A stretch of 64,000 nucleotides of DNA from a bacterium. GTDB lineage: Bacteria > UBA8248. Both the position numbers and the translations under genes were made by a program. Below are positions 1 to 64,000 of this stretch, piece after piece; positions within the stretch are counted from its first letter, which is position 1; each line of letters starts with the position of its first letter. The notes beneath the pieces were generated by a model that saw only the letters and a list, made by a program, of their open reading frames with translations, was not told where the DNA came from and did not search any database. The DNA lies in contig OZ253442.1 in the NCBI GenBank assembly GCA_965261085.1, forward strand, positions 736,001 to 800,000, read 5' to 3'.

Positions 1-432
1 TTTAGCGGATGGATATACTCGATGTTCGGGGTCCCACCACAACAATCGCAAAATCCCCTTTTCTAAAATGCCGAATATGCGCTCGCGACTACTTACCGAC
101 AATGACACCAACTGGTCTACGTCCTGTTCGCCGATCTTCCTGAGAAGCTTTTGGTTTTCGCCGGGAAGATCGGCAACTTGAATTGTATGATTTCGTTTTT
201 TGTCTTTTACGAGTATCTCGTTCCAGGTCATTGTTTCAAAGTTCGCAAGCCTCTTTCTGATTCGCTCCAGCTTTTCATTGTCGAGGACATCCCAACCAAA
301 AGGCCCTTGGGTTTGAAGGAGGCGGATTTGCCAGGAGGGGTGTGTTTGCCCAAAATCTGGATTTTCAGCGGTCGTGGGTGTTTTTGATGAAGGTGGTTGC
401 TCCCGCCGGCGTACCTGTTTCGACTTGGCCAT
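1..432 (-). CDS. putative toxin partner of the Panacea antitoxin (RelE-like family), runs off the window start
   Basis: Not in the ORF track. Translated by hand from ATG 432: MAKSKQVRRREQ...KGILRLLWWDPEHRVYPSAK, open to position 1. Starts 16 nt after the Panacea stop; LWWDPEH-type tails are typical of Panacea-linked proteins. Confidence 0.7.
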   Translation of the reverse strand, partial: MAKSKQVRRREQPPSSKTPTTAENPDFGQTHPSWQIRLLQTQGPFGWDVLDNEKLERIRKRLANFETMTWNEILVKDKKRNHTIQVADLPGENQKLLRKIGEQDVDQLVSLSVSSRERIFGILEKGILRLLWWDPEHRVYPSAK

Positions 433-448
433 CTATAGAACGGTGCAA

Positions 449-877
449 TTAGATACTGTCGTAGTATTCAAAAATTGATTCGTGAGAAATCGGGTTCGTA
501 CTGCGTTTACCCGGGAGAATGCCTTTTCTGGCATCCTTCCATGGCGCTTCGAGGTGGGTCAAATCCTTGAGCCATTGAGACGATTTGTCGCCATAGTACT
601 CAAGAACTGCATCTATAGTTTCTTTTTCAACCTTCGTAAGATTGCCGATTTTCCCGCGCGGCCAACTGGAAACCTGAAACTTGCCCTTATGAAGGCGATA
701 CAATTCAGGCACTACGGGACCATTCGCCCAGGCTTCGATTCTCGCCTGGAACAAAGGAGCCTCATCCCACACCAATGACCATGCCTGGCAATAATAGACG
801 AGTTTTTGCAGCTTCCAGGTAGTTAGAAGCCCGCTTTTTTTCAGGATGTATTTACTTACATCGTGCACACTCGCCAT
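449..877 (-). CDS. Panacea/SocA (DUF4065) antitoxin
   Basis: KLQKLVYYCQAW, IEAWANGPVV and LTHLEAPW motifs. Confidence 0.9.
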   Translation of the reverse strand: MASVHDVSKYILKKSGLLTTWKLQKLVYYCQAWSLVWDEAPLFQARIEAWANGPVVPELYRLHKGKFQVSSWPRGKIGNLTKVEKETIDAVLEYYGDKSSQWLKDLTHLEAPWKDARKGILPGKRSTNPISHESIFEYYDSI

Positions 878-1520
878 TATTTCTCCCCTGTGGCGGTGAT
901 TCTAAATCTGCTCGAAATCTAGCTCGATTTATCTAGCAAAGCAACTCCGGTGTATTTTGGGGTTAAATTTATATGGAATGAACAATCCCGCAGAAAAACG
1001 CATAGACGGGCGCGAAGCTGTGGGGGATACTCCCCCCTAAAAAACCACCTTGCCTATCCTTGCGGGATGCCCCTGCGATATCCTCATGTTCTTCATCGTT
1101 CCGGCGCGCGCCCCTTGCCGGCATCGGGCCTCACCCCCCTCGCCCGGATGTTTAAGGATTTTCACCTGATTCAACCCGGAAAAAGAAGCCGCTCGTCGGG
1201 AATTCTTCCACCGGCCACCCCCTCGCGAGAGGATTGTTTTTGCTGGAAATAACGCTATATGGAGGATTCCGGAGAAGTGCTCCGTTTTTTTCTGTTTTGC
1301 ATTTTGTTACGAAAAGGTTACAATATGGACATATTGCAAAAGTATTTATATATACGCCAATAAAAATTTCGCCCTGTGGATGTTCGGTGTTTTCGTCAAG
1401 TAGGGAGGAATCTTTATTAGAGGAAGCTCAATGTTTGCGGCGCGGGATTTTGCTCCTGAGTCCCGCGTTCATGGTGTGCGGCATAATTGGGATGTTTCCT
1501 ATCAATAAGGAGGCGCTTGA

Positions 1521-3494
1521 ATGAATGCAAAGATTTACTGGCTATTCGCCTTCGTCGTGCTCTATTGGGCCTACTGCATTTTCTGGGGCCTCAAGTGCGC
1601 GAGGATGGCGAGAACGGCTGGTGACTACTTCATTGCGGGTCGCCAGCTATCTATGTGGGTGTTCGTCCTGGCGGCGACGGCGACGTCGTTTTCGGGGTGG
1701 ACGTTCATGGGACACCCGGGACTGGTCTATCGAGACGGGTTCCAGTACGCCTACGCTTCTTTCTACACCATCACCATCCCCTTTACCGGGGTGATGTTCC
1801 TGAAGCGCCAGTGGATGCTGGGCAAACGCTACGGATATGTCACGCCCGGTGAAATGTTCGCCGACTACTTCCAGGGAGACGCCATACGCATCCTCACGGT
1901 GCTCGTGGCCCTGTTGTTCTCGATTCCCTACCTCGGCGTGCAGTTGGGAGCCTCGGGCTTCTTGTTCAACGTGCTGACTGATGGTGCTTTCGGCATCAAC
2001 GTGGGCATGTGGATGCTCTCGGCCGTCGTGCTCATCTACGTCGCGGCAGGAGGTCTGCGCGCCGTGGCCTACGTGGATACGCTCCAGTGCATTCTCCTCG
2101 CGCTGGGCATCGTGATTACGGGCTTCATCGCGCTGAACATCGCCGGCGGATGGGGTGCGCTGAACGAGGGTCTCGCCAAATTGGCGGCCTCCCCGGTGGG
2201 TAAATGGGGGACGACGAAAGGATACGGCGGCGGCGATTACAACGCCTATTTCGCCATCCCCGGCGTCATCCAGTTCACGGCCGGCCTGGGCAAGCAAACC
2301 CCGGTGGGCGGTCTGTGGACGGGCGTCATGTGCCTGACCTACATGTTCGCGCTCATGGGGATTCAGTCTTCCCCGGCGTTCTCCATGTGGGCGTTCTCGA
2401 ACAACAACCCGCGCCCCTTCGCGCCCCAGCAGGTCTGGGCGTCTTCTGCGGGCATCGGGTTCATCCTGTTCTTCTTCACCGCGTTCCAGGGAATGGGGGC
2501 GCATCTTCTCGGTGCGAACCCGGCGGTGACCAAAGCGGGACTTGCGATATCGGACGTGCTCGCCGCGTCCATTGCGAAAAAGCCCGACTCGCTGGTGCCG
2601 TACTATTTCAACTACATTGCGACTGCGGCGCCCTGGCTGGTCGGTCTTCTCGCGGTCTGTGCGCTGGCCGCCATGCAGTCCACAGGTGCCGCGTACATGT
2701 CCACGGCGGGCGGTATGCTCACCCGCGATCTGTACAAGAGGTATCTGAACCCCGGCGCCTCGCATGAAACCCAGAAGATCGCGGGCCGGATCGGCGTTTT
2801 GATCATCGTGGTCTCAGCGCTCCTTGTGGCGACGTTCTCGCGAGACGCGCTTGTGTTGCTTGGAGGACTTGCCGTCGCCTTCGGCTTCCAGATGTGGCCG
2901 CCGTTGGTGGCGGTGTGCTGGTACCCGAAGATTACGAGACAAGGCGCGACCTGGGGACTGGCGGCCGGCCTGCTCGGCGTAATCTTCACCGAGAACTTCG
3001 GCCTCACCATTCTCAAGGGAATCGGCATCGACATCTGGGGGCGCTGGCCGTGGACGATTCACTCCGCCGGCTGGGGCATTCTCTTGAACGTGGCGGTGTG
3101 CTGGATCGTATCGGCGAATACGCAGGACGCGGCGTCGTCGGCCCACCGGCAAAAGTACCACGACTTCCTGGCCGAGCACGCTTCGCTCTCGCCGGAAAAA
3201 CAGGGTCTCGTCCCCGTGGCATGGGGCATTACGCTGGCCTGGATGTTCTTCGGCATCGGTCCGGGCGCCGTCATCGGCAACTGGATCTTCGGCGCTCCCG
3301 ACGCGGGGCGGGCAGGATGGACGTTCGGCATGCCCTCTATTTGGGCCTGGCAGATACTCTTCTGGGCCCTTGGCGTGGGTATGATGTGGATGCTCGCCTA
3401 CAAGATGGAAATGTCCACGGTGCCGGATACGGATATCGAGGCGCTCGTGGAGGACATCGGCGACGTGGTTCCGCAGCAGGCGGGATCGTCCTAG
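1521..3494 (+). CDS. sodium:solute symporter family protein
   Basis: 657 aa, many TM segments, DYFIAGR, ATSFSGWTFMG and GGLRAVAYVD motifs; AAGGAGG RBS upstream. Confidence 0.95.
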   Translation: MNAKIYWLFAFVVLYWAYCIFWGLKCARMARTAGDYFIAGRQLSMWVFVLAATATSFSGWTFMGHPGLVYRDGFQYAYASFYTITIPFTGVMFLKRQWMLGKRYGYVTPGEMFADYFQGDAIRILTVLVALLFSIPYLGVQLGASGFLFNVLTDGAFGINVGMWMLSAVVLIYVAAGGLRAVAYVDTLQCILLALGIVITGFIALNIAGGWGALNEGLAKLAASPVGKWGTTKGYGGGDYNAYFAIPGVIQFTAGLGKQTPVGGLWTGVMCLTYMFALMGIQSSPAFSMWAFSNNNPRPFAPQQVWASSAGIGFILFFFTAFQGMGAHLLGANPAVTKAGLAISDVLAASIAKKPDSLVPYYFNYIATAAPWLVGLLAVCALAAMQSTGAAYMSTAGGMLTRDLYKRYLNPGASHETQKIAGRIGVLIIVVSALLVATFSRDALVLLGGLAVAFGFQMWPPLVAVCWYPKITRQGATWGLAAGLLGVIFTENFGLTILKGIGIDIWGRWPWTIHSAGWGILLNVAVCWIVSANTQDAASSAHRQKYHDFLAEHASLSPEKQGLVPVAWGITLAWMFFGIGPGAVIGNWIFGAPDAGRAGWTFGMPSIWAWQILFWALGVGMMWMLAYKMEMSTVPDTDIEALVEDIGDVVPQQAGSS

Positions 3495-3523
3495 ACGAGA
3501 CCGTGATGTAAAGGTATCGCCAT

Positions 3524-3563
3524 GCGGGGGAGGGGCGCGAGTTCCTCCCCCGCGTTGTTTTTT
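3524..3563 (+). terminator. rho-independent terminator-like hairpin
   Basis: GCGGGGGAGG/CCTCCCCCGC 10-bp stem followed by a T-rich tract, downstream of the symporter. Confidence 0.65.
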
Positions 3564-3589
3564 CGCCGCCAAGATGGCTAAATGACGCC

Positions 3590-3829
3590 ATGACCGAGAT
3601 ATTCACCGCAAAATACACGCTGCTCTGGACGTTCGGGCTGGTCGCCGCGCTGTTCCTGCCCGTGCGCCGGCTCATCTGGGTGCTCTACATCAGGCGCGCG
3701 GAGAGAGACGGCGCGGAGAGCTCGGACGAAGAACGCCTGGCGCTCAAAAAGCGCGCCGGGATAACGACGCTGCTGCTCTGCTTCGTGTTCTCTTATTTTT
3801 ATACGATGCATCTTTTCCGGGGACCGTGA
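3590..3829 (+). CDS. small two-TM membrane protein
   Basis: 79 aa with two hydrophobic stretches; stop overlaps the start of the next gene. Confidence 0.75.
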   Translation: MTEIFTAKYTLLWTFGLVAALFLPVRRLIWVLYIRRAERDGAESSDEERLALKKRAGITTLLLCFVFSYFYTMHLFRGP

Positions 3830-4440
3830 TGGATCCGCGCGTACTCAAGCGTTTCATCAAGAACATGGCGATTCTCATCTTCGTCATGTTCTCCGCGTGG
3901 GCGCTGTGGGAGATGTATTCCGACGAGAAACCGGGGGATTACGACACCCGCCAGGGCGACATCCGGCTGAGCGAGAGGAACTTCGAGGAGGCGCTGGCGA
4001 GCTTCAACCGGGCGTTGCGCGATAGGCCCAACCACCGGGGCGCGCTGATGGGCCGCGCGCTGGTGTTCGTCCAGACGAAGCAATACGACAAGGCCTCGGC
4101 CGAACTCACCTACCTCATAGATTATCTCAAGAAAAACTTAGACCTCACCGACGCGACGGGCACCGCCACGATTGCGGCGGCCTACGCCAACCGGGGCATC
4201 GTCCACGACAGGAAGGGCCGCTACAAGGAGGCGCTCGCCGATTATATCGAAGCGCTCAAGACCGACCAGGGAGCGGTGGATGGACCGGGCATCATAGATA
4301 AAGTGGTCTACGGCACGTCGAACGCCTCCACGGTGCGCAAGCGCGCCATATACCTGAAAGAACAACTGGCGCTCCCGCCGGAAAAACGCCTGTTTCGCGT
4401 GCCGGAAATCGATGCGGAACAGCGCATGCACAAACCCTGA
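3826..4440 (+). CDS. membrane-anchored TPR protein
   Basis: N-terminal TM segment; TPR motifs FEEALASFNRAL and AYANRGIVHDRKGRYKEALADY. Confidence 0.88.
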   Translation: MMDPRVLKRFIKNMAILIFVMFSAWALWEMYSDEKPGDYDTRQGDIRLSERNFEEALASFNRALRDRPNHRGALMGRALVFVQTKQYDKASAELTYLIDYLKKNLDLTDATGTATIAAAYANRGIVHDRKGRYKEALADYIEALKTDQGAVDGPGIIDKVVYGTSNASTVRKRAIYLKEQLALPPEKRLFRVPEIDAEQRMHKP

Positions 4441-4483
4441 GCATCCGTATCGAAACGGCTCGGCGTATCAGTGGGCCTTTGCG

Positions 4484-4684
4484 TTAGAAACGGATGACGC
4501 CGAGCACGTCCTGGAACAGGACCAGAAAGAAGAACACCGCGGCGATACAGCCGAAGAGCAGGTGAATGTAATCCGACCCGCCGTCCGGATTGCGCGTGCG
4601 GATGGCCTTGATGGCGATGAAGCCCGTGGTGAACAGGAAGATGAAGTTTACGGCTTGTTGATACTCGCCTGTGAATTCGAACAT
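4484..4684 (-). CDS. small two-TM membrane protein
   Basis: 66 aa, hydrophobic; GAGG RBS upstream; follows 4715-5230 on the same strand. Confidence 0.7.
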   Translation of the reverse strand: MFEFTGEYQQAVNFIFLFTTGFIAIKAIRTRNPDGGSDYIHLLFGCIAAVFFFLVLFQDVLGVIRF

Positions 4685-4714
4685 GACGACCTCGTGTAGA
4701 AAGTTTGTTCCACG

Positions 4715-5230
4715 CTATCTGTTGTAACGCCCCGGCGCCAGGGACGTATCCTGGATTTTGCGCTCCTTCGCCATGGCCTTCATCTCTTTTTTCGTGAAAT
4801 AGGGCGGCAGAAAAGAGGTGCTCTCCCCTGCGACCAGATGGCTGAGCCAGAAAATGCCGGTCATCACCGACACCATGATGGCGGCGGTCACGATGAAGCG
4901 CTTGATGTCCCGGGGGAGCTTTTTGCCGTAATCCCTGTCGTACCTGTGATACGCGGGGTCGTTCTCGTTCAGTTCGCCTTGTTCGTCCAGGGCCAGTATT
5001 TGGTGCGCATGGCGGCGCGCCCAGAAGGGCACCTGATCGTAGAGCATATAGGCCATGAAGAGATGATTGATGAGTTCTTCGGACATCTCCTCGCCGTGCC
5101 ATTTGCTGTAGGCGAGCTGTAAGAACTGAAACTCCCCCACCTGCAGCAGGTTCGCCGCCTTGGCGACTTCCGCGCGCTGGGCGCTTTCCTCCCGATCCGG
5201 GCGGATGAGCGTCTGAAAGAAAGTCACCAT
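4715..5230 (-). CDS. conserved hypothetical membrane protein
   Basis: Start moved to MVTFFQ (AAGGAG RBS); GEFQFLQLAY and VPFWAR segments plus one C-terminal TM. Confidence 0.7.
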   Translation of the reverse strand: MVTFFQTLIRPDREESAQRAEVAKAANLLQVGEFQFLQLAYSKWHGEEMSEELINHLFMAYMLYDQVPFWARRHAHQILALDEQGELNENDPAYHRYDRDYGKKLPRDIKRFIVTAAIMVSVMTGIFWLSHLVAGESTSFLPPYFTKKEMKAMAKERKIQDTSLAPGRYNR

Positions 5231-5612
5231 AGCGACTCCTTCGCTGATGAAACGAGCACTCCCGGCGGCTTTTGCGTCGAAACATGAAGGCCGAAAACCA
5301 TGCTTCAGCCTAAACCCATTGCCGCGCCGCGTCAATTTTCCCCTTCGAGCGGAAATTTCCGTACCGATGAAAGGGTACGGGAGTGGTGGAGTCGCTCGCG
5401 TGACCCCTCTTGAAGGAGAGATGCTTGTGCGGACTCCCGGCGGAAAGGATGCAATTATCTTGCGTAATTTTCATTTTGAGGCTTCGGAACACCTTGTGCT
5501 ACAGTGCTCCCATCACAACCATGTGTAATTTGATTTTTCGGGTTTTATTTTCATTCCGGGCGCCTCTGTTTCGAGCGAGGTTTTTCCGGCATTTTCCCGA
5601 GGAGGTAAGTTG

Positions 5613-6581
5613 ATGAAACGGTCATGTTTGAGCATCGCCGTCGCGGTTTCGGCCGTATTCGTTTTCGCCGCCGCCGCGTCCGCGCAGTCGGTCACCATTC
5701 TGGGCGGCGGCCTCAAGGGCCAGCCCTATCAGTTCGCCGTGGGGCTGAGCAAAATCCTCAAATCCAAAGCGGGCATCAGCGCCACGCCGCAATCGGCCAA
5801 GGGCATGGTGGCGCAGGCGCGCATTATCGCCAAAGGCCAGGCGCAGTTCGCGTGGGGCCTCGGCGGCCCGGTGGGCGCATGGGCCTACAAGGGAGAGAGG
5901 CGCTTCAAGAAAGAAGGACCCAAGAAGAACCTGCGCGCCGTTCTGGGGTATCCCTTCGGGCAGTTCCAGTGGCTGACCCTGGCGGATTCAGGCGTCATGA
6001 GCGTCAAGGACTTCAAGGGCAAGAAGGTATCGGTGGGCTCGGCCGCCAGCACCACCCAGACGTATGCACGCTACTTCATCCCCGCGCATGGCTTGAAGAA
6101 AGGCCAGTACAAAGAGAGCACGCCCGGTTTCCGGGGCGGATTCGGCCAGTTGAGAAACGGCAACGTCGCCGCCCACCTCACGATGGGCATGGCGCCGATG
6201 GGCCTGGTGCAGGAATTGGCCGTGCTCAAGAAAATCCGCCTGGTGGACATGGACGAGGCGGCCGTGAAGCACGTGGTGGCCACCTACGGCCCCGGCCTCA
6301 CGGCGACCACCATCGCGCCGGGCATGTACGGGAAAAACCAGGTGAACAAAAAGCCGGTGCGCACCATCTTCATCAACTTCGGCTTTTCCACCAGCACCCA
6401 CGTGAGCGCCGACACCGTCTACAAGGTCACGAAAACCCTGTTCTCCAATCTGAAGGAATTCTACGGCACGTCCAAGGCGGCGAAAAACGTCACGCTTGCG
6501 GGCGCCTGCCAGGGGCTTTCCTTCCCGCTGCACGACGGCGCCAAGCGCTACTACAAAGAAGTGGGCGCCAAGGGCTGCTAG
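5613..6581 (+). CDS. TAXI family TRAP solute-binding protein
   Basis: Signal peptide; KGKKVSVG and FPLHDGAKRYYKE TAXI motifs; GGAGG RBS. Confidence 0.92.
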   Translation: MKRSCLSIAVAVSAVFVFAAAASAQSVTILGGGLKGQPYQFAVGLSKILKSKAGISATPQSAKGMVAQARIIAKGQAQFAWGLGGPVGAWAYKGERRFKKEGPKKNLRAVLGYPFGQFQWLTLADSGVMSVKDFKGKKVSVGSAASTTQTYARYFIPAHGLKKGQYKESTPGFRGGFGQLRNGNVAAHLTMGMAPMGLVQELAVLKKIRLVDMDEAAVKHVVATYGPGLTATTIAPGMYGKNQVNKKPVRTIFINFGFSTSTHVSADTVYKVTKTLFSNLKEFYGTSKAAKNVTLAGACQGLSFPLHDGAKRYYKEVGAKGC

Positions 6582-6612
6582 GGCGTTCTGCGCGTTCTGA
6601 AAATCAGGAAAT

Positions 6613-6650
6613 CTCCCCTCGCGGGATCGAAAAATCCGCGAGGGGGGAGG
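6613..6650. repeat. intergenic palindromic hairpin inside the TRAP operon
   Basis: CTCCCCTCGCGG...CCGCGAGGGGGGAG. Confidence 0.55.
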
Positions 6651-6684
6651 ATTCTTCGCCTCATTTCCGAGGGTATGAAGCGCA

Positions 6685-9093
6685 TTGAACGCCTACCGCA
6701 GGATTTGTGCCAAAATCATCTTGGCGCTCGCGCTGGGGTTTTCCCTGTTCGAACTCTACACCGTGGGTTTCGGGATTCTCTCCCCGTTCGCGCAGCGCGC
6801 GACCATGCTCACCTTTGCGAGCGTGCTGGTCTTCTTGACGAAACCGATGCTGGATTGGGACAAGCGCGAGGACGTGGCCCCGCCCGCCCGCGCGTTCGCT
6901 ATCGGGTGGGACGCGCTCCTCATCGGCCTTGCCCTGTATTCCTGCATCTACCTCGTCACAGAAGAAGAGGCGCTGGCGGACAGGAGCGGGGCTGAAACCA
7001 CGCTCGACCTCATCGTCGCAGGGCTCGGTCCCGTCATGCTGCTCGAGATGGTGCGCCGCGCGGCGGGCATCCCCCTGTTCCTAGTGACGCTGTGCATCGT
7101 GGTCTACTCCTACCTGGGCGACGTGACGCTCATCTTTTACTCGGGCGTCGTCATATTCTTAGGGTTAAAGCGATTCGCGGATATTAAAATCGCCTGGGGC
7201 TTCGTTATCCTCGCCGTCTTATTTTTGCTCCTGCCCGGACGCGGTTTTCTCGATCCCGCCATCTATACTTTCAAGGGCGAGGAGCACAGCCGGCTGGCCG
7301 CCTACCTGTGGCTCACCTCGGAGGGCACGTTCGGCACCATCTCGGCCATCATGAGCGAGTTCATCTTCATCTTTATTTTGTTCTCAGCCCTCCTGGAAGC
7401 GACGGGTACCGGGCAGATACTCATCAACCTGGCCTTCGCGCTCACGGGCCGTTTCCGCGGAGGACCCGCACAGGCGGCCGTCGTCGCCAGTTCGATGTTC
7501 GGCATGGTCTCGGGCTCCACGATGGCCAACGTGGTGAGTACGGGCACGTTCACGATACCACTGATGATCCGCACCGGGTTCTCGCGCCTGTTCGCGGGCG
7601 CGGTGGAGGCGGTGGCCTCCTGCGGCGGGCAAATCGTGCCGCCCATCATGGGCGCGAGCGTCTTCATCATGTCCGAGATCATCGAGGTGCCTTACGTCTA
7701 CTTGATGCTCTACGGGTTGATTCCCGCTTTTCTCTATTACTTCAGTCTTTCCACGTCGATTTATTTCGAAGCGCGCAGGCTCGGCTTGGAGAGAATGGAC
7801 GCTTCTCAGATACCCGACGCCCGGGAGCAGGTGCAGCAGGGGGGCTACCTTCTGATCCCCGTGCTGATCCTGCTGGCCAGCATCGTGAGCGGCGAGACGC
7901 CGGGCCTGGCGGGATACAAGGCGGTGGTCTCCCTCCTGGTCATGGTGGACATGGTGCGCTCGCTCAGGCTCATCCGGGCGAGGTGGGGGAATCGGTGCGT
8001 CTATCTGGCGGGCGCTCTGATTCTGGCGGCCATCTTCTTCGCTTTCGGGCCGATAAGCGCACCCGGTGTCATTTCTCAGAACGTCGCCCTTCCCATGTGG
8101 GGAGAGGTTCCGCTGCACAGGCTGGCCCTGGTGTTGCTCGGGGTCTGCTTCGCGCTGGTTCCGGGGTGGAGGGGTCTGCCGATTATATTCCCCATCGCGC
8201 TGGGTCTGGCGCGCTGGAAGATACCCACCGAACTCTCGTGGATGGGGCAGATTCCCTTCATCGGGCTTTTGCTGCCCATCGCGTTGTTTTGTATGGCGGT
8301 TTATCTGATCGCGCTGCCCGTGTTCCGTGCGGGGGAGACGCCCGACGCGAAAAAAAGCGCTGGCGACTTGGGCCGCGCCGTACTCGATAGCCTGGAGAAG
8401 GGAGCCAAAAACTCCCTGGGATTGGTCGCGGCCACGTCCGCCATCGGACTCATCGTCGGCCTTTTGGTGCTCGCCGCGGTCGGTGTGCGTATATCGATTC
8501 TGGTCACGGAGATGGCGGCGACGTCTTTGTTCCTCGCGTTTTTCCTGGTGATGATCGCCTCGCTCGTGATGGGCATGGGGCTGCCGACCATCGCCGCCTA
8601 TTTATTGTTGGTGATTGTGGTGGCGCCCTCGGTCACCAGTCTGGGCGCGCCGCTGGTGGCCGCGCACTTTTTTATCTTCTATTTCGGGGTCATCAGTTCC
8701 ATCACGCCGCCGGTGGCGCTGGCCGCCTATGGCGCGTCCGGCATATCGGGCGCGAACCCGATGCAGACGGGATTCACCGCCTGCAGGCTGGCCATCACCG
8801 CCTTCATCGTGCCCTACCTGTTCGTGTACTACCCCGAACTCCTGTTGCTTCAAGGGACGTTCTGGACGGTGGCCTACCGCCTGGCCGTCAGTTGCGCAGG
8901 CATTGCGCTTCTCTCGATGGCGACGATGGGATTCGGCAGAGCGCCCATGAACGCCGCCATGCGAACCGTGATGACAGGCGCATCCCTGCTCCTGTTCCTG
9001 GGGCCGGCATGGCTGCACGTTCTGGGACTGGCCGCAGGGGGTGTGGTCTTGTTCCGGCAAAAGGTGGATACGAGCGCGGCGAGCAATTCTTGA
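6685..9093 (+). CDS. TRAP transporter fused permease (4TM/12TM, DctM-like)
   Basis: GRFRGGPA, SGSTMANVVSTG, GGQIVPPIMG, GMGLPTIAAY and ITPPVALAAY motifs. Confidence 0.93.
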   Translation: MNAYRRICAKIILALALGFSLFELYTVGFGILSPFAQRATMLTFASVLVFLTKPMLDWDKREDVAPPARAFAIGWDALLIGLALYSCIYLVTEEEALADRSGAETTLDLIVAGLGPVMLLEMVRRAAGIPLFLVTLCIVVYSYLGDVTLIFYSGVVIFLGLKRFADIKIAWGFVILAVLFLLLPGRGFLDPAIYTFKGEEHSRLAAYLWLTSEGTFGTISAIMSEFIFIFILFSALLEATGTGQILINLAFALTGRFRGGPAQAAVVASSMFGMVSGSTMANVVSTGTFTIPLMIRTGFSRLFAGAVEAVASCGGQIVPPIMGASVFIMSEIIEVPYVYLMLYGLIPAFLYYFSLSTSIYFEARRLGLERMDASQIPDAREQVQQGGYLLIPVLILLASIVSGETPGLAGYKAVVSLLVMVDMVRSLRLIRARWGNRCVYLAGALILAAIFFAFGPISAPGVISQNVALPMWGEVPLHRLALVLLGVCFALVPGWRGLPIIFPIALGLARWKIPTELSWMGQIPFIGLLLPIALFCMAVYLIALPVFRAGETPDAKKSAGDLGRAVLDSLEKGAKNSLGLVAATSAIGLIVGLLVLAAVGVRISILVTEMAATSLFLAFFLVMIASLVMGMGLPTIAAYLLLVIVVAPSVTSLGAPLVAAHFFIFYFGVISSITPPVALAAYGASGISGANPMQTGFTACRLAITAFIVPYLFVYYPELLLLQGTFWTVAYRLAVSCAGIALLSMATMGFGRAPMNAAMRTVMTGASLLLFLGPAWLHVLGLAAGGVVLFRQKVDTSAASNS

Positions 9094-9151
9094 GTGAATA
9101 AACAGGCTTTGCGCGCCCCGCATCGGGGTAGATGTCGCGACGGAGAACGCG

Positions 9152-10759
9152 CTACTCGACGCCCGCCTTTTCGGCTTTTTCGGGAAAGAGCGCCGCGTGG
9201 GTTTCCTCGAACAGATGTTTCCCCACGGCGAGTTGCATGGTGGCCGGCATGACCTTTTTCGCGAGCCTTATCATCTGTGTCGATTTATCGCGGATATCCC
9301 ACTGCGCATGTGGGTCTTCCCTGAGCCTCGATACGTGGTAGAGCTCGCGCGCGTTCGATGAGAACAGCACGCGGCGCTTGTGCGCGTTCGTGAGCACATA
9401 GGGCGCGGCCAGTGGTGTTTGCTCGGCGATTTTCTCGTACGCAGCGTTGGTTTCATCCACAGCGGCCTGAAATTCGGGCACGGCGCCCGCCTCGGCGATG
9501 GCGGGCGGCATGGTCACGCCCAATGCGATGTCGTAGGGCTGGGTGTTCAGGGTGGACATGCGGTGGCGTTTTAACTGCCCGAAACACGCGGCTGAGAGCG
9601 TCACCTCGAACACGCAGCGCACGTTCTCGAATTCGCGGAGGACGGCGTCGTGTCCGCGCATGAGCTTGAAGGTGGAGGCGATGAAGCGCGTGCGCTCATC
9701 CTCGCTCATGTCCCGGGTCGCCGCTTTGCAGCGCGACATGGTTTTTCCAGAGGATGAATGGAGAAGGGCCGCGGCGATGAGCGCGTCCGCGTCCGGGGTG
9801 GCGTCGATGAGTGAGACGTCTTTTTCCTCGGCGATGGGTGGAATCGGTTCGAGTTCCTCGCCGGTTCGCCAGAAGATGTCCGAAGCCGTCTCCCGGAGCG
9901 CCGCCCGGGTGTGGGTGTTGAATTCGGTGGGGTCGGTGTATTTCACCAAAGAGGGTGCTACGCCCTTGATGGAATCGTACAGACGACGCCCGTATTCGCG
10001 AACCTCCGCGAGAGGGTGGGAGGCGCAGCGGCAGATGACGTGCTCCAAGCTCCTCGCGCTGAGCGTCATGCCGATTTGTGATTCCGTGGCGAAAGAAACG
10101 ATGTAGCGCGCGTCTTCCTTGGCCCAGCCTTCGAGCGTCTTGTGGTTTCTTTTCTTGGCGGCGAGTTCCGGGTTCTGGTCGAACACCCAGGGTCTGAGCT
10201 TCTCGTAAAGCGCGTGGTAGCAGGCGTTCTGGGTTTTTATCGTCCGCACGAAGAGGTTCTTGAGACCTGCGTTTTCGATTTCTTCAGGGATGACGAAGTC
10301 GTCTTCGAGCAAAATGTAGCGCTGGCTCTTTTCGGTGTAAGCCAGGAGCCTGAACTTCTGGATCTCCTCCACCGCGTAGCGGCTCACGCCGATGACATCG
10401 ATGTTGAAGATCGCGTGTTCGGCCACGGAACTGTGCCCGTAACCGAAGATGATGTTCTGGTTGCTCTTGCGCGCCTTTTCCACCTCGACGCGCGCGATGG
10501 CGCGAAGCTCGTCGATGGGCCGCGGATCCCGGCTGATGCGCGCGTAGGACGCGCTGATGGGTTCGGGCGTCAGGTTGTCGCGATCGAGAAAATCGGCGGC
10601 CCTGCGCTGGAGTTCCGCCGCCTGCGCGCGCAGTTCCGCCTCGCTCATGGCGTCGAGGCGGTTCTCCTCCCAGCCGTGGGCGGCAGGTTCGAGTATCTCT
10701 TTTTTCATCTGGCGGAGCACGTCGACGTCTACGTTGTGACCGGCGAGAACGATGCGCAT
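9152..10759 (-). CDS. thyX: FAD-dependent thymidylate synthase, tandem two-domain form
   Basis: GHSSVAEH, TEKSQRY, KEDARY in the N-half; LKRHRMS and HAQWDIR in the C-half; 535 aa. Confidence 0.85.
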   Translation of the reverse strand: MRIVLAGHNVDVDVLRQMKKEILEPAAHGWEENRLDAMSEAELRAQAAELQRRAADFLDRDNLTPEPISASYARISRDPRPIDELRAIARVEVEKARKSNQNIIFGYGHSSVAEHAIFNIDVIGVSRYAVEEIQKFRLLAYTEKSQRYILLEDDFVIPEEIENAGLKNLFVRTIKTQNACYHALYEKLRPWVFDQNPELAAKKRNHKTLEGWAKEDARYIVSFATESQIGMTLSARSLEHVICRCASHPLAEVREYGRRLYDSIKGVAPSLVKYTDPTEFNTHTRAALRETASDIFWRTGEELEPIPPIAEEKDVSLIDATPDADALIAAALLHSSSGKTMSRCKAATRDMSEDERTRFIASTFKLMRGHDAVLREFENVRCVFEVTLSAACFGQLKRHRMSTLNTQPYDIALGVTMPPAIAEAGAVPEFQAAVDETNAAYEKIAEQTPLAAPYVLTNAHKRRVLFSSNARELYHVSRLREDPHAQWDIRDKSTQMIRLAKKVMPATMQLAVGKHLFEETHAALFPEKAEKAGVE

Positions 10760-10978
10760 GGGAGAAAGCCGTTTTCGAGGGCGGGGTAATCTTCAAAATG
10801 TATCGAAGCGCCATTATGAACCTTGAGCCGCCAAAGAACAAGAGGAAAATGAGAGAACGCCCCCCCCCGGTGTGTTCCCACTCGATGTCTCTGCTCCTTA
10901 GTTGCGGTTGTTCAAAGGTTTTGGGATGATACTTCAAATAATTGCCGCTGACGGCACGGCGCGCGTCGCGCGCCCCTC

Positions 10979-12376
10979 ATGGGAAAGAGGAGATACGTGA
11001 ACTCTCTCATCGCCCGAACCATCCTCGTAGTCACTACCCTTGCATGTTTCGGTTTGGATATCGCCGCATCCGAGGCCGGACGTCCGCGCAAGCGTCCCCC
11101 GCCGATGGTGTCCGTGGCGAAGGTGATCGAGCGCCAGGTGAGAAGCCGCCTCACCGCCGTGGGCAGCGTGGCGCCCTACCGCCGCTCTATCGTGAGCAGC
11201 GAACTCGAAGGCCGGGTGCAGTCTGCCCCGCTCCAGGTGGGCGATTTCGTCCGCGCGAACAAGACGATTCTCGCCACGGTGCAGCGCTCGGGTCTCCAGA
11301 TTGACCTGCGCATCCTGCGGGCGGAACTCGAAAAAGCGCGCCAGGATTTGTTGCGCCTGGAACGCGGCAAGCGCCCGGAGGAGATCGCGGCGCTTCAGGC
11401 GAAAGTGCGCGAGCGCGAAGCGCAGATGAGGAACAACGAGCTCGAACTGAACCGCGCGCGGGATCTGTATGAGAAAAAAATACTGGACAAGGCCAGCCTC
11501 GACCGCGCCGAGGCCGCCTACGAGGCCAGTTGGCAGTTGTACGAGGAGGCCTCCCGCAATCTGGACATCGCCAAACTCGGTCCCAGGGATGAGGAAAAGG
11601 CCAGCGCCAGGGCGGAGGTGGACCGGATGCGGGCGCGGATAGCCCGGGTGCGCGACGATCTGGCCAAGACGAAGATTCGCTCCCCGCTCACGGGCTTTGT
11701 TACCCAGGAGTGGGTGGAAGTCGGCCAGTGGCTGACCAAGGGGGGCCGTGTGGCCGAGGTCATCGAACTCGACAGGGTGCTGGTGCAGGCCCCGATTGCG
11801 GAGCGGCGCATATCCCTGGTGCGCGTAGGAGATGAGGCGCGCGTCGTCATCGACGCCTTGGGGGGACGGATTTTCAAGGGCCGGGTGCGCGGCGTTATCC
11901 CCCAGGCGGACCCCAAGAGCCGCACCTTCCCGGTGGAAGTCGAAATAAAGAACACCAAATCCTATGACTTAAAGGCCGGCATGTTCGCCCGCCTGAGCCT
12001 CGAATACGGTAAGGCGGCCAGGATGGTTCTGGTGCCCAAGGACGCGTTGATCCTGAGAGCGCGGGGAGCTTCTGTTTTCGTCTTCGGGAACGGGCGCGTT
12101 CGCGAGGTTTCCTTCGCGCAGGGCCGAAGCGTGGATTCTTTTACGGAAGTTCCGGGCGGCGCGCTCAAGGCCGGCATGCAGGTGGTGGTGAAGGGGAACG
12201 AGAACCTGAGAGCCGGTATGCCCGTTCGCCTTCAGGGACAGGGCGGATGGCCCGGCAGGGCGCGCGGCCCCGGAGGCGGCGGCCCCCCAAGAGGCGGTGC
12301 TCCTCGCGGAGGCGGCCCCCGAAAAGGCGAGAAACCCGCTGCGAATGCTGCGCCCAAACGAAAAGCCGGGGGATGA
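10979..12376 (+). CDS. RND efflux periplasmic adaptor (MFP)
   Basis: Lipoyl-like halves around a coiled coil, IPQADPKSRTFPV, LKAGMFA; Gly/Pro-rich tail. Confidence 0.92.
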   Translation: MGKRRYVNSLIARTILVVTTLACFGLDIAASEAGRPRKRPPPMVSVAKVIERQVRSRLTAVGSVAPYRRSIVSSELEGRVQSAPLQVGDFVRANKTILATVQRSGLQIDLRILRAELEKARQDLLRLERGKRPEEIAALQAKVREREAQMRNNELELNRARDLYEKKILDKASLDRAEAAYEASWQLYEEASRNLDIAKLGPRDEEKASARAEVDRMRARIARVRDDLAKTKIRSPLTGFVTQEWVEVGQWLTKGGRVAEVIELDRVLVQAPIAERRISLVRVGDEARVVIDALGGRIFKGRVRGVIPQADPKSRTFPVEVEIKNTKSYDLKAGMFARLSLEYGKAARMVLVPKDALILRARGASVFVFGNGRVREVSFAQGRSVDSFTEVPGGALKAGMQVVVKGNENLRAGMPVRLQGQGGWPGRARGPGGGGPPRGGAPRGGGPRKGEKPAANAAPKRKAGG

Positions 12377-12457
12377 TGCGGCTGTGTCTCAAGTCGGTCA
12401 GCCGTCTGTAATGGTGTAAATAGGCCCGCCTCTTGATGAATTTTTAAGCTTGAATTT

Positions 12458-13237
12458 TTATGCGGCCATGAGTATACGTTCGAGTTCATCTGGTCGAGAC
12501 CAAAGAGCTATCTCCGAGTGTTGCTCCACCAATCTGAAATCTTCTTCCCGCCATACGTCTTCTGTGTCGTCAAAGAGAGAAATCAGCCCTAAATGAGATT
12601 GACTGACTTTTAGATGATTAAGATCGACACACCCCGCGAGGACGTGTTCCGTAATCCCTCGCGCCGCCCCCCGAGAGCCAGTGCTCAGCAAAAAAATAAG
12701 TGAAGTGCGGTCATTCGTACGGGTTTGGTAGTCAACTACCCAGTGTCGTCCCGATCTACCGTTTAGTTTTACACCCCGATCAAAAGGGATCTCTTTTTCA
12801 AGGAGCCACTCGTTTACTTCGTCCATAACTGTTTCAACTGCCCGCGTACGCAGCGTGAACCACAAGTCAGAAACGCGCACGGCTGCCTGCGCGAGACGGA
12901 GGATTGACTCCCCTAGAATATTGACTGTTTCGGATCGTAGTATGAGTTGGCCACGATACAGTTCTACACCCAATGTCTGGCATGTATCATGGACCATGCG
13001 ATTCTGCTTTGGAGACCGTTTCTTACTCAAGGATTGCATACGCAACCAGCCCAGAGTCTCTCCGAAATCGGTCACATGGTAGTGTCCATCTTTCTCTACT
13101 ACGAACACATCCACCATGCCTCCGTCGGGATACATGAGCGGAGTGCGCACGCGCATACCCTCGTGCGGAGCAGATGAGCACTCGAACAGAGGAGGCAGCG
13201 TTGTTCGAATAGAATCACACAGTTTCTCTATGTTCAT
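12458..13237 (-). CDS. DUF1828 domain-like protein
   Basis: RTPLMYPDGGMVDVF, VTDFGETLGWL and GRSGRHWVVD motifs; ATGA overlap with the upstream gene. Confidence 0.78.
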   Translation of the reverse strand: MNIEKLCDSIRTTLPPLFECSSAPHEGMRVRTPLMYPDGGMVDVFVVEKDGHYHVTDFGETLGWLRMQSLSKKRSPKQNRMVHDTCQTLGVELYRGQLILRSETVNILGESILRLAQAAVRVSDLWFTLRTRAVETVMDEVNEWLLEKEIPFDRGVKLNGRSGRHWVVDYQTRTNDRTSLIFLLSTGSRGAARGITEHVLAGCVDLNHLKVSQSHLGLISLFDDTEDVWREEDFRLVEQHSEIALWSRPDELERILMAA

Positions 13238-13689
13238 ATCGGCAACTCCTCTTGGATGCCGAGCGGATACATTCTTCCCTTGTGTTGAATATTCGCCTCC
13301 GCACAGAACTGGCTCCAAACTTCCATTGGTTGATTCCAAGGCGCGGTAATGTCCTCAGGCACATACGCTTGTTTATCGCGAAAGCCCTCCTGCCAGCGAT
13401 GCTTATGTTTTTCACCTATGCGATTGCAATCTGGATTATGGTGGTCGGCCCCTAGGTCGAGCGCATAAATCCGACCCGCGCTACGATGAACAAGAGCGTA
13501 AGATAAAGTCCCAGTAAGGTAGTTGTAGCGACCAATCAAGAAAAGAGGATAGCCAGCCTCAGATTCGACATTTACCCTAAACTCACGTGCAGGAGAGTGA
13601 TCCTCGTCTTCAGTCCATTTAATTCCTTCGACAATTGACTTAGTGTCGTCGTCAAGGATTGTCTCGAATTCCTGTTGACTAATCGTCAT
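13234..13689 (-). CDS. DUF6978-like His-rich protein
   Basis: LDLGADHHNPD, HKHRW and FCAEANIQH motifs; start moved to MTISQQEF. Confidence 0.7.
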   Translation of the reverse strand: MTISQQEFETILDDDTKSIVEGIKWTEDEDHSPAREFRVNVESEAGYPLFLIGRYNYLTGTLSYALVHRSAGRIYALDLGADHHNPDCNRIGEKHKHRWQEGFRDKQAYVPEDITAPWNQPMEVWSQFCAEANIQHKGRMYPLGIQEELPI

Positions 13690-13928
13690 GAATCTTTCCT
13701 TTTTTTCAGAATTCACCCCAATAACGATGCTACCAGACATCGTCCAGAACTCTGTAGTTAGTTTTTCCATGCGGGGATTATGGCATGGCGAATGAGATAA
13801 TCAACCTTCTTTCCGAGGTATGGCCCTTGCCGCACGAATGGGATATCCTATCCAAGAGCCAATAGGCAAGGTGAACGCCGTTTCACCCTGAGGGACTCAA
13901 AAGCAGAGCCGCCGAAGAAGGAGAGGGC

Positions 13929-16900
13929 ATGAATCTGCCCCGCGCGAGCGTCAAATACCCCGTGACGACCACCGTCGGCGTGATACTGGCGGTGCTCTTC
14001 GGCGCTATCAGCCTCTACCGGATTCCTGTGCAGATGACGCCCACGGTCGACAGGCCCGTCATCACCGTGGAAACCGAATACAAGGGCGCCGCACCCCTCG
14101 AGGTGGAAGAAGAGGTGTCCAAACCCATCGAGGAGAAACTCACCTCGGTGGAGGGCCTCAACCGGATGACCTCGCGCAGCGAGGAGGGTAAATCGCGCGT
14201 CGTCCTCGAGTTCGACTGGGACGTGGACAAGGACGTGGCCCGCCTCGACGTCTCGGAAAAACTGGGACTCGTCCGCAACCTGCCCGATGATTCTGACCGC
14301 TCCACCATCAGCGCCCTCAACTCCGACTCGGAAAACCCCATCGCCTGGGTGATCGTCGAAACCAAACTCCCCATCAACGATGTCCGCGTGGAGGGAGACG
14401 CCGTCATCCGGCCCAAGCTCGAGCGCGTGGAGGGCGTGGGACAGGTGTGGATGTTCGGCGGCCAGGACAGGGAGGTGCGCGTCACGCTCGATTACGCCGC
14501 CATGAGCGCGCGCGGAATCACGGTTACCGCACTGCGAGAAGCCCTGCGGCGCGAGAACAAAAACACCAAGGCGGGAAGGATCGACGAGGGCAAGCGCCGC
14601 TACGCGGTGCGCACGGTGGGCAATTTCACGCGCCTCGATCAGGTGCGCAACACCATCATCGCGCAAAACGGAAACAGCGCGGTCTACCTGCGCGACGTCG
14701 CGAAGGTTTCCTTCGACTACGGGGATCCCGAGCGGCGGATCCGCATCCGGCAAGTGCCGACCATGGGTTTCGGTGTTTTGCGGAAAACGGGCGCCAACAC
14801 CATCGAGGTGATGGCGGGGGTCAAAAAGGCGATCGCCGAGGTCAACGAAATCTACGCGGGGCGCGGCATCAGGCTCAGGCAGGTCTATGACGAGACCGAC
14901 TACATCCACCAGTCCCGCTCCCTGGTGATCAACAACATCTTCGTAGGCGGCGCGCTGGCGATAGGCGTGCTGCTCCTGTTCCTGGGGAGCCTCTCGAGCG
15001 TGATGGTCATCGGCGTCGCCATACCGGTCACCGTCGTCTCCACGTTCATTTTGATTTTCGTGCTGGGCCGCTCCATCAACATCATCTCTCTGGCGGGCAT
15101 GGCGTTTGCCGTCGGCATGGTGGTGGACAACTCCGTCGTGGTGCTGGAGAACATCTTCCGGCACCGCGAGATGGGAAAAACCAAGCGGAACGCCGCAATA
15201 GACGGCGCGCAGGAGGTCTGGGGAGCCGTGCTGGCCTCGACGCTGACCACGCTGGCCGTATTCATCCCCGTGGTGTTCGTCCAGGACGAGTCGGGCCAGC
15301 TCTTCCGCGACATCGCGATCGCCATCAGCGTGGCGGTGGCGCTTTCACTCGTGGTGTCGATCTCCGTGGTTCCGATGCTGAGTTCGCGCATCCTGGGCGA
15401 TGCGGGAACAACCTCCCCGCTGGCCCGCCTGTTCCGACTCCTGGGCGTTTACGCTTTGGGGAGGTTTTGCCGGCGGATCTACGTGGGCACTCTGGGCTGG
15501 CTGCTCAAAGGGGTGATCAGGCGTCTCCTGGTGGCTACGATGATCACGGCGGGCGCCATCGTTCTGGCGGTTCAGTTCTTCCCTCCCATCGACTATCTGC
15601 CCAAGGGCAACCGCAACCTCCTGTTCGCGTTTCTGCGTACGCCTCCGGGCCTGAACCTCGACGAGATGGACAGAATCGTGCGGAACCTCGAGGCGCGGCT
15701 CGCGCGCGTCGAGGAGGTCGACCGTTTTTTCGCCGTGGCGCGCGCGCAAAACCCCATCATCGGCATGATCGTGAAAAAAGAACATTCCGATCTCGACTCC
15801 ATGCGGCGCCTCGTGGGCAAATTGTTCGGAACCCTCCAGGGAACGCCCGGGGTGCGCGCGTTCGTCACCCAGGCGTCGTTGTTCAGGCGGCGCGGTTCGG
15901 GCTTCATCGGCGGGATCAACTTACAGGTCGACATCACCGGAAACAGCCTGAACGAGATTCAGCGCATCGCCGCCGACGTGAGCGCCCGCGCGCGCGGGCT
16001 CGAGGGCGTGCGTTTCGTGAACTCGAGCTTCGACCTCGGAAACCCCGAACTTCAGGTGCACGTGGATCGCCAGAAGGCGACGGAGTTCGGCCTGTCGGTC
16101 TCTGAAATAGGAGGGGTCGTGGAAACGCTCGTGAACGGGACCAAGGCGGGAATTTTCCGCGATCGCGGAGAGGAACTCGACATCATACTGCGCGGGCCGC
16201 TTTCCGATTTCACCAGGACGCAGCGGATATCAGAGATCAAGGTGCACACACCCGAGGGCCAGGTCGTCGCGCTCGGGGACATCGCCGAGGTCCGGGCGGC
16301 TCTGGGGCCGACCAAGGTCGAGCATATCGACCGCGACCGCTCCGTGTCGCTTACGGTCAACATCGGAAACGAACTGCCGCTTCAGGTGGCGATAGACAAG
16401 ATGAAACAAGAAGTCATCGACCCGATGCGCAAGACGCTTCCGCTCGGCTATTCGCTGAACGTGAGCGGACGGGCGAAGGATTTGGAGAGAACCTGGGGGT
16501 CGCTCAAGTGGTCGCTTTTGCTCGCGATTCTGATCACCTATCTGTTGATGGCGGCCTTGTTCGAGGCGTGGAGCTATCCGCTCATCATCATGTTCAGCGT
16601 ACCCTTCGCCGCCACGGGCGGCGTGCTGATGGTGAGCCTCATGAACTCGATAGAATCCTCGGTGAAGATGGACACGCTCACGATGCTGGGCTTCATCATC
16701 CTGACGGGTATCGTGGTGAATAACGCGATTCTGCTTGTCCACCAGGCGCTGAACCATTTCCGCGCAGGTCTCCCCATGCGCGAGGCTATCTTGGAGAGCG
16801 CGCGGGACAGAATGCGCCCCATCTTCATGACGACCACGACGACCGTGCTCGGCATGCTACCCCTGGTGCTCTCCTCAGGTTCGGGCAGCGAACTCTACCG

Positions 16901-17147
16901 GGGGCTGGGCTCGGCCGTGCTGGGCGGACTGGCCATGTCCACGCTGTTCACCTTGTTGCTGATACCGGTCGTCTTCTCCTTGTGGGTGGATTTCCTGGAG
17001 TTCATCCGGCCGGCCGGCTTCGCCGCGGCCGCCGCCGCGCCGAGCGGCGCCAGCGGTGCGCCCTCTGCTCGCGTAAGACCCCGGAAAGCCGTCAACCTCA
17101 TCGAGGAGGAGGAAGAGGAAGCTGGATGCGTCAAGCGAGGAATCTAA
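13929..17147 (+). CDS. RND efflux permease (AcrB/AcrD/AcrF family)
   Basis: 1072 aa; GMVVDNSVVVLENI, GIVVNNAIL and RMRPIFMTT motifs. Confidence 0.96.
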   Translation: MNLPRASVKYPVTTTVGVILAVLFGAISLYRIPVQMTPTVDRPVITVETEYKGAAPLEVEEEVSKPIEEKLTSVEGLNRMTSRSEEGKSRVVLEFDWDVDKDVARLDVSEKLGLVRNLPDDSDRSTISALNSDSENPIAWVIVETKLPINDVRVEGDAVIRPKLERVEGVGQVWMFGGQDREVRVTLDYAAMSARGITVTALREALRRENKNTKAGRIDEGKRRYAVRTVGNFTRLDQVRNTIIAQNGNSAVYLRDVAKVSFDYGDPERRIRIRQVPTMGFGVLRKTGANTIEVMAGVKKAIAEVNEIYAGRGIRLRQVYDETDYIHQSRSLVINNIFVGGALAIGVLLLFLGSLSSVMVIGVAIPVTVVSTFILIFVLGRSINIISLAGMAFAVGMVVDNSVVVLENIFRHREMGKTKRNAAIDGAQEVWGAVLASTLTTLAVFIPVVFVQDESGQLFRDIAIAISVAVALSLVVSISVVPMLSSRILGDAGTTSPLARLFRLLGVYALGRFCRRIYVGTLGWLLKGVIRRLLVATMITAGAIVLAVQFFPPIDYLPKGNRNLLFAFLRTPPGLNLDEMDRIVRNLEARLARVEEVDRFFAVARAQNPIIGMIVKKEHSDLDSMRRLVGKLFGTLQGTPGVRAFVTQASLFRRRGSGFIGGINLQVDITGNSLNEIQRIAADVSARARGLEGVRFVNSSFDLGNPELQVHVDRQKATEFGLSVSEIGGVVETLVNGTKAGIFRDRGEELDIILRGPLSDFTRTQRISEIKVHTPEGQVVALGDIAEVRAALGPTKVEHIDRDRSVSLTVNIGNELPLQVAIDKMKQEVIDPMRKTLPLGYSLNVSGRAKDLERTWGSLKWSLLLAILITYLLMAALFEAWSYPLIIMFSVPFAATGGVLMVSLMNSIESSVKMDTLTMLGFIILTGIVVNNAILLVHQALNHFRAGLPMREAILESARDRMRPIFMTTTTTVLGMLPLVLSSGSGSELYRGLGSAVLGGLAMSTLFTLLLIPVVFSLWVDFLEFIRPAGFAAAAAAPSGASGAPSARVRPRKAVNLIEEEEEEAGCVKRGI

Positions 17148-17224
17148 CCCGTCGTCGATCTCATCTGACTTCTTGATCTTCTCGACCGTGCTATGAGGCA
17201 CGGCAAGATGGTCAAGAGGTCAGG

Positions 17225-17638
17225 TCAGGTGCTTTTCAAGTTGCGGTAGTCATCCGCAGTCAAATCCGTACCGGGCTTGAGATCCCGTCTCAGACTAATC
17301 ACGAATTCCGCAAGAGCGCGCTCCCTCTCTTGATCGGAAGACGTGGCGGTATCAGAAACGGTTGCGAGAAATGCGTAACCTGCCCTTATCACTTCGTCGG
17401 GACAGTACAACCACGCGAGGCGGATCTGCTCAATGAAACGCTTCTTCTCCACGGCATTCTGGGAGGCCACATAGAAACCGGGCAGCGACTTGAGCAGGAT
17501 CAGGTATCTTTCCTCTTTGCGTTTGTAGTTTTCCCAGCGGCGCTTGGCCCATTCATTCAAGCACCATCCTATGATCACCACACCCAACGGGACGATCACC
17601 GCCAATGATGGACTCATGTCCTTCAACGACTCCCACAT
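17225..17638 (-). CDS. hypothetical protein with N-terminal TM segment
   Basis: AAGGAGAGG RBS before MWESLKD; TM followed by a helical domain (WLYCPDEVIRA...LRRDL). Confidence 0.7.
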   Translation of the reverse strand: MWESLKDMSPSLAVIVPLGVVIIGWCLNEWAKRRWENYKRKEERYLILLKSLPGFYVASQNAVEKKRFIEQIRLAWLYCPDEVIRAGYAFLATVSDTATSSDQERERALAEFVISLRRDLKPGTDLTADDYRNLKST

Positions 17639-17831
17639 GGGTTCGATCCTCTCCTTGATCTCGAATCGTCTAAAGTGATTCCCAACCTTTGGGTACGTGG
17701 TCGCACAGGCCCTATCAGTCTCACGGCAGTCCATTTGACGCCTGACCCAAGTCGAAACCCTCTCGCCGCTACGAGCCCTCCCACGGGCACCCACGTCCTG
17801 TTTCCTTGGAGTTTAGGTTGTAGGCAGACCT

Positions 17832-18692
17832 TCACACTTTACTCACTATTCGTAATTCTGTGTCTAAAAACCAATCCCGTATTTGCGCCCAACTGTCGTA
17901 CTCTCCGAGATCTATATGTCGGGTTAGTACGAGAATATTCCTTGACACTTCATCATAACTCCACTCTGTATTTGTGAATGTTTCTGAGAAATCCGTCGCC
18001 AGTCTCTTGCAATAGGAATTGACATGCTTTATGCGTTCTCTTCTTCCGAATCCCTTGAAACACCAGACAACAACGCTAATTCTTGCTTCATTAATGTCGA
18101 CCGAGCGACATATAGTAGCTTTCACACGTTTGCTGATATTGAAAGGTTTCACGGGTCGGCTACCCCATTGATTCCAAAACTCTTTCATCAATCTTCTTTT
18201 TATAGTTCTCTCGTCATCTGTAAATAAAACTTTATCAATTTGTGATTGTGTAGGTGCTAAATCCAGGAATAGGACTACTTTGTGTTTCTCATCTTTGCTT
18301 CGAGCGATCTTCAACAGGTAGTATATTGCACCTTCTGGCTTTGATTCTTCCTTCATATTTTCATGAGAAGTCAGCCTCCGAAATTTCTCGCTGAAAGATG
18401 AAGCAACCCATATCCTGATCCTCGCTTCCAAGCTCTCTCCATAAGCCACCAGCTGTTGAAAATGTCTGGCATTGGCCGACTCAATCTGATTCTCGATTAC
18501 GACTTTAGTATTGCTTTTGGTTTCCCACGCGACGATATCCGCCCTTCCGCCAGCCGCAGATACCTCTTGTCCCAATTGAGTCAGTTCGAGTCCCGTAGAA
18601 TTCGAAACGAGTTCAAGATTGTTCTTGAGCCAAGGAGTAAAATTGTTGGCCTCGTGGGGCCACCGGTCTCGAATCCATTTTGCGTGGCTCAT
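17832..18692 (-). CDS. PD-(D/E)xK nuclease-like protein (N-domain seen in DUF4268/NucS-like proteins)
   Basis: HEANNFTPWL, RADIV, VVIENQ, QLVAY and IWVA motifs; lower GC. Confidence 0.7.
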   Translation of the reverse strand: MSHAKWIRDRWPHEANNFTPWLKNNLELVSNSTGLELTQLGQEVSAAGGRADIVAWETKSNTKVVIENQIESANARHFQQLVAYGESLEARIRIWVASSFSEKFRRLTSHENMKEESKPEGAIYYLLKIARSKDEKHKVVLFLDLAPTQSQIDKVLFTDDERTIKRRLMKEFWNQWGSRPVKPFNISKRVKATICRSVDINEARISVVVWCFKGFGRRERIKHVNSYCKRLATDFSETFTNTEWSYDEVSRNILVLTRHIDLGEYDSWAQIRDWFLDTELRIVSKV

Positions 18693-19414
18693 GCCGACTT
18701 TTCCTTCTTGGATCACAGCAACTAGCGAGGCGCAACGGTCGGCATCCACAATCCATTAGCTGACCAACCCTGCGAACGATGGGTCTGGAATTTGCAATCC
18801 ATCCTCCCGCCGAATAATGCTCAGTCGCGCATCCGATGTTTGCCACGCGGGACACATGGTTTAGATGAACCTCTTGCCGGATGACGACTTCTGGGAACGT
18901 GTCGGCCCCGACCGCCGTCTCCAGCTTTACCTTCATCTGTCGCTGAGCGTTAGCACGGTTTAAGATGTCGTCTAGACCGACCATACCCTAAATATTGCGG
19001 ACGGGGAAGCACGCGATGCTACGGGAAAAACCCACAATCCTCCTACCGCCCGTTTAGAGACACTAGGGAATTGCCAACAGTAAAAAATCCCGCTATCCCA
19101 TTGATATCATTGAGAAATACTAACTCTTCTCATTCTAGTTCGGAGTGTGTTTTCTGAAATATGTAATCAATCCGGAAGCGGAAGAATTCAAACTCCCGCG
19201 TATTTTGGAGAGTCCGTGTCGGGTCGGATAGGTAGGAGGGAGTCGTTACCGAGCCCCTCCTACCCGGCCCCCTGTCAGTAACCATTACGCCCCCAATCTT
19301 TCCCCTTCAAACCAGTCCAGCCTAAGGGTATCGAAATTTCTCCTATTCAGCATGGACCGGTTTAAAGGAGAAAGATTATTGCTCGATCACATGGTCTTGA
19401 GACACATCGGTTCG

Positions 19415-19607
19415 CAATTTCTCACTCATCGATCGAAATTGACCCCCCACCGACTCGCTTGCGGGCTTACGCCCTTACCTCGTCGACTCCCCCTCAAGGG
19501 GAGAGTATCTTTCTTTCTCATCAGTTGCCAATGCTGTTCAAGAGCGAAGTCCGCAGCCACGCCTATGGGGGTGAATTCCGAGCGAGGAGAGCTTTTTCAA
19601 CAACCCC
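19415..19607. repeat. dispersed palindromic repeat ending in an IS1182-like terminal IR (MITE-like)
   Basis: CAATTT..AAATTG hairpin, CCCCCCACCG..CTCCCCCTCAAGGGGAGAGT arm, and TTTTTCAACAACCCC at 19593-19607. Confidence 0.6.
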
Positions 19608-20405
19608 CTAGCCTCCCGCTTCTGCCAGAAACGCATCCACGGCCGCGTTCCATTCCGTGTGGGAGCGGCGATAGCTGTAATGGCCTCCCTCCTCCAGGAT
19701 CACGAGCTTAGAACCCGCAATCGCCTTTTGTAAGTCCTGGGCGAAGTACGGCGGGGTGAGGGCGTCGTCTTTCGCGGCGATGATGAGCGCCGGCTTGTCG
19801 ATGTTTTGAATCTCGGCGGTTCTGTCGTGGGTAAGCGTCATGTCGAGGCGCGCGGTGATGACCTCAACGGGCGCGATGGTGTCCTTCTGGCGCGCTTCCA
19901 GGTCGAGCAGGTTCTCGTACATGTTCCTGAACTGCGTCCACCCGCACGTCCACAGCGAGCTGAACTTGATGTATTCCTCCAGTCCGTAGGCCTCGGCGAT
20001 CTGCTTGCGCGAGGTCTGAAGGCGCGTCATGTAGGGGTCGGCCTTCGTCCAGGTGTTGGTGAACACACAACAATTTATCCGTTCGGGATAGTCGAGCGCC
20101 AGGTTTTGCAGTATGCACCCGCCCGTGGAAGTGCCCGCCACGTGGGCCTTTTCGATTCCCAGCGTGTCGAGCAGGGCGATGGCGTCCTGCGCGATGATGC
20201 CGGTGGAATAAGCGTCTTTTGGCTTGTCGCTCTCGCCCGTGCCCCTGTGGTCGAAGGTGATGCATCGGTAGCGATCCGAAAAATGGGGAATCTGGAAATC
20301 CCAGGCGTCCAGAAGGCCCATGAGACCGGGGATGAACAGGAACGCCTCCCCCTCTCCACTTTCCGCGTAGTTGAGTTGCACCTCACCGGCTTGAATGCGT
20401 GGCAT
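19608..20405 (-). CDS. alpha/beta hydrolase (RutD/PcaD-like)
   Basis: DHRGTGES, nucleophile elbow GTSTGG, GGH catalytic His. Confidence 0.9.
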   Translation of the reverse strand: MPRIQAGEVQLNYAESGEGEAFLFIPGLMGLLDAWDFQIPHFSDRYRCITFDHRGTGESDKPKDAYSTGIIAQDAIALLDTLGIEKAHVAGTSTGGCILQNLALDYPERINCCVFTNTWTKADPYMTRLQTSRKQIAEAYGLEEYIKFSSLWTCGWTQFRNMYENLLDLEARQKDTIAPVEVITARLDMTLTHDRTAEIQNIDKPALIIAAKDDALTPPYFAQDLQKAIAGSKLVILEEGGHYSYRRSHTEWNAAVDAFLAEAGG

Positions 20406-20430
20406 GGTTTCTCCTTTTAGATTTTATGAT

Positions 20431-21444
20431 TTATTCGTTCGGGTCATTGAGGATTTCGGCCACCTCCACGCGGCGGCCCTCACGCGCGGAGCGCACGCCC
20501 GCGCGGATGACGGCGAGAGAGGATACGGCGGCCTCGCCTTCCATCTCGGGCGGCGCGCCGCCGCGAACGGCGTCCGCGAATTCTTCGAGTTCCTCGACGA
20601 TGGTCTCGTTCTTCTCACAGGCCACCGCCCGGGGCGATTTCTCGCCCCGGTAGAGGACGCGCAGGCCGTCAAAAAGCGTGTAGTAGGCCGTGGCCGTTTT
20701 CCCGTAGATGTTCATGAGGTAATACTCGGACGCCGAGGCGTAGCTCGCCGTCAGGTTCGAGATGGCGCCGCATTCATGCTCGAGAATCAGGTTCGCCACG
20801 TCGGGGTTCTCTCCGGGCAGGACGAGTTGGGCCGTCCGGCCCGAGACGGCGGCGATCGGCCCCATGATGTAGGTCAGCACGTCGGTGTAGTGGATGCCTA
20901 TCTGGAGCATGACGCCGCCCGGCATGGCATCGGCCTGATAGCGCCAGTGGCCGAGTTCGAACTGCCCCTCCCTGTCTCTGCTGATGTTGCACTCCGCCTG
21001 CACGAGTCTGCCGAATTCACCCGCATCGATCTTGTTCCTGATCCAGCGGAAGTGGTTCTCCCGCCGCCTCTGGTAGCCGATGGCGAGCACCACGCCCGCC
21101 TCTGCGCACGCGCGGGTGAGCGCCTTGCCGTCTGCGACCGTGTGGGCGATGGGTTTATCGAGAAAAACGTGTTTGCCCGCCTCGGCCGCCGCTTTTGTGG
21201 ATTCCAGGTGAACGTGGTTCGGCGTGGTGTTGATGATGGCCTCGATGGTATCGTCCGCCAGGATTTCCTCGTAGCTTCCCGCCGCCTCGCAATTGTATTT
21301 TTTCGCAAAGGCCGCGCGCTTGTCTTCAGAGCGCGTGAAGCATGCGGCAATCTCGATTTTATCGGTCTTTTGAATCGCATCGGCCAGAACGTCCGACCAC
21401 CAGCCCATGCCGAGCGACGCCACCCTTACAGGTTTGGAACTCAT
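20431..21444 (-). CDS. Gfo/Idh/MocA oxidoreductase
   Basis: GMGWW, TPNHVH, GKHVFLDKP and GGVMLQIGIH motifs. Confidence 0.92.
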   Translation of the reverse strand: MSSKPVRVASLGMGWWSDVLADAIQKTDKIEIAACFTRSEDKRAAFAKKYNCEAAGSYEEILADDTIEAIINTTPNHVHLESTKAAAEAGKHVFLDKPIAHTVADGKALTRACAEAGVVLAIGYQRRRENHFRWIRNKIDAGEFGRLVQAECNISRDREGQFELGHWRYQADAMPGGVMLQIGIHYTDVLTYIMGPIAAVSGRTAQLVLPGENPDVANLILEHECGAISNLTASYASASEYYLMNIYGKTATAYYTLFDGLRVLYRGEKSPRAVACEKNETIVEELEEFADAVRGGAPPEMEGEAAVSSLAVIRAGVRSAREGRRVEVAEILNDPNE

Positions 21445-21532
21445 TTTTCCTGTGACTCCTTCATATGATGCCGATACAAGGGATGAAAAATGTTTTTTGC
21501 GGGCTTTCGCAGAGGCGCAGCGCGCCATAAAA

Positions 21533-21970
21533 TCAAAAAGAAGCGCCCACCGCCTCGACGGCCACGCGCGCGATGGCCTCATCCTGCGCCCAGTCGCCCC
21601 CGCTCACGCCGATGCCGCCCAGACACTCACCCTCATAAAGAATCGGAAAACCGCCTTCCATCGCCGTCCATCGCTCGGGACCTGCGGCGAGGGCCAGGCC
21701 CAAGGCGTGGGCGGTATCCAGATGCTGGGCCTGCGCGCCCTGCGTGGTGGTGGGCCGCTTGTTCGAAGCCGAACACACCGCCTTGGTGGTGGATGAATGC
21801 ACGGTGTGGAAGCGCCCGCCGTCCATGCGCTCGAGGAGCACCAAGTGTCCGCCAGCGTCGGCGATGGCCACGGTGACGGGGATGCCGAACTCCTCCGCCT
21901 TGGCGATGGCGGCCGTCATCATCAGTTTGGCCCCCTTGGTGGTGAGGCGATGGGTGCGGGCGAATGGCAT
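21533..21970 (-). CDS. GlcG/HbpS heme-binding family protein
   Basis: VAIADAGGH, RMDG and GGIGVSGG..QDE motifs. Confidence 0.9.
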   Translation of the reverse strand: MPFARTHRLTTKGAKLMMTAAIAKAEEFGIPVTVAIADAGGHLVLLERMDGGRFHTVHSSTTKAVCSASNKRPTTTQGAQAQHLDTAHALGLALAAGPERWTAMEGGFPILYEGECLGGIGVSGGDWAQDEAIARVAVEAVGASF

Positions 21971-22163
21971 GGATGCGTCTCCTATGGCTGTGGGCTTCCC
22001 GTTAAGCAGAAAATTTTCCCCTTGTAACAATTCAACCATCTTTTGTCGACGTTTAGGGTCTCCCTTCCAAAGGGAGCGAATTCCCTCGCGCCCGCCTCAC
22101 CCTTGTCATCGGCCAGAGGCTCCCCCATCATGCGCCTCGTTCTGGATTTTGAGAGAAAGGGGA

Positions 22164-22943
22164 ATGGTAGTGTCCGATATCGTTTCGTTCATGGAGGAGA
22201 CCGCCCGTAAGGCGGGCGCGCGCGCCATAGAGTTGTTCGGTCATGTTGAAAGCGAACCCAAAGGACGCAGCATCGTCTCGCGCGCCGACAGGGAGGTTGA
22301 GCGCATCATCATCGAGGAGATTCGCGCGGCCTATCCTGATGATCCCGTACTGGCGGAGGAAAGCGGCGTGAGCGGCGCGGGCGATATCGGCCCCGACACC
22401 CGCTGGTGGGCGATAGACCCCATCGACGGCACCGGCCCCTACTTGAAGGGACTCCCCTTCTGGGCGGTCTCCATCGCGTGTCTTAGAGGCTCGCATGTAG
22501 AGGCGGGCGTCGTCCACATGCCGGCAATGGGCGAGACCTTCACCGCCACGATCTCAGGCCCCGCCATGAGGAACGGAGAGCCTATCCCCAAAGTCGATCA
22601 GGGAGTGCCCACCGCGCACGATTATCTCTTCATTCCGTGCGGTGAGGTAGAGGGCCTCTCGCACCGATTCCCCGGTCGTTTTCTGGCGCTGGCATCCGCC
22701 GCCTGCCATATATGCCTCACGGCGGCGGGTTCGGCCTTTGGAGCCTTGATGGAGCCCATACGCGCGTATGACTTCGCCGCCGCCGCCCTCATCTATGAGC
22801 GCGCGGGCGGAGCGGTGGGCTATCTATCGGGAGCGGGAATCGACTACACGGCGCTGGCGGATGGACGCCGGGCACCTGAACCCGTACTCGCAGCCCCGGC
22901 AGAGCGAATCGACTGGCTGAGAGAAAAAGTTTCCTGGGGCTAG
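22164..22943 (+). CDS. inositol monophosphatase family protein
   Basis: ADREVE, LAEES, WAIDPIDGT and YDFAAA motifs. Confidence 0.9.
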   Translation: MVVSDIVSFMEETARKAGARAIELFGHVESEPKGRSIVSRADREVERIIIEEIRAAYPDDPVLAEESGVSGAGDIGPDTRWWAIDPIDGTGPYLKGLPFWAVSIACLRGSHVEAGVVHMPAMGETFTATISGPAMRNGEPIPKVDQGVPTAHDYLFIPCGEVEGLSHRFPGRFLALASAACHICLTAAGSAFGALMEPIRAYDFAAAALIYERAGGAVGYLSGAGIDYTALADGRRAPEPVLAAPAERIDWLREKVSWG

Positions 22944-22961
22944 ATTTTTCGGAGCTTGAGC

Positions 22962-23765
22962 CTACATCCACATGCCCGCGCGCTGCATCATCTGGTCGAG
23001 CTGGAAGCTCACGCGATCGGCGCATTCGAACGGCGTCGTGTGGCCTGCGCCGTCCACCAACTCCAAGACCGAATCGCTCAGCCCCTCGTGTAAGGCGGTC
23101 ATCTGCGCGTGCGGCACCAGCGCATCGCCCGTGCCGCCGAAGACCACGCAGGGAACGGTGATTTCGCCCAGGCGCGGCGTCATCTCCTCGCGCGTGCGTA
23201 GAGCGTCGATGAGCGAGGCGATGTAGTCGGGAATCTGTGAGAGCACGACTTTTTTCGTGGCCTCTATTTCGAGCGGATGGGAGGCGATGTAGGCCGGCGC
23301 AAACAGGCTCTCCAGGAAATGCTGCGCAAAACCCGCCATTCCCTCGTTGATGACGGTCTGCATGTGCTGTAGGCGCACCTTCTTGCCTTCTTCTGAATCC
23401 GCCGTCGCCCGGGTGCTGATGAAGCCGCACGCGCGCACCTTGAGCGGGTGGCGCACCACCATCTGGAGCAGGATGTAGCCGCCCAGGGAGAACCCCGCCA
23501 CGGCGGCGGCGCTGATGTCGAGCGCGCCGAGGAAGGCCGCCATGTCGTCGGCCATCATCTCGATGGTGATGGGGCCGCCCGAGTGCGCCGTCCGCCCCAT
23601 GCCGCGCATGTCGGGAGCCAGAACCCGGTAGCTTCTTTGCAGCGCTTCGACTTGGCGGTCCCAGATGGTGTGATCCAGCGAAAACCCGTGCAGGAGCAGG
23701 AGCGGCGCCCCGCTTCCCGATTCCTGGTAGGCGATATCGATTCCGTTTACGGATACGGTTTTCAT
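22962..23765 (-). CDS. alpha/beta hydrolase (enol-lactonase-like)
   Basis: LLHGF, DMRGMG, GFSLGG and AGH motifs. Confidence 0.9.
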   Translation of the reverse strand: MKTVSVNGIDIAYQESGSGAPLLLLHGFSLDHTIWDRQVEALQRSYRVLAPDMRGMGRTAHSGGPITIEMMADDMAAFLGALDISAAAVAGFSLGGYILLQMVVRHPLKVRACGFISTRATADSEEGKKVRLQHMQTVINEGMAGFAQHFLESLFAPAYIASHPLEIEATKKVVLSQIPDYIASLIDALRTREEMTPRLGEITVPCVVFGGTGDALVPHAQMTALHEGLSDSVLELVDGAGHTTPFECADRVSFQLDQMMQRAGMWM

Positions 23766-23938
23766 GGCGCGCTCCCATCGTGTTTGAACCGGCTTCAAAA
23801 GGCCGAGTTGTTTTTAGAGGTTAAGATTCTAGCACACGAGAGATGCCGCCGGAACGCCGGGGAGGGGGTTGGGGCGGGGGGGGGGGGAATGTAGAGTTGT
23901 TTCGGGAAAAGGATATTCACTTTTGGTGAACAAACTTT

Positions 23939-24382
23939 TCAAGAACGAAGAATTCTCTTGAAAGGGCTTGTCCTTAAAAAATACTTTCCCGGTTTTCCAG
24001 CGAGTAAAAACCCGGAACCCTTTGGAGCCTTGGTAAGGGCAAACAAATCCTCTTTCACTTGCAATATCGCGCACGCTTTTTCAAATTGATTGTCATGCAG
24101 GATGGATTTGGTCATTAAAACATGTGTAACTCCGTTTTGTTCGCAGATTACCCTGAATGAAACACTTCTGTTCTTAATACCCCAATCCGTGCTTATGACT
24201 ATCCAACCATCCGTTGCCGCTTTGGGTATCCATTCCGGATCTTTTTGGTGATCCCACCCCAAGTCGAATATAGAAGCAAAAGTAATGTCTCTATTTCTGT
24301 CTTTTTCGGCGAGTTCTTGTAGTGGGGGAGCAATTTTTTTGCTAATGCACTCGTCCAGAAGAATTTTGATGGGGTCGGTCAT
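23939..24382 (-). CDS. PIN-like toxin (VapC45/DUF5615-like)
   Basis: ILLDECI, KDPEWI and GWIVISTD motifs; lower GC. Confidence 0.8.
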   Translation of the reverse strand: MTDPIKILLDECISKKIAPPLQELAEKDRNRDITFASIFDLGWDHQKDPEWIPKAATDGWIVISTDWGIKNRSVSFRVICEQNGVTHVLMTKSILHDNQFEKACAILQVKEDLFALTKAPKGSGFLLAGKPGKYFLRTSPFKRILRS

Positions 24383-24390
24383 GCAGCCAA

Positions 24391-25062
24391 TCAATCCTCC
24401 AGATAATGGTCCACATAATTGCAGGCTGCTTCTACCGCATCAATTTCTACGCCAAAAACATCGGCGGCACGCTCTATTCCTCCTTCGGAAGATACGGCTG
24501 ACCACAGTGTTTTCACTGTGTAGCCGGAATCTTCGATTATAGGCTCGCCAAATCTCACCTCGGGGTCTAAGAGGACGTTCCAGTTTTTATAGTTGTAAGG
24601 ACGAATTTGCGTTGCCAGAAAGGTTTTATCAAAACTAATTTTCCTTTGATAAATTTCTACGAATGCTGGAATCACTAAATTTCCTCTGGATCTCCCAGAT
24701 GCCTGATAGTAGTTCTTATTATCGGGGTCGCCTCTGAATACAATATTCTTTCCTACGATATGCCAGACTTCTCCATATTTTCTGGCTAATGGGCGGTCAA
24801 TACCCAGTTCTTTTGCGTACGAAAGGGCTTGCTTTATTCTTGTAAGAGATACGCCTGCCTTTCTAGCTGTGCGGATGGCCCCAAGTTGGATGAAATCAGC
24901 AAATGTGATAAGCCGCTGTTCGGGTATGTCGACTCCCGACTCTAAGACGGGATCAGTATAGAACCAACGAGTTACGAGGTGAGGCGAAACTTGTGCGTAA
25001 TATGCTGCCTCTCGGGTAGTGTAGAGTCCAACACCAAGTAAATTTTCTGTCGTCGCAACCAT
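24391..25062 (-). CDS. HTH plus DUF433 antitoxin (VapB45-like)
   Basis: GLYTTREAA N-terminal HTH; LDPEVRFGEPII...VEAACNY DUF433; AGGAGG RBS. Confidence 0.85.
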   Translation of the reverse strand: MVATTENLLGVGLYTTREAAYYAQVSPHLVTRWFYTDPVLESGVDIPEQRLITFADFIQLGAIRTARKAGVSLTRIKQALSYAKELGIDRPLARKYGEVWHIVGKNIVFRGDPDNKNYYQASGRSRGNLVIPAFVEIYQRKISFDKTFLATQIRPYNYKNWNVLLDPEVRFGEPIIEDSGYTVKTLWSAVSSEGGIERAADVFGVEIDAVEAACNYVDHYLED

Positions 25063-25192
25063 CGGCGGACCTCCTTGCAAAACTACTTCCATTATAGTCG
25101 AAAAAGTACGAGTGGAATAATCTCGCAGAGAGGACTTTCTTGAAGTTGTGAGCGATAGATTTTCTCACATTCACAACATAGCTGTTTTTTCC

Positions 25193-26434
25193 TCATTCCT
25201 CCCACCCCAAAACAGGCAGCGACAGCAGGGCGAATTCGCCGAGCGCCAGTTCGATTTCCTCGCGCACCCAGGCGTCTCTTTCGACTTCGAGTCTGGCCTC
25301 AAGAGCGAAGCGCGCGCGCTCATCGCGAATTCGCTTGCCGACGCGGGCGAGCGCCCACGCGGCGTGGCCGCGCGCGAGGGGTTCCCGGTGACCGAGGGCG
25401 CGGGCCAGGGGCGCCATGCTCTCCGCACCCCCCGTGTTGCCGATGGCGACGATGACGTTTCTCAAAAAACCCCCGTAGCGCGCCCGCATGATGGGCGTGC
25501 CGCGAAACGCCTTTTGGAACCCGATCTCGCTCATCGCAAGGAAATCGAGCAATTGGGGATTCCGCGCCGCCGGTCGGGGGGCGAACCTAGGCTCGCGCGC
25601 GGTGGGCGCGTCGTCCTTCCAGGGGCAGACCTCCTGGCAGATGTCGCAGCCGAAGACGTGCGCGCCCACCGGAGCGCGGAGTTCTCTCGGAATCGGGCCT
25701 CTGAGCTCGATGGTGAGGTATGAGATGCAGCGCCTCGCGTCCACCACGCCCGGCGCGACGATGGCGTCCGTCGGGCAATCGTCGATACAGCGCGTGCACG
25801 TGCCGCAGTGCTCATCCGTGAAGGGCGCGTCCACTTCCAGCGCCCTGTTCAGGAGCAGGCAGCCCAGGAAGAAATAGCTCCCCAACTTGCGCGAGAGAAG
25901 CAGGGAGTTCTTTCCTTTCCAGCCCAGGCCCGCCAGGACGGCCAGATCGCGCTCGAGCAGGGGGCCCGTGTCCACGTAGCTTCTGCCATTGATGCCCGGG
26001 TCGATACTTTTCAGGTCGCGCAGAACGCGGATGAGCCTTTTCTTCATGAACTTGTGGTAATCCCCGCCGTGGGCGTAGCGCGCGATTTTTCCCTGTCCCT
26101 CCGCATGGGGGGTTTCCTGCTCGGGCCTGTAGCACATGGCGACGACGAGGGCCGCGCGCGTCTCCGGCCAGAGGCGGCGCAAATCCCCGCGCACATAGGG
26201 GTTTCTGCTCAGATAGCTCATCTCGCCCGCGTAGCCTCGCTCGATCCACTCGACGTATCGCCCGTGCGCTTGGCCCAGGCCGGGCGGGGCGATGGCGGCA
26301 ACGTCGAAGCCGTGCGCCAGGGCGCATTCTTTGACCTTCCTTGTGAGTTCGCCCGCGCTCATGCGGCTCTCCCCTGTATGCGGGAGATTCGCACCGGGGT
26401 CTTCGGGAAGTGGGTTTGCGCGTTCGTTCGCCAT
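25193..26434 (-). CDS. queG: epoxyqueuosine reductase
   Basis: IARYA.GGDYH, VDTGPLLER, CGTCTRCIDDCPT and FGCDICQEVCPW motifs; C-terminal HEAT repeats. Confidence 0.95.
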   Translation of the reverse strand: MANERANPLPEDPGANLPHTGESRMSAGELTRKVKECALAHGFDVAAIAPPGLGQAHGRYVEWIERGYAGEMSYLSRNPYVRGDLRRLWPETRAALVVAMCYRPEQETPHAEGQGKIARYAHGGDYHKFMKKRLIRVLRDLKSIDPGINGRSYVDTGPLLERDLAVLAGLGWKGKNSLLLSRKLGSYFFLGCLLLNRALEVDAPFTDEHCGTCTRCIDDCPTDAIVAPGVVDARRCISYLTIELRGPIPRELRAPVGAHVFGCDICQEVCPWKDDAPTAREPRFAPRPAARNPQLLDFLAMSEIGFQKAFRGTPIMRARYGGFLRNVIVAIGNTGGAESMAPLARALGHREPLARGHAAWALARVGKRIRDERARFALEARLEVERDAWVREEIELALGEFALLSLPVLGWEE

Positions 26435-26610
26435 GTCTTCTCCAAGCGATACGAGAATGTCTCGTGAAGCGTCGATCTTGGCGGGCGGGCGGCTCTGTGT
26501 CAACAATTAGGCTGAAAAGAGTTTTATTGTTACCATGCGGGGGATTTGGTGGTATGTATTGATTCGCTTTGATTCCAAGCATTTGATCGCCTGCAAAAGG
26601 AAAACCCAAG

Positions 26611-27318
26611 TTGAACGGCAAGACGAAAATTCTGTGGGCGGCGGGCGTCTGCCTGCTGGCGACCGCCCTGCTCGTTTACCTCTTCTGGGGAGAGATAGAC
26701 GACGCCTGGGTGCACCTGGTGAAGCTCCAGGACAAGAAAGAGAAGTTCAGGGACTGGATTCATTCGTTCGGCCCCTGGGGTCCGGTGGTGTTCATCGGGG
26801 TGCAGGTGTTCCAGGTGGTTTTCTCTCCCATACCGGGCGAACTCACGGGATTTCTGGGCGGCTACGTGTATGGCGCGTTCGTGGCGACGATCTTCAGCAC
26901 CATCGGCCTGACGGTGGGGAGTTTCCTCGCGTTCTACATTGGGCGAAGGCTGGGCCGTCCTTTCGTGGAGAAGCTCATACCACCCGTGGTTCTCGATAAA
27001 TTCGATTTCCTCATTACGAACAGGGGCGCTTTTCTCGCCTTCATCCTGTTCTCGGTTCCAGGCTTTCCGAAGGACTATATGTGCTACCTGCTGGGCCTGA
27101 GCCCGCTGGGGACACTGACTTTCGTACTCATCTCCTTTCTGGGCAGGATTCCCGGCACCATCATGCTGGGCATCCAGGGAGCCGGGATGTACAAGGAGCA
27201 ATACGGTATGGTGGTCGCCCTGCTGGTGGTCACGGTGATCTGCGGGGCGGCGGCGGTCTACTTTCAGGAGCCTTTGAGGCTCTGGCTCAAGAGCAAGGCA
27301 GGCCACGGGGAAACTTAA
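26611..27318 (+). CDS. TVP38/TMEM64 (DedA-like) membrane protein
   Basis: SPIPGE..GFLGG, FYIGRRLGR and PGFPKD motifs. Confidence 0.9.
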   Translation: MNGKTKILWAAGVCLLATALLVYLFWGEIDDAWVHLVKLQDKKEKFRDWIHSFGPWGPVVFIGVQVFQVVFSPIPGELTGFLGGYVYGAFVATIFSTIGLTVGSFLAFYIGRRLGRPFVEKLIPPVVLDKFDFLITNRGAFLAFILFSVPGFPKDYMCYLLGLSPLGTLTFVLISFLGRIPGTIMLGIQGAGMYKEQYGMVVALLVVTVICGAAAVYFQEPLRLWLKSKAGHGET

Positions 27319-27341
27319 GGCCAGGCGCGCGCGACTCCTAA

Positions 27342-27650
27342 GGGGCTGTTGAAAAGTCCTGATTTCGTGATTTGGCGTATGTAGCCGACCGGGGAGGGAG
27401 GAGACAACATAATCCCTCCCGCCTTGGTCGGGATTGACCCCTTGAGGGGGCCATCCTCCCGATAGAGTATGGCGGAGCCACTCCCCCCTTGAGGGGGAGT
27501 GGCAGAAGCCGAGCGGTTTGTGCGAAGGCTGATGCGTGGGGGGTATGGTTCCCAAAACAAAAGCTCCCCCCACCGGCGCGACTTCAGACTTCGTCCTCGT
27601 CTTGCCGACGGACTTTCCCCTCGGAAAGCCCGACCCTCAAGGGGGGAGTT
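27342..27650. repeat. composite palindromic (REP/BIME-like) element preceded by an IS1182-like IR
   Basis: GGGGCTGTTGAAAAG at 27342; inverted arms ACTCCCCCCTTGAGGGGGAGT (27480) and CCCTCAAGGGGGGAGT (27634); lies between convergent genes. Confidence 0.65.
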
Positions 27651-27733
27651 ATTTCATAAGCGTATGCCGATTGAGAAATCCATATAACGGCTGCATGATT
27701 GAGGTTTGGCGATAATCCCTGCCCATATGAAAT

Positions 27734-28618
27734 CTAGGACACTCCGAGATACAGCAGAAGCAGGGGCGTGGTGATGAGGCTCAGCGCCGTACCCGTGAAC
27801 ACGATGGAGGCGGCCAAGGAGCCTTCCTCCCCGTAGCGTTCTGCGAAAATATAGTTCAGCACGGCGGGCGGGCTGCACGACATCAGGAAAAGCGCCGCGC
27901 GGAACACGCCCGTGAGCGCGAAGGCCTCACACAGCGCCCAGGCCAGCGAGAAGCCGATTCCGAAGCGGAGCGCCGCCACCAGGAGGCTGACACGGAAATC
28001 CGACACCCGGATGGAGCGAAGCCTGTAGCCCAGCGTGAAGAGCTCCACCGGGAACATGCCGCGCCCCGTCAGGTGCGTGAAGCGCATGATGAACTTGGGG
28101 ACGGGAACCGCCGCCAGCGCCACGATGATGCCCGCTATCGCCGCATAGAGGGCGGGCATCTTGAGGGGTTCCTTGATGCTCGTGCCGCCGCCGTGGGCCA
28201 TGATGCCCAAGGAGAAGGTGATGAAGACGTTCGGGATGGAGAGCATCACCACATGCGCCAGGCCCTCCTCGCCGAAGGCCAGAAGCGCCAGGGGATAGGG
28301 CAGCGAGACGGAGTTCATGAGCATCACGCTGGGCACGAAGGAGCGATGCGTCATGCCCGTCGCGCGCTTGACGGCGTAGGCGATTGCGCCGGGAATGATA
28401 TGAATCAGAATGGAGAAGACGCCCACCTTGAGCAACTCCTCCCACAGAATGTGCTGGCGCGCCAGGGCGTCGAACATCACGGCGGGCGCGAGCAGAAACA
28501 GGACCATTTCGGCCAGGACCCTGGGTTCGAGCTTTTTCCACCGGCCGTAGAGGAAGCCGATGCAGACCAGGGCCATGACCGGAAAAACGATGTTCAAAAG
28601 CGGTAAGATGGAAGACAT
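27734..28618 (-). CDS. AEC (auxin efflux carrier) family transporter
   Basis: About 10 TM; NSVSLPYPL..AFG and PPAVLNYIFAERY motifs. Confidence 0.9.
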   Translation of the reverse strand: MSSILPLLNIVFPVMALVCIGFLYGRWKKLEPRVLAEMVLFLLAPAVMFDALARQHILWEELLKVGVFSILIHIIPGAIAYAVKRATGMTHRSFVPSVMLMNSVSLPYPLALLAFGEEGLAHVVMLSIPNVFITFSLGIMAHGGGTSIKEPLKMPALYAAIAGIIVALAAVPVPKFIMRFTHLTGRGMFPVELFTLGYRLRSIRVSDFRVSLLVAALRFGIGFSLAWALCEAFALTGVFRAALFLMSCSPPAVLNYIFAERYGEEGSLAASIVFTGTALSLITTPLLLLYLGVS

Positions 28619-28679
28619 GCTTTTGTTGAAAATCCCCTTGTTACGCAAAAGAGGCTGAGTATACATACCGCTCCTTCGG

Positions 28680-28704
28680 GTAGCCACCCCTAAGAGGTGG
28701 CTAC
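28680..28704. repeat. GTAG-initiated perfect palindrome (REP-like)
   Basis: GTAGCCACC-cctaaga-GGTGGCTAC in a divergent intergenic region. Confidence 0.45.
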
Positions 28705-28894
28705 GGCGTCAAGAGCTTTCTCCCGAACGCACTCCGCCGAGGGCCATCCTTTCGGTTGGGGGTCTTTCATACTCACGGGGGAAGCCGCCCGGGCCGGGGA
28801 GAATTTGCGCGTACGCGCAAGCGCGAGTTAGCCTGTGGATGGTTCTCGCAGGATCGTTTTTTTGCGTTTCTTTATTCCGGAGGAGTTTTGAAAA

Positions 28895-29332
28895 ATGCCG
28901 AAAGTGGATCACCTGGGTTACGCCGTGAGCAATCTGGATGAGAAGAAGAACGTGATGGAGGATTTGCTGGGTTTCCGGTTTCTGGAGAGGAAGGTGTATG
29001 AGCGGCCCGGCAACACCGCCCGCCTCGATTTCTACGAGGCCGAAGGCGCCGTGATGGAATTGGTGGAGGCGAGCAATCCCGATGCGCCGCTCAATCGGTT
29101 CATCGCCGCACGCGGCGAGGGGCTGCACCACATCTGCTTCGTCGTCGAGGATTTAAGAGCCACGATGGCCGAATGGGAAGCCAAGGGGGTGGAGTTCACC
29201 CTCGCGCCCACCTATGGTTCGCGCGGCGGCGTCATCGCCTTCACGAACGCCGCCACCACGGGCGGCCTCGCGATAGAGCTGGTGCAGTACGTCCCCGAGG
29301 GGGAGGAAATACCCGACTGGGCGCAGAAGTAG
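28895..29332 (+). CDS. VOC family protein (methylmalonyl-CoA epimerase-like)
   Basis: DHLGYAV, MELVE, GEGLHHICF.V and IELVQ motifs. Confidence 0.88.
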   Translation: MPKVDHLGYAVSNLDEKKNVMEDLLGFRFLERKVYERPGNTARLDFYEAEGAVMELVEASNPDAPLNRFIAARGEGLHHICFVVEDLRATMAEWEAKGVEFTLAPTYGSRGGVIAFTNAATTGGLAIELVQYVPEGEEIPDWAQK

Positions 29333-29860
29333 GGGAGCGTCTTTCATAAAGGCGGGCCTTGCGTGCGAGGCGAAACCGGATGCCGGGTGGTTCTACCGGA
29401 AAATGATGCGTGGATTCGATAAAGAGGGGAGGTGGTGTTTCCCGGTTTATTCGTATCCTCATGTGATGAAGAGTGTGTCCGTAAAGAAACGGTGAAGCCC
29501 CGCTAAAGAAATTGTAAAGCTTGTTCAAAAACACCTTTTTACGCTTGACAAGTCAGGTTCAATCCCCCACTATTTTACCCGGCATACAATCCATGTGTGG
29601 TCGGTTTCACGGGCTGCCCGTTGAATACAAGACGACTCTTCCCGAGAGTTGAAATAGGCGGGAACCCACTTTTCTTCCAAATCGTGGATTGTATGCCAAC
29701 CAGCCCGGACTTTGTCCGCAGGCTCGAATGAATCAATCCGCGTGTGGAATTGGGAGGATTGTATGGGTCATGCGGCTTCATGATGAGTGCAACCATCTAA
29801 AATTATAAAAGCGGCTTTTTGTTTATGAAATTGATGTCAGGAGTGCATTTTAGGAGATAA

Positions 29861-29874
29861 TGACCGTTTGGTCA
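29861..29874. promoter_or_regulatory. palindromic operator-like site TGACC-N4-GGTCA
   Basis: TGACCgtttGGTCA next to a GATAAT -10-like hexamer, about 95 bp upstream of the structured repeats. Confidence 0.4.
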
Positions 29875-29968
29875 AATGGGGGAATCAGTTGTTGCGGTGG
29901 AAGCGCCGCCGCTTGCGGGACGAGCTTCAAGAGCGTGTTCGGAACGAACAGGAGAAGACGGAGTATTT

Positions 29969-30066
29969 GGGGGTTACTCATTAACCGCTTGACCTCGTGG
30001 AGTCGCACTTCATTTCTTGTCGGATGGAATTCTTAGGCATGGAATGGAAAGTAATGAGTAACCCCC
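29969..30066 (+). ncRNA. structured repeat unit 1 (candidate ncRNA or mini mobile element)
   Basis: GGGGGTTACTCATTA (29969-29983) and TAATGAGTAACCCCC (30052-30066) enclose two hairpins. Confidence 0.5.
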
Positions 30067-30148
30067 TTCCTGTTCCGGCGCCGAGGCGGTGGACGGAGGG
30101 TGATTTTTCAAGGCGCATTCAGGGCGCGCAGGCGAAGAAGAAGAATCT

Positions 30149-30248
30149 GGGGGTTACTCATTAGCTGCTTGACCTCGTGGAGTAGCAAGTACCATTCCCT
30201 GTTCGAGTTGGGTCCTCTGGCGGGGAGTGGGAATAATGAGTAACCCCC
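30149..30248 (+). ncRNA. structured repeat unit 2 (candidate ncRNA or mini mobile element)
   Basis: Same 15-bp IR (30149-30163 and 30234-30248), same GCTTGACCTCGTGGAGT core, different long hairpin. Confidence 0.5.
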
Positions 30249-30635
30249 TCCTTCATCTTTCGGCGATGCGCGAGCGAGATTCAATGCGAAGCTGCGGAAA
30301 AGTTCCGACGGTTTTTTCATCAAGAGAAGCCATTCCGCGCTCCGGCCTCATCTTCTTTACCATTGCAGGTTTCGTACCTTCGATGTTAGCCGTTTTCGCG
30401 GTGGTCGGCAACAGGCCCGCTATCGGGTTCTCGCTCGATGTGAATGTTGGACGGCGTCCGCCCGGGTTTCATGTGGATTACTGTGCGGTTTGTTTCCATG
30501 GTGGCCGGCCATGGATAATGGATGGCTGCGTTCGGGGAGGATGATGATATAATTGCGAGGAAATGCAGCAGTTTCCCGAACAGCATGAAACAAGGATTTT
30601 TTCTCGAAAATAGAAATCCACGTAGGAGACCGGGA

Positions 30636-30941
30636 ATGACATGCTATCGTGTGGAAATCAAAATGAAGGTTCCCATCCTGGTGGAAAAGGATGCACCGGG
30701 ATACGTTTCGCATTGTCCACCCCTTGATATCTTCAGCCAGGGAAAAACTAAAAAAGAAGCCAAGGAAAACCTCATTGAAGCGATGCAGTTGTTCATCGAA
30801 TCCTGCTTCGAACGCGGCACGTTGGATTCTGTTCTCAAAGGTTGCGGGCTTGCTCGTGATGGTGAAAAAATCCCTATAAGGAAAGATGTCGATTCAACGT
30901 ATATCAACCTTCCCTTGGTAGCTTCCGTCGGTAGTGAATAA
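30636..30941 (+). CDS. hicB: HicB family antitoxin
   Basis: YVSHCPPLDIFSQGKTKKEAKENLIEA motif; AGGAGA RBS. Confidence 0.85.
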   Translation: MTCYRVEIKMKVPILVEKDAPGYVSHCPPLDIFSQGKTKKEAKENLIEAMQLFIESCFERGTLDSVLKGCGLARDGEKIPIRKDVDSTYINLPLVASVGSE

Positions 30942-31164
30942 ACTTTCTCCCGTTGATTGGCGCAAACTCGTCAGGATTTTCGAAGCCGTGGGTTTCAGAA
31001 TAGACCGCCAGCGCGGTTCGCATATCGTCATGGTGAAAGACGGCGTGAATAGGCCAGTTGTAATTCCCAGAGTGAATGATGTGAAGGTGGGAGTTATCAG
31101 GGCCAATTTGAGGACGGCGCGAATCACGCTGGAAAAATACTTTGAATTGCTGGAGAAAGCGTAG
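30934..31164 (+). CDS. hicA: HicA family mRNA interferase
   Basis: GFRIDRQRGSHIVM..RPVVIP motif; overlaps hicB. Confidence 0.9.
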   Translation: MNKLSPVDWRKLVRIFEAVGFRIDRQRGSHIVMVKDGVNRPVVIPRVNDVKVGVIRANLRTARITLEKYFELLEKA

Positions 31165-31227
31165 ATCTCCTCCCGCTCTTCATGCAACGACTAGCTTCCA
31201 TGCCTCTCGATGAGCCGCTCACCCGCT

Positions 31228-32241
31228 TTATGACGCCCCGTCTTCTCCCGCACCGAAAAACGCGGCGATTTTGCCCAGCGACGCGGGAATATCCACGTCC
31301 CACTGGCGGTTCGAGCCGCCGCCGGTGTGGGGCAGCAGCACGGCGTTGGGCATCCCGATGAGCGGGCTGTCCGCAGGCAGGGGTTCATAGCGGTAGACGT
31401 CGAGCCCCGCCGTGGCGATCTCGCCCACTCTGAGCGCTTGGGCGAGCGCTTCTTCATCCACCAGGGCGCCCCGGCCCACGTTGATGAGGGTGGCCGTATT
31501 CTTCATGCGCGCGAGCTGTTCGGCGCCTATCATCCCCTCGCTCTCCTCTGTGTGCGGGAGGACGAGCACGAGATAATCCACACGCTCAAGCAGGTCGTCA
31601 AAGCCCAGATACGCGGCCTGGTATTCCGCCTCCACGTCGGGCGCGTGCCGCGTGCGCTGGTAGTAGAAGATTTTCATGTCGAAGGCCGCACAGCGCTTGG
31701 CGATGTCCATGCCGATGTCGCCCAGGCCGATGATGCCCACGCTCTGCCCGAAAAGTTCCGCCACGCCCGTGAGTTCCGGCCAGTTCGGGCGGATGTTCCA
31801 CTGGCTGGTGGCGACCGGTTCCTGCCCCATCTCGCGGTAGACGCCCGCCTCGACCGCCTTTTGCCCCAAAATCGTCTTGCGCTCGCAGCAGAGCATGAGG
31901 ACGAGGGCCTGCTCGGCCACCGTGGCGTTTCGCATGAGCGATTGCGTGCCGAGGGGGATTCCGCGCTCACGCGCCGCTTCCAAGTCGATGTTCTTGCAGT
32001 TCAGCCCGTGTTTCTGGATGTATTTCACGTCCCTCGCCGCGCGGATGACGGCGGCCGAAAGCCTCGCCTTGTAGCAGAGGATGGCGTCGGCCTCGGGCGC
32101 GAGCGCCAGCAGGGCGTCCTCTCCTGCGGCCTCGGGGGCCGTGATCGTAAAAGGAGCGGCGGCTGGGTTCTCCCGCACCCTTTTCAGGAAATGACCCGAC
32201 GTCCCGTCGTCCGTGACGAGCAGGCGGATTTTATCGCTCAT
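31228..32241 (-). CDS. D-isomer-specific 2-hydroxyacid dehydrogenase
   Basis: GIIGLGDIG, LINVGRG, LDVYRYEP and LPHTGG motifs. Confidence 0.93.
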   Translation of the reverse strand: MSDKIRLLVTDDGTSGHFLKRVRENPAAAPFTITAPEAAGEDALLALAPEADAILCYKARLSAAVIRAARDVKYIQKHGLNCKNIDLEAARERGIPLGTQSLMRNATVAEQALVLMLCCERKTILGQKAVEAGVYREMGQEPVATSQWNIRPNWPELTGVAELFGQSVGIIGLGDIGMDIAKRCAAFDMKIFYYQRTRHAPDVEAEYQAAYLGFDDLLERVDYLVLVLPHTEESEGMIGAEQLARMKNTATLINVGRGALVDEEALAQALRVGEIATAGLDVYRYEPLPADSPLIGMPNAVLLPHTGGGSNRQWDVDIPASLGKIAAFFGAGEDGAS

Positions 32242-32420
32242 GTGCTCTCCTTGCGCGCTTGATGAGATGAAGGAACGAGGTGATTCTTACCATATTCGGG
32301 GCGGGGGTCGCTATGGGGGGGGCCGTCATACGCGCGCTCGCAAAACCCGCTTGAATCGAAGATGGGGGGTGTTCTAGGCTGTGGCTCCCGCCCGGGTGAG
32401 AACGAAACCAAGGGATACCC

Positions 32421-33902
32421 ATGTCGACGCTAAACTGGTTGAAAAATTCAAAAACCGTGGTCGCTTTTCTTTCTCTCCCGCTTATGGTTCGTTTTCTTGT
32501 TGTTTTGCTGGCCGTATTCCTGGCGGCTTTTGCAGGCGTCATGTTCTCTACGTGCATCCAAGGTTTGGTCGGCGGATTTCTCGGTTTACCCGAGAAAAAC
32601 GAAATTCTGAAATTCCTGGGGATCGGCATGGGCGGCGTCCTGCTCGCCATCCAGGCTGTAATGTCCTACATGCGCGCCAAGGCGATGGAGGGCGCGGCGA
32701 AAGCGCAGGCCGGAGCTACGAAGCAACAGGCCAAGGCCAACGAGAACGCCGAGAAGGGGCTGCGGCAGGAGCGCCTGAAAAACGCTATCGAACACTTGGG
32801 TCACGAATCGGACTCCGTGCGCCTGGGCGGAGCCTACGAACTCTTCCATCTGGCGCAAGATACCGAGAGTCTTCGTCAAACAGCGTTGGATATTCTCTGC
32901 GCCCATATCCGCCGAACGACGGGCGAGGCCGAATATCGGGCAAAGCAAAAGTCAAAACCTTCGGAGGAAATCCAAAGTCTGCTGACGCTCCTTTTCGTGC
33001 AGGAGCATGAAATCTTCAAAGGTCTTCACATCAACTTGCAGGGTAGTTGCTTGAATGGGGCCAATCTCGAAAAAGCGCGTTTGCGAGGGGCCATCCTAGA
33101 CAAAACTTACCTGCAAAGGGCTGATCTTTGTGAGGCACAACTGCAAGGGGCTTCTCTTTGGCGGGCGCAGTTACAAGGGGTGCGTCTGACCGTGGCAAGA
33201 TTACAAGAGGCTGTTCTACTCAATGCTCATTTGTGGGGGGCCGATCTCAAGGGAGCGCAACTGCACCGGGCTAATCTCGGTGGGGCGCGGCTGCAAGGAG
33301 TTGATCTTTCTTGGGCGCGCCTGTACGGAGCTACTCTTTTTGCGAATGTAATCAACGGGCAGCCGGAAAATGGGACGCAGTTTCAAGGGGCTATTCTTAC
33401 CGAAGCGCGGTTGCACGGGGCAGATCTTCACAAGGCGCTATTACAAGGAGTGGTCAGTAGTGGGCCGAAACCTTCCGGTGGGTTTGCAGAACGCATGATG
33501 GGGTCAATCAGTCGGGATACTGATCTATCTGGTGTGATTTTTTCGGGTGGGCTAAGCCAGGAAGATGTGGACTCCCTTGTCGAGGGCTTATACGATGAAG
33601 GAGCAAAGAGGTTGCGAGAAAAATTGACGCCCCACATCGACAAACCGGAAAGCCATGAACTACCGAAATACAGCGGAGCCATTACCGGAGCTTACACTGC
33701 AGCAGAAGCCGAGGAATGGATCGCGAGTATGAAAGGGCGATGTCGATGGCCGACTAAAGCGCCATTAAAAAATCACGCACTTCTTCAAAAGCATCGTCAT
33801 CGAGATTCCAGACGCCTTGTTGCGCCGCCACGCCGACGGAGTGATGTGGATTGGGCGTCGTCGTCAAAAAAGCGAAAGCGCGCGCTTTATCCGGGTTTTT
33901 AA
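32421..33902 (+). CDS. membrane-anchored pentapeptide-repeat protein (true 3' end probably about 33757)
   Basis: TM segments, ERLKNAIEHLG..VRLGG, many A(D/N)LxxA repeats; apparent 1-nt frameshift near 33724. Confidence 0.85.
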   Translation: MSTLNWLKNSKTVVAFLSLPLMVRFLVVLLAVFLAAFAGVMFSTCIQGLVGGFLGLPEKNEILKFLGIGMGGVLLAIQAVMSYMRAKAMEGAAKAQAGATKQQAKANENAEKGLRQERLKNAIEHLGHESDSVRLGGAYELFHLAQDTESLRQTALDILCAHIRRTTGEAEYRAKQKSKPSEEIQSLLTLLFVQEHEIFKGLHINLQGSCLNGANLEKARLRGAILDKTYLQRADLCEAQLQGASLWRAQLQGVRLTVARLQEAVLLNAHLWGADLKGAQLHRANLGGARLQGVDLSWARLYGATLFANVINGQPENGTQFQGAILTEARLHGADLHKALLQGVVSSGPKPSGGFAERMMGSISRDTDLSGVIFSGGLSQEDVDSLVEGLYDEGAKRLREKLTPHIDKPESHELPKYSGAITGAYTAAEAEEWIASMKGRCRWPTKAPLKNHALLQKHRHRDSRRLVAPPRRRSDVDWASSSKKRKRALYPGF

Positions 33903-34362
33903 TGGAAGTGTTCGGCGAAGCCTCCGCGCACGCAAAGAAATCGTCGATGCAACGGTCCACTTCCGAACCTTCAAATGTTCGACAAAGGAGCGTTTCGAGC
34001 ATCCCCGGAGAACTCTCATCGGGCAGGATGAGCACGCATACATCCGGGTTCCCGCTTTGCCGTACTCCGGCATTGGTAGGAACGGGCAGATTCACCTTCC
34101 CAAGTGATCCCTGAACGCTCTGGAACGTCGCCTGCGCGGACCCTTCTGCGTCGCGTACGATGCCGAGGCTCGTGATGGAATCAAAATTCGGCGCCTTCAC
34201 GAACGCCGGCAGAAAGACTCTCAACTCGTCTCCGCCCCCGTAATCCTGTATCTGAATATCTGGAAGCGAGAGATGCCTGATGAGCGCCTCAAAGAAGTTT
34301 CGTTGATCGTTGCCCTCGACGAGGAGTTGCTTCGGCCTTTCAATCCGCCCCGGCTGCGCCAT
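33754..34362 (-). CDS. DUF3226-like TOPRIM-fold protein
   Basis: LLVEGND, LGIVRDA, GMLETL and KARAFAFL motifs. Confidence 0.8.
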   Translation of the reverse strand: MAQPGRIERPKQLLVEGNDQRNFFEALIRHLSLPDIQIQDYGGGDELRVFLPAFVKAPNFDSITSLGIVRDAEGSAQATFQSVQGSLGKVNLPVPTNAGVRQSGNPDVCVLILPDESSPGMLETLLCRTFEGSEVDRCIDDFFACAEASPNTSIKNPDKARAFAFLTTTPNPHHSVGVAAQQGVWNLDDDAFEEVRDFLMAL

Positions 34363-34364
34363 GT

Positions 34365-35432
34365 TCAGCGCATCTCGAGATTGTATTTGAACGTCGCCTC
34401 GATTTCGTCGGGTCCAAGAGTGACACAGCGTATCGCTCCGTCGATGTTCTCGAGCCGGTGAACGAGAAAGTCCTCGGCACCGAGAGATTGATGAGCCGCT
34501 TCCATACACTCGAAACTATGCGTCGATGCGACAACTTGCGTGTTGAACTGTCTGGCTGCTTCATCAATCGCTCCCCAGACTTTACTCAACGCGGAGTGAT
34601 GGAGGCCGTTTTCCACCTCATCCACCAGAACGACGCCGCCCGGTGCGTCGGAAATAGCCAGGACCAGCCGTGCTATGCGCGTCATGCCCTCACCCATCAT
34701 CGGAAGCGGCACCAGTTCGGGTAGACCGATATCACCCCAAATCATGGGAACGCCGGATGCGGAATTGACTTCGACACTTTGCAGTCTCGATTCGACAATT
34801 CGCAGCGCGCTCACCACGAGTTCACCCTGTTTCTGTTGCCGAAGCTGACCGAGGCGCATGGCGTCTTCTTGAAGATTCCCGGTGCGCGATGAAACGAACA
34901 CGGCCCGAAACGGCAGACTCGAAGTAGATACAGAAGACGTTTCGATCTGAAAATTCTTCCCTGCCAAGCGTATCCAACCATCCATCCATTCTTCCCCTGA
35001 ACCTTTTTTGAACGAAAATCTAAGCGAGCTTTTGTTCAAAAATTCCGCCTCCAAAGTGCGACTGAGGTTATCAACAGGCACCTCAACTTTGGTCAACCGC
35101 TCATGCTCGGTGGCAATGTTCAGAGTCAAAGGACCGCATGACTCGTGAAACCCTTCAATCTGCACAATCCTCGCTATATCGAAATCCGTGAATATCGGCT
35201 TCCAGAATGTTTCCCAAACCGCCAATCCTTCTTCAAAGTCGATTCCACGAAACCTGTTGGCGTTCAACGCTACTTGAGGGTTTCCAGCAGCACTGCAAAG
35301 AAGGAAAAGCGCTTCGAGCAGACTCGTCTTGCCGGAATTGTTCTTCCCGGTGACGAGGTTGATTCGCCCCAGCCGAGGAATCTCCAAATCCCCAAACGCG
35401 CGAAAATTCCGTATCCGCAAGTTCTTGAACAT
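34365..35432 (-). CDS. AAA_15/AAA_21 (ABC-type) ATPase
   Basis: Walker A GKNNSGKT, signature MGEGM, Walker B VLVDEVENGLH, STHS. Confidence 0.92.
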   Translation of the reverse strand: MFKNLRIRNFRAFGDLEIPRLGRINLVTGKNNSGKTSLLEALFLLCSAAGNPQVALNANRFRGIDFEEGLAVWETFWKPIFTDFDIARIVQIEGFHESCGPLTLNIATEHERLTKVEVPVDNLSRTLEAEFLNKSSLRFSFKKGSGEEWMDGWIRLAGKNFQIETSSVSTSSLPFRAVFVSSRTGNLQEDAMRLGQLRQQKQGELVVSALRIVESRLQSVEVNSASGVPMIWGDIGLPELVPLPMMGEGMTRIARLVLAISDAPGGVVLVDEVENGLHHSALSKVWGAIDEAARQFNTQVVASTHSFECMEAAHQSLGAEDFLVHRLENIDGAIRCVTLGPDEIEATFKYNLEMR

Positions 35433-36045
35433 CGTCCCGGCTCCTAGGTAGTGATGCCTATGAAACGCAAACCGCTTCGATCATATTCTGTGCAATCACG
35501 GCATCGATATTCCAAGGCTAGCACAACTCGCCCCGCCTTCTAAAGAGGCTCGACTTTGAACCGGTGCAACCTATCTTTGATCGTTGACAAGTTCATACCA
35601 TCACCGACCCAACTCATGGTGAAGCGGGGTTTCACCTTATCATTCTCGAATTATCTACTAGTGATCACGCTAAGCTAGGACACCAAACCTCCCCGCATAT
35701 TCCGTCCTCGCGTTTTGGTAATGAGAATCCGATGGACTGTTCATCGTTGCGGAAAAGAAGGTTGGCGAGAAGGACATGCGCGCGCAGTTGATGGAGAAAA
35801 TCGGCGCGGCGTGAAGATGATTGAGGCGGCCATCGCAAGGGTGTGGGGAGAGGACGCCTGACCCCATCTTCTCCGCGTTTTTTTCAGCTTGTTTCACGAT
35901 ACATCGTGGATATTTCTCCTTTGGTCGGGATTGTTTTCTTCACCCGCAAAGTCTCTGGATACCGGATTAAAGGGTTCCGGCATGACGGGCGAAATCAAGC
36001 GCGCAGGCAATCCCTCCTTCCTCAGTCGGCAAACGCTCGCTCCTC

Positions 36046-37567
36046 GGGGTTGTTGAAAAACCCCTGACTCTATGCTTGGATGTATGGATATTACGCGCCC
36101 GAGAAGGGAATATCCGCGATGTTGGGACGCAAGAACCGCGCCCAGATGGATTTGTTCATCACCGGTTCGCTGGAGAGGTTGATTCCCGAGGATCACATAT
36201 TGGCCCGCGTGAACCGCGTTCTGGACCTGAGTTGGCTGCGCGAGGAAGTGGCGGATTGTTATTGCGCGGACAACGGCCGTCCTGGGATCGACCCCGAAGT
36301 GGCGGTTCGGTTGATGTTGGCGGGCCTTCTGCTGGGGTTCGTGCACGACCGTCGGTTGATGCGCGAGGCGCAGGTGAACATCGCGATCCGGTGGTTCATC
36401 GGTTACGGGCTGGAGGATCGGCTGCCGGATCATTCGAGCCTGACGCGGATACGGCAGCGCTGGGGGGAGGCCCGGTTCCGGGAGATATTCCGCCGCACGG
36501 TCCGTGCGTGCCTGGATGCGAAGGTGGCCAAGGCCGAAGTCGTGCACGTGGACGCCTCATTGATCCGCGCGGACGTGAGTTGGGAGAGTCTGGTGGAGCG
36601 TCACGTGGACGAGGTGATAGCGGAGAACCCCGTCGAGGAGGAGGCCGGGAAGAAGGGTGGAGGAGGCCGCCGTGGCGGGGGTTCCGGGAAGGTGAGCCGG
36701 ACGGACCCGGACGCGCGGCTGGCGAGAACGGGCGGGGGATTCGAGCCGAGCTACAAGCAGCACGCTGTGGTGGACGACACGCGCGGGGTGGTGCTCGACG
36801 TATCGGTGACGGAGGGTACGGTGAACGAGCGTGAGGTGCTCGAATCGCAGGTGGAAGCGGTATGCGAGGTATCGGGGCGCGCGCCCGCGATGGTGACGGC
36901 GGACTCTGGCTACGCCTACTCGAAGGTCTACGCGGCCCTGGAGCGCCGGGGTGTGGCCGCGCTCATTCCGGCGAAGAGGGAACCCTCGCAGAGCCGTGTT
37001 CCGTTGCGCCTGTTCCGCTACGACGCGCGGCACGACATCGTGAAGTGTCCGCGCGGCAAGATACTGAGCCCCCGTCGGCCCGCAAAGGGGGGGCGTTATT
37101 ATCGTTCGAAGACCCGTGATTGCGCGGGCTGCGCGCTTCGCGAGGATTGCCTGCCGAAGGCGTGGTCGAGCAAGGTGGTGTTGGTTCCGCATGCGTATCC
37201 GGCGCTGTTGCGCGCGCGCCGGCGCCATGCGCGATGGAGGGAGGAGGAGCGGCGGATGTACCGGCGTCATATGTGGCGCTCGGAGGGCTACCACGGCGAG
37301 GCGAAGACCTGGCACGGGCTTGCGCGCGCGGTGCGGCGCGGTCTTGAGAACATGAAGATACAGTCCTACCTGACGGCGGCGGCGATCAACCTCAAGCGGC
37401 TCTCCGCCGCACTTGCTGCAAGGTTATTCGCCCTCTGGAGGGCCTGGTCGGCCCGGGAAGAGCCTCTGTGCGTCCATCGCGGCCTCGCAAGCTGCGCGGG
37501 CTTCCTGTCCGCCGCCGCGTGACCCTCCATACCGCCCGCTCCCGAAACCGGGTTATTCAACAACCCC
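36046..37567 (+). mobile_element. IS1182-family element, copy 1 (1522 bp)
   Basis: Terminal IRs GGGGTTGTTGAAAAACCC and GGGTTATTCAACAACCCC; TCCTC direct repeat on both flanks. Confidence 0.93.
36080..37522 (+). CDS. IS1182-family DDE transposase (start probably ATG 36119)
   Basis: NGRPGIDP, LPDHSSL, HVDAS, ADSGY, Cys cluster, AINLKRL. Confidence 0.93.
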   Translation: MYGYYAPEKGISAMLGRKNRAQMDLFITGSLERLIPEDHILARVNRVLDLSWLREEVADCYCADNGRPGIDPEVAVRLMLAGLLLGFVHDRRLMREAQVNIAIRWFIGYGLEDRLPDHSSLTRIRQRWGEARFREIFRRTVRACLDAKVAKAEVVHVDASLIRADVSWESLVERHVDEVIAENPVEEEAGKKGGGGRRGGGSGKVSRTDPDARLARTGGGFEPSYKQHAVVDDTRGVVLDVSVTEGTVNEREVLESQVEAVCEVSGRAPAMVTADSGYAYSKVYAALERRGVAALIPAKREPSQSRVPLRLFRYDARHDIVKCPRGKILSPRRPAKGGRYYRSKTRDCAGCALREDCLPKAWSSKVVLVPHAYPALLRARRRHARWREEERRMYRRHMWRSEGYHGEAKTWHGLARAVRRGLENMKIQSYLTAAAINLKRLSAALAARLFALWRAWSAREEPLCVHRGLASCAGFLSAAA

Positions 37568-37917
37568 TCCTCACTCGCGTTTGACCCCCCACCGGCTCGC
37601 TTATGGGCTTGCGCCCTCGTCTTACCGACAATCCCTCATTCTTCAATCGGCAAACGCTCGCTCCTCACTCGGAAACCGCAATCGCTCCTTCATCAGTCGT
37701 GATTGATCTCAAGGGGGGAGTAATCTTGAATCACCTCAAGGAGGGAGTTATGACCCGCGCAATTGCCGCTGTCGCTCTCCGGTCGGTATGAGCGAGAATC
37801 CCGCGCGCGAATGGGAGTTTTCTCATCGATGAGAGGAGGGGAGAAAATGAAACGGTCGATTCGGCTCGGGCGGTGTGATCTTCCCATCTTCTGGGAAATC
37901 GCAAACGCTCGCTCCTC
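37568..37917. repeat. cluster of dispersed repeat modules between IS copies 1 and 2
   Basis: Two CAAACGCTCGCTCCTC motifs, two CTCAAGG(G/A)GGGAGT motifs, and blocks inversely homologous to 51666-51890. Confidence 0.7.
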
Positions 37918-39439
37918 GGGGTTGTTGAATAACCCGGTTTCGGGAGCGGGCGGTATGGAGGGTCACGCGGCGGCGGACAGGAAGCCCACGCAGCTTGCGA
38001 GGCCGCGATGGACGCACAGAGGCTCTTCCCGGGCCGACCAGGCCCTCCAGAGGGCGAATAACCTTGCAGCAAGTGCGGCGGAGAGCCGCTTGAGGTTGAT
38101 CGCCGCCGCCGTCAGGTAGGACTGTATCTTCATGTTCTCAAGACCGCGCCGCACCGCGCGCGCAAGCCCGTGCCAGGTCTTCGCCTCGCCGTGGTAGCCC
38201 TCCGAGCGCCACATATGACGCCGGTACATCCGCCGCTCCTCCTCCCTCCATCGCGCATGGCGCCGGCGCGCGCGCAACAGCGCCGGATACGCATGCGGAA
38301 CCAACACCACCTTGCTCGACCACGCCTTCGGCAGGCAATCCTCGCGAAGCGCGCAGCCCGCGCAATCACGGGTCTTCGAACGATAATAACGCCCCCCCTT
38401 TGCGGGCCGACGGGGGCTCAGTATCTTGCCGCGCGGACACTTCACGATGTCGTGCCGCGCGTCGTAGCGGAACAGGCGCAACGGAACACGGCTCTGCGAG
38501 GGTTCCCTCTTCGCCGGAATGAGCGCGGCCACACCCCGGCGCTCCAGGGCCGCGTAGACCTTCGAGTAGGCGTAGCCAGAGTCCGCCGTCACCATCGCGG
38601 GCGCGCGCCCCGATACCTCGCATACCGCTTCCACCTGCGATTCGAGCACCTCACGCTCGTTCACCGTACCCTCCGTCACCGATACGTCGAGCACCACCCC
38701 GCGCGTGTCGTCCACCACAGCGTGCTGCTTGTAGCTCGGCTCGAATCCCCCGCCCGTTCTCGCCAGCCGCGCGTCCGGGTCCGTCCGGCTCACCTTCCCG
38801 GAACCCCCGCCACGGCGGCCTCCTCCACCCTTCTTCCCGGCCTCCTCCTCGACGGGGTTCTCCGCTATCACCTCGTCCACGTGACGCTCCACCAGACTCT
38901 CCCAACTCACGTCCGCGCGGATCAATGAGGCGTCCACGTGCACGACTTCGGCCTTGGCCACCTTCGCATCCAGGCACGCACGGACCGTGCGGCGGAATAT
39001 CTCCCGGAACCGGGCCTCCCCCCAGCGCTGCCGTATCCGCGTCAGGCTCGAATGATCCGGCAGCCGATCCTCCAGCCCGTAACCGATGAACCACCGGATC
39101 GCGATGTTCACCTGCGCCTCGCGCATCAACCGACGGTCGTGCACGAACCCCAGCAGAAGGCCCGCCAACATCAACCGAACCGCCACTTCGGGGTCGATCC
39201 CAGGACGGCCGTTGTCCGCGCAATAACAATCCGCCACTTCCTCGCGCAGCCAACTCAGGTCCAGAACGCGGTTCACGCGGGCCAATATGTGATCCTCGGG
39301 AATCAACCTCTCCAGCGAACCGGTGATGAACAAATCCATCTGGGCGCGGTTCTTGCGTCCCAACATCGCGGATATTCCCTTCTCGGGCGCGTAATATCCA
39401 TACATCCAAGCATAGAGTCAGGGGTTTTTCAACAACCCC
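37918..39439 (-). mobile_element. IS1182-family element, copy 2 (1522 bp)
   Basis: Same IRs, inverted relative to copy 1; flanks TCCTC and GATGA do not match each other. Confidence 0.93.
37963..39405 (-). CDS. IS1182-family transposase
   Basis: Matches copy 1 except an A/V change near the C-terminus. Confidence 0.93.
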   Translation of the reverse strand: MYGYYAPEKGISAMLGRKNRAQMDLFITGSLERLIPEDHILARVNRVLDLSWLREEVADCYCADNGRPGIDPEVAVRLMLAGLLLGFVHDRRLMREAQVNIAIRWFIGYGLEDRLPDHSSLTRIRQRWGEARFREIFRRTVRACLDAKVAKAEVVHVDASLIRADVSWESLVERHVDEVIAENPVEEEAGKKGGGGRRGGGSGKVSRTDPDARLARTGGGFEPSYKQHAVVDDTRGVVLDVSVTEGTVNEREVLESQVEAVCEVSGRAPAMVTADSGYAYSKVYAALERRGVAALIPAKREPSQSRVPLRLFRYDARHDIVKCPRGKILSPRRPAKGGRYYRSKTRDCAGCALREDCLPKAWSSKVVLVPHAYPALLRARRRHARWREEERRMYRRHMWRSEGYHGEAKTWHGLARAVRRGLENMKIQSYLTAAAINLKRLSAALAARLFALWRAWSAREEPLCVHRGLASCVGFLSAAA

Positions 39440-39518
39440 GATGAGGGAGGGATTGATCAATCTGAACGCCTCGTAGGGGAGAACCTGTGTGTTCTCCCTG
39501 TTGGTTTTGGATGCGTCT

Positions 39519-39900
39519 TTACGGATGCGCCCCATTTGTCAGCATCAAAATCCCCGCGATGCGTCTTGCCGTGTCCATGAAGTGCTGGACTTCTTCCGGC
39601 TTCAAGGGGCATTTGAGGATGGCCTGTTCGCGGTAGGAGAGCCATTTCTTCAAGACCTGATAGCTGCCTAGCTTGTAGTTCCAGACGGCGGCGGGGATGC
39701 ACCGCCACAAGGCTCGCTCGTTCAGATATACGTCGAAAGCCTTAGCCCAAGCACGGGCAGCGCATCGCCGAGAGCGGCGCGTTCTGCTTCCGTATAGGCC
39801 CGCTCGACGGCGTGGCCTCCGCCAGGCATCACGGCGTCCCCCGCTCCATAATGTCCCCAGCCCGCCGTTACGGCGAAATCATCGCTCATCATCTGGTTTC
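39519..39900 (-). pseudogene. C-terminal remnant of a type ISP-like restriction-modification enzyme
   Basis: FAVTAGWGHYG..VMPG, then a frameshift, then WRCIPAAVWNYKLGSYQVLKKWLSYRE..ARRIA; 5' part replaced by IS copy 3. Confidence 0.72.
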
Positions 39901-41357
39901 CGGCTGTCGTAGAAGGAACGCCTATGACGGCGCGGGTGAGCGAGATAGACATGCAGCCGGCGTTTCCGGGCGACGCGGGCCGTCCAGAGGGCGAATAACC
40001 TTGCCGCTAGAGCGGCGGCGAGCCGCTTGAGGTTGATCGCCGCCGCCGTCAGGTAGGACTGTATCTTCATGTTCTCAAGTCCCCGCCGCACCGCGCGCGC
40101 CAGTCCGTGCCAGGTCTTCGCCTCGCCGTGATAGCCCTCCGAACGCCACATATGGCGCCGGTACATCCGCCGCTCCTCCTCGCCCCATCGCGCATGGCGC
40201 CGGCGCGCGCGCAACAGCGCCGGATACGCATGCGGAACCAACACCACCTTGCTCGACCACGCCTTCGGCAGGCAATCCTCGCGAAGCGCGCAGCCCGCGC
40301 AATCACGCGTCCTCGAACGATAGTAGCGCCCCCGCTCCGTGTCCCGCCGGGGGCTCAGTGTCTTGCCGCGCGGACACTTCACGATGTTGTTCCGCGCGTC
40401 GTAGCGGAACAGGCGCAAGGGAACCCGGCTCTGCGAGGGTTCTTTCTTCGCCGGGATGAGCGCGGCGACGCCTCTGCGCTCCAGAGCCCCGTAGACCTTC
40501 GAGTAGGCGTAGCCCGAGTCCGCCGTCACCATCGCGGGCGCGCGCCCCGATACCTCGCATACCGCTTCCACCTGCGATTCGATCACCTCCCGCTCGTTCA
40601 CCGTACCATCCGTCACCGAAACGTCGAGCACAACGCCTCTCGCGTCGTCCACCGCCGCGTGCTGCTTGTAGCTCGGCTCGAATCCCCCGCGCCCGCCTGA
40701 TCTCGCAAGGCGCGCGTCCGGGTCCGTTCGGCTCACCTTCCCCGAACCCCCGCCCCGGCGGCCTCCTCCACCCTTCTTCCCGGCCTCCTCCTCCAAGGGG
40801 TTCTCCGCCATCACCTCGTCCACGTGACGCTCCACCAGACTCTCCCAACTCACGTCCGCGCGGATCAATGAGGCGTCCACGTGCACGACTTCGGCCTTGG
40901 CCACCTTCGCATCCAGGCACGCACGGACCGTGCGGCGGAATATCTCCCGGAACCGGGCCTCCCCCCAGCGCTGCCGTATCCGCGTCAGGCTCGAATGGTC
41001 CGGCAGCCGATCCTCCAGCCCGTAACCGATGAACCACCGGATCGCGAGGTTCACCTGCGCCTCGCGCATCAACCGACGGTCGTGCACGAACCCCAGCAGA
41101 AGGCCCGCCAGCATCAGGCGAACCGCCACCTCCGGGTCGACCCCCGGACGACCGTTGTCCGCGCAATAGCAGTCCGCCACCTCCTCGCGCAGCCAACTCA
41201 GGTCTAAAACGCGGTTCACGCGGGCCAGGATGTGATCTTCGGGAATCAACCTCTCCAGCGATCCGGTGATGAACAAATCCATCTGGGCGCGGTTCTTGCG
41301 TCCCAACATCTCGGGACCTCCCCATCTCGGGCGCGTAATATCCATACATCCAATCAT
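39879..41357 (-). CDS. IS1182-family transposase, diverged allele with altered C-terminus
   Basis: Same motifs as copy 1; tail differs after ARLFALW. Confidence 0.85.
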   Translation of the reverse strand: MIGCMDITRPRWGGPEMLGRKNRAQMDLFITGSLERLIPEDHILARVNRVLDLSWLREEVADCYCADNGRPGVDPEVAVRLMLAGLLLGFVHDRRLMREAQVNLAIRWFIGYGLEDRLPDHSSLTRIRQRWGEARFREIFRRTVRACLDAKVAKAEVVHVDASLIRADVSWESLVERHVDEVMAENPLEEEAGKKGGGGRRGGGSGKVSRTDPDARLARSGGRGGFEPSYKQHAAVDDARGVVLDVSVTDGTVNEREVIESQVEAVCEVSGRAPAMVTADSGYAYSKVYGALERRGVAALIPAKKEPSQSRVPLRLFRYDARNNIVKCPRGKTLSPRRDTERGRYYRSRTRDCAGCALREDCLPKAWSSKVVLVPHAYPALLRARRRHARWGEEERRMYRRHMWRSEGYHGEAKTWHGLARAVRRGLENMKIQSYLTAAAINLKRLAAALAARLFALWTARVARKRRLHVYLAHPRRHRRSFYDSRKPDDER

Positions 41358-41383
41358 AGAGTCAGGGGTTTTTCAACAACCCC
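39900..41383 (-). mobile_element. diverged IS1182-family element, copy 3, right IR not found
   Basis: Left IR ends at 41383, followed by TCCTC; many synonymous changes; homology decays near 39940. Confidence 0.85.
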
Positions 41384-41422
41384 TCCTCGCTCGCGTTTGA
41401 CCTTTCGGGGCGTAGGGAATTC

Positions 41423-41464
41423 CTGAAAATATCGATAAATTCACGGGGTTTTTCGATAAATAAA
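41423..41464 (-). repeat. AT-rich TTTATCGA double-box repeat, copy A
   Basis: Reverse complement TTTATTTATCGAAAAACCCCGTGAATTTATCGATATTTTCAG matches 51601 and 62528. Confidence 0.75.
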
Positions 41465-41608
41465 TGAAAGTGTAATGCAGGTGTAAGTAGTTGAATTATA
41501 AAGATATATTTCGCAGTATCCCTCTCGATTGACACGCTGGGCGCCCCTCTCTAGTATGGGGGAATACTCTTGGGAAGAGGCTCTTTAGGCCGCCGATGAG
41601 GAGTGGAT

Positions 41609-42085
41609 ATGCGAATCGGGAAATGGTTGTGCGCGCTGGCTTGTGTGGTCGTATTGGTGGTGTTTCTTCTCCCCTCATTTTCCGCCGGTGAGGATGAGCA
41701 GACGCTGCGCGGCGTGCAAAGGGTGCGCGTGCGAACGATGAAGAGCATCAGCCGCGCGATGCGCCGCATCAAGGTCTATTCGAAGAAGGCGAACTACAAG
41801 CGCGTCACGTCGGCGGCGGAGGAAATCGCGCTGCTCTCGTCGGCGATTCCGTACCTGAGCCCCAAGGGGAGTAATCTCGGCAAGACGCGGATCAAGGATG
41901 AAGTGTGGAGCCGGTTCGATGATTATACGAAAATGGCCAGGGCTTCGGCTCAAATCGCGAGAGACGTCGTGAAAGCGGCGGGGGCTGCGGATAAAGCCGC
42001 CGTGCTGAAGACGTTCTCCGCCTTGTCGGAGAGTTGCACGCAGTGCCACAAGCCGTACCGGAAGAAAAAGAGAAGAAGCAGATAA
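41609..42085 (+). CDS. cytochrome c' (class II cytochrome c)
   Basis: Signal peptide, helical body, C-terminal CTQCH heme motif. Confidence 0.88.
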   Translation: MRIGKWLCALACVVVLVVFLLPSFSAGEDEQTLRGVQRVRVRTMKSISRAMRRIKVYSKKANYKRVTSAAEEIALLSSAIPYLSPKGSNLGKTRIKDEVWSRFDDYTKMARASAQIARDVVKAAGAADKAAVLKTFSALSESCTQCHKPYRKKKRRSR

Positions 42086-42125
42086 ATCACAGCCGTTCCG
42101 CACATATATTCGAGGACGCGCATCA

Positions 42126-42995
42126 ATGACCCGGCCCACTATTCCAGGGCCTGACCCGGATACGAAAACGCCGAAATTCAAGGCCCCTCAAGGTGCGGCG
42201 GATTGCCATTTCCACGTCTTCGGGCCCGAAGCGGACTACCCCTACACCGAGCCCAGGCGCTATACGCCCGTTCAAGTGCTGGAGAGCGACTACCGGCGGA
42301 TGGCAGATGCGCTCGGCCTGGAGCGGGGCGTCGTGGTGCAGGCGAGCCCTTATGGCGCGGACAACGCGAGAGTGCTCGAGGCGGTTCGCGTCCTGGGCTC
42401 GGGCTATGTGGGCGTGGGCGTGGTGGATGCAAGTGTGTCCGAGGCGTGGCTCGATGAATTGAATAGGCTCGGCATCCGGGGAACCCGCATCAATTCGGCC
42501 TCAGGAGGCATAAGCGGAATCGAGCAGATGGGGGAGGTGGCCGCCAAAATAAAAGATTTCGGCTGGCACATCCAGTTTCATATGTATGCTGCGCAGTTGC
42601 CCGAATATGAACGGGAGATAAGGAAATTGCCCGTCGACGTGGTTTTTGATCATATGGGTCTTTTTCCCGCGGACCTGCCGCTCACGCACCCTGATTTCAA
42701 GTTGCTGCTGAACCTGCTGGAAAGAGGAAATGTGTGGGTGAAATTGAGTGGCGCCGAGCGCATTTCCAGGAGTGGCTCTCCTTACCATGACGCCACCCCG
42801 GTGGCGCGCGCCTTCATCGATGCCGCACCCGAGCGGGTAGTCTGGGGTACGGACTGGCCGCATACGAACGTGCAGCCCACGATTCCCAACGATGGTGATT
42901 TGATGAATCTTCTCGCGGAGTTTACGCCTGAGGAGAGCGTGCGCCGTAAAATATTGGTGGAAAACCCCGCCGTCCTCTATGAGTTCGGCCGGTAG
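42126..42995 (+). CDS. amidohydrolase_2 (LigI/PDC-lactonase-like)
   Basis: DCHFHVFGP, FDHMG, WVKLSG and WGTDWPH motifs. Confidence 0.9.
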   Translation: MTRPTIPGPDPDTKTPKFKAPQGAADCHFHVFGPEADYPYTEPRRYTPVQVLESDYRRMADALGLERGVVVQASPYGADNARVLEAVRVLGSGYVGVGVVDASVSEAWLDELNRLGIRGTRINSASGGISGIEQMGEVAAKIKDFGWHIQFHMYAAQLPEYEREIRKLPVDVVFDHMGLFPADLPLTHPDFKLLLNLLERGNVWVKLSGAERISRSGSPYHDATPVARAFIDAAPERVVWGTDWPHTNVQPTIPNDGDLMNLLAEFTPEESVRRKILVENPAVLYEFGR

Positions 42996-43026
42996 AAACG
43001 CAGCCCGGGCCGGATGATCTTACCGG

Positions 43027-44478
43027 CTAAAGCGTTAGTTTTTCTCTTAGTATTTCCTGTAAGGCCCTGGGATTGGCCTTACCCCCCGTCGCCTTCATCA
43101 CCTGGCCGACGAAAAAGCCCATGAGCTTCGTTTTTCCGCTCCGGTAGGCTTCGACTTCTGTTGGATTGGACGCAAGCACTTCTTTCACGACGTTCTCAAT
43201 CGCGCTCGTGTCCGTGATTTGTTTCAACCCTTTTTCTTCCACGATGGCCTCGGGGTCTTTGCCGCTCTCAGACATCGAGTCGAATACCGTCTTCGCAATT
43301 TTCCCGCTGATGGTGCCATCGGTGATGAGCGAAATCATTCTGGCCAGTCGCCGGGGGGAGATGGGGCATTTGTCGATGGTTATTTTTTTCTCGTTCAACA
43401 GGCGCAGGATATCGCCCATCACCCAGTTGCTCGCCGCTTTGGCTTGTTCCTTGCCGGCAGCCTCGACGACTTCATCGAAATAGGTCGCCAGTTCTTTTTC
43501 CGCCGTTAAGACTTCCGCATCGTACCGGGGGAGGCCGAACGCATCCTGAAAGCGCTTGTTCTTCGCGTCGGGCAATTCCGGCAATTGCGCGCGAACCTTA
43601 TCGAGCCATTTCGTGTCCACGGCGAGCGGCACCAGATCCGGGTCCGGGAAATAGCGATAATCATGAGCGTATTCTTTCGAACGCATCCCCCGCGTCACGC
43701 CGGTGGATTCATCCCAAAGCCTGGTCTCCTGGTGAATGGCGCCGCCTGAATCCAGGGTTTCACGCTGGCGTTTTTCTTCGTATTCGAGCGCCCGCCTGAG
43801 ATTCCTAAAAGAGTTCATGTTCTTGATTTCCACCTTCTCGCCGAATTCCTCTGAACCCTGGGGCCTCAGGGAAATGTTCGCGTCGCACCGCAAGCTGCCT
43901 TCCTGCATGTTGCCGTCGGATATCCCCAGATAGCACACCAGGGTCCTGAGTTTCCTCATATAGGATTCGGCGTCTTCGGGGTTTCTGAGTTCCGGTTCGG
44001 AGACGATTTCGAGCAGCGGCACGCCAGCCCGGTTCAGGTCCGAATAGGAATGGTTCGGGTCTCCCAGTTCGTCTCCATGAATCAGCTTGCCGGCATCTTC
44101 TTCCATATGAATCCTGGTGAGGTTGATGGTGGCATCTCGCCCATCCTTGGTTACGAAATGAACATGCCCGCCCGTGCAGATGGGTTCTTCGTACTGGCTG
44201 ATCTGGTATCCCTTGGGGAGGTCGGGATAGAAATAATGTTTTCGGGCGAAACGGCAGACTGGCGCGATATCCGCCCCGACGGCCAGCCCGAGCCTCAGGG
44301 TGAATTCGATGACTTCCCGGTTCAAGACCGGCAATACGCCGGGGAGCCCCAAGTCCACCGTGCAGGTGTGTTCATTGGGCCCTCCCCCGAATGCGGAGCT
44401 CGAGCCACAAAAGATTTTGCTTTTCGTATTCAACTGGGCATGTACTTCAAGGCCGATAACCGTTTCGTACGCCATCAT
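43027..44478 (-). CDS. gatB: Asp/Glu-tRNA amidotransferase subunit B
   Basis: IGLEVHAQL, HMEEDAGK, DLNRAGVPLLEIV and YRYFPDPD motifs. Confidence 0.98.
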   Translation of the reverse strand: MMAYETVIGLEVHAQLNTKSKIFCGSSSAFGGGPNEHTCTVDLGLPGVLPVLNREVIEFTLRLGLAVGADIAPVCRFARKHYFYPDLPKGYQISQYEEPICTGGHVHFVTKDGRDATINLTRIHMEEDAGKLIHGDELGDPNHSYSDLNRAGVPLLEIVSEPELRNPEDAESYMRKLRTLVCYLGISDGNMQEGSLRCDANISLRPQGSEEFGEKVEIKNMNSFRNLRRALEYEEKRQRETLDSGGAIHQETRLWDESTGVTRGMRSKEYAHDYRYFPDPDLVPLAVDTKWLDKVRAQLPELPDAKNKRFQDAFGLPRYDAEVLTAEKELATYFDEVVEAAGKEQAKAASNWVMGDILRLLNEKKITIDKCPISPRRLARMISLITDGTISGKIAKTVFDSMSESGKDPEAIVEEKGLKQITDTSAIENVVKEVLASNPTEVEAYRSGKTKLMGFFVGQVMKATGGKANPRALQEILREKLTL

Positions 44479-44501
44479 CTCCCTCAATCAAATAGTGCGT
44501 A

Positions 44502-45974
44502 TCACAGCTGCGGGAGCGCTTCGTGGTGCGTCGTTGCTCTTTCGAATGCCGCTGCCGCCTGAAGAATCGTTTTCTCGCCAAATGGTTTTCCCACCAACTG
44601 AAGTCCAACCGGCAAGCCGCTCGAAGTGAATCCGCAAGGTTGGCTGATGCCGGGAAGACCGGCCAGATTACAGGGTATGGTCAGGATGTCGGATAGATAC
44701 ATGCTGATGGGATCATCGAGGCGTTCACCAATCTCGAAGGCGGGAGTCGGCGCCGTGGCCGATAGTACGATGTCGACATTTTCGAATGCGGCCCTGAAAT
44801 CCTGGCAAATCAGCGTGCGGACCCTTTGCGCTTTCGTGTAAAACGCATCGTAATATCCTGAGGATAGCGCATACGTGCCCAGCATGATTCGGCGCTTTAC
44901 CTCGTCCCCGAAGCCGTTTTCCCGGCTCGCTGCATACATGCCGAACAAAGAGCCGTATGTGGAATCGACTTCTTTGCGCACGCCATAGCGGACACCGTCG
45001 TAACGCGCCAGGTTGCTGCTCGCCTCAGCGGGGGCGAGAATGTAATAAACAGGCAACGCATATTCGGTATGGGGGAGAGAGATTTCGAGAATTTCAGCTC
45101 CCTGACCCTCGAACACGGCGATTGCACTGCGAACCGCCGCCTCGACGTCGGGGTCCATTCCCTCGATGAAATACTCTTTGGGAATGCCGATTTTCAAACC
45201 GTTCACGCCATTTTCCAGGTTTTCCGTGTAGTCGGGAACCGGTTCGTTGGCCGAGGTGGAATCGCGGGGATCGTGACCACTGACTGCACCCAATAAAATG
45301 GCCGCATCTCCCACATTCGTTGCTAAAGGGCCTATTTGGTCCAGAGAACTGGCGAAGGCGATGAGTCCATAGCGCGAAATGCGTCCATAAGTGGGCTTCA
45401 TGCCCACGACACCACAGCACGCCGCCGGCTGGCGTATAGAGCCTCCGGTATCTGATCCTAAAGAAACGACACAAGATCGCGCCGCGACCGTGGCGGCGGA
45501 CCCGCCGCTGCTGCCTCCCGGGATTGTTTTCAGGTTCCACGGATTATGGGTAGGCCCAAACGCGCTTTGCTCGCATGATGAACCCATGGCGAATTCGTCC
45601 ATGTTCAATTTGCCGAGAATGATCACACCTGCCTTCTTCAGCCGGGCTACGGCGGTGGCGTCATACGGGGCTTCAAAATTTTCCAAAAACCGAGAACCAC
45701 AGGTGGTCTTCGTGTCTTTCATGCAAAGGAGGTCTTTTATGGCCACCGGTACACCTAGAAGCGGAGAATCATGGTCTCCAGTCCTGATTTTGTCATCAGC
45801 GGCGTGGGCGGCCCTAATGGCCTCGTCTCCAAGAACGCTTAAGTAGGCATGTACCCTATCTTCTGTTTCATTTATACGTTCAAGATAGGCCCGGGTTAGT
45901 TCCTCTGCGGTGAATTCTTTGGCCCTCAGGTTTTCCCTGATTTCTGTGATGGTGAGATAAAGCAGTTCGTTCAT
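44502..45974 (-). CDS. gatA: Asp/Glu-tRNA amidotransferase subunit A
   Basis: Amidase signature [35 protein letters not shown]. Confidence 0.98.
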
Positions 45975-46240
45975 TCGCCCTCCTTGTCATGTACCCATCG
46001 ACTAACATTCGTTTCAGAGGAAACACCAATAGCAAGCAGAACGTCAAACCCGATGCCAATAAAATTTTCAATACGGGGATCAGAAAAATCGATACTTCCC
46101 GCTTAGAATGTCCAGGTATTCAACATGGCTTTTTGTCCGATGCGGGCCGGATAAATGGTTCACCTTTTCTTGGATTCTGAGAATTGTTTTTTGCTCAGAA
46201 TGAAATATGACCTGGCTGCTTGTTGTCTTTTGTTTTTCCT

Positions 46241-46993
46241 TCATGGGCACCGAAGCAAAAAAGTAGCGTAATTGAGAAGCTGTTTTCCGCCACCGTTGTG
46301 GTAGATCTCAAGATCCTGTTGCCATCTGTCGAGTGTATCCTGGGCTTCACGCGAGTCCGTATATTCAAGCCGGTTCTCAAGAATGGAGCGGGCTTGTGGG
46401 GCAAGAAAAGCTTCCCATGTGTTTTCCGTTTCATGTTCTACAAATTCGACGCCATATCCCTGTGCCGTAAAGTGGGCCCAAAACTCTTCTACGTCAATTG
46501 GCTCGCAGGGAAGATAGGCATCGAGCCATCTCATCAATCGTTCGGACGGTATTTCCTCATCCGTCGATTTCCAAACTAGGCTGGAATAGGCAATCCATCC
46601 CCCGGGTTTCACGATCCGAGGCAAGCTCTTCAATTTGTCCGTAGTACTCGAAGGGTGGGCGGGCCCACACAAAAGCGCCAGATCGAAATAATCATCATCA
46701 AAAGGAAAGTCATTATTCTCATGATTCAGTAAATCTATAAGATGGGGCATATCTTCAAATAAGATTCGCCGCCTGCCATCTTCCACGAACTCAGGACGAT
46801 CGTCTAATCCGATTGCCGAGCATCCAAACATTTGCGCGAGCGAAATGACGCTCCCCCCTTTGCCGCACGATGCGTCAAAAACCAGGGAATTTGCCGACAA
46901 GCCGATATGATCACCAATCTTTTTGAGTGTATTTACCGAGATGGGAACGAGGAAATGATTGTGTTTGAAACGCTCGAACAAGTCGGATTGCAT
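46241..46993 (-). CDS. class I SAM-dependent methyltransferase
   Basis: VFDASCGKG motif I, FPFDDDYFD, VKPGG. Confidence 0.82.
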   Translation of the reverse strand: MQSDLFERFKHNHFLVPISVNTLKKIGDHIGLSANSLVFDASCGKGGSVISLAQMFGCSAIGLDDRPEFVEDGRRRILFEDMPHLIDLLNHENNDFPFDDDYFDLALLCGPAHPSSTTDKLKSLPRIVKPGGWIAYSSLVWKSTDEEIPSERLMRWLDAYLPCEPIDVEEFWAHFTAQGYGVEFVEHETENTWEAFLAPQARSILENRLEYTDSREAQDTLDRWQQDLEIYHNGGGKQLLNYATFLLRCP

Positions 46994-47153
46994 AAAACAA
47001 AATTGAAAGCGGTCTTAAAAAATCGAAAGGCCGATTAAATCGAGCATTAAAATAATCGTGCTCAATCCTAAAATTCCGCCAATGATGAGGGCGAACAATC
47101 CGAAAAGTTTTCCATACACCATGACTACGTTCTCCCAACTATAAGAACAACGG

Positions 47154-48077
47154 TTATTTCTTTTTGGTTTTTCCCTTTGTTGATGTTTTGGCAGGTTGAG
47201 ACTTGCTGATTTGCATGAATACCTTGCCGTCTTTCAGTACAGTAACACTTCCTGTTGACTCGCTGATAGCGAATGATATGGCTGTGCTTACTTCCGTTAT
47301 ACCCGCCCCAGCCATATGACGCGAACCCAATCCGGCTGGCAAATCATTTTCAGGTGCCGCGTTTAGGTGTCTGCCGGCGGCTTCGATGATTCCATCTCCC
47401 CGAATGACGAATGCTCCGTCGATGGCGCTGAATTCCTTGATGGTTTCGCGTAGAGCTGGGTCCATGATGTTTCTTTGCTCTTCCGGGTATCCATGAAAGG
47501 GATTGATTACGAGTTGGCGTGAATACTGAAGCACCAGATCGTGGTCTCCCAGCACAAAAAGCGCCCCGCGAGGTTTTCCTTCTCGTCCTTCAGCACCAAG
47601 TTCGAGGGCGAGCGACAAGACTGTTTCAAACACTTTCGGGTCTACACCCCCAACGGCGCTTTGGGTTTCCGATGTTTGGAGCATTTCTTTTTCACGGTCT
47701 AAATGAAAGACCATGAGGGTGTCAATCTCTTCGTTCTCAGGTAAGCCTGAAAGGCAGACCACGGTGTCATTCTGTGTGATGGAACCTTCGCTCAAAGCAA
47801 TGACGACACCCATCTTGATAATGTCGATTCGATTCAAGGATAAGGCGGGTAATTGCATCACCTTGCAATCTCGCTTTTCCAATTCTTCGTAAAGGTCGGG
47901 GGAACAGGTGGTGGTGAAACGCTCTACGCCCATGGGGAGGTCCATCAAGGCGTCAAGATTCTTCATCGCGTCAGCGTGAATGAAAATTGCCTTGGCCTCC
48001 AGTTCATTGCAGATTTGTGAAGCCGCGGCAATAATACTTTCACTGAGGCCAGCTTGCTTTTCGATCGGTGCTCTCAC
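47154..48077 (-). CDS. diadenylate cyclase (DisA_N/DAC domain, DacZ-like architecture)
   Basis: EGREGKPRGALF, KEFSAIDGA, GLGSRH and ISESTG motifs. Confidence 0.85.
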   Translation of the reverse strand: MRAPIEKQAGLSESIIAAASQICNELEAKAIFIHADAMKNLDALMDLPMGVERFTTTCSPDLYEELEKRDCKVMQLPALSLNRIDIIKMGVVIALSEGSITQNDTVVCLSGLPENEEIDTLMVFHLDREKEMLQTSETQSAVGGVDPKVFETVLSLALELGAEGREGKPRGALFVLGDHDLVLQYSRQLVINPFHGYPEEQRNIMDPALRETIKEFSAIDGAFVIRGDGIIEAAGRHLNAAPENDLPAGLGSRHMAGAGITEVSTAISFAISESTGSVTVLKDGKVFMQISKSQPAKTSTKGKTKKK

Positions 48078-48079
48078 CT

Positions 48080-49558
48080 TTATCCCTTTCCTTCCAGCAC
48101 CACGTAGCGTGTCGCGCCTCGCCGCTCGATTACCAGCAGATTACCTTTATTTTCTCCTTTTTTCAGCGCTTCACGCAACTGGTCCATATTGGCAATCGCT
48201 TTGCGGTTGGCTTCCACAATGACGTCACCTCGTCGCAAACCGGCTATGGCTGCGGGGCTATCCGGCAATACGTTGGAGATGACAACGCCTTTCTCCGCTT
48301 TTGCCCCGATTTGCTTTCTGAGTTCAGGGGTCAGGTTTTGCCCATCGATGCCCAGTTGTTTCTGGAGCGCGGGTTTTGACGCTTTCGCCCGTTCCTCCGA
48401 GGATACGGGCAACTTGGCGACTTGAAGTTTGACCACACGTTTTTTGCCGTCCCGTATGATGCCGACTTTGGCGATGGAACCCGGCTTCAAGTCGGCCGCG
48501 GTAAGGGAGAGCTGACGGGGGTTTTCAATTTTTTTCTCATTAATGCTTACGATCAGGTCACCTCTTTTGATGCCAGCTTTTTCCGCAGGCGCATTCTCGA
48601 TCACGTTGGCGACCAGGGCGCCCCGGGTTTCTTTCAGGTCCAATACTTTCGCCAGACTTTCATTGACGGGTTGAATGGATACGCCCAGAAATCCACGGGT
48701 CACCACTCCCGTGCGAAGCTGGGGGAGCAGTTTCTTAGCCATGTTGATTGGTATGGCGAAGCCAATCCCGATATTTCCGCCGCTTCTGCTGAAGATTGCA
48801 GTATTGATGCCCACGACGTTTCCATTCAAATCGAAGAGCGGCCCCCCGCTGTTTCCCGGATTGATGGAGGCGTCGGTTTGGATAAAGTTGTCGAATCGGC
48901 TCGAGCCGATGACGCGTCCTTTGGCGCTGACGATTCCGGCCGTCACCGTATGTGATAATCCAAATGGATTTCCTATGGCCATTACCCAATCGCCCACGCG
49001 AAGTTTTTCGCTGTCCCCGAGCTTCACCGCAGTGAACGTGTCCCCAGGCTTCGTTTCTACCTGGAGTAGCGCGATGTCGGTTTGGGGGTCACGGCCCACG
49101 ATCTTTGCTTTTCGTTTCTTTTGGTCCTTGAAACGGACCGTTATTTTTGATGCGTTTTCGACGACGTGATTGTTCGTAACGATTAGTCCGTTTTTGGTCA
49201 CGATGAAGCCTGAACCCAAGTTCTGCCGTCTGGGTTGTGGGCGCAAACCACCACGAGGTCGTTGGCGGAAGGGACCTTCATGAAAACGTCTGAAAAATTC
49301 ATTCCACAAATCGCCAGGAATTCCTGGAAATTCGCCTCTTGAACTCGTTTCAATCTTTGTTTCCGTACTGATATTCACTACGGAAGGGCTCAATTTTTCT
49401 GCCAACCCGGCCAGGGACGGCAATTTTCCCGCACTGGAGATGGTTGCGGATTGGGCGTTCACTGGTGCTAAAAGCAAGGCCAGGCCAAGCAATGTAGTGA
49501 TGAGCATGGAGGTTGAACCCACCGATTTGAATTTGGGAAGATAGAGATAATTCCGCAT
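48080..49558 (-). CDS. DegP/DegQ (Do family) serine endoprotease
   Basis: TNNHV, IQTDASINPGNSGG, two PDZ domains, N-terminal signal. Confidence 0.95.
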   Translation of the reverse strand: MRNYLYLPKFKSVGSTSMLITTLLGLALLLAPVNAQSATISSAGKLPSLAGLAEKLSPSVVNISTETKIETSSRGEFPGIPGDLWNEFFRRFHEGPFRQRPRGGLRPQPRRQNLGSGFIVTKNGLIVTNNHVVENASKITVRFKDQKKRKAKIVGRDPQTDIALLQVETKPGDTFTAVKLGDSEKLRVGDWVMAIGNPFGLSHTVTAGIVSAKGRVIGSSRFDNFIQTDASINPGNSGGPLFDLNGNVVGINTAIFSRSGGNIGIGFAIPINMAKKLLPQLRTGVVTRGFLGVSIQPVNESLAKVLDLKETRGALVANVIENAPAEKAGIKRGDLIVSINEKKIENPRQLSLTAADLKPGSIAKVGIIRDGKKRVVKLQVAKLPVSSEERAKASKPALQKQLGIDGQNLTPELRKQIGAKAEKGVVISNVLPDSPAAIAGLRRGDVIVEANRKAIANMDQLREALKKGENKGNLLVIERRGATRYVVLEGKG

Positions 49559-49824
49559 TTTTTCCCCTTCTCTACACATCAGACATACTGGCGGCGACAA
49601 ACACTACATCACTTATTTTAGATATACCAAAGTTCCATCTCTGTGGAAATCGGCAAATAGCTGAAAAAAGTTTGATTATCGCTTTGATGCAGATTTGCGT
49701 GGCTGAAAAGACATAATTATCAGCTATCCGCATCGACGCGAGACGAACGGAGGGATATTCTCTCCACCGTCTGGAAAATCCGGCCGCGGCGTCACCCGAG
49801 AGAGTTTCTTGAAATGATGAGCGC

Positions 49825-50700
49825 ATGAGTCTCGAATCCCAAACCATTCTACTCGCTATTTCGGCGGCTTTTGTCAGCGCGGCGACAAACATCACCTTCG
49901 CGCCCGCTTTGCGGCAGATGGGTTCGTTCGCCCTGGCGCAGTTCAATAATGTCGGCAACTCCTTGATGTTGGGGGCAATCGGATTCTGGTTGTACGAGCC
50001 GGGGAGTTTTCGCTGGGAGGCGTTCGCCTGGTTCAGCGTTCTGGGAGTGTTGAACTACAGTATTAATCGCTGGATATTCTATACCGGCATGAATGTCGTC
50101 GGCCCATCTCGCCATATCACCATCACGAGCATGGTGCCGCTTCCCAGCCTCTTTTTGGCGGTCATTTTTCTGGGGGAAGAACCCGGCCGGTGGGTTTTGC
50201 TCGGAACATTTCTCGTTGTTGTGGGCGTAGCCGCCGTGAGTTACGAACCCTCGGGTGGAAGATGGTTCCGCGTAGGGATAGGTTGGTCGCTTATGAGTAT
50301 GCTCATGCTGGTGGGCAGCGCGTTCATGCGTAAGCAGGGGATGTCGTACATGGCTGCGCCCGCCCTGCTTACCGCGTGGTCGGCCTTGGTCGCCATCCCT
50401 ACCTCTGAGGGATTGCGCCATTTTCTCCCCAAGCGTTATTTCGAATGGGGGTCGAAACGCTATATTCCGCTGTTGGTTTTTGGAACGATCATAAACGGGT
50501 TGATGCAAATCCTCATCAACCTCGCGCTGAAGGGAAAACTCTCGCTGGCGGTTCCCATCCTGAGCAGCACGCCGATTTTCGCCTTGTGCCTTTCCGCGAT
50601 GTTCTTGCGAGGCATCGAACGCCTGAACGCGCGCGTGGTGCTGGGCGTATGCATCACCGTGCTGGGTATCGTCGCGGTGAGCATCGGTCGGCACGGCTAA
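49825..50700 (+). CDS. EamA/DMT family transporter
   Basis: About 10 TM with two EamA-like halves (FLGEEPG). Confidence 0.85.
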   Translation: MSLESQTILLAISAAFVSAATNITFAPALRQMGSFALAQFNNVGNSLMLGAIGFWLYEPGSFRWEAFAWFSVLGVLNYSINRWIFYTGMNVVGPSRHITITSMVPLPSLFLAVIFLGEEPGRWVLLGTFLVVVGVAAVSYEPSGGRWFRVGIGWSLMSMLMLVGSAFMRKQGMSYMAAPALLTAWSALVAIPTSEGLRHFLPKRYFEWGSKRYIPLLVFGTIINGLMQILINLALKGKLSLAVPILSSTPIFALCLSAMFLRGIERLNARVVLGVCITVLGIVAVSIGRHG

Positions 50701-50707
50701 TCTGGCG

Positions 50708-51577
50708 ATGGACAACACGATGGGGATCGTCTGGGCGCTGGCGGCGGCGATCATGGCGGCGTTCACGGGGGTTCTCGCCGCGCGGCCCTTGCGGCGCATG
50801 GGTTTGATGTCCGCCACTTTGTTGACGAATGTTTTCAACATGCTCGTTCTGGCTCTTATCGGCTGGTGGGAATACGACCCCGACGACGTGACGCTCGAGG
50901 GAATGCTCTGGTTCGCTCTTTTGGGCGTTACCGCCTACAGCTACGGGCGTCTCGTGTATTACAAGGCGATTGACTCTATCGGCCCGCCCAGACTGATGAC
51001 GCTTATGAGCGCCTCTCCTTTGCTCAGCTTATCCTTGGCCGTCCTTTTCCTGGGTGAGGAGCCCGGGCCGGCCGTTCTGGGGGGCACGGGCCTCGTGGTG
51101 GCCGGCGTGATCCTGGTGAGCTACGAACCCGCCCGGGGGCGCTGGTTCCAGCCGGGGATTCTCTGGGGTTTCGCCAGCGCGATCTCCCTGGGCGTGAGCG
51201 TGTTCATCCGCAAAAAAGGCCTGGACGCCATGCCGAACATCGCTCTCACGGTGGCGTGGTCGAACATGGTGAGCATCCCCATCATCTACAGTTTGAGATT
51301 CATCTCTCCGCCCAGATTGTTCGACTGGGGGCCGCGCTGGGCGGTGGCGACCATCATCCTGGTCGGCGTGCTGAACTCGGGCAACCAGCTCCTCTACAAC
51401 CTCGCCATCATCAACTCGGAAATCAGCGTCGTAGGCCCTATCATCGCCACAATGCCAATATTTTCAGTGATTTTCACCGTCCTCATGCTGCGCGACATGA
51501 CGCGCGTGCGACCCCGGCTCGTCTTGGGCGTATGCGTCACGGTGGCCGGAATGGCCACCGTCGTCCTGGGTCGCTGA
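50708..51577 (+). CDS. EamA/DMT family transporter (tandem paralog)
   Basis: About 10 TM; shares FLGEEPG, VSYEP..GRWF and LGVC.TV with the upstream gene. Confidence 0.85.
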   Translation: MDNTMGIVWALAAAIMAAFTGVLAARPLRRMGLMSATLLTNVFNMLVLALIGWWEYDPDDVTLEGMLWFALLGVTAYSYGRLVYYKAIDSIGPPRLMTLMSASPLLSLSLAVLFLGEEPGPAVLGGTGLVVAGVILVSYEPARGRWFQPGILWGFASAISLGVSVFIRKKGLDAMPNIALTVAWSNMVSIPIIYSLRFISPPRLFDWGPRWAVATIILVGVLNSGNQLLYNLAIINSEISVVGPIIATMPIFSVIFTVLMLRDMTRVRPRLVLGVCVTVAGMATVVLGR

Positions 51578-51600
51578 GGCGCGAGACCCCCCGAAACAGG

Positions 51601-51910
51601 CCCCGAAACGCTCGTTTTATTTATCGAAAAACCACGTGAATTTATCTAATTTTATCGATATTTTCAGGTCAATCGCGACTGGTCAAGGAGCGATTGCAGT
51701 TTGCCGACCGAAGAGTGAGGGTTTGCGCCTTTCCCGAGCTGGCAAGAAGGAACTGCGCTTCCCCGAGCAGCGGAAGGTCGCGCCGCCCGAGCCGAATCGA
51801 CCTTCCCATTTACTCCGCTCCTCTCATCGCTGAAACAGCAATTCCTCGCTCCTCGCTCGAAATTGACTTTCCCGCGCGGGATTCTCGCCCATCCCGACGA
51901 TAACTCGATA
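51601..51910. repeat. TTTATCGA double-box repeat (copy B) fused to a composite dispersed repeat
   Basis: 51601-51667 matches 62528-62595; 51666-51890 has inverted homology to 37675-37885; empty target-like hairpin at 51839-51866. Confidence 0.72.
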
Positions 51911-51995
51911 ACCGCAATTGCGGGGAGATGCGGGTGGAAGCCATGGCTCGACGACGACCCGTGATGGATGCAGCCTTTCCCTTCAGTCTTTCTTT

Positions 51996-52601
51996 TTACA
52001 GGTCCCGGCTGAGCACGTTTCGGGCGTATCGCGCCAGCCTTTCGGGTGGAACCTTCAGCGTATTCATCCCCGGCGGCGGTGTTTCCAGGTCGAGTTGCAG
52101 CGTGTCGTTCAGCCGGTTCATCAGGTTGAAATGGCAGATGATCATGGTGAGTTCGATCATCTCTTGAGGAGAGAAAAAGGTCCGCATTTTCTCCCATGAC
52201 GCATCGTCGTGTTTCGCCTCGTTTTTCGTCACCAGTTCCGCCCACCGAATCACCCATTTCTGCTTTTCTGTGAGGTGGGGAGAATTCTCGTAATCTCCCT
52301 CGGCTGCAGCTACCTGTTCTTCCGTCAATCCGCCGACCTGACCAAGCCGCCGATTGTGCTGCAGTCAGAAATCGCAAGTGTTGACCACCGATGTGCGAAT
52401 GATCGCCAACTCCTTCGTTTGCGCGTCGAGCAAACCGCCGCTTTCGCGCTGCACCGCCGTCGCGAAGGGAATCAGCCACTTGGCCACCCAGGGACTGTGG
52501 GCGATGGTCCGCGTCGAGTTCGAGACGAATCCCAGCATCTCCCGGGCGCCCTCGAATATCTGGCGCACTGTTCTCGGCCACGGCGCGGCGGTGATGCGCA
52601 C
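51996..52601 (-). CDS. AhpD/carboxymuconolactone decarboxylase-like protein, probable selenoprotein (CxxU)
   Basis: ORFs 52365-52619 and 51996-52328 are in the same frame, joined by TGA 52365-52367: KELAIIRTSVVNT-C-D-F-U-LQH; SECIS-like hairpin follows; GTG start with GAGAGG RBS. Confidence 0.85.
52333..52367 (-). promoter_or_regulatory. bacterial SECIS-like stem-loop
   Basis: UGA CUGCAGCACAAUCGG CGGCUU GGUC AGGUCG: upper stem with a GGUC apical loop starting about 21 nt after UGA. Confidence 0.65.
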
Positions 52602-52675
52602 CTCGCCTCTCGAAAACACGGTTCATTGATATCAGACGAATTCTTATTCACCACATCCCAAACCAGACCTGTTTT

Positions 52676-54197
52676 GGGGTTGTTGAAAAACCCCTGACTC
52701 TATGCTTGGATGTATGGATATTACGCGCCCGAGAAGGGAATATCCGCGATGTTGGGACGCAAGAACCGCGCCCAGATGGATTTGTTCATCACCGGTTCGC
52801 TGGAGAGGTTGATTCCCGAGGATCACATATTGGCCCGCGTGAACCGCGTTCTGGACCTGAGTTGGCTGCGCGAGGAAGTGGCGGATTGTTATTGCGCGGA
52901 CAACGGCCGTCCTGGGATCGACCCCGAAGTGGCGGTTCGGTTGATGTTGGCGGGCCTTCTGCTGGGGTTCGTGCACGACCGTCGGTTGATGCGCGAGGCG
53001 CAGGTGAACATCGCGATCCGGTGGTTCATCGGTTACGGGCTGGAGGATCGGCTGCCGGATCATTCGAGCCTGACGCGGATACGGCAGCGCTGGGGGGAGG
53101 CCCGGTTCCGGGAGATATTCCGCCGCACGGTCCGTGCGTGCCTGGATGCGAAGGTGGCCAAGGCCGAAGTCGTGCACGTGGACGCCTCATTGATCCGCGC
53201 GGACGTGAGTTGGGAGAGTCTGGTGGAGCGTCACGTGGACGAGGTGATAGCGGAGAACCCCGTCGAGGAGGAGGCCGGGAAGAAGGGTGGAGGAGGCCGC
53301 CGTGGCGGGGGTTCCGGGAAGGTGAGCCGGACGGACCCGGACGCGCGGCTGGCGAGAACGGGCGGGGGATTCGAGCCGAGCTACAAGCAGCACGCTGTGG
53401 TGGACGACACGCGCGGGGTGGTGCTCGACGTATCGGTGACGGAGGGTACGGTGAACGAGCGTGAGGTGCTCGAATCGCAGGTGGAAGCGGTATGCGAGGT
53501 ATCGGGGCGCGCGCCCGCGATGGTGACGGCGGACTCTGGCTACGCCTACTCGAAGGTCTACGCGGCCCTGGAGCGCCGGGGTGTGGCCGCGCTCATTCCG
53601 GCGAAGAGGGAACCCTCGCAGAGCCGTGTTCCGTTGCGCCTGTTCCGCTACGACGCGCGGCACGACATCGTGAAGTGTCCGCGCGGCAAGATACTGAGCC
53701 CCCGTCGGCCCGCAAAGGGGGGGCGTTATTATCGTTCGAAGACCCGTGATTGCGCGGGCTGCGCGCTTCGCGAGGATTGCCTGCCGAAGGCGTGGTCGAG
53801 CAAGGTGGTGTTGGTTCCGCATGCGTATCCGGCGCTGTTGCGCGCGCGCCGGCGCCATGCGCGATGGAGGGAGGAGGAGCGGCGGATGTACCGGCGTCAT
53901 ATGTGGCGCTCGGAGGGCTACCACGGCGAGGCGAAGACCTGGCACGGGCTTGCGCGCGCGGTGCGGCGCGGTCTTGAGAACATGAAGATACAGTCCTACC
54001 TGACGGCGGCGGCGATCAACCTCAAGCGGCTCTCCGCCGCACTTGCTGCAAGGTTATTCGCCCTCTGGAGGGCCTGGTCGGCCCGGGAAGAGCCTCTGTG
54101 CGTCCATCGCGGCCTCGCAAGCTGCGCGGGCTTCCTGTCCGCCGCCGCGTGACCCTCCATACCGCCCGCTCCCGAAACCGGGTTATTCAACAACCCC
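52676..54197 (+). mobile_element. IS1182-family element, copy 4 (1522 bp)
   Basis: Same IRs; TGTTTT direct repeat on both flanks. Confidence 0.93.
52710..54152 (+). CDS. IS1182-family transposase
   Basis: Protein matches copy 1. Confidence 0.93.
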   Translation: MYGYYAPEKGISAMLGRKNRAQMDLFITGSLERLIPEDHILARVNRVLDLSWLREEVADCYCADNGRPGIDPEVAVRLMLAGLLLGFVHDRRLMREAQVNIAIRWFIGYGLEDRLPDHSSLTRIRQRWGEARFREIFRRTVRACLDAKVAKAEVVHVDASLIRADVSWESLVERHVDEVIAENPVEEEAGKKGGGGRRGGGSGKVSRTDPDARLARTGGGFEPSYKQHAVVDDTRGVVLDVSVTEGTVNEREVLESQVEAVCEVSGRAPAMVTADSGYAYSKVYAALERRGVAALIPAKREPSQSRVPLRLFRYDARHDIVKCPRGKILSPRRPAKGGRYYRSKTRDCAGCALREDCLPKAWSSKVVLVPHAYPALLRARRRHARWREEERRMYRRHMWRSEGYHGEAKTWHGLARAVRRGLENMKIQSYLTAAAINLKRLSAALAARLFALWRAWSAREEPLCVHRGLASCAGFLSAAA

Positions 54198-54445
54198 TGT
54201 TTTCGCCCGCTTTGATGCGGCGAGGCGTCTTCATCGCCCATGAAATCCCGTTATCCTGTTGATATCATTGGGAAACGTTCATGGTTCCTGGTCTCGTTAG
54301 GGATTCACCTTCTGCAGAATGTAAGCAAAACGAAAGCGGCTCCCTTCGAACTCCCGCGCATCCGGGCGAGTCCGTGTCGAACCGTCCTCCAGAGTCCGCC
54401 CCGCAACGGCTTGCTTGCGGTCATGCTCAGGCGTGCTTGTATTTC

Positions 54446-54890
54446 TCAGTTTCGGGTTTTGGGATCCAGAGCGTCGCGCAGTCCGTCGCCGAAAAGATTA
54501 AAGCCAAGCACTGTCACCATGATCGCCAGTCCCGGCGCGACGACGTTGAACGGCATCACGGCGAGTGAAGTCAAGTTCTGCTTGAGGTCGAAGCCCCACG
54601 AAGGCGTTGGCGGCTGGGAACCCAGACCCAGAAACGAGAGGTTCGCCTCGAGCAGGATGGCGAACGCGATGGAGATGGTGGCCGACACGATCAGTGGGGC
54701 GAAGCAGTTTGGCAGGATATGCAGGAAGAGCAGGCGGAAGTCCAAAGCCGACTCCGATTGGATCCAGGTTGACGGCTTCTCCCTCGATGGCGATTTTCAG
54801 AGTGCCTCCCCTCTTGGCGGCATGGGTGTCGGTTACGGGGTTGAATGCGAAAAACAGGATGGAAAGGATAGGAATTAGCATGTGCAGCAT
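54446..54890 (-). pseudogene. deletion chimera of a peptide/nickel ABC operon (SBP N-terminus joined to DppC/OppC C-terminus)
   Basis: Signal peptide plus KRGGTLKIAIEGEAVNLDP; out-of-frame junction near 54745 to HILPN..EANLSFLGLG.QPPTPSWG..FNLFGDGLRDALDP. Confidence 0.85.
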
Positions 54891-55041
54891 GGTGATACAT
54901 CCATTTGGCAGGATGCGAGCAACGAGAAAGTGAAAGATCACTCTTTCTGATACGACTGTCGATCAGGCTTGCTCTTCCTTATGAAAGATGACGCTGTGGG
55001 GCGAAAAATTGACCCCACAGGTCATCTTCCCGTCCGATCTA

Positions 55042-56010
55042 TTACTTCACTTTATCGAGTAGGCCCGTCGCTTCAATATCCGCGCGGAACTCGCGTTTTT
55101 CCTTCTCCGTTAGCGAGACGACCGGCGGACGCACCCCGCCCGCGGGCATGCCGAGCAGCGCCGTCCATTCCTTCAGGTACGCCGTCGTGCGCCCGTTCGG
55201 ACCCGTGGTGAAGTACTTCTTGCGGACTGCGCGGATCGGCTCGAGCGAGTAATTGATTTCGGAGGCCTTGGCCATATCGCCCGCCTTCGCCGCTTCATAG
55301 TAGTCGCGGATCGGCGTGTAGCCCGGAACCTGGTAGAGATAGGGGGTCGGCGAGGACATGTGCACCTGCATCCCCAGATGGGCATAGCTGGTGAGGAAGC
55401 GCTCTTCGTCCGGGTCGCAGACGACGATCTCATCCCCTACGCGGCGGCGCACTTCACTCTGGTGCGCCATGCTCGGAACCGCATTTTTGATGCAGCAGAT
55501 GTTGTCCAGGCTGACGAGGCGCTCGATGAGTTCGGGGCTCAGCGTGGTGCCGGATTTAGGCTGGTTGAACAGCGAGATCCCGATATCGACCTGATCGCAG
55601 ATGGTCTTGAAGTAGAGGAATATCTCGTCGTCGTCGTGCGCTCCGTAGACGGGGTTGATCATGATGGCGTAGTCGGCGCCGACCTCCTCGGCGTGCTTGG
55701 TCAACTCGACGGCCTCGCTGATGTTGATGTGGGGGGTATGGGGGATGGTCTGGGCTGTCCCCCGGCTCTCCTCGCAGACGATGTGCTGGACGCGCTTGCG
55801 CTCCTGGGGGGAGAGCGACCAGTACTCACCCATCAACCCGTTGCAGAAAAACCCGTCGATACGGAGGTCGTCAATGCAGGTCCGGACGATTTGGCGGAGC
55901 CCTTCCTCATCCACCTCTCCCGAGGCGGTGTAGGGGGTCGTCAGCGCGGCCCAGACGCCTGTCATGTGCTCCTTGCAGTACGCTTTCGCTTCTGATTTGG
56001 TGTATTCCAT
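55042..56010 (-). CDS. dihydrodipicolinate synthase-like class I aldolase
   Basis: ALTTPY, NGLMGE..SLS..ER, ICCIKNA Schiff-base Lys, GGVRPP. Confidence 0.88.
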   Translation of the reverse strand: MEYTKSEAKAYCKEHMTGVWAALTTPYTASGEVDEEGLRQIVRTCIDDLRIDGFFCNGLMGEYWSLSPQERKRVQHIVCEESRGTAQTIPHTPHINISEAVELTKHAEEVGADYAIMINPVYGAHDDDEIFLYFKTICDQVDIGISLFNQPKSGTTLSPELIERLVSLDNICCIKNAVPSMAHQSEVRRRVGDEIVVCDPDEERFLTSYAHLGMQVHMSSPTPYLYQVPGYTPIRDYYEAAKAGDMAKASEINYSLEPIRAVRKKYFTTGPNGRTTAYLKEWTALLGMPAGGVRPPVVSLTEKEKREFRADIEATGLLDKVK

Positions 56011-56455
56011 CTCGTTTCCTCTCCTAAAGAGGTGGTAGCCGGTTGTGGTCGAACGCGGCGGTTATGGGACGAACGTGCCGGGTGACGTAATCGCGCGCCG
56101 GCTTTTGCAATGCCTTTTGTTCTTCGGTCAGGGGAAAACCCATCGACCCTCCATCCGGCCAAGCGTGCGAGAGGAGGTGGGTAATGGGCGCGTAGGCATT
56201 CCACCTACGAAAGAAACCGGGTCACGCCGGAACGATGCGCCCACTAATGGATCGTGCGCTTTTATGCATAGCTTAACATCTACAATTGGGAGTTCGTTGT
56301 CAATCCACTCTACCGATCCTGCGGAACAGCGGATGCTCTTGCGGTGCGATGAATTTGTCCGCTTCCCGGCGGGTCGATATCCCCGGAAGGAGGCGCTTCT
56401 GCGGGGCGCAGCCATTCGGCGTAAGGCGGAGAATTCGTCGTCTGTCAGAGGTTCG

Positions 56456-58177
56456 CTAGGGCTTGGCGCAGATAACGTTCAGGAGCGCCTGCCTGCCCTC
56501 CACCCGAACGGCGTGGAGCGCCCAATCGAGGGCGGGTTTGATCTGCTCCGGCGCCTCGACCTTCTCTCCGTAACCGCCGCAGGCCTCGCATATCTTTTCG
56601 TAATCGGGCGAGGGCTCAAGTGCGGTGAAGGCGAAATCATCCTGGCCCACAGCCCAGCCGTCCGGGTAAATCGCCTGCGCATTGCGCTTCACGGAGCCCC
56701 AGGTTCGGTTGTTGAAAACAACCACCAGCACAGGAAGCTTGTGCGCGTTTGACGCAAAATGGCAGGCGGCCGGGTTGCTGAAGATGTATGCGCCGTCCCC
56801 CAGCGTCGCGACGACGGTGTGGTCCTTGGCGGCCAGTTTGGCGCCTAGCGCCGCCCCGAAGCCCCAGCCCAGACCTGCGGCGGGCGGATGATCAAAGTAG
56901 GTGCCGGGTTTGGTCCGTGTGAGTTGGGTCCCGACCATGTCGTATTCATTCACGAGGATGTCATCCTCACCGAGCGCGTCATCTACGCAACGGGCGAGCC
57001 AGACATATTCGATGGGGTTGCTCGTAGAAGCTTTTTCCGCTTCTTCCCTCCATTGGGCGCGCTGAGCGGCGTGAGATTTCTCAAGCGCCTCACGGCGCTT
57101 GGCGATCTCGGTTTCCTTGCCCGCCAGCAATGGGCGAAGCGCCTCTCTTAGCGCAGCGAGCGCAGGCGCCGACTCGGACTGAATGGGCAGATCGGCGGGG
57201 AACCCACGGATGGGATAGCGGGAGAAATTGGGGTCGACGGCCAACTGAATAAAACTTGTTTCAGGTCTCGGCTGCACCTGCGATGGTATCCAGGGAACGG
57301 TCGATTCGATGGTCAGAATGGTGTCGGCCTTCGGGAAGTGCTCCCACAGCGCGTACCCCTGGTGAAGCGGATGATTCGTGGGGAAGTTCACGAACTCCCT
57401 GAACCGATCCTCGACAACCGGGAAAGCGCCCATTTCGGCGAGTGCGATGAGTTCGGGCACTGCCTCCGGCTCCCTTCCCATCATTCCGACATGAAGGATG
57501 GGATGGCTCGCGTCGGCCAGCATTTTGGCCGCGCGGTTGATCGCATCGATATCCGGATAGAGGCGCGTAGGCCGGGTCGTGCGGGGTTTTTCCCAGTAGG
57601 AAAACTCTGTTTGGGGGGCGGCCAGCACCTCGCGCGGCAAGACGAGGTAGACCGGTCCCCTGGGATGGGAAGTGGCGATGCCGAGCGCGCGATCGACCAC
57701 CGTTTCAAGCTGTTCGAAATTTCGTAGTTCATAGTCCCACTTCACGAACTCGCGGACCATCGCGCCCTGGTCGAAACTCTCCTGCGCCCAGTGGATGTAC
57801 ACGTTGCGGCTCCCGAGCATGCCCGACTCGGTAATGGGCGTGCGCCCCGCCGTGAAAAGTATCGGGATGTTGAGCCTGTTGGCGTTGATGAGCCCGATGA
57901 TCGAGTTCGCCGTTCCCACCGAGACATGGACCATTACAAGCTGGGGCCGCCCGGTCACCATGGTGTAGCCGTGCGACATGCTCATGGCGATTATTTCGTG
58001 GGGCGCCAGGATGGGAATCGGACAAGGCTTGCCGTCCGCGCGCAGTTTGGCCAGCCCTTCTATGATCGAGGGAAAGTCCGTCCCGCCGTTGCCGAAAAAA
58101 TATTCAATTCCGCGATCGGCCAACAATGTCAGGTAAGCTTCGGCGGTGGTCTCAACGGCGACACGTTTCTTTTCCAC
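56456..58177 (-). CDS. thiamine pyrophosphate-dependent enzyme (ALS/benzoylformate decarboxylase-like)
   Basis: FGNGGTDF, PHE, GDG..NN TPP motif; GTG start with GGAGGG RBS. Confidence 0.92.
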   Translation of the reverse strand: MEKKRVAVETTAEAYLTLLADRGIEYFFGNGGTDFPSIIEGLAKLRADGKPCPIPILAPHEIIAMSMSHGYTMVTGRPQLVMVHVSVGTANSIIGLINANRLNIPILFTAGRTPITESGMLGSRNVYIHWAQESFDQGAMVREFVKWDYELRNFEQLETVVDRALGIATSHPRGPVYLVLPREVLAAPQTEFSYWEKPRTTRPTRLYPDIDAINRAAKMLADASHPILHVGMMGREPEAVPELIALAEMGAFPVVEDRFREFVNFPTNHPLHQGYALWEHFPKADTILTIESTVPWIPSQVQPRPETSFIQLAVDPNFSRYPIRGFPADLPIQSESAPALAALREALRPLLAGKETEIAKRREALEKSHAAQRAQWREEAEKASTSNPIEYVWLARCVDDALGEDDILVNEYDMVGTQLTRTKPGTYFDHPPAAGLGWGFGAALGAKLAAKDHTVVATLGDGAYIFSNPAACHFASNAHKLPVLVVVFNNRTWGSVKRNAQAIYPDGWAVGQDDFAFTALEPSPDYEKICEACGGYGEKVEAPEQIKPALDWALHAVRVEGRQALLNVICAKP

Positions 58178-58701
58178 GGTGCACCCTCCCTCCGGTCCAT
58201 AGAGGCGCAGGACCATGCGCACGATAATCAGGACGATTTAGATTGAGGACATCTACATGCTACGAACCGGCACGCCGGGCAAAGGATGCGGCTCGGGTAG
58301 TCAACACCCGAAAAATCGCCCTACCCATGAATTTATTCTCAGAATAGCCGATACCGACTTTTTAGCCATATGATCAGATATTGTAAACATGCGTTCCAAT
58401 AACGTGAACGAACGTCAAAAGACGGGCGCCCAATCCGAGAACCTGCGCCGGAGTCTGGAGATACTGCTTCTCTTCTCCACCCCCTCGCGGAGCAGTTTTG
58501 TCGTTCTCGGGAACAGACCCCGTCGCCAAACACGAGATGTCCCTCGCTGTATCGTAGATGGACTTTGGGGATTTGAAATCCTGGAACGGAAAGCCTGAAC
58601 CTGTTGGAATCCGGAATTTCTCGGAGTTTATTGGCCGTTGTCCCCGGAAACCCGTACATGACGAGTCAGCAATTCGCCATGAAGAATTTTGCCCAAAGGC
58701 G

Positions 58702-59559
58702 CTAAAAATCCTCGGGTGACCAACTGTCGCGGAGCCTTTCTCCTTCATCGCATGGAGGAGATGTCCTGCGAACAAGAGGAAAAACCGAGCGAATTTTCGA
58801 GAGAGCCGATACGGCGTTCTCATCATTCTTTGGGGTAATCCCCACGATCTCCATGACCAGCTTCTTCCGTATGGCCCGCGCGAATGATTTGAAATCCTCG
58901 GCAACGACGATGAATGCTCTTGGGCCTCCAATGACGCAATTTCGGTAATACAAATCCAGGTTGGGCATGGGCGGGCGGCCCCACCTGCTGAGGCGATCAT
59001 TGATGATGGGGAGACCGTTGATCGTTAGACCCGCCCGGATGGCTTTATCCCGGGCAATCGTTACAAGGGGACCGCTGTTGTTTGGGCCATCGCCAGAAAT
59101 GTCGATGACTTGTCTCGGCCCCTCGAAATCGTTTTTTTGAAACATGGGGATGGCGTATTCGATGGCCCCGGCGATCGAGGTTCTTCTACCACTGCCTGGT
59201 GAGCCGGCGGCGAGGGCGGACGAAAATATCCGGGCGCTTTCTAAATCGTGAATGACTCTCCAGGGTACGATCACAAACTGCAAATCGTACCTGGCCCACT
59301 CAAAATAGGACACCGCAATTCTTTTGTGATAGCCGGACCGAATGGCGGAGATAACCTCTGGCGAAGTAAGAGCGTCAATATATCCTTTCCGCTGGAGCTT
59401 GGCTTCTTCCTCATCGATGCTTCCTGAAATGTCGACGGCAAGGATAAGTTCGAGATCAACTTTTCGAGTCTGGGAATAAGCCGGCGAGAACGGCCCAAGG
59501 AGGCCAACCAGAATAAATGACCCCAAAAGGAAGATGTGAAAAGCCCGAAAAGAATGCAT
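58702..59559 (-). CDS. DUF1194 (vWA-like) secreted protein
   Basis: Signal peptide; LAVDISGS MIDAS, IDISGDGPNN, INGLPI, VIGGP. Confidence 0.9.
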   Translation of the reverse strand: MHSFRAFHIFLLGSFILVGLLGPFSPAYSQTRKVDLELILAVDISGSIDEEEAKLQRKGYIDALTSPEVISAIRSGYHKRIAVSYFEWARYDLQFVIVPWRVIHDLESARIFSSALAAGSPGSGRRTSIAGAIEYAIPMFQKNDFEGPRQVIDISGDGPNNSGPLVTIARDKAIRAGLTINGLPIINDRLSRWGRPPMPNLDLYYRNCVIGGPRAFIVVAEDFKSFARAIRKKLVMEIVGITPKNDENAVSALSKIRSVFPLVRRTSPPCDEGERLRDSWSPEDF

Positions 59560-59680
59560 GAAGGTTCCTGCTGTTAAGTGTCCATTGTGAATGAATCATC
59601 TTAACTTGAATTCAAGTGTTTTGTCGTCTTGCGCCTGAACATCAGCCCTCTAATGCTTTCCAGCCATCTCCGGTAGCCCG

Positions 59681-61039
59681 TCAGGCCAGTAGGGACATGA
59701 GCGGGCGCACGCTCTCCTGCTCTTCCAGGGAAGTCAGAATCACCAGCGCTTCGGCTGTTTTATCCCGCCCGAAGTTTCGCTCGGCGCAGTCCCGGAACTT
59801 TCCGTGAACTTCATCTTTCGTGAGCGGGCAAGTGGCGTTGCCGCGCGATTTCGTCCCGGTTTTCCGGAAAATATCTCCGCCCTTCGTACGGACGGTCACC
59901 GTGGCGGGCCGGGCGGCGCCTTGCTTCCAATCGGGCGCTTCCGCGAGGTGGACGCGCACCTTCTTCATCATGGCCTGCGCCGCAGGATCGTTCACGGCCT
60001 CGTCCGTAAAGGTGTCGAGGCGAAGCTCCCGGTCCATGAGCATTCGCGACAGGGTGTACGGGGCGGAGAACTTCCCCTGCAGACCCGTCTTCGGGTGGTT
60101 GTAGCTCAGGTTCATCATGTTGGGCTTCATGAGATCGATATCAATCCGCTCCACATCGTCGGTGGTGATATCCTTTTCGTCGATCAACTCGCGCAGCGCG
60201 TCAATCGACGGATGGGCCGACATGCAGCAGGGATAGGGTTTCAGGTTGTTTCCCGGCGTTTCGAGAACGTAGGGGTCGCCCAGCCGCTCCACAATCTCGT
60301 CGAGGCGGAAGTTTCCTTTACCGGAGAAGGATTCGCAGTAGCCGTTCTGCGCCTCCAGAATTTTCGTGCTCGAGGTGATGCCCAGCCCCGAGAAGTCGGC
60401 GGCGCGCACACCCGCCTCCGCCGCAAGTCCCGCGTGGAGGGGCTTTGTCATGGTGCCGAAATTGGCGCGGACGCCCGAAGCCTGGGAGGCGGCGATTCCC
60501 AGCGCGAGGCGTGTCTGATCGATGCCGAACCCCCGGAGGCGGGAGGCCGCCGCCGCCGCGCCCATCGCGCCGAGCGTGCTCGTCGGGTGCCAGCCGTTGT
60601 TGTAGAGGCCCATGTTCATTCCGCTCCCGAGCTTGGAGGAAATCTCGAAGCCAATCACATAGGCCTCCACGAGTTCCCGGCCCGACGCGCCGAGCGCCTC
60701 CGCCTCGGCCAGGACAGCGGGGAGCACTACCACGCTCGCGTGGCCGTACAGCAGCCAGTTCGAATCGTCGAAATCGAGCGCGTGCCCGAGGGCGCCGTTG
60801 GCGAGAGCGGCGAGGGACGTGCTTGTCTTGAGGGCGCTTCCGACCACGGTCGCGTCCGGAGGGCCTCCCGCCGCGCTGACGTAGCGGACGATGCTCGACG
60901 CCACAGGCTCACCGACGGCGGCGGCCATCACCCCCACCGTATCGAGAATGGCGGTTTTGGCCGCCGTGATTACCAACTCCGGCATCTCTTCGAAGCGCGC
61001 TTCGGCGATGAAACGCGCCATCCGTTCTGTGGCGCTCAT
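59681..61039 (-). CDS. MmgE/PrpD family protein
   Basis: HALDFDD, GWHPT, TMTKPLHAG, KPYPCC and KFSAPY motifs. Confidence 0.93.
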   Translation of the reverse strand: MSATERMARFIAEARFEEMPELVITAAKTAILDTVGVMAAAVGEPVASSIVRYVSAAGGPPDATVVGSALKTSTSLAALANGALGHALDFDDSNWLLYGHASVVVLPAVLAEAEALGASGRELVEAYVIGFEISSKLGSGMNMGLYNNGWHPTSTLGAMGAAAAASRLRGFGIDQTRLALGIAASQASGVRANFGTMTKPLHAGLAAEAGVRAADFSGLGITSSTKILEAQNGYCESFSGKGNFRLDEIVERLGDPYVLETPGNNLKPYPCCMSAHPSIDALRELIDEKDITTDDVERIDIDLMKPNMMNLSYNHPKTGLQGKFSAPYTLSRMLMDRELRLDTFTDEAVNDPAAQAMMKKVRVHLAEAPDWKQGAARPATVTVRTKGGDIFRKTGTKSRGNATCPLTKDEVHGKFRDCAERNFGRDKTAEALVILTSLEEQESVRPLMSLLA

Positions 61040-61334
61040 GAGAACCCTCCTGATCCCTCCGCCGTGCCGGGAGGGAATGAGATTGTGTGTCCGATGACGG
61101 AAGCCTAAATTATCCGGCATCCGGTGTAAAGTTTTTCGAATGGATGAAAAAAGGGTTGGCATGATCATCGATCACCACGTGCCGGAGGGCGTCATGGATG
61201 ATCTGCTTGCAGGGCGCTTCGGCTTCTCGGTAAGCGTCGAGCCGGGAGAGGAGGATGGAAGAGTTCAGCTCCCGCATGAAGATCATGAACAGCGGAGTCG
61301 CCACCAATTCGTCTTGGTTCCTCCGTACTGGCTG

Positions 61335-62228
61335 CTACCAGATGATCAGCATGGCGGTTCCGGCCACAACCGCTCCCGCTCCCGCCGCAACGCGCGCATT
61401 CACCGCCTCATGCGCCTGGAGAAACAGCCAGGAGATGAGGACGACGAACAATGACCTCGACTGCGCCAGCGGCGACACGAAGATTAACGGCGCGTTCGCC
61501 AGGGCCAGATATGTAAAGGTAACTCCCATGCTTGCGCATGAACCCGCCAGAAACAAGAGTCCCCATGTCCGGGGAGACCATCTTCTGATCTCGGTTCTGG
61601 CCCCCTTCCCTTTCAGGAGCGGGAAATAGACCAGGACGGCGATGGTGTTGGCGTACAGGTTCGCGTAATTCGGAGAAGCAAAGCCCACCACCACCGTTTT
61701 AGCCATCGCCGTGGCCATTCCGAAGCTGAGTCCACTGAGCAGCGCCAGCCCCACCCCCAGGACGAAGTCTTTCATCGCCCCGCCGGAAACTTCGCCGCCC
61801 CGGCTCCGGGTGAGGAGAACGCACCCGAGAATGACCAACACGGCGCCCCCGCCTGACAGGAGTGTAAGTTCCTCTCCCAGGAAAAAGATTCCGAGCAAAA
61901 TCGCGAAAAACGTATTCGTCGAACCCAGGGAACTTGCGCGCGCCGAGCCGATGCGCTTCATGGCCGAGAAGAGGAACGTGCGGGCGAGCACGATTCGCAA
62001 TATTCCGGCCAGGGCAATGGCCCCGAGGGGCCACCCACCCACAAAAGGGGAGGAAGTAAAATCCCCGCGGAACAGGGAAACCGCCACGAGAACCGGCAGG
62101 CCGAGAAACGCCGTGGCTCCCGTCCCCACCACCGGGTCGACCCCGCGCATGGCCATGCGGCCGAAGATGTCTCGGAGCGCAAGCAGGAGCGCGGAGGTGA
62201 GGGAGACCGCCACAACGAATTCTTTCAT
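61335..62228 (-). CDS. EamA/DMT family transporter
   Basis: About 10 TM; FFLGEEL. Confidence 0.85.
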   Translation of the reverse strand: MKEFVVAVSLTSALLLALRDIFGRMAMRGVDPVVGTGATAFLGLPVLVAVSLFRGDFTSSPFVGGWPLGAIALAGILRIVLARTFLFSAMKRIGSARASSLGSTNTFFAILLGIFFLGEELTLLSGGGAVLVILGCVLLTRSRGGEVSGGAMKDFVLGVGLALLSGLSFGMATAMAKTVVVGFASPNYANLYANTIAVLVYFPLLKGKGARTEIRRWSPRTWGLLFLAGSCASMGVTFTYLALANAPLIFVSPLAQSRSLFVVLISWLFLQAHEAVNARVAAGAGAVVAGTAMLIIW

Positions 62229-62527
62229 CGTCTCTTCGCCGATTCACGGCCCTTCATCTCGGCCTAGGAGGTGTGAATATGAAATTGGGGATTCAGGTTA
62301 TCCCGGATGATCTAATTGGTAAAGGAACCGATTGAGAACCCCAGGCAAGAATGTGGGTGAGCTTCCCCCCCCAAAACAGTCATCAATTCCCTGAGTCGTC
62401 AGCCTGTTTGTACAAGGATATGTCGAAAATGAGCTATGCCCGAAAGTGGGTGATGGGCTGATCAGGCGGTGGCCGGAATGGCCGCCGTCGCGCTGGGCCG
62501 CTGAGGCGCAGAACCCCCTGAAGCCTG

Positions 62528-62595
62528 CCCCGAAACGCTCGTTTTATTTATCGAAAAACACCGTGAAAACACCGTGAATTTATCGATATTTTCAG
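62528..62595 (+). repeat. TTTATCGA double-box repeat, copy C
   Basis: CCCCGAAACGCTCGTTTTATTTATCGAAAAAC identical to 51601; internal AAACACCGTGAA duplication. Confidence 0.78.
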
Positions 62596-62697
62596 TAAAT
62601 ATAATTATTTGCATTGTTTTTCGTCCTCGGTCGAATTTACGCGAAGGCCTTCCCTTCGCGAGGCGTATTCTGCCGCATCCCGAAAAGACCCGATAAC

Positions 62698-62727
62698 GGC
62701 AAATGCGGGCAAATGCGGGCAAATGCG
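62698..62727 (+). repeat. 10-bp tandem repeat x3
   Basis: (GGCAAATGCG)3. Confidence 0.75.
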
Positions 62728-62756
62728 CGTGAGGCCAATCCCTACGATTCTCCCCC

Positions 62757-62780
62757 GTAGGGACGCTTCGTGAAGCGCCC
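62757..62780 (+). repeat. GTAG-family REP-like element
   Basis: GTAG followed by hairpin GGACGCTTC-GT-GAAGCGCCC. Confidence 0.55.
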
Positions 62781-62836
62781 GCTTTAATCAATGATGGATC
62801 GGCCGTTCGCCTTTTCTCGCTAAAACCGTGAAACCT

Positions 62837-63478
62837 TTATTCAGCCTTTCCCGGCTCGTAGCTCACCAACTCCCTTTGGCCATCTCTTAATCTAGTCTTG
62901 TGTTCCCACTTATAAAGCACATTCATCTTGATAACGGGAGAAATATGGTATTCTCTTTTGATGTTCGCACTATCGCAGGCGACACGATAAGTATCGAAAC
63001 TGCCTGCGGGCACACTGACTCGAACCTGTCCCGTAACTTCACAACTCATTTGCCCACTCCAGCTTCTGCCCGAATCTGTTGACCCTTCGTAGTCGTATTT
63101 CCACTTGTTGCCGACAGCCAGAGGCCAGATTTTACCTTCGATCGACTTTATCGTCCCGCGTCCGTTAGAGCGGCGTCTGCCGCAATTTTCCCATTTGAGG
63201 TATTGCGCCAGGAATTCATGGTGCGCCCTTGTAGCAGTACACCCGTAACTCGTCTTGTAGTTCGCCGTGGTTTCATCCACTCCTACGATTGTCTCGGAGT
63301 ATTTTCTCCCGTCCGATTCTTTCCAGGTTCTTGTAGCGCCGACCTGCGGTATGGGTCTCGGCATGGGTGCAAGAGTAGCCGAGGCGGGCTTGGATTCAGC
63401 CGCCGCCGCCGATTGAGTATGGCCCATATCTCCAATCGCGAATATGAACGTCAGGCTTGCGATGATGATAAGTTTCAT
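62837..63478 (-). CDS. secreted beta-rich hypothetical protein
   Basis: Signal peptide MKLIIIASL.. with AAGGAG RBS; IWPLAVGNKW and VSVPAGSFDTYRV motifs. Confidence 0.75.
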   Translation of the reverse strand: MKLIIIASLTFIFAIGDMGHTQSAAAAESKPASATLAPMPRPIPQVGATRTWKESDGRKYSETIVGVDETTANYKTSYGCTATRAHHEFLAQYLKWENCGRRRSNGRGTIKSIEGKIWPLAVGNKWKYDYEGSTDSGRSWSGQMSCEVTGQVRVSVPAGSFDTYRVACDSANIKREYHISPVIKMNVLYKWEHKTRLRDGQRELVSYEPGKAE

Positions 63479-63774
63479 GGGGCGACTCCTTTCTTGAGTG
63501 AATCCCGGACCGGGCAAGGCGGCGTCCCGGGGACGAATCGACTCGTTGTCCGCCGTCGTGATTGCGGGCTGCATTGCGAAGCCTCTCATGGTCGAACCTC
63601 CTCCCCGTTTGCGGAGCATGTTGGCCGTATGCGCATCTCCACCATTTCCGCTTGAATGCCCACCGGCCCCCGCTCGCGTGAGCCTCGCCGCCCCCGGCGC
63701 GAAGCCGGAGGCGGCGAGAGGGGGTGGCCCGCCGCGTGATGGGTCCGGGGAATGGGCGGCGGGCTTGCGCTCAA

Positions 63775-64000
63775 CTACTGCTTATACGCCCCGAAGGAGC
63801 CGAGGATGCTTCGGAGGTTATCCGACGAATTGGCGCCGAACGTCCCGGCTATGGAGCCGGGTTGCTCGGTCGCGCCTGCGCCGTTGCCGTAGAATTTGGC
63901 GGCCCACTTGCCGGAGTAGCCGCCGCCGCTCGTCTCGCCGTCGAAATTCCCGCCGCTGAAGCTGTTGGTGATATCGGCGGAGCCGAGCGTCAGGCTTGGC
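63775..64000 (-). CDS. C-terminus of a transferrin-binding protein B-like beta-barrel surface protein (partial)
   Basis: Translated by hand: ...GYSGKWAAKFYGNG...PGSIAGTFGA...ILGSFGAYKQ*; enters from the window end. Confidence 0.75.
   Translation of the reverse strand, partial: PSLTLGSADITNSFSGGNFDGETSGGGYSGKWAAKFYGNGAGATEQPGSIAGTFGANSSDNLRSILGSFGAYKQ

Follow-up and report, generated by a model that had tools for sequence, protein, structure and literature searches.

Two tandem structured RNA units in a Nitrospinota genome, probably derived from the 3'UTRs of surface-lipoprotein genes

The DNA analysed here (the window) is a stretch of 64,000 nucleotides from a bacterial genome (contig OZ253442.1, 736001-800000). 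Between a glyoxalase-fold gene and a 2-hydroxyacid dehydrogenase gene it contains a locus composed of the following features:

29545-29573, + strand: promoter-like site, with a -35 element TTGACA (29545-29550) and, after 17 nt, a weak -10 element (CACTAT)
29578-29735, + strand: conserved structured 5' leader RNA of a lipoprotein gene family, not followed by a CDS; 29581-29593 pairs with 29685-29697 as the closing helix
29926-29968, + strand: flank of unit A, a likely lipoprotein C-terminal coding remnant (..SVFGTNRRR..) followed by a purine-rich tract
29969-30066, + strand: unit A (type A), with a 15-bp closing helix P1, hairpin H1 and a long variable hairpin H2
30106-30148, + strand: flank of unit B, a likely lipoprotein C-terminal coding remnant (..QGAFRARRRR..) followed by a purine-rich tract
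30149-30248, + strand: unit B (type B), with a 15-bp P1 (imperfect extension to 26 bp), H1, and H2 with an apical GAG-UUGGGUC-CUC
30295-30320, + strand: intrinsic-terminator-like hairpin with a T run, found by consensus scan

Each unit is closed by perfect 15-nt arms, GGGGGTTACTCATTA and TAATGAGTAACCCCC, located at 29969-29983 and 30052-30066 in unit A (68 nt apart) and at 30149-30163 and 30234-30248 in unit B (70 nt apart); in unit B the pair is prolonged to 26 nt at 85%. The two units form a direct repeat of 75 nt with 80% identity and a start-to-start distance of 180 nt. The initial annotation had described two + strand units closed by inverted repeats 180 bp apart, which repeat search and folding bore out, as repeat comparison did for the homology of about 40 nt of upstream flank. 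Its statement that a target duplication is absent also agreed with the sequence, as the flanks (..ATTT|unit|TTCC.. and ..ATCT|unit|TCCT..) contain no direct repeat. The + strand was predicted to fold into a three-way junction in unit A (-40.1 kcal/mol, z -5.0) as well as in unit B (-57.6 kcal/mol, z -8.2), and in both cases 0 of 200 shuffled sequences folded as well. The folds of the - strand were clearly poorer (-28.2 kcal/mol, z -2.8, and -41.9 kcal/mol, z -4.8, respectively). Model R1 scored unit A with 70.5 bits on the + strand versus 32.1 bits on the - strand, and unit B with 111.3 versus 32.6 bits. The common plan of the module consists of a P1 of 14-15 bp, a short H1 whose loop (..UCGU..) is conserved, and a long H2 in which the apical loop UUGRGUC is conserved. 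The sequence GCTTGACCTCGTGGAGT, previously regarded as a conserved core, represents the loop and the 3' strand of H1. It is indeed present once per unit, these being its only two exact occurrences in the 4.27-Mb genome, but the sequence differs in types C and D of the module.

Covariation was counted mainly in alignment A3 (59 distinct sequences from closely related genomes, fitted to the model structure). In A3, 93.3% of the cells were paired and 26 of 37 pairs showed changes on both sides. Double-change cells numbered 239, compared with 78.7 +/- 7.8 after shuffling (0 of 500 shuffles had as many) and no more than 40 with slid partners, although these shuffle counts overstate independence because the alignment was fitted to the structure and the genomes are closely related. 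An alignment made with MAFFT only pointed in the same direction (87 double-change cells versus 25.5 +/- 4.6). The excess of G:U cells (241) over A·C cells (25) indicated that the folding strand is the + (sense) strand, and across copies R1 yielded 46-112 bits in sense orientation versus 17-38 bits in antisense, where antisense scored at all. The P1 rows of A3 contain 60 G:U cells versus 6 unpaired cells. In H2 of unit A pairing is preserved by compensatory changes across orthologues. Covariation and strand asymmetry thus support the earlier proposal that structure is being conserved on a + strand RNA.

A search of Rfam 15 at E<=10 gave a single match over the units, a partial RNase P (10.9 bits at 30231-30261 on the - strand; gathering score 84), and at gathering score no match in the whole window. 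Contigs from RNA libraries lie across both units (see below), and the suggestion of an undescribed non-coding RNA held in this respect too. A description of the RNA was not found in the literature searched on Nitrospinota lipoproteins and noncoding RNA. The family was detected in 16 of 22 other genomes of one Nitrospinota genus, in none of the 28 Nitrospinota genomes searched outside this genus and in none of 2.9 million viral contigs. The genome studied here has 5 copies, and another genome (G013) has up to 16 sites. Judged by sequence comparison, the units are members of a new, narrowly distributed structured RNA family, which is confined to one Nitrospinota genus.

The genes next to the other copies, which the initial annotation had proposed to list, were mostly of one kind. 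Outside the window locus, 23 of 28 copies lie 13-407 nt downstream of paralogous TbpB/HpuA-like surface-lipoprotein genes and on the same strand, which indicates that the unit is a 3'UTR module. At loci L128-L134 a same-strand ORF with a lipobox ends 13-407 nt upstream of 11 of 14 copies, and in G013 such an ORF ends 67-95 nt upstream of 12 of 14 copies. Three of the remaining five copies follow a C-terminal coding remnant, and two (L133:8755 and L131:1749) follow nothing recognisable. In the 3'UTR copies a terminator is situated downstream of the module, and no other part of the 3'UTR is as well conserved as the module (mean pairwise identity 0.88-0.98 versus about 0.25-0.8 in neighbouring bins of the coding end and 3'UTR). 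The placement between stop codon and terminator, the orientation along the gene's strand and the structure at RNA level are those of a cis-encoded structured 3'UTR element. Among the Foldseek matches listed for the lipoproteins at E <= 0.001, all were HpuA, TbpB, NHBA, fHbp or LbpB, and an Atlas lead pointed to PF01298; searches of Pfam, NCBIfam and PDB sequences returned nothing usable. RNA and lipoprotein family co-occurred in 14 of the 22 genomes and were both absent from 5, while RNA only was found in 2 and protein only in 1. The module is absent from some genes of the family, for instance at 67276-68685 and at 2085967 of the same genome.

The position of the module behind a large and variable family of paralogous surface proteins would also be expected of a DNA-level signal, a cruciform or single-stranded hairpin that ends surface-lipoprotein cassettes and promotes recombination or gene conversion for family variation. 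Identical modules on different genes (L131:13832 and L132:16299), a 616-aa gene of G011 that is duplicated in inverted orientation on either side of an orphan unit (L134) and truncated 3' ends with modules, which resemble silent cassettes, are consistent with such a signal. However, a double-stranded cruciform predicts no asymmetry between G:U and A·C, and the observed 241:25 favours a coding-strand RNA, even though G·T pairs on one strand are conceivable. Paralogues within one genome are nearly identical and their homology covers the entire transcription unit, well beyond the module. In the loci examined no recombinase recurs beside the copies, and the best integron-type integrase match stayed below the cut-off (TIGR02249, 84 versus 265 bits). 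We regard a DNA-level signal as very improbable. The module resembles an integron attC site in being a structured, gene-oriented element 3' of each 'cassette', with conserved ends and a variable middle. Unlike attC, its arms have no core sites (GTTACTC and GTTGCCC in place of RYYYAAC/GTTRRRY), the copies are dispersed and not collected in one array, and it is the coding strand that folds, using many G:U pairs; attC was rejected as a candidate.

The initial annotation had also considered mobile elements. Perfect arms around variable interiors, as seen in the window, together with the up to 16 sites in G013, could suggest MITE-like non-autonomous elements with the 15-bp arms as terminal inverted repeats, and the unrelated contigs L076, L151 and L153 hold other units of about 100 nt with similar GGGG... 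arms. Against this, besides the lack of a target duplication, the copies are fixed in place and orientation behind one gene family and move together with entire gene units, the A-B locus has orthologues in 16 other genomes and shows no insertion polymorphism, and differences in the arms are compensatory or G:U, as the P1 rows of A3 illustrate. No transposase bounded by these arms was seen in the loci examined (a non-exhaustive set), and the IS1182/IS5-like and IS1595-like transposases close to some copies are not enclosed by them. A derivation from a HUH/RAYT-type element was not supported by the Y1 transposase model PF01797, which had 0 matches in the genome (96% complete) and was positive as a control in 6 of 14 reference genomes. 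The proposed IS4-like element TAATG..CATTA turned out to be merely the spacer between two adjacent hairpins. A MITE origin, the IS4-like reading included, is therefore considered highly improbable, in view also of the lack of matches in the viral contigs.

Still less credence, practically none, is given to the readings of the units as retron msr-msd templates or as RNAs associated with the adjacent hicBA genes. With a short and a long hairpin enclosed by inverted repeats, the module does bear a superficial likeness to msr-msd. However, an RT gene is absent from the window, as had been stated, and no copy, placed as they are in lipoprotein-gene 3'UTRs, adjoins one. The genome has only two RVT_1 matches (1149855 and 1694714, or 1.15 and 1.69 Mb). 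Both are group-II-like (TIGR04416, GIIM), one being the RT of a group II intron and the other an RT with an RNase H fusion; retron models score far below their cut-offs, and the closest RT is about 26 kb from any copy. The hicBA genes do lie downstream as annotated (hicB starts about 388 nt past unit B; HicA Pfam match at 30934-31164), but among 16 other loci of this kind tblastn detected hicB and/or hicA in just 2, and one weak HicA-like piece in addition.

Upstream of unit A, the window locus retains the conserved 5' leader of the lipoprotein family. About 190 nt of the leader are almost invariant in 17 aligned locus sequences, and identity is 80-96% over 312-421 nt. Indels of 1 nt among the orthologues rule out coding. 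RNAalifold of 20 leader sequences gave 31 pairs, 14 of which change on both sides, and Rfam contains no match to the leader. Three of four extra leader matches in the same genome are upstream of lipoprotein operons, and in one case the leader precedes a gene interpreted as a sugar transferase. The block around TTGACA is near-invariant across the 17 aligned locus sequences, and 20 paralogous leaders keep TTGACA at an equal distance; the consensus promoter scan missed the site because of its weak -10, so that its function as a promoter is putative. The flanks of about 40 nt upstream of the units are probably the decayed C-terminal coding end of lipoprotein genes (...GAFGAxR*). Orthologous flanks of unit A from other genomes translate to ..GAGFEGAFGAHKRK* or ..GASFEGAFGAHRRR*, resembling the C-termini of the family (..FIGAFGAHR*), and in a nucleotide test the flank of unit A had a weak local score of 23 (shuffles 17.8 +/- 2.2, maximum 27). 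The best local match of the unit B flank, GGCGCATTCAGGGCGCGCAGG, is to C-terminal codons of the gene that precedes the type D copy of the same genome, with a score that alone is not significant (22 versus 18.1 +/- 2.6). The hairpin at 30295-30320 is probably the 3' end of a transcript comprising leader, unit A and unit B. The locus accordingly consists of a leader and two 3' modules and has no CDS. It is syntenic in 16 other genomes with 1 to 3 units each. The flanking protein genes are about 82-92% identical, one near-identical relative aside, and the leader is at least as conserved.

This arrangement could be a non-functional relic: lipoprotein genes would have decayed, while their 3'UTR hairpins survived by chance or were renewed by gene conversion from functional copies. 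Such a relic would fit the codon remnants in front of the units, the variation in unit number among species, the fact that the type A H2 is the most divergent part, and the near-identity of paralogues within a genome, which is compatible with gene conversion. Nevertheless, the position of the locus is constant in all 16 other genomes, P1 is invariant and H2 carries compensatory changes within the orphan copies themselves, the leader hardly varies and the locus is covered by RNA-library contigs, all of which makes a mere relic improbable. We favour, with a probability of about two in three, the interpretation that the units are a sense-strand RNA module of lipoprotein-gene 3'UTRs and that the pair in the window represents orphan copies devoid of a CDS. 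The module would be transcribed within the 3'UTR of TbpB/HpuA-like lipoprotein genes, between stop codon and intrinsic terminator. At the window locus, a former lipoprotein transcription unit would have lost its CDS and kept promoter, 5' leader, C-terminal codon remnants, two modules and terminator, and selection may hold this locus in place across the genus.

Transcription of both units was suggested by contigs from RNA libraries (runs from three studies), which are uninformative about strand and true RNA ends and may include DNA carry-over. They span 29698-30357, 29957-30358, 30153-30326 and 30135-30322, the first extending from the leader through units A and B, and the leader is additionally covered by contigs at 29622-29786 and 29641-29708. 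In four runs from the three studies, contigs stop at 30322-30358, and the interval 30362-30500 is without cover, which is a weak hint at the 3' end of the transcript, given that contigs do not reveal true RNA ends; the interval 29585-29621 is also without cover.

As to function, our best guess, a tentative one that stays short of even odds, is that the module decides what happens to the 3' end of the mRNA, by blocking exonucleases, by offering a processing site specific for double strands, or both. The guess was made because purine-rich 5' flanks and pyrimidine-rich 3' flanks prolong P1. Against a role in stability alone, the P1 sequence is perfectly conserved between types A, B and C and between species, which a hairpin of that kind would not require. 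In 67 copies the mean duplex energy of these flanks was -13.3 kcal/mol versus -11.0 +/- 4.2 kcal/mol after shuffling, which is weakly above composition, and some type D copies have a 9-bp extension of the basal helix past a 1-nt bulge. Since the extension of P1 by the flanks is weak, an RNase III-type basal helix is a thinly supported, weak idea. The conserved loops and the junction could serve as recognition points for a specific factor, possibly co-regulating the paralogues, and the orphan pair would then present the same module, for binding or processing, in free form.

REP and ERIC are known as multi-copy stem-loops of 3'UTRs. Together with BIME and the Correia elements (CREE) of Neisseria they resemble the units in being short, multi-copy, closed by inverted repeats, and located downstream of genes with which they are co-transcribed, as well as in the long basal helix, a possible RNase substrate or shield. 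According to PMC2649163, CREE are capable of binding RNase III, which may cleave or protect them. Unlike REP/BIME, ERIC and CREE, the units are few in copy number (5, up to 16 elsewhere), belong to one gene family, have one orientation and are not randomly spread; they are three-way junctions with conserved loops and strong covariation, without target duplications, and no mobility was seen. Enterobacterial small RNAs derived from 3'UTRs, such as CpxQ and SroC, act through seed pairing and Hfq, and their 3' end is the terminator of the mRNA. The module shares with this class its location as a structured RNA between stop codon and terminator, possibly released by processing, but it is internal to the 3'UTR, has its own long closing helix and is repeated over a paralogous gene family.

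The leader and both units could instead form a stand-alone regulatory RNA, in which a riboswitch-like or factor-controlled leader gates modules that act in trans as decoys for a module-binding factor. A precedent is EutX/Rli55, which PMC5821096 presents as a non-coding transcript in which a regulatory leader precedes a copy of the RNA site that the regulated mRNAs carry. The layout is shared by the window locus, the analogy being functional only, and the putative decoy sites here are 3'UTR modules, unlike the ANTAR dual hairpins of EutX/Rli55. The persistence of the CDS-less locus in 16 other genomes, the paralogy of both leader and modules to cis elements of lipoprotein operons, the covarying leader fold (14 of 31 pairs) and the contig 29698-30357, which joins leader and both units, are consistent with a decoy RNA, and the 1-3 units per locus could reflect a varying dosage of decoy sites. 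However, a terminator/antiterminator alternative in the leader is hypothetical, as are the factor, the ligand and the switch, and a contig over all parts is no proof of a single transcript. A module acting only in cis, combined with a slowly decaying relic, would account for these data too. We consider a stand-alone decoy RNA unlikely, and find it slightly less likely still that a CDS-less mRNA became a dedicated regulatory RNA gene whose riboswitch-like leader gates two decoys titrating the module-binding factor. If true, gated decoys might couple a signal to the whole surface-lipoprotein repertoire of these sponge-metagenome Nitrospinota, as a second, independent circuit of the EutX type.

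Under the preferred reading as 3'UTR modules with orphan copies, the units define a structured RNA family that is new and for which the comparative evidence is unusually clear. It is tied to the TbpB/HpuA-like lipoproteins, a large and expanding family of uncultivated Nitrospinota. To our knowledge, conserved structures shared by the 3'UTRs of an entire paralogous gene family have rarely been described in bacteria. The combination of 3' modules with an equally conserved 5' leader suggests post-transcriptional co-regulation of the cell-surface repertoire, and the CDS-less locus would exemplify a natural change from mRNA to non-coding RNA. The practical value of the finding is limited, as the family belongs to one genus and the host is uncultivated.

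Several other candidates were rejected. For a bacterial Y RNA, PF05731 (TROVE, Ro/Rsr) had 0 matches in the genome, with positive controls in Deinococcus and Bacteroides, and for a tRNA-like, tmRNA or T-loop structure ARAGORN predicted 0 genes in 29000-31000. Hammerhead or other ribozymes had no Rfam match, and the junction strands (..AAGUA../..GAAU..) are unlike the hammerhead core. No DGR-type RT that would speak for a DGR target structure was found in the genome. The reading frame of a small peptide (..LGVTH*) enters both 5' arms, but it has no ATG, is not among the ORFs of at least 40 aa and, in the third copy, meets a stop upstream that closes it. Orthologues of a 73-aa ORF (29575-29796, - strand) contain 1-nt indels. 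Kissing of the H1 and H2 loops relied on a 4-bp match present in type B only and not preserved in types C and D. Finally, 7 of 12 metagenome pattern matches were non-members of the RNA family, as was an L076 match from the pattern scan of genome contigs, and a near-identical stretch of the window locus occurred in one RNA run labelled sponge metagenome.

The tandem pair described in the initial annotation was recovered on the + strand as a 75-nt direct repeat with 80% identity and a spacing of 180, and each of its units, A and B, was closed by perfect inverted arms. Window features are as follows (G000 denotes the own genome).

29545-29735: leader with a TTGACA box; paralogues at, e.g., G000:C1:1672938-1673044, 257243-257306, 803941-804040 and 4008319-4008438
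29969-29983/30052-30066, + strand: unit A arms, perfect 15-nt inverted
30149-30163/30234-30248, + strand: unit B arms, perfect 15-nt inverted
30636-31164: hicB-like gene and hicA (Pfam HicA_toxin, 5.8e-14), downstream of unit B and ahead of the dehydrogenase gene
36080-37522: insertion sequence (IS), 480-aa DDE transposase (DUF772 / DDE_Tnp_1_6); second copy at G000:C1:2088309-2089751

Each unit contains one copy of the core GCTTGACCTCGTGGAGT, and the 4.27-Mb genome has no other. RNA folding of the + strands yielded three-way junctions (closing helix P1, short hairpin H1, long hairpin H2) of -40.1 (z -5.0) and -57.6 kcal/mol (z -8.2), and the - strands of both units gave clearly poorer folds. 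No family matched the units in an Rfam search, and ARAGORN detected neither tRNA nor tmRNA in them.

Comparison of the module copies demonstrated that the module is a conserved RNA fold of the sense strand. In the MAFFT alignment 93.1% of cells paired, with both-side changes in 87 cells versus 25.5 ± 4.6 in shuffles. A covariance model, R1, was built on an alignment of 34 distinct units. In the alignment fitted to the model's structure, which comprises 68 hits (59 of them distinct) from related genomes, double changes occurred at 26 of 37 pairs and in 239 cells versus 78.7 ± 7.8 in shuffles (0 of 500 shuffles); sliding the partners by 1-3 columns left at most 40 such cells. When diverged copies were added, 9 of the 15 P1 pairs covaried. 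G:U pairs numbered 241 versus 25 A·C mismatches, and R1 scored 46-112 bits in sense and 17-38 bits in antisense, where antisense scored at all; it is therefore the coding-sense strand that folds. The covariation, G:U excess and higher sense scores thus bear out the proposed conservation of structure on a + strand RNA, and the reading of the element as a DNA-level recombination signal is disfavoured because of the strand asymmetry of the pairing. Sequence was also conserved in some unpaired parts: the H1 loop (..UCGU..), the stretch leading into H2 (GUACC), the H2 tip (UUGRGUC) and the stretch ahead of the P1 3' strand (GGGAA).

A third copy with identical arms was found in the own genome (G000:C1:2084749-2084853). 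Of 22 other genomes from the genus, 16 were positive by arm pattern and 16 by R1 search, and R1 found the family in none of the 28 other Nitrospinota genomes searched. R1 also revealed diverged copies with differing arms, e.g. GGGGGUUGCCCGUU.../...AACGGGCAACCCCU, which brings the total to five sites for the own genome and to as many as 16 for a relative, G013. A wide pattern scan (one genome per species, about 185,000 species) returned 28 loci; those with informative names were Nitrospinota or Nitrospinaceae MAGs, apart from one odd contig labelled Povalibacter. Among the 12 matches to the pattern from a metagenome collection, five proved to be true members, in the same contexts as in the genomes. 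Among the genomes searched, the RNA family is thus limited to one genus. A surface-level literature search found no description of this RNA, nor did Rfam hold a counterpart.

The mobile-element readings of the initial annotation were not supported. Against a MITE stood the lack of target duplication, which was confirmed at the units, the orthologous position, the G:U-biased arm differences, arms that bounded no transposase in the loci read, and the lack of any viral-contig match; a HUH/RAYT-type origin found no Y1 transposase in the own genome. Of the two IS copies, which agree in their printed transposase residues, one is 6 kb away from the tandem pair and the other 3.5 kb away from the third copy of the unit. 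Neither has the unit's arms at its ends, so their closeness is probably coincidental. The suggested likeness to retron msr-msd was likewise dropped: no reverse transcriptase adjoins the units, and the two in the own genome are group-II-like and distant. An integron attC site (core sites missing, no integron integrase above cut-off) and a Y RNA (no TROVE protein) were not supported either. As a separate observation, L136:1291-3039 (G000:C1:1694504-1696252) encodes a 582-aa group-II-like reverse transcriptase with maturase and C-terminal RNase H (RNase_H 1.1e-22), which is an unusual fusion.

Outside the window locus, module copies were located directly downstream of lipoprotein genes, on the same strand. 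A lipobox ORF ended 13-407 nt upstream in 11 of 14 copies at loci L128-L134 and 67-95 nt upstream in 12 of 14 in G013; three of the five leftover copies retained a C-terminal coding remnant and two had none. The module therefore belongs to the 3'UTRs of a single gene family. The products start with ..LAGCGGGGGG.. and end with ..GAFGA(N/H)(K/R)(Q)*, and sequence searches of Pfam, NCBIfam and PDB gave nothing usable. The AlphaFold model had a mean pLDDT of 61.9, with a C-terminal barrel mostly at 70-90. All listed Foldseek matches at E <= 0.001 were HpuA, TbpB, NHBA, fHbp or LbpB, with low TM-scores (0.15-0.22 on query, up to 0.57 on target), and an Atlas lead agreed; we therefore name the family, with moderate confidence, TbpB/HpuA-like surface lipoproteins. 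In G013 the 3'UTR (about 330 nt) is one conserved unit throughout, in the order small hairpin, purine-rich tract, module, second structured stretch and intrinsic terminator, the module being the best-kept part (mean pairwise identity 0.88-0.98). RNA and lipoprotein gene occurred together in 14 genus genomes, neither in five, RNA only in two and protein only in one; some genes of the family lack the module. At L134 (G011:C1:2609000-2620000), two 616-aa lipoprotein genes in inverted orientation, whose printed residues match at both termini and which both carry a 3' module, flank an orphan module with a ..SAFGARKQ* remnant; this arrangement may reflect an inverted duplication or an invertible segment. 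In the two-gene lipoprotein operon at G000:C1:1668809-1672512, the C-termini ..FIGAFGANR* and ..ILGAFGSWKAE* are out of frame with the long ORFs; these frameshifts reflect either pseudogenes or long-read assembly errors.

Sixteen other genomes carry the window locus in synteny, between glyoxalase-fold and 2-hydroxyacid dehydrogenase genes, with one to three units. Since hicB/hicA turned up at just two of the 16 orthologous loci, it is a variable insertion and not a partner of the RNA, contrary to the proposed hicBA-linked antitoxin RNA. The reported flank homology was real: in several orthologues it translates to ..GAGFEGAFGAHKRK* or ..GASFEGAFGAHRRR*, apparently the C-terminus of the family's lipoproteins. 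In the window it is degraded (..SVFGTNRRR.. and ..GAFRARRRR..), and a nucleotide-level test for a coding remnant was weak. The block upstream of unit A, made up of a TTGACA box plus some 190 non-coding nt, was nearly invariant over 17 aligned locus sequences, the window's own and 16 others, with 1-nt indels in some species. Of four extra matches to parts of this block in the own genome, three preceded lipoprotein operons and one a gene read as a sugar transferase; the leader also occurred in G007, a genome without the 3' module. Its fold showed both-side changes at 14 of 31 predicted pairs, with the closing helix GGCAUACAAUCCA/UGGAUUGUAUGCC, the conserved core ..CGGGCUGCCCGCUGAAUACAAGACG..GGAAUAGGCGGGAACCC.. 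and, downstream, CAGCCCGG, which could pair with CGGGCUG. The leader, which follows an invariant TTGACA box, had no match in Rfam; it is an undescribed, strongly conserved structured 5' RNA and looks riboswitch-like. The conserved locus thus joins the family's 5' leader to a pair of its 3' modules, ends in a terminator-like site and contains no CDS. Because of this conservation, the reading of the pair as a pure relic is disfavoured. RNA-library contigs from three studies spanned 29698-30357, 29957-30358, 30153-30326 and 30135-30322, with no cover over 30362-30500, which places the locus in RNA libraries, short of proving a transcript or its ends. Between leader and unit A (29847-29880) lies a conserved palindrome, TGACC-N4-GGTCA (..ATGACCGTTTGGTCAAAT..), with a promoter-like TTGACC-17-TAAAAT on the - strand; it may bind a protein or act as an antisense promoter.

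The module can be grouped with the structured cis elements known from bacterial UTRs, possibly with a free-standing derivative. It would act at the RNA level. It may protect or process the mRNA 3' end; extension of P1 by the flanks was possible, weakly above composition. It may also be a binding platform, given the sequence conservation of its loops and junction, in which case the orphan pair may represent a free copy of the platform. On the boldest reading, the window locus would be a leader-gated decoy RNA, by analogy with the EutX/Rli55 kind described in PMC5821096.

Units of ~100 nt with very long perfect closing helices starting GGGG... were also seen on unrelated contigs (L076:2290-2625, L151:401-492 and L153:401-516). 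Their interiors are unlike the Nitrospinota family and R1 gave them only 28-32 bits. L076, a gammaproteobacterial contig with lpdA upstream, carries a tandem pair with 15-bp perfect stem extensions and a ..CGUGAAU.. loop in the first hairpin, and the L151 unit follows the end of a clpB-like gene; a wider class of GGGG-arm units may exist.
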